Sequence record: AF299308.1
Source of the DNA: Escherichia phage phiX174
DNA length: 5,369 nucleotides
Direction: 5' to 3' (one strand)
Part shown: positions 1 through 5,369 of the stretch, in pieces
Layout of the letters: every line of letters begins with the position of its first letter
Position numbering within the stretch: position 1 is the stretch's first letter
Notes under the pieces: generated by a model
What the model was told of the DNA's origin: nothing
Seen by the model: the letters and a program-made list of their open reading frames with translations, nothing else
Database searches by the model: none
Program-made: the position numbers and the translations under genes

Positions 1-51
1 GAGTTTTATCGCTTCCATGACGCAGAAATTAACACTTTCGGATATTTCTGA
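1..51 (+). CDS. B: Internal scaffolding protein B, C-terminal 17 codons (3' part of the ORF that starts at 5058 and wraps across the window end); stop TGA at 49-51
   Basis: Reading frame is continuous from 5369 to 1; translation ...PAEFYRFHDAEINTFGYF* matches the phiX174 B C-terminus; stop TGA overlaps K start (TGATG at 49-53). Total 120 aa. Confidence 0.85.
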   Translation, partial: EFYRFHDAEINTFGYF

Positions 52-136
52 TGAGTCGAAAAATTATCTTGATAAAGCAGGAATTACTACTGCTTGTTTA
101 CGAATTAAATCGAAGTGGACTGCTGGCGGGAAATGA
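1..136 (+). CDS. A: Replication initiation protein A (and A*), C-terminal 45 codons (3' part of the ORF that starts at 3964 and wraps across the window end); stop TGA at 134-136
   Basis: Codon CA|G is split across 5369/1; translation ...SFIASMTQKLTLSDISDESKNYLDKAGITTACLRIKSKWTAGGK* matches the A C-terminus; stop overlaps C start (ATGA at 133-136). Total 513 aa. Confidence 0.9.
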   Translation, partial: SFIASMTQKLTLSDISDESKNYLDKAGITTACLRIKSKWTAGGK

Positions 137-221
137 GAAAATTCGACCTATCCTTGCGCAGCTCGAGAAGCTCTTACTTTGCGACCTTTCGCCATCAACT
201 AACGATTCTGTCAAAAACTGA
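51..221 (+). CDS. K: Protein K (small membrane protein, burst-size modulator), 56 aa
   Basis: ATG at 51 overlapping B stop; translation MSRKIILIKQELLLLVYELNRSGLLAGNEKIRPILAQLEKLLLCDLSPSTNDSVKN* matches phiX174 K; overprinted on the A 3' end and C 5' end. Absent from the ORF track because it is under 60 aa. Confidence 0.85.
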   Translation: MSRKIILIKQELLLLVYELNRSGLLAGNEKIRPILAQLEKLLLCDLSPSTNDSVKN

Positions 222-393
222 CGCGTTGGATGAGGAGAAGTGGCTTAATATGCTTGGCACGTTCGTCAAGGACTGGTTTAGATATGAGTCACATTTTGTT
301 CATGGTAGAGATTCTCTTGTCGACATTTTAAAAGAGCGTGGATTACTATCTGAGTCCGATGCTGTTCAACCACTAATAGGTAAGAAATCATGA
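133..393 (+). CDS. C: Protein C (switch from dsDNA replication to ssDNA synthesis/packaging), 86 aa
   Basis: ATG at 133-135 overlaps A stop (ATGA); translation MRKFDLSLRSS...PLIGKKS* matches phiX174 C. The ORF track starts this ORF at a GTG at 115, but the canonical start is the ATG at 133. Confidence 0.9.
   Translation: MRKFDLSLRSSRSSYFATFRHQLTILSKTDALDEEKWLNMLGTFVKDWFRYESHFVHGRDSLVDILKERGLLSESDAVQPLIGKKS
317..358 (+). promoter_or_regulatory. Putative promoter pD: -10-like TACTAT at 345-350 with a weak -35 around 317-327; expected transcript start near 357-358
   Basis: Sigma70-like -10 hexamer (4/6 match to TATAAT) about 40 nt upstream of the D start, in the position where the phiX174 D promoter is known to lie inside gene C. 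The -35 is a poor match. Confidence 0.4.
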
Positions 394-848
394 GTCAAGT
401 TACTGAACAATCCGTACGTTTCCAGACCGCTTTGGCCTCTATTAAGCTCATTCAGGCTTCTGCCGTTTTGGATTTAACCGAAGATGATTTCGATTTTCTG
501 ACGAGTAACAAAGTTTGGATTGCTACTGACCGCTCTCGTGCTCGTCGCTGCGTTGAGGCCTGCGTTTATGGTACGCTGGACTTTGTGGGATACCCTCGCT
601 TTCCTGCTCCTGTTGAGTTTATTGCTGCCGTCATTGCTTATTATGTTCATCCCGTCAACATTCAAACGGCCTGTCTCATCATGGAAGGCGCTGAATTTAC
701 GGAAAACATTATTAATGGCGTCGAGCGTCCGGTTAAAGCCGCTGAATTGTTCGCGCTTACCTTGCGTGTACGCGCAGGAAACACTGACGTTCTTACTGAC
801 GCAGAAGAAAACGTGCGTCAAAAATTACGTGCAGAAGGAGTGATGTAA
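390..848 (+). CDS. D: External scaffolding protein D, 152 aa
   Basis: ORF track 390..848; translation MSQVTEQSVRFQTALASIKLIQ...RQKLRAEGVM* matches phiX174 D; ATG overlaps C stop (ATGA), stop TAA overlaps J start (TAATG). Confidence 0.95.
   Translation: MSQVTEQSVRFQTALASIKLIQASAVLDLTEDDFDFLTSNKVWIATDRSRARRCVEACVYGTLDFVGYPRFPAPVEFIAAVIAYYVHPVNIQTACLIMEGAEFTENIINGVERPVKAAELFALTLRVRAGNTDVLTDAEENVRQKLRAEGVM
568..843 (+). CDS. E: Lysis protein E (MraY inhibitor), 91 aa, overprinted in the +1 frame of D
   Basis: Translation from ATG 568: MVRWTLWDTLAFLLLLSLLLPSLLIMFIPSTFKRPVSSWKAL...KNYVQKE*; N-terminal transmembrane helix; GAGG Shine-Dalgarno at 553-556. The ORF track starts at a TTG at 520; the canonical start is the internal ATG at 568. 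Confidence 0.9.
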   Translation: MVRWTLWDTLAFLLLLSLLLPSLLIMFIPSTFKRPVSSWKALNLRKTLLMASSVRLKPLNCSRLPCVYAQETLTFLLTQKKTCVKNYVQKE

Positions 849-964
849 TGTCTAAAGGTAAAAAACGTTCTGGCGCTCGCCCTGGTCGTCCGCAGCCGTT
901 GCGAGGTACTAAAGGCAAGCGTAAAGGCGCTCGTCTTTGGTATGTAGGTGGTCAACAATTTTAA
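848..964 (+). CDS. J: Small basic DNA-binding/packaging protein J, 38 aa
   Basis: ATG 848 overlaps D stop; AGGAG Shine-Dalgarno at 835-839; translation MSKGKKRSGARPGRPQPLRGTKGKRKGARLWYVGGQQF* is highly basic and matches phiX174 J. Confidence 0.9.
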   Translation: MSKGKKRSGARPGRPQPLRGTKGKRKGARLWYVGGQQF

Positions 965-968
965 TTGC

Positions 969-984
969 AGGGGCTTCGGCCCCT
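969..984 (+). terminator. J-F intergenic hairpin: 6-bp stem AGGGGC/GCCCCT closing a C(UUCG)G tetraloop; candidate partial terminator/mRNA stabiliser (TJ)
   Basis: Perfect inverted repeat aggggc-ttcg-gcccct 5 nt after the J stop codon; no downstream T-run, so termination is likely leaky, consistent with known read-through into F. Confidence 0.55.
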
Positions 985-1000
985 TACCTGAGGATAAATT

Positions 1001-2284
1001 ATGTCTAGTATTCAAACTGGCGCCGAGCGTATGCCGCATGACCTTTCCCATCTTGGCTTCCTTGCTGGTCAGATTGGTCGTCTTATTACCATTTCAACTA
1101 CTCCGGTTATCGCTGGCGACTCCTTCGAGATGGACGCCGTTGGCGCTCTCCGTCTTTCTCCATTGCGTCGTGGCCTTGCTATTGACTCTACTGTAGACAT
1201 TTTTACTTTTTATGTCCCTCATCGTCACGTTTATGGTGAACAGTGGATTCAGTTCATGAAGGATGGTGTTAATGCCACTCCTCTCCCGACTGTTAACACT
1301 ACTCATTATATTGACCATGCCGCTTTTCTTGGCACGATTAACCCTGATACCAATAAAATCCCTAAGCATTTGTTTCAGGGTTATTTGAATATCTATAACA
1401 ACTATTTTAAAGCGCCGTGGATGCCTGACCGTACCGAGGCTAACCCTAATGAGCTTAATCAAGATGATGCTCGTTATGGTTTCCGTTGCTGCCATCTCAA
1501 AAACATTTGGACTGCTCCGCTTCCTCCTGAGATTGAGCTTTCTCGCCAAATGACGACTTCTACCACATCTATTGACATTATGGGTCTGCAAGCTGCTTAT
1601 GCTAATTTGCATACTGACCAAGAACGTGATTACTTCATGCAGCGTTACCGTGATGTTATTTCTTCATTTGGAGGTAAAACCTCTTATGACGCTGACAACC
1701 GTCCTTTACTTGTCATGCGCTCTAATTTCTGGGCATCTGGCTATGATGTTGATGGAACTGACCAAACGTCGTTAGGCCAGTTTTCTGGTCGTGTTCAACA
1801 GACCTATAGACATTCTGTGCCGCGTTTCTTTGTTCCTGAGCATGGCACTATGTTTACTCTTGCGCTTGTTCGTTTTCCGCCTACTGCGACTAAAGAGATT
1901 CAGTACCTTAACGCTAAAGGTGCTTTGACTTATACCGATATTGCTGGCGACCCTGTTTTGTATGGCAACTTGCCGCCGCGTGAAATTTCTATGAAGGATG
2001 TTTTCCGTACTGGTGATTCGTCTAAGAAGTTTAAGATTGCTGAGGGTCAGTGGTATCGTTATGCGCCTTCGTATGTTTCTCCTGTTTATCACCTTCTTGA
2101 AGGCTTCCCATTCATCCAGGAACCGCCTTCTGGTGATTTGCAAGAACGCGTACTTATTCGCCACCAGGATTATGACCAGTGTTTCCAGTCCGTTCAGTTG
2201 TTGCAGTGGAATAGTCAGGTTAAATTTAATGTGACCGTTTATCGCAATCTGCCGACCACTCGCGATTCAATCATGACTTCGTGA
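1001..2284 (+). CDS. F: Major capsid protein F, 427 aa
   Basis: ORF track 1001..2284; translation [28 protein letters not shown]... matches phiX174 F with several substitutions; GAGG Shine-Dalgarno at 990-993. Confidence 0.95.
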
Positions 2285-2379
2285 TAAAAGATAACGCCGA
2301 AGCGGTAAAAATTTTAATTTTTGCCGCTGAGGGGTTGACCAAGCGAAGCGCGGTAGGTTATCTGCTCAGGAGTTTAATC
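2285..2379 (+). promoter_or_regulatory. F-G intergenic region (95 nt) with two hairpins; corresponds to the region carrying the primosome assembly site (n'/PriA recognition) for complementary-strand synthesis in phiX174
   Basis: Non-coding spacer between F stop (2282-2284) and G start (2380); contains a long imperfect palindrome at 2301-2328 and a GCGAAGC mini-hairpin motif at 2343-2349; AGGAG Shine-Dalgarno for G at 2368-2372. Confidence 0.5.
2301..2328 (+). terminator. AT-rich palindromic hairpin (about 12-bp stem including one G-T pair, 4-nt loop) after gene F; candidate TF terminator/stabiliser and part of the PAS structure
   Basis: agcggtaaaaat-ttta-atttttgccgct: positions i and j pair where i+j=4629, from 2301/2328 inward to 2312/2317. 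Confidence 0.5.
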
Positions 2380-2907
2380 ATGTTTCAGACTTTTATTTCT
2401 CGCCATAATTCAAACTTTTTTTCTGATAAGCTGGTTCTCACTTCTGTTACTCCAGCTTCTTCGGCACCTGTTTTACAGACACCTAAAGCTACATCGTCAA
2501 CGTTATATTTTGATAGTTTGACGGTTAATGCTGGTAATGGTGGTTTTCTTCATTGCATTCAGATGGATACATCTGTCAACGCCGCTAATCAGGTTGTTTC
2601 TGTTGGTGCTGATATTGCTTTTGATGCCGACCCTAAATTTTTTGCCTGTTTGGTTCGCTTTGAGTCTTCTTCGGTTCCGACTACCCTCCCGACTGCCTAT
2701 GATGTTTATCCTTTGAATGGTCGCCATGATGGTGGTTATTATACCGTCAAGGACTGTGTGACTATTGACGTCCTTCCCCGTACGCCGGGCAATAATGTTT
2801 ATGTTGGTTTCATGGTTTGGTCTAACTTTACCGCTACTAAATGCCGCGGATTGGTTTCGCTGAATCAGGTTATTAAAGAGATTATTTGTCTCCAGCCACT
2901 TAAGTGA
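2380..2907 (+). CDS. G: Major spike protein G, 175 aa
   Basis: ATG at 2380 preceded by AGGAG; translation [36 protein letters not shown]...EIICLQPLK* matches phiX174 G. The ORF track extends it to a GTG at 2281, which is not the real start. Confidence 0.95.
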
Positions 2908-2915
2908 GGTGATTT

Positions 2916-3899
2916 ATGTTTGGTGCTATTGCTGGCGGTATTGCTTCTGCTCTTGCTGGTGGCGCCCTGTCTAAATTGTTTGGAGGCGGTCAAGCCGCCT
3001 CCGGTGGCATTCAAGGTGATGTGCTTGCTACCGATAGCAATACTATAGGCATGGGTGATGCTGGTATTAAATCTGCCATTCAAGGCTCTAATGTTCCTAA
3101 CCATGATGAGTCCGCCCCTAGTCTTGTTTCTGGTGCTATGGCTAAAGCTGGTAAAGGACTTCTTGAAGGTACGTTGCAGGCTGGCACTTCTGCCGTTTCT
3201 GATAAGTTGCTTGATTTGGTTGGACTTGGTGGCAAGTCTGCCGCTGATAAAGGAAAGGATACTCGTGATTATCTTGCTGCTGCATTTCCTGAGCTTAATG
3301 CTTGGGAGCGTGCTGGTACTGATGCTTCCTCTGCTGGTATGGTTGACGCCGGATTTGAGAATCAAAAAGAGCTTACTAAAATGCAACTGGACAATCAGAA
3401 AGAGATTGCCAAGATGCAAAATGAGACTCAAAAAGAGATTGCTGGCATTCAGTCGGCGACTTCACGCCAGAATACGAAAGACCAGGTATATGCACAAAAT
3501 GAGATGCTTGCTTATCAACAGAAGGAGTCTACTGCTCGCGTTGCGTCTATTATGGAAAACACCAATCTTTCCAAGCAACAGCAGGTTTCCGAGATTATGC
3601 GCCAAATGCTTACTCAAGCTCAAACGGCTGGTCAGTATTTTACCAATGACCAAATCAAAGAAATGACTCGCAAGGTTAGTGCTGAGGTTGACTTAGTTCA
3701 TCAGCAAACGCAGAATCAGCGGTATGGCTCTTCTCATATTGGCGCTACTGCAAAGGATATTTCTAATGTCGTCACTGATGCTGCTTCTGGTGTGGTTGAT
3801 ATTTTTCATGGTATTGATAAAGCTGTTGCCGATACTTGGAACAATTTCTGGAAAGACGGTAAAGCTGATGGTATTGGCTCTAATTTGTCTAGGAAATAA
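2916..3899 (+). CDS. H: Minor spike / DNA pilot protein H, 327 aa
   Basis: ORF track 2916..3899; Gly/Ala-rich N-terminus [31 protein letters not shown] and Gln-rich coiled-coil-like middle match phiX174 H; GAGG Shine-Dalgarno at 2906-2909. Confidence 0.95.
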
Positions 3900-3908
3900 C
3901 CGTCAGGA

Positions 3909-3937
3909 TTGACACCCTCCCAATTGTATGTTTTCAT
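3909..3937 (+). promoter_or_regulatory. Putative promoter pA: perfect -35 TTGACA (3909-3914), 17-nt spacer, weak -10 TTTCAT (3932-3937)
   Basis: Consensus -35 hexamer 10 nt after the H stop; the -10 is only 4/6. The A promoter is expected in the H-A spacer. Confidence 0.4.
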
Positions 3938-3963
3938 GCCTCCAAAATCTTGGAGGCTTTTTT
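3938..3963 (+). terminator. Rho-independent terminator after H (TH): 8-bp stem GCCTCCAA/TTGGAGGC, 4-nt loop, then TTTTTT running directly into the A start codon
   Basis: Perfect inverted repeat 3938-3945/3950-3957 followed by six T at 3958-3963; the 3' arm contains the GGAGG Shine-Dalgarno for gene A (3953-3957). Confidence 0.7.
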
Positions 3964-5369
3964 ATGGTTCGTTCTTATTACCCTTCTGAATGTCACGCTG
4001 ATTATTTTGACTTTGAGCGTATCGAGGCTCTTAAACCTGCTATTGAGGCTTGTGGCATTTCTACTCTTTCTCAATCCCCAATGCTTGGCTTCCATAAGCA
4101 GATGAATAACCGCATCAAGCTCTTGGAAGAGATTCTGTCTTTTCGTATGCGGGGCGTTGAGTTCGATAATGGTGATATGTATGTTGACGGCCATAAGGCT
4201 GCTTCTGACGTTCGTGATGAGTTTGTATCTGTTACTGAGAAGTTAATGGATGAATTGGCACAATGCTACAATGTGCTCCCCCAACTTGATATTAATAACA
4301 CTATAGACCACCGCCCCGAAGGGGACGAAAAATGGTTTTTAGAGAACGAGAAGACGGTTACGCAGTTTTGCCGCAAGCTGGCTGCTGAACGCCCTCTTAA
4401 GGATATTCGCGAGGAGTATAATTACCCCAAAAAGAAAGGTATTAAGGATGAGTGTTCAAGATTGCTGGAGGCCTCCACTATGAAATCGCGTAGAGGCTTT
4501 ACTATTCAGCGTTTGATGAATGCAATGCGACAGGCTCATGCTGATGGTTGGTTTATCGTTTTCGACACTCTCACGTTGGCTGACGACCGATTAGAGGCGT
4601 TTTATGATAATCCCAATGCTTTGCGTGACTATTTTCGTGGTATTGGTCGTATGGTTCTTGCTGCCGAGGGTCGCAAGGCTAATGATTCACACGCCGACTG
4701 CTATCAGTATTTTTGTGTGCCTGAGTATGGTACAGCTAATGGCCGTCTTCATTTCCATGCGGTGCATTTTATGCGGACACTTCCTACAGGTAGCGTTGAC
4801 CCTAATTTTGGTCGTCGGGTACGCAATCGCCGCCAGTTAAATACCTTGCAAAATACGTGGCCTTATGGTTACAGTATGCCCATCGCAGTTCGCTACACGC
4901 AGGACGCTTTTTCACGTTCTGGTTGGTTGTGGCCTGTTGATGCTAAAGGTGAGCCGCTTAAAGCTACCAGTTATATGGCTGTTGGTTTCTATGTGGCTAA
5001 ATACGTTAACAAAAAGTCAGATATGGACCTTGCTGCTAAAGGTCTAGGAGCTAAAGAATGGAACAACTCACTAAAAACCAAGCTGTCGCTACTTCCCAAG
5101 AAGCTGTTCAGAATCAGAATGAGCCGCAACTTCGGGATGAAAATGCTCACAATGACAAATCTGTCCACGGAGTGCTTAATCCAACTTACCAAGCTGGGTT
5201 ACGACGCGACGCCGTTCAACCAGATATTGAAGCAGAACGCAAAAAGAGAGATGAGATTGAGGCTGGGAAAAGTTACTGTAGCCGACGTTTTGGCGGCGCA
5301 ACCTGTGACGACAAATCTGCTCAAATTTATGCGCGCTTCGATAAAAATGATTGGCGTATCCAACCTGCA
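3964..5369 (+). CDS. A: Replication initiation protein A (rolling-circle HUH endonuclease), N-terminal 468 codons; ORF continues across the window end to 1..136
   Basis: ATG 3964 after GGAGG; no stop in frame to the window end; translation MVRSYYPSECHADYFDFERIEALKPAIEACG...; HUH motif (H-F-H) at 4750-4758; paired catalytic tyrosines in FYVAKYVNKK (Y codons at 4990-4992 and 5002-5004). Not in the ORF track because it has no in-window stop. Confidence 0.95.
   Translation, partial: MVRSYYPSECHADYFDFERIEALKPAIEACGISTLSQSPMLGFHKQMNNRIKLLEEILSFRMRGVEFDNGDMYVDGHKAASDVRDEFVSVTEKLMDELAQCYNVLPQLDINNTIDHRPEGDEKWFLENEKTVTQFCRKLAAERPLKDIREEYNYPKKKGIKDECSRLLEASTMKSRRGFTIQRLMNAMRQAHADGWFIVFDTLTLADDRLEAFYDNPNALRDYFRGIGRMVLAAEGRKANDSHADCYQYFCVPEYGTANGRLHFHAVHFMRTLPTGSVDPNFGRRVRNRRQLNTLQNTWPYGYSMPIAVRYTQDAFSRSGWLWPVDAKGEPLKATSYMAVGFYVAKYVNKKSDMDLAAKGLGAKEWNNSLKTKLSLLPKKLFRIRMSRNFGMKMLTMTNLSTECLIQLTKLGYDATPFNQILKQNAKREMRLRLGKVTVADVLAAQPVTTNLLKFMRASIKMIGVSNL
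4282..4311 (+). other. Origin of (+)-strand rolling-circle replication: 30-nt core CAACTTGATATTAATAACACTATAGACCAC; A-protein nick between G4288 and A4289
   Basis: Exact match to the conserved phiX174/G4-type 30-nt origin sequence, located inside gene A and followed by a short GC hairpin (ccccgaagggg, 4313-4323). Confidence 0.85.
4480..5369 (+). CDS. A*: Protein A* (N-terminally truncated A from an in-frame internal start); continues across the window end to 1..136
   Basis: In-frame ATG at 4480 (…LEAS-TMKSRRGF…) preceded by a strong GGAGG at 4467-4471 with 8-nt spacing; corresponds to the known A* internal initiation site. Confidence 0.75.
   Translation, partial: MKSRRGFTIQRLMNAMRQAHADGWFIVFDTLTLADDRLEAFYDNPNALRDYFRGIGRMVLAAEGRKANDSHADCYQYFCVPEYGTANGRLHFHAVHFMRTLPTGSVDPNFGRRVRNRRQLNTLQNTWPYGYSMPIAVRYTQDAFSRSGWLWPVDAKGEPLKATSYMAVGFYVAKYVNKKSDMDLAAKGLGAKEWNNSLKTKLSLLPKKLFRIRMSRNFGMKMLTMTNLSTECLIQLTKLGYDATPFNQILKQNAKREMRLRLGKVTVADVLAAQPVTTNLLKFMRASIKMIGVSNL
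4846..4875 (+). promoter_or_regulatory. Possible promoter pB inside gene A: -35-like TTGCAA (4846-4851), 18-nt spacer, -10-like TACAGT (4870-4875)
   Basis: Sigma70-like hexamers about 180 nt upstream of the B start. Weak match; the position is only roughly consistent with the known B promoter location. Confidence 0.25.
5058..5369 (+). CDS. B: Internal scaffolding protein B, N-terminal 104 codons, overprinted in an alternate frame of A; continues across the window end to 1..51
   Basis: ATG 5058 preceded by AGGAG (5046-5050); translation MEQLTKNQAVATSQEAVQNQNEPQLRDENAHNDKSVHGVLNPTYQAGLRRDAVQPDIEAERKKRDEIEAGKSYCSRRFGGATCDDKSAQIYARFDKNDWRIQP... matches phiX174 B. Not in the ORF track because it has no in-window stop. 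Confidence 0.9.
   Translation, partial: MEQLTKNQAVATSQEAVQNQNEPQLRDENAHNDKSVHGVLNPTYQAGLRRDAVQPDIEAERKKRDEIEAGKSYCSRRFGGATCDDKSAQIYARFDKNDWRIQPA

Follow-up and report, generated by a model that had tools for sequence, protein, structure and literature searches.

Among the closest known relatives of the DNA considered here are the phiX174 isolates AF299300-AF299314, which stem from a chemostat study by M. W. Rain and H. A. Wichman (2001, unpublished) and are referred to in the literature as an unpublished experimental-evolution study (PMC2935103, PMC3606162). In the isolate labels, M denotes Salmonella typhimurium and 'hi' a temperature of 42-43.5 °C; the host of isolates named '...im8' is Salmonella and that of isolates named '...ic5' is E. 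coli. The runs counted for the series are five on Salmonella at 42 °C or more, five on E. coli at 37 °C and one on Salmonella at 37 °C (PMC3606162 Table 2). Further points of comparison are the laboratory ancestor Anc (AF176034.1) of the Bull and Wichman laboratories, the Sanger reference NC_001422.1 / J02482, the Illumina PhiX type (CP004084.1, MT947439.1) and the natural phages S13 (AF274751) and NC16 (DQ079888), which belong to the same species-level clade and have the same gene order. S1 (AF176027), the 'XC+Mad' isolates HM7536xx, CMMloMhi and CGGloMhi are other chemostat lines grown on Salmonella or at high temperature; they are independent lineages, which lack the CM and CMMhi backbone and carry T2305G instead of a 15-nt deletion that is described below.

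The whole stretch of DNA analysed, referred to as the window, is 5369 nt long and is a complete, intact circular phiX174 genome in Sanger numbering, plus strand, 17 nt shorter than the reference. It is of the same species as NC_001422 and colinear with it on the plus strand from Sanger coordinate 1 (query 1-5369 against 1-5386, 98.9%), and its best match is to positions 1-5368 of AF299306, 'isolate CMMhi' (query 1-5369, 99.9%). In a MAFFT alignment, the window departs from NC_001422 by 38 substitutions and 19 gap columns, a divergence of 0.7%, so that the preliminary description was right in regarding the genome as diverged from canonical phiX174 (5369 versus 5386 nt). The three length differences it had reported are also real: 15 nt are missing between F and G (ref 2291-2305), 3 nt are missing within H (ref 3007-3009), and one A is added to the A-run at ref 3962-3964 between H and A, which sums to -17 and accounts for the length (5386 - 17 = 5369). 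Start codons, reading frames and stop codons are kept in all 11 genes, and relative to NC_001422 a total of 26 amino acids are exchanged (without a separate count for A*) and one residue is lost, in seven proteins altogether (A/A*, B, K, D, E, F, H). The genes to which the text refers are as follows, all on the plus strand.

1 to 136, plus strand: 3' ends of A, A* and B, with G28A and A130G
390 to 848, plus strand: gene D, external scaffold, with F123L (T756C) and silent A57 (T560C)
568 to 843, plus strand: gene E, overlapping D, no change from the ancestor
1001 to 2284, plus strand: gene F, major capsid protein, with nine missense changes and silent I372 relative to the ancestor
2380 to 2907, plus strand: gene G, no change
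2916 to 3899, plus strand: gene H, pilot or DNA-ejection protein of 327 amino acids, with nine changes
3964 to 5369 and across the origin to 136, plus strand: gene A, with the A* start at 4480 and gene B from 5058 to 51, all frames intact

Five of the differences from NC_001422 (ref 833, 1650, 2811, 4518 and 4784) are peculiarities of the Sanger reference and not specific to this isolate, because the ancestor, S13 and NC16 all have the window allele at these sites. The window holds all five alleles by which the ancestor departs from the Sanger sequence (833A, 1650G, 2811T, 4518A and 4784T), and it shares gene order and replication origin with the ancestor; 833A and 2811T are also found in the Illumina type and in all non-Sanger phiX examined. 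The altered C-terminus of E that had been noticed beforehand (R89Q, G833A) is therefore genuine, but it is such a peculiarity, shared with the ancestor, S13 and NC16. The protein changes expected elsewhere were found as well, namely N3S near the N-terminus of F together with nine more F changes relative to NC_001422, V114I at the C-terminus of B, and a series of changes in the N-terminal region of H, to which A136T and E167K are added further downstream.

Against the laboratory ancestor AF176034, MAFFT alignment gave 33 substitutions and the identical indels, and the alleles fall into a nested order. The window has every derived allele of the C to CM and CM to CMMhi branches, including the 3-nt and the 15-nt deletion, and all derived alleles of the Anc to C branch except A3438G, which reverted on the CMMhi branch. 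The final step from CMMhi (AF299306.1, 5368 nt) comprises six substitutions and one inserted A. Private to the window, and supported by this one sequence, are T988C, A1250C, A2982C, G3063A, G3429A, T4580C and an additional A at the TH loop and PA start. Apart from these, CMMhi has the same C, CM and CMMhi alleles, among them the 15-nt deletion between F and G, the missing H Lys27, T321C, the F changes G102H, L243F, S337T, A362V and H389Q, and the A changes D48N and Q63R. A neighbour-joining tree places the window beside CMMhi within the laboratory clade, and its start coordinate and format are those of other members of the series. We are thus highly confident that the window descends from Anc through C, CM and CMMhi (AF299306) as a laboratory-evolved line of the Wichman laboratory series, although the exact H protein of the window did not turn up in a large protein and contig collection. 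T321C, which lies on the CM to CMMhi branch in our alignment, has been reported from a single experiment, with S. typhimurium as host at 43.5 °C, and C324T, here on the CG to CGGhi branch, appeared with Shigella sonnei as host at 42 °C (PMC3003669 Table 1). Among the 14 series records compared, the four second-level lines are each continued as '...C' and as '...Mhi', but CMMhi is without an 'Mhi' partner, and the published run count fits only with a fifth 'Mhi' line, which points to the window as the Mhi continuation of CMMhi. Going by this naming design and the run counts, the window is probably 'CMMhiMhi', accession AF299308, from a second high-temperature round on Salmonella.

Two other origins have to be weighed against this genealogy, the first being a contaminant contig of the Illumina PhiX control, with its differences explained as assembly or consensus errors. 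Contigs of phiX are indeed very common contaminants, several 'phage' records are plain phiX, and the ancestral F-G junction occurs in at least 120 assemblies of unrelated taxa and in 65 metagenome stretches. However, the 76 phiX contigs that we found in assemblies of unrelated bacteria and archaea differ from the spike-in type by four differences at most, and 70 of them match it exactly, whereas the window is separated from that type (CP004084, identical to MT947439) by 39 substitutions and 19 gap columns, and the spike-in was rejected. This is roughly ten times the five differences that the preliminary description had set as the upper limit for the control, and its view of a distinct isolate is upheld. 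Three of the five spike-in marker alleles (587A, 2731G and 3133T) are missing from the window, which begins at Sanger coordinate 1 and has no k-mer overlap; contaminant contigs of 5441 or 5513 nt, by contrast, start at arbitrary points. The differences of the window match independently Sanger-sequenced laboratory isolates base for base. The probability of a contaminant is accordingly negligible. Scarcely more credible is a wild, environmental phage of the phiX174/S13 clade, be it a phiX-like coliphage or a phage of Salmonella, although the divergence of 0.7% is greater than that of laboratory stocks and the window has 1727T and 2085T in common with S13 and 1304C and 1727T in common with NC16. 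These shared alleles lie at sites known to converge in experiments (PMC2935103); with the natural relatives the window has convergent alleles at F242, F361 and F101. The window is 141 substitutions from S13 and 185 from NC16, as opposed to 33 from the ancestor and six from CMMhi, it carries the full nested allele set of the documented genealogy, and its missense to silent ratio of 6.5 compares with 0.37 for S13 and 0.29 for NC16. Moreover, the junction of the 15-nt deletion was not found in three large environmental and genomic collections (IMG/VR, 185,579 species genomes and the JGI metagenomes). Of the two origins that had been suggested beforehand, a natural coliphage or a laboratory-evolved lineage, the nested alleles, the distances to S13 and NC16 and the missense to silent ratio thus leave the second standing and not the first.

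Within the laboratory lineage, the window could instead be another plaque isolate of the CMMhi population, or a descendant of it that was undeposited or otherwise named, and not 'CMMhiMhi'. The gap to CMMhi, with its six substitutions and one insertion, is smaller than the CMMhi to CMMhiC branch (11 substitutions and a 27-nt deletion), but few further changes are expected in a line already adapted to the same condition. The series design has a single free place, that of an Mhi line following CMMhi, and the published run counts call for a fifth line on Salmonella at high temperature. As start coordinate and format also match the rest of the series, we consider this reading unlikely. Clearly less likely still is that the window is CMMhi itself and that its seven private differences arose, in part or entirely, as sequencing errors in one of the two records, for which the homopolymer change from AAA to AAAA and the nature of the records, single isolates from about 2000 (PMC2935103), could be cited. 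Four of the six private substitutions are missense and lie in F and H, the most-evolving genes of these experiments, A1250C and the +A insertion are also present in independent records (EF380025 for the former, HM753683 and HM753702 for the latter), and T988C adjoins the recurrent sites 986 and 987. Random errors would not be expected to spare 11 frames and to cluster at known adaptive regions. The window is therefore a laboratory-evolved phiX174 from a known chemostat series, adapted to Salmonella at high temperature, neither a wild phage nor a spike-in, and scientifically ordinary; the affected sites have been described before for recognition of Salmonella as host, tolerance of heat, competition in replication and promoter down-tuning.

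The substitutions relative to the ancestor comprise 26 missense, four silent and three intergenic changes. The missense to silent ratio of 6.5 differs strongly from those of S13 (Fisher p = 4e-9) and NC16 (p = 4e-11) relative to Anc, whose differences are mostly silent, but random mutation would be expected to give 4.26, and the excess over this value is not significant (p = 0.30). By itself, the ratio shows that purifying selection is absent and does not demonstrate positive selection. Adaptation is argued from recurrence and published assays. Like the genealogy and the intact genes, recurrence is observed directly here: of the 33 substitutions, 17 are present in identical form in independent lines or natural phages. 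S1 has T756C, G1305A, T2009A, T2167G, G4122A and A4168G identical to the window, the HM7536xx isolates have the +A insertion, G4122A and A4168G, and CMMloMhi has G28A, C1727T, A1809G, C2085T, C3121A and T3141C. Some of the alleles shared by CMMhi and CMMloMhi could have spread from one chemostat to another by contamination or recombination and not have arisen independently.

The window is an ordinary 11-gene phiX174 whose differences are probably adaptations to host, heat and crowded chemostat culture, and they can be arranged in five groups. The roles given for F101/F336/F361/F388, F242, B114, D123, T321C, G4122A and A4168G are those of the cited papers; for the seven private changes and the indels we infer them. 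The F changes relative to the ancestor are N3S, K84Q, G102H, T178I, L243F, K270R, S337T, A362V and H389Q (F2, F83, F101, F177, F242, F269, F336, F361 and F388 in mature numbering), of which G102H is a two-base change and K84Q (A1250C) is private. As F101, F336, F361 and F388 are Salmonella host-recognition sites (PMC2935103), G102H, S337T, A362V and H389Q, together with H P64H, would form a group acting in Salmonella receptor recognition; changes at H64 have been reported only from Salmonella high-temperature chemostats (PMC3606162). A second group, F L243F, B V114I and D F123L, may act on the heat stability of capsid and procapsid, with L243F being a reversion of a laboratory temperature-sensitive allele (F242 L to F, PMC2935103). 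V114I results from G28A, which CMMloMhi has too, and a change at B114 confers growth at high temperature (PMC2935103). D F123L, also present in S1 (AF176027), is a recurrent change described as arising 'always at high temperature' (PMC2935103), against which may be set its place here on the Anc to C branch. A130G leaves protein A unaltered and changes K by E27G.

Seven of the nine H changes (M18L, loss of K27, N42S, V45I, P64H, A67S, F71L, A136T and E167K) lie within the first 71 residues (binomial p = 5e-4), and M18L (A2982C), V45I (G3063A) and E167K (G3429A) are private. This N-terminal cluster, a group of its own, presumably acts on DNA delivery or attachment; residues 136-170 are a recurrent hot region (PMC3606162).

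2991 to 2992, plus strand: junction of the in-frame 3-nt deletion of H Lys27 (ref 3007-3009, AAA), which arose on the C to CM branch and is common to all CM descendants

A further group would concern regulatory retuning, with a weakened -35 hexamer of PD, altered TJ tail, TH loop and PA start, substitutions ahead of gene G and 15 nt trimmed beside the primosome-site hairpin.

320 to 325, plus strand: PD -35 hexamer, TTGACA in the ancestor and TCGACA here by T321C, silent in gene C
969 to 993, plus strand: TJ terminator hairpin GGGGCTTCGGCCCC and tail, hairpin unchanged
2290 to 2291, plus strand: junction of the 15-nt F-G deletion (ref 2291-2305, equivalently 2293-2307)
2301 to 2328, plus strand: F-G hairpin with a 12-bp core, GCGGTAAAAATT / AATTTTTGCCGC, kept directly 3' of the deletion
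2360 to 2367, plus strand: substitutions upstream of gene G (T2375A at 2360, T2382C at 2367)
3938 to 3957, plus strand: TH terminator hairpin overlapping the PA transcription start, with the extra A in the run 3944-3947

T321C lowers the consensus match of PD from 10/12 to 9/12, and as an engineered mutation (mut321) it reduced transcription from PD and improved fitness at high temperature (PMC3003669). The private T988C changes the TJ tail from TTACTT to TTACCT, 2 nt before the Shine-Dalgarno sequence GAGG of gene F and next to the recurrent adaptive sites A986G and C987T (PMC3606162); the whole TJ element (ref 964-990) is deleted in sister lines. The 15-nt deletion, common to CMMhi and CMMhiC, is flanked by an 'AT' microhomology and removes T2305, the site of T2305G in the primosome-binding site (PMC3606162), and the CGGlo lineage has an independent overlapping deletion of 20 nt (ref 2288-2307). 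The F-G hairpin prediction is the same in ancestor and window, both as DNA and as RNA. T2375A and T2382C, the latter directly 5' of the Shine-Dalgarno sequence AGGAG of gene G, originated on the CM to CMMhi branch and do not recur in the other lines compared. The extra A enlarges the TH loop from 3 to 4 nt with a slight predicted stabilisation as RNA (-12.8 to -13.6 kcal/mol); the transcription start annotated in NC_001422 at 3962 is the first A of this run. Homopolymer length changes are a typical place for read errors, and the same change is seen in independent records.

Relative to the ancestor, A carries D48N (G4122A), Q63R (A4168G), D150E, D226G, S294T and the silent F200 (T4580C). G4122A and A4168G are recurrent across 12 and 14 experiments (PMC3606162) and recur in the independent lines compared here as well. 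D48N, Q63R and other N-terminal A changes would form the remaining group, acting in replication competition at high multiplicity of infection.

4282 to 4311, plus strand: 30-nt origin of viral-strand synthesis CAACTTGATATTAATAACACTATAGACCAC, unchanged
4562 to 4567, plus strand: internal TTGACA changed to TCGACA by T4580C, silent in A and A* and private

No variant column occurs in the alignment from ref 4210 to 4430, and the rep_origin of NC_001422 annotated at ref 4306 corresponds to window position 4289. A promoter scan returned no -10 partner for the internal TTGACA at 4562 to 4567, in which T4580C is the same change as that at PD.

The window (5369 nt) aligned end to end with phiX174 records, on the + strand from coordinate 1, with AF299306.1 'isolate CMMhi' (5368 nt) as its top match at 99.9% identity, and with NC_001422 at 98.9% identity over the full length. 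In a multiple alignment, it differed from NC_001422, whose numbering is used here for "ref" positions, by 38 substitutions and 19 gap columns, from the Bull/Wichman laboratory ancestor (AF176034, here Anc) by 33 substitutions and the same indels, and from CMMhi by just 6 substitutions and 1 inserted base. The divergence from canonical phiX174 claimed in the preliminary description is thereby confirmed, and the protein differences named there are real, comprising F N3S and nine others in F, an N-terminal cluster in H, E R89Q and B V114I. Its three length differences were also found in the alignment, and they are listed below together with five allele sites at which Anc differs from NC_001422.

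Features of the window relative to NC_001422 (ref), + strand
ref 2291-2305, junction at window 2290-2291: 15-nt deletion in the F-G intergenic region
ref 3007-3009: in-frame AAA deletion in gene H
ref 3962-3964: one additional A in the A run
window 833, 1650, 2796, 4501 and 4767 (ref 833, 1650, 2811, 4518 and 4784): the five Anc-versus-Sanger sites

The start codon, reading frame and stop codon are intact in 11 of 11 genes, and the 30-nt origin of viral-strand synthesis is unchanged. Membership of the species was judged by a colinear genome of ~5.4 kb that closely matches the type genome in nucleotide sequence and has the overlapping genes A, A*, B, K, C, D, E, J, F, G and H; with 98.9% identity, 11 intact frames at homologous coordinates and an unchanged origin, the window belongs to Sinsheimervirus phiX174. 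It is phiX174 and, more narrowly, belongs to a laboratory lineage whose sequences have been deposited.

The records AF299300-AF299314 stem from experimental-evolution work that was not published (PMC2935103; PMC3606162), a chemostat series of the Wichman laboratory credited to M. W. Rain and H. A. Wichman (2001), and 14 of them were aligned with the window. The isolate names form a tree, in which C gives rise to CG and CM, CG to CGGlo and CGGhi, and CM to CMMlo and CMMhi, and the alignment of the series mirrors this name tree exactly. The window carries all nested derived alleles along the path C -> CM -> CMMhi. From C it has the 4 changes, save A3438G, which reverted later on the path; CM contributes 6 substitutions together with the AAA deletion, and CMMhi a further 20 substitutions plus the 15-nt deletion, including the CMMhi-marking reversion at ref 3438. 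A neighbour-joining tree agrees with this placement. The preliminary description had left a natural phage and a laboratory-evolved lineage open as origins, and this complete allele path shows the latter to be correct. Beyond CMMhi, the window has seven private changes, T988C, A1250C, A2982C, G3063A, G3429A, T4580C and the additional A. Recombination was considered as their source, but there is no sign of it, as 0 of the 7 private alleles occur in any sister line of the series.

The isolate labels allow a more precise assignment. CGGlo, CGGhi, CMMlo and CMMhi are each continued by isolates ending in '...C' and '...Mhi', except that the '...Mhi' continuation of CMMhi is missing among the 14 records. 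For this series, 5 runs on Salmonella at >=42 C, 5 on E. coli at 37 C and 1 on Salmonella at 37 C are listed (PMC3606162 Table 2), and these counts match the isolate names only with a fifth 'Mhi' line. The naming scheme leaves this single slot empty, and AF299308 is the one accession of the series not among the 14 records; from this we infer that the window probably fills the slot as AF299308, with 'CMMhiMhi' as the expected isolate name. The meaning of the letters can be derived in a similar way. T321C is recorded from a single experiment, with S. typhimurium as the host at 43.5 C, and C324T from Shigella sonnei at 42 C (PMC3003669 Table 1), and in the series alignment they lie on the CM->CMMhi and CG->CGGhi branches, respectively. 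Later isolates from the same laboratory have Salmonella as the host for '...im8' and E. coli for '...ic5'. Together, these branches and hosts indicate that M stands for S. typhimurium, G for S. sonnei and C for E. coli C, and 'hi' for 42-43.5 C. A3438G (window 3420), gained in C, went back to A in two lines grown on Salmonella at high temperature, including the lineage of the window. In CMMhiC, which was returned to E. coli C, T560C, C1533T and T2167G are reverted and 3438G is regained.

The two other possible origins, a sequencing control and a wild phage, make different predictions. The Illumina PhiX control is represented here by CP004084.1, a record from a honeybee-gut bacterium project that is identical to 'Protaetiibacter phage SSC1' (MT947439.1), both evidently being sequencing-control phiX. 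It differs from NC_001422 at 587, 833, 2731, 2811 and 3133. A spike-in would be expected to show all five control alleles (587A, 833A, 2731G, 2811T and 3133T), while the rest of its 5386-nt genome follows the Sanger sequence and deviates at a few positions at most. Of the five, the window has just 833A and 2811T, both of which are common to every non-Sanger phiX examined. How far real contaminants depart from the control was seen in a search with the ancestral F-G junction, which was found in at least 120 assemblies of unrelated bacteria or archaea and in 65 metagenome stretches: 70 of 76 near-full-length contaminant contigs matched the control type without a single difference, and the most divergent contig had 4. 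The preliminary description had taken five or fewer differences from the Illumina control as the sign of a spike-in; the alignment gave 39 substitutions and 19 gap columns, as opposed to 0-4 differences among the 76 contigs, so that a spike-in origin is rejected and its view of a distinct isolate holds. The junction of the 15-nt deletion had no match in IMG/VR, the species-genome collection or the JGI metagenomes.

A wild phiX-like phage, as exemplified by S13 (AF274751) and the NC, WA and ID isolates, would be expected to differ from laboratory phiX174 by 2-4%, mainly at silent positions, as purifying selection leaves its signature. S13 has 114 substitutions relative to Anc with a missense:silent ratio of 0.37, and NC16 (DQ079888) has 156 with a ratio of 0.29, whereas the 33 substitutions of the window give 26:4, or 6.5 (Fisher p = 4e-9 and 4e-11 versus S13 and NC16, respectively), which lies within the range of 4.5-13 of other laboratory-adapted lines. 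The window is also 141 substitutions away from S13 and 185 from NC16, and the natural coliphage suggested as one of the two options is therefore wrong. The ratio was used only for this contrast with wild phages: random mutation is expected to give 4.26, and 6.5 is not significantly higher (p = 0.30), so that the ratio alone indicates an absence of purifying selection and was rejected as proof of positive selection.

Part of the apparent divergence originates from the reference. At the five sites at which Anc differs from NC_001422 (833A, 1650G, 2811T, 4518A and 4784T in ref numbering), the window has the Anc allele throughout, and S13 and NC16 also side with Anc, which identifies NC_001422 as the deviating sequence. 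Since the five alleles also occur in these natural phages, a member of the Anc lineage has to carry them, but they do not by themselves prove membership. E R89Q, F H217R and A A180T are thus oddities of the Sanger reference and not isolate-specific; the change reported at the C-terminus of E is real relative to NC_001422, but its allele is common to Anc, S13 and NC16.

The finding is already known in kind and almost certainly as a record. Its value is chiefly practical: the right label for the sequence is that of a laboratory strain of phiX174 evolved by experiment, and not that of a new virus, environmental diversity or spike-in contamination. It provides a worked example of how three such origins can be told apart, in which marker alleles identify the reference type, the nested genealogy the documented lineage and the missense:silent ratio the action of purifying selection, complemented by the distribution of differences among contaminant contigs. 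A literature search for 'CMMhi' returned nothing relevant, only an unrelated geology paper, the names of the six private substitutions led only to unrelated human, SARS-CoV-2 and chemistry papers, and an exact-protein look-up of the H protein of the window found no record.

Control-type phiX174 was also encountered, plain or embedded, under the names of phages of unrelated hosts (MT947439.1, MZ417522.1, PP417747.1, CP004084.1); such records include Protaetiibacter phage SSC1, Mycolicibacterium phage J1 (24,953 nt, with a phiX segment) and Enterobacteria phage ST5386. In the at least 120 bacterial and archaeal assemblies, k-mer overlap often extends the phiX contig to 5441 or 5513 nt. In the metagenome contig FUFK010037421.1 (327,964 nt), the phiX F-G junction is repeated at an exact spacing of 5386 nt; it appears to be a head-to-tail array of phiX174 with dozens of copies, presumably an artefact that assembly or long reads produced from control DNA.

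Many of the changes in the window fall at sites known from phiX174 adaptation, and, of its 33 substitutions from Anc, 17 are found in identical form in independent lines or natural phages. F G102H, S337T, A362V and H389Q correspond to F101, F336, F361 and F388 in mature numbering, which are Salmonella host-recognition sites, and F L243F (F242) is the reversion of a temperature-sensitive laboratory allele (PMC2935103). B V114I and D F123L are scaffold changes tied to high-temperature growth (PMC2935103); D F123L was acquired on the branch of line C. In the pilot protein H, 7 of 9 changes lie within the first 71 residues (p = 5e-4); the site of P64H, which is grouped here with host recognition, changes only in Salmonella high-temperature chemostats, and A136T and E167K fall inside the hot region 136-170 (PMC3606162). 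A D48N (G4122A) and Q63R (A4168G) have been found in 12 and 14 experiments, respectively, under all conditions, and were ascribed to competition at high multiplicity of infection (PMC3606162); they may act on replication under crowding.

Several changes affect regulatory elements. T321C, inherited from CMMhi, converts the -35 hexamer of the promoter PD from TTGACA to TCGACA (window 320-325), and an engineered T321C single mutant showed decreased PD transcription and increased fitness at high temperature (PMC3003669). The 15-nt deletion removes T2305, a nucleotide within the primosome-binding site at which T2305G recurs on Salmonella (PMC3606162); the core 12-bp hairpin stays intact. T2375A and T2382C lie just 5' of the ribosome-binding site of gene G. 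The sequence immediately 5' of the F-G hairpin has been changed in three separate ways, by the 15-nt deletion of CMMhi, by a 20-nt deletion (ref 2288-2307) in the Shigella-derived CGGlo lineage, which overlaps it, and by T2305G in the HM7536xx isolates. In the CMMhi lineage, the sole deletion line with a usable fold, the core F-G hairpin is preserved.

Biologically, nothing goes beyond the phiX174 experimental-evolution literature, with the seven endpoint-specific changes as possible exceptions. T988C removes one T from the tail of the terminator TJ, 2 nt 5' of the ribosome-binding site of gene F and adjoining the recurrent sites 986 and 987 (PMC3606162); the TJ hairpin itself is retained (window 964-990), with T988C in its tail as the sole change, which might weaken TJ termination or alter F translation. 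The additional A enlarges the loop of the terminator TH from 3 to 4 nt with a slight stabilisation of the hairpin, and lies exactly at the annotated PA transcription start. It also occurs in independent HM7536xx isolates, as seen in the full alignment of three records and in the matching of its probe segment to 5387-nt HM7536xx records. The probe for the private alleles consisted of concatenated 52-55-mers and had a second matching place in at most two records; owing to 28-nt seeds that arose by chance across segment junctions, its 3063 and 3429 segments matched every phiX record and are uninformative on sharing.

Anc has four TTGACA hexamers on the + strand, two of which are lost in the window, each by a silent T->C change of the second base to TCGACA: that of PD and, through the private T4580C, one inside gene A (window 4562-4567, ref 4579-4584). 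The -35 hexamer of PA is retained (window 3909-3914). The site in gene A has no annotated promoter, and the scan gave no -10 partner; this second change may be a coincidence. The two TTGACA losses, the T -> C change in the TJ tail and the A at the PA start and TH loop could be read together, and we consider it improbable that the seven private changes are a second, mainly regulatory round of adaptation and not a random tail of small benefits. If so, gene A would contain an unrecognised -35-like element, and transcription, or conflicts between replication and transcription, would have been retuned in a coordinated manner during prolonged high-temperature growth on Salmonella.

The TJ hairpin is lost entirely by a 27-nt deletion (ref 964-990) with at least three origins in the series (CG, CMMhiC and CMMloC), two of them after a return to E. 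coli C, and the 5359-nt records AF176032 and HM775309-11 probably carry it as well. Finally, EF380025.1 (isolate 10D90) has ~55 differences from Anc, overwhelmingly C->T, and a shortened annotation of gene C (133-369), and gives the impression of a line from mutagenesis or mutation accumulation; it has A1250C, G1304C, C1727T, C2085T and C3121A in common with the window.

Follow-up and report, generated by a model that had tools for sequence, protein, structure and literature searches.

The window, by which we mean the whole stretch of DNA analysed in this work, is a complete phiX174 genome of 5369 nt that belongs to the AF2993xx series of laboratory (chemostat) evolved phages. The locus under study is the untranslated spacer of the viral (+) strand lying between gene F (1001-2284) and the spike gene G (2380-2907), i.e., the place at which the complementary-strand origin of phiX174 is found. 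Compared with the ancestral genome AF176034, this spacer has lost a short stretch of DNA just 3' of the F stop codon, and the elements that survive in it, namely the origin hairpin, a second hairpin bearing the motif GCGAAGC and the ribosome-binding site of gene G, are all intact (Table 1).

Table 1. Features of the F-G spacer and its borders, in window coordinates unless the ancestor is named.
Feature	Position	Strand	Basis or remark
G-frame extension, GTG start	2281..2379	+	33 residues before the G Met; ORF 2281..2907, 208 aa
Gene F stop codon TGA	2282-2284	+	ORF 1001..2284, sequence, alignment
F-G spacer	2285-2379, 95 nt	+	spacer of ancestor AF176034, 110 nt
Leftover 5' flank of the spacer, TAAAAGAT	2285..2292	+	junction 2290-2292 / 2293, alignments
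44-nt origin hairpin	2293..2336	+	ancestor 2308-2351, 100% identical; inverted repeat, fold, rep_origin
GACC, 3' arm of the outer helix (predicted)	2337..2340	+	fold comparison
Second hairpin, ACC/GGT stem around GCGAAGC	2338..2358	+	ancestor 2353-2373; folds; sequence unchanged
Substitution T to A (ancestor T2375A)	2360	+	T-rich tract 3' of the second hairpin, TTTTCTGCTT to TTATCTGCTC
Substitution T to C (ancestor T2382C)	2367	+	abuts the 5' end of the G Shine-Dalgarno AGGAG
G Shine-Dalgarno AGGAG	2368-2372	+	unchanged
Spike gene G, 175 aa	2380..2907	+	ATG at 2380 same as reference; reference records 2395..2922

The best match of the window among phage records was AF299306 (Coliphage phiX174 isolate CMMhi; 99.9% identity over the whole genome), and ordinary phiX174 records in the same search displayed about 99.0% identity. 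Two papers mention records AF299300-AF299314, giving no more detail than that they come from an unpublished chemostat study (PMC2935103; PMC3606162 Table 2), and the isolate names spell out a branching design in which C gave rise to CG and CM, each of these to a lo and a hi line, and each of those to a C and an Mhi line. We aligned the 14 available genomes of the series together with the ancestor AF176034 and the window, and every difference was listed. In this table the changes nest: every change derived in C, CM or CMMhi is also present in the window, which adds 7 private events (T988C, A1250C, A2982C, G3063A, G3429A, T4580C and an A inserted after ancestor position 3961). The window is the sister of CMMhiC (AF299307), and the changes specific to the latter, including a 27-nt deletion between genes J and F, are absent from it. 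The branching design leaves a single vacant place, CMMhiMhi, and the window is probably that isolate (AF299308). The branch leading from CM to CMMhi comprises 20 events, many of them parallel with other high-temperature lines, and these parallel events are plausibly the drivers of that branch.

Alignment of the spacer with the full-length version of AF176034 (95 versus 110 nt) revealed that exactly 15 nt are missing and that two positions are substituted. The first-pass annotation, made from the letters of the window, had described a spacer of 95 nt, about 15 nt too short, with its junction at gataaaag/ataacgcc, and both readings proved right, the lost bases lying just 3' of the F stop. The deletion corresponds to ancestor 2293-2307 (TGAGTGTGAGGTTAT), although it may be written as anything from 2291-2305 through 2293-2307, its placement being ambiguous by 2 nt due to the AT microhomology at its ends. 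Together with T2375A and T2382C, it arose on the branch from CM to CMMhi, and the three changes were retained in CMMhiC and in the window. An assembly deletion, against which the earlier annotation had advised caution, is unsupported: AF299306 and AF299307, separately deposited genomes of the same lineage, carry the identical junction, and its presence in three separately deposited genomes rules out an assembly error. Further, three genomes of another lineage have a different deletion of the same stretch, and we therefore regard a sequencing or assembly artefact concealing a true spacer of 110 nt as improbable in the extreme. The allele persisted through two further phases of selection in phages that were viable, and hence the deleted stretch is non-essential; that it is not needed for a viable phage, and that the window is a laboratory descendant of phiX174, are jointly as good as certain.

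The other lineage just mentioned lost the same DNA independently. On the branch from CG to CGGlo, a deletion of 20 nt removed ancestor 2288-2307 and was retained in CGGloC and CGGloMhi, the carriers being CGGlo (AF299303), CGGloC (AF299311) and CGGloMhi (AF299312). The distance from the F stop codon to the origin hairpin is thus 23 nt in the ancestor, 8 nt in the window and 3 nt in this second allele. As aligned, the two deletions share one end, between T2307 and A2308, the latter being the 5' base of the hairpin, and both are bounded by 2-nt microhomologies (AT...AT for the 15-nt deletion and AA...AA for the 20-nt deletion), a kind of end that would be typical of replication slippage. Since two independent deletions reach right up to where the 44-nt hairpin begins, the DNA between the F stop and the hairpin can be lost without killing the phage.

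Deletions at this place are rare, being present in just 5 of the 190 phage-database records that matched the region, which were traced to two events; the remaining matching records examined keep the full spacer of 110 nt. Viral, metagenome and genome collections were also scanned, with TCGTGATAA and the hairpin allowed to be separated by any distance from 0 to 25 nt, and no shortened stretch was found in those collections: all 210 matches (187 contigs) have the full 20-nt stretch, one of them with a G to A change within it. These matches are of little informative value on natural diversity, as they apparently represent, for the most part, contamination with the phiX sequencing control.

Within the series, all large deletions of the data set are intergenic. 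Over the whole tree, 5 of 140 events fall in the F-G spacer where 2.9 are expected, i.e., there is no significant enrichment (P = 0.16); on the single branch from CM to CMMhi the spacer received 3 of the 20 events (P = 0.0075), this branch being a post-hoc pick among 15. These figures bear on the possibility that the deletion was a neutral or nearly neutral slippage event at a 2-nt microhomology, which took out the one part of the spacer with no required element and hitch-hiked with beneficial mutations. Such an origin agrees with the number of events on the branch and the plausible drivers among them, with the lack of enrichment, with the few carrier records and their two founding events, and with the intergenic location of the large deletions, which is expected if coding deletions are lethal. 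Moreover, ancestor positions 2285-2307 are almost the only part of the spacer devoid of an annotated element, and two viable deletions there could reflect constraint alone. Against neutrality stand the independent occurrence of two deletions with the same 3' end, both at isolate-level frequency in large populations, and the retention of the allele through later shifts of host and temperature, as well as two lines of evidence from outside the series.

The first of these is conservation in wild phiX-like phages. In a comparison set constituted by S13, NC1, NC56, WA10 and ID22, plus the ancestor, 8.8% of the sites vary over the genome and 25.7% at the third codon positions of F and G. Only 3 of the 110 spacer sites vary in this set (P about 7e-11 versus the third-position rate), and in the ancestor segment 2285-2307 the count is 1 of 23 (P about 0.01 versus the same rate). 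The second concerns T2305, a base within the deleted stretch that changed in parallel in no fewer than three other experiments. T2305G was reported by Brown et al. 2013 (PMC3606162) in both of their Salmonella chemostats at 43 °C and in a third experiment, and they place position 2305 "within the primosome binding site". By sequence comparison, we verified the substitution in HM753676 and HM753709. Judging from the environment counts, the condition "Mhi" probably corresponds in kind to the main setting of T2305G (Salmonella, 43 °C). With both lines of evidence considered, a neutral deletion appears unlikely, and the deletion was probably selected.

From the conservation in the wild and the recurrent change at T2305, it follows that the deleted stretch, while non-essential, is probably not functionless, and the deletion more likely tunes the origin element than removes inert DNA. 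The earlier suggestion that the shortened spacer marks a dispensable part thus holds in one respect, as phages without the stretch are viable and a second lineage lost 20 nt there, and needs qualifying in another, as wild phages conserve the stretch and T2305 changes repeatedly; since the window is a laboratory line and not a natural isolate, "dispensable" is valid for chemostat conditions only.

The most visible by-product of the deletion is an open reading frame. Upstream of G, the ancestral frame is interrupted by in-frame TGA codons at 2293-2295 and 2299-2301; both sit inside the 15-nt deletion, and for this reason the window displays an ORF of 208 aa starting at GTG 2281. The first-pass annotation had attributed this ORF to the deletion, as the ORF list and the lost TGA codons confirm. 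An effect on G synthesis could be envisaged here, either by exposure of the start region of G on the mRNA or by production of an N-terminally extended G protein from GTG 2281. The frame from this GTG to the ATG of G is open solely through the deletion; the same GTG shares bases with the stop codon of F (GTGA), so that ribosomes that have just terminated on F could start there; T2382C adjoins the Shine-Dalgarno sequence of G; and CGGloMhi later gained T2389C, located between the Shine-Dalgarno and the ATG. We nevertheless hold such an effect to be very unlikely. The extension is not common to both parallel deletions, as 20 is not a multiple of three and the G frame of the 20-nt lineage is closed again by a TAA; no Shine-Dalgarno sequence precedes GTG 2281; and an addition of 33 residues to the capsid spike protein would probably be harmful. 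The predicted accessibility of the G Shine-Dalgarno and AUG on RNA was inconsistent, its direction flipping with the context (nine variants, four contexts), and this context dependence led us to leave it out as evidence. With the frame closed in the 20-nt lineage and GTG 2281 lacking a Shine-Dalgarno, the 208-aa ORF is treated as a by-product of the deletion and not as a gene.

The element next to the deletion is the 44-nt origin hairpin, which is present in the window and predicted to fold. It consists of an inverted repeat matching at 21/21 nt (2293-2313 / 2316-2336), and the palindrome at 2301-2328 that had been picked out by eye is real, being the core of this repeat (12-bp stem, 4-nt loop). 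As ssDNA, the hairpin has a predicted energy of -13.1 kcal/mol (z = -4.9 versus shuffles), with pair probabilities of 0.85-0.97 in the window and of at least 0.8 in all variants folded. The nuclease-resistant fragment recognised by protein n', which Shlomai and Kornberg reportedly obtained in 1980, is said to measure about 55 nt and to contain a 44-nt hairpin, and we take the hairpin of the window to be the one inside that fragment. What the window has lost is the 5' flank of the origin, i.e., ancestor 2293-2307, including nucleotide 2305 and the GGTT at 2302-2305.

The assignment of the spacer to the PriA-dependent complementary-strand origin, already proposed in the first-pass annotation, is borne out by two sources. 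In record MN385565, a rep_origin labelled "Complementary (-) Strand Origin of Replication" spans 2308..2351, equivalent to window 2293-2336, and a saturation-mutagenesis preprint of 2026 (doi 10.64898/2026.07.25.740675) describes the hairpin as the T_F terminator, overlapping ori(-) and serving as a PriA binding site. According to this preprint, 39 substitutions that increase fitness fall in the 5' stem (2308-2326), changes in the 3' stem are neutral or harmful and never beneficial, and its authors interpret the beneficial 5'-stem changes as better PriA access; the hairpin at 2353-2373, located upstream of a poly-U tract, is symmetrically sensitive to mutation. As a terminator, T_F stops just 20-40% of transcription, and a block of this size makes it tunable.

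That both hairpins are kept, as first noted, was corroborated by the alignment and the folds, their sequences being unchanged with respect to the ancestor. The motif GCGAAGC has a single exact match, at 2343-2349 of the + strand as previously indicated, where 0.79 matches are expected, and so as a 7-mer it is not above chance; the probability of its mini-hairpin was 0.01-0.02, a value obtained with folding parameters that do not model mini-hairpin formation. The two substitutions alter the sequence 3' of the second hairpin, where T2375A and T2382C convert the tract UUUCUGCUU into UAUCUGCUC, with two U fewer. Another laboratory line, EF380019, has C2377T and hence a longer U tract. Scans with consensus terminator and promoter models returned nothing in the spacer of either the window or the ancestor, thus offering no contrast between them, and an Rfam search of window 2150-2500 at a permissive threshold gave PrrF as its sole match, at chance level (19 bits versus a cut-off of 90, E = 0.6).

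Folding of the spacer as ssDNA and as RNA was performed on the deletion and substitution variants, with ssDNA probabilities computed in three sequence contexts, and the origin hairpin kept a probability of at least 0.8 in both the full-length and the shortened version. In the ancestor, GGTT 2302-2305 is predicted to pair with GACC 2352-2355, forming an outer helix of 4 bp with a 2-nt bulge around the base of the origin hairpin. The probability of this helix is 0.44-0.67 in ssDNA and 0.77-0.85 in RNA for the ancestor, and falls to 0.15-0.25 and 0.09-0.19, respectively, with T2305G; both the 15-nt and the 20-nt deletions are predicted to abolish it. In the window, GACC 2337-2340 is left without its outer-helix partner because the GGTT is deleted, and the freed ACC (2338-2340) is predicted to pair with GGT in the second hairpin, the ssDNA probability of which is 0.56-0.69 in the window across the three contexts, compared with 0.06-0.19 in the ancestor. 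The deletion, T2375A and T2382C each raise this probability, all in the same direction. The 20-nt deletion raises it inconsistently (0.40, 0.10 and 0.08 in the three contexts). Hence, T2305G and the two deletions share a single effect, namely that the outer helix is predicted to be lost on its 5' side. Both deletions lie directly 5' of the 2308-2326 stem and affect the 5' side only, and the loss of the outer helix agrees with the confinement of the beneficial changes to the 5' stem side in the preprint.

Taken as a whole, the explanation that best suits these data, and which we put forward tentatively, is a selected deletion that would ease the access of PriA to the origin hairpin. In the ancestor, the deleted stretch would supply the GGTT arm (2302-2305), clamping the base of the origin hairpin through GACC 2352-2355. 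With the arm lost, the 3' base of the hairpin would become single-stranded and the ssDNA would shift to a clean two-hairpin form, a fork-like structure that the host PriA might recognise more easily; incoming single strands could then be converted into duplex faster, which would be of benefit when many genomes compete within one cell, as in a high-multiplicity chemostat. The same reading would also account for the retention of the stretch in wild phages. A similar argument has been made for the F-G spacer and the H-A spacer by Brown et al. (PMC3606162). PriA access as the specific mechanism is possible, and is to be taken as somewhat more tentative than the explanation as a whole: the outer helix is a thermodynamically predicted one of just 4 bp, interrupted by a bulge, that coating by SSB might disrupt, and the 20-nt deletion gives no consistent rise of the second hairpin.

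The observations fit an effect at the RNA level about equally well, since the same hairpin is a transcription terminator. In this alternative, the changes would weaken T_F and allow more read-through into genes G and H. The proximity of a stop codon can affect intrinsic terminators, and with the distance from the F stop to the hairpin shortened from 23 to 8 nt (3 nt in the 20-nt deletion), the 5' arm would lie under a ribosome terminating on F, which would hinder the formation of the hairpin. On RNA, too, the outer helix is predicted to be lost, T_F overlaps the origin hairpin, the second hairpin is followed by a poly-U tract from which T2375A and T2382C take two U, the block exerted by T_F is partial and thus tunable, and three spacer changes accumulated on one branch. 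There is also a precedent in the same experiment, where the 27-nt J-F deletion removed the T_J hairpin on branches CG, CMMloC and CMMhiC, and the window itself carries T988C in the tail of T_J; more generally, Wichman & Brown list about forty putatively adaptive regulatory substitutions and indels, terminators included.

Other observations do not sit well with a weaker terminator. Under this alternative, substitutions in the 3' stem would be expected to be beneficial as well, but in the preprint they were neutral or harmful; the three spacer changes make the second hairpin more probable in the folds, and termination at that hairpin would thereby be promoted; C2377T of EF380019 lengthens the U tract; and the consensus scan detected no terminator in either version of the spacer. 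We consider read-through through a weakened T_F rather unlikely, and access of PriA is slightly favoured over it because all three spacer changes favour the two-hairpin form of the ssDNA, because the stabilisation of the second hairpin opposes the terminator-based reading, and because two independent groups have interpreted neighbouring changes as effects on PriA.

A more speculative extension of the PriA-access reading, and one we find doubtful, is that the 20-odd bases between the F stop and the origin hairpin act as a conserved brake, which through the outer helix would hold access to the minus-strand origin / T_F hairpin below what it could be. The brake would be retained in wild phiX174, and crowded, high-multiplicity culture would select for its loss, either by T2305G or by the 15-nt and 20-nt deletions. 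If so, the firing of the origin in the wild phage would be deliberately sub-maximal, and the stretch would provide a defined cis element with which to study the competition of viral genomes within a cell.

The element itself is already known from textbooks as the phiX174 complementary-strand origin / PriA assembly site plus T_F, and no new system is involved; what is new here is that its 5' flank has been shortened in the course of laboratory evolution. Literature searches found no publication describing the F-G deletions. In GenBank, the alleles have been available from about 2000 onwards. Together, the two deletions constitute a map drawn by natural experiment, which sets a sharp 5' limit to the portion of the origin that is essential. 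Furthermore, conservation in the wild, repeated changes in chemostats and the beneficial 5'-stem mutations of the preprint point to a 5' side of the origin/terminator hairpin that is tunable. These data are relevant for the design of minimal or refactored phiX174 genomes, and they make it possible to ask experimentally whether strand conversion or transcription read-through is the target of selection in crowded cultures.

Comparison with related alleles helps to delimit what is particular to the window. Its closest counterparts, CMMhi (AF299306) and CMMhiC (AF299307), are 100% identical to it over a 196-nt region around the spacer and share the 15-nt junction, T2375A and T2382C. The 20-nt allele of CGGlo resembles that of the window in removing the same stretch, in ending at the same base with a 2-nt microhomology and in having been born in a chemostat; it differs in extending 5 nt further to the 5' side, in leaving only 3 nt after the F stop, in having arisen under the "Glo" condition and in lacking T2375A and T2382C. 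T2305G (PMC3606162) likewise falls within the deleted stretch and, according to the folds, should break the outer helix; unlike the deletion, it is a point change that leaves the spacer at 110 nt and creates a Shine-Dalgarno-like sequence, GAGGTGAT. The 27-nt J-F deletion (ancestor 964-990) is, as the F-G ones, recurrent, intergenic, derived from the same experiment and in contact with a terminator hairpin, but it removes the T_J hairpin itself, whereas the F-G deletions leave their hairpin whole. Its recurrence shows that non-coding structure is trimmed again and again in chemostat lines. Finally, with respect to the reference phiX174 complementary-strand origin (2308-2351), the window has an identical hairpin in the same place, and the adjacent hairpin (reference 2353-2373) is identical too; the reference origin differs in possessing the 15 nt located 5' of the hairpin, which comprise position 2305 as well as the GGTT arm of the predicted outer helix, and the window, in contrast to the reference, carries two substitutions 3' of the second hairpin.

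Further differences of the window from the ancestor (AF176034) are collected in the table together with variants in related phages.

Coordinates of the sequence differences (ancestor numbering is that of AF176034)
Feature	Window	Ancestor	Change	Carrier
T_J terminator, T-rich tail	988	988	T988C, CCCCTTACTTG to CCCCTTACCTG	private to window
T_J hairpin		964-990	27-nt deletion	CG, CMMloC, CMMhiC
Shine-Dalgarno-like sequence		2300-2307	T2305G, GAGGTTAT to GAGGTGAT	recurrent
Origin hairpin, 5' arm		2314-2315	GA to TC	NC56 (matched locus L017), wild isolate
Origin hairpin, 5' stem		2312	C2312T	EF380019 (matched locus L024, isolate 100A90), another laboratory line
T tract after second hairpin		2377	C2377T	EF380019
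Gene H	2980-3002	3007-3009	in-frame 3-nt deletion	inherited from CM
Position 3438		3438	A3438G	arose in C
T_H terminator	3944-3947	3959-3961	1-nt insertion, GCCTCCAAATCTTGGAGGC to GCCTCCAAAATCTTGGAGGC	private to window

Owing to the gene H deletion, a perfect palindrome within the coding sequence has a shorter loop (GGAGGCGGTCAAAAAGCCGCCTCC to GGAGGCGGTCAAGCCGCCTCC), and the H protein is 327 aa long, versus 328. Through the private insertion, the T_H terminator hairpin, whose sequence overlaps both the ribosome-binding site of gene A and the pA region, has gained a longer loop. As for position 3438, A has returned in three 'Mhi'-selected lines (CMMhi, CGGloMhi and the window), and CMMhiC has G again; distributed over the AF2993xx tree, this pattern looks like a condition-dependent reversal.

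Well over 100 publicly available assemblies whose labels name unrelated bacteria, MAGs or metagenomes also contained phiX174 sequences, complete or partial (matched loci L026-L172, and MZ417522.1, the 24,953-nt record of 'Mycolicibacterium phage J1', which has phiX174 sequence inside). These occurrences almost certainly constitute carry-over of the sequencing control. A metagenome contig of 327,964 nt (FUFK010037421.1) harbors many copies in tandem.

In the F-G spacer, the product of the recurrent T2305G substitution is strongly Shine-Dalgarno-like, and inspection of the sequence revealed no start codon within the 15 nt that follow it; judged from its sequence, it could possibly hold ribosomes close to the base of the T_F hairpin. 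The GA-to-TC change of NC56, the sole variation within the 44-nt origin hairpin among the wild isolates examined, replaces the internal GA/GA loop by two Watson-Crick pairs, formed with G2344 and A2345, leaving the stem fully paired. Downstream of the second hairpin, C2377T lengthens the T tract in EF380019, a direction opposite to that of T2375A in the window. At T_J, the window displays a point substitution in the terminator tail, whereas in sister lines the whole hairpin was lost instead, through a deletion with three separate origins according to the difference table of the AF2993xx tree.
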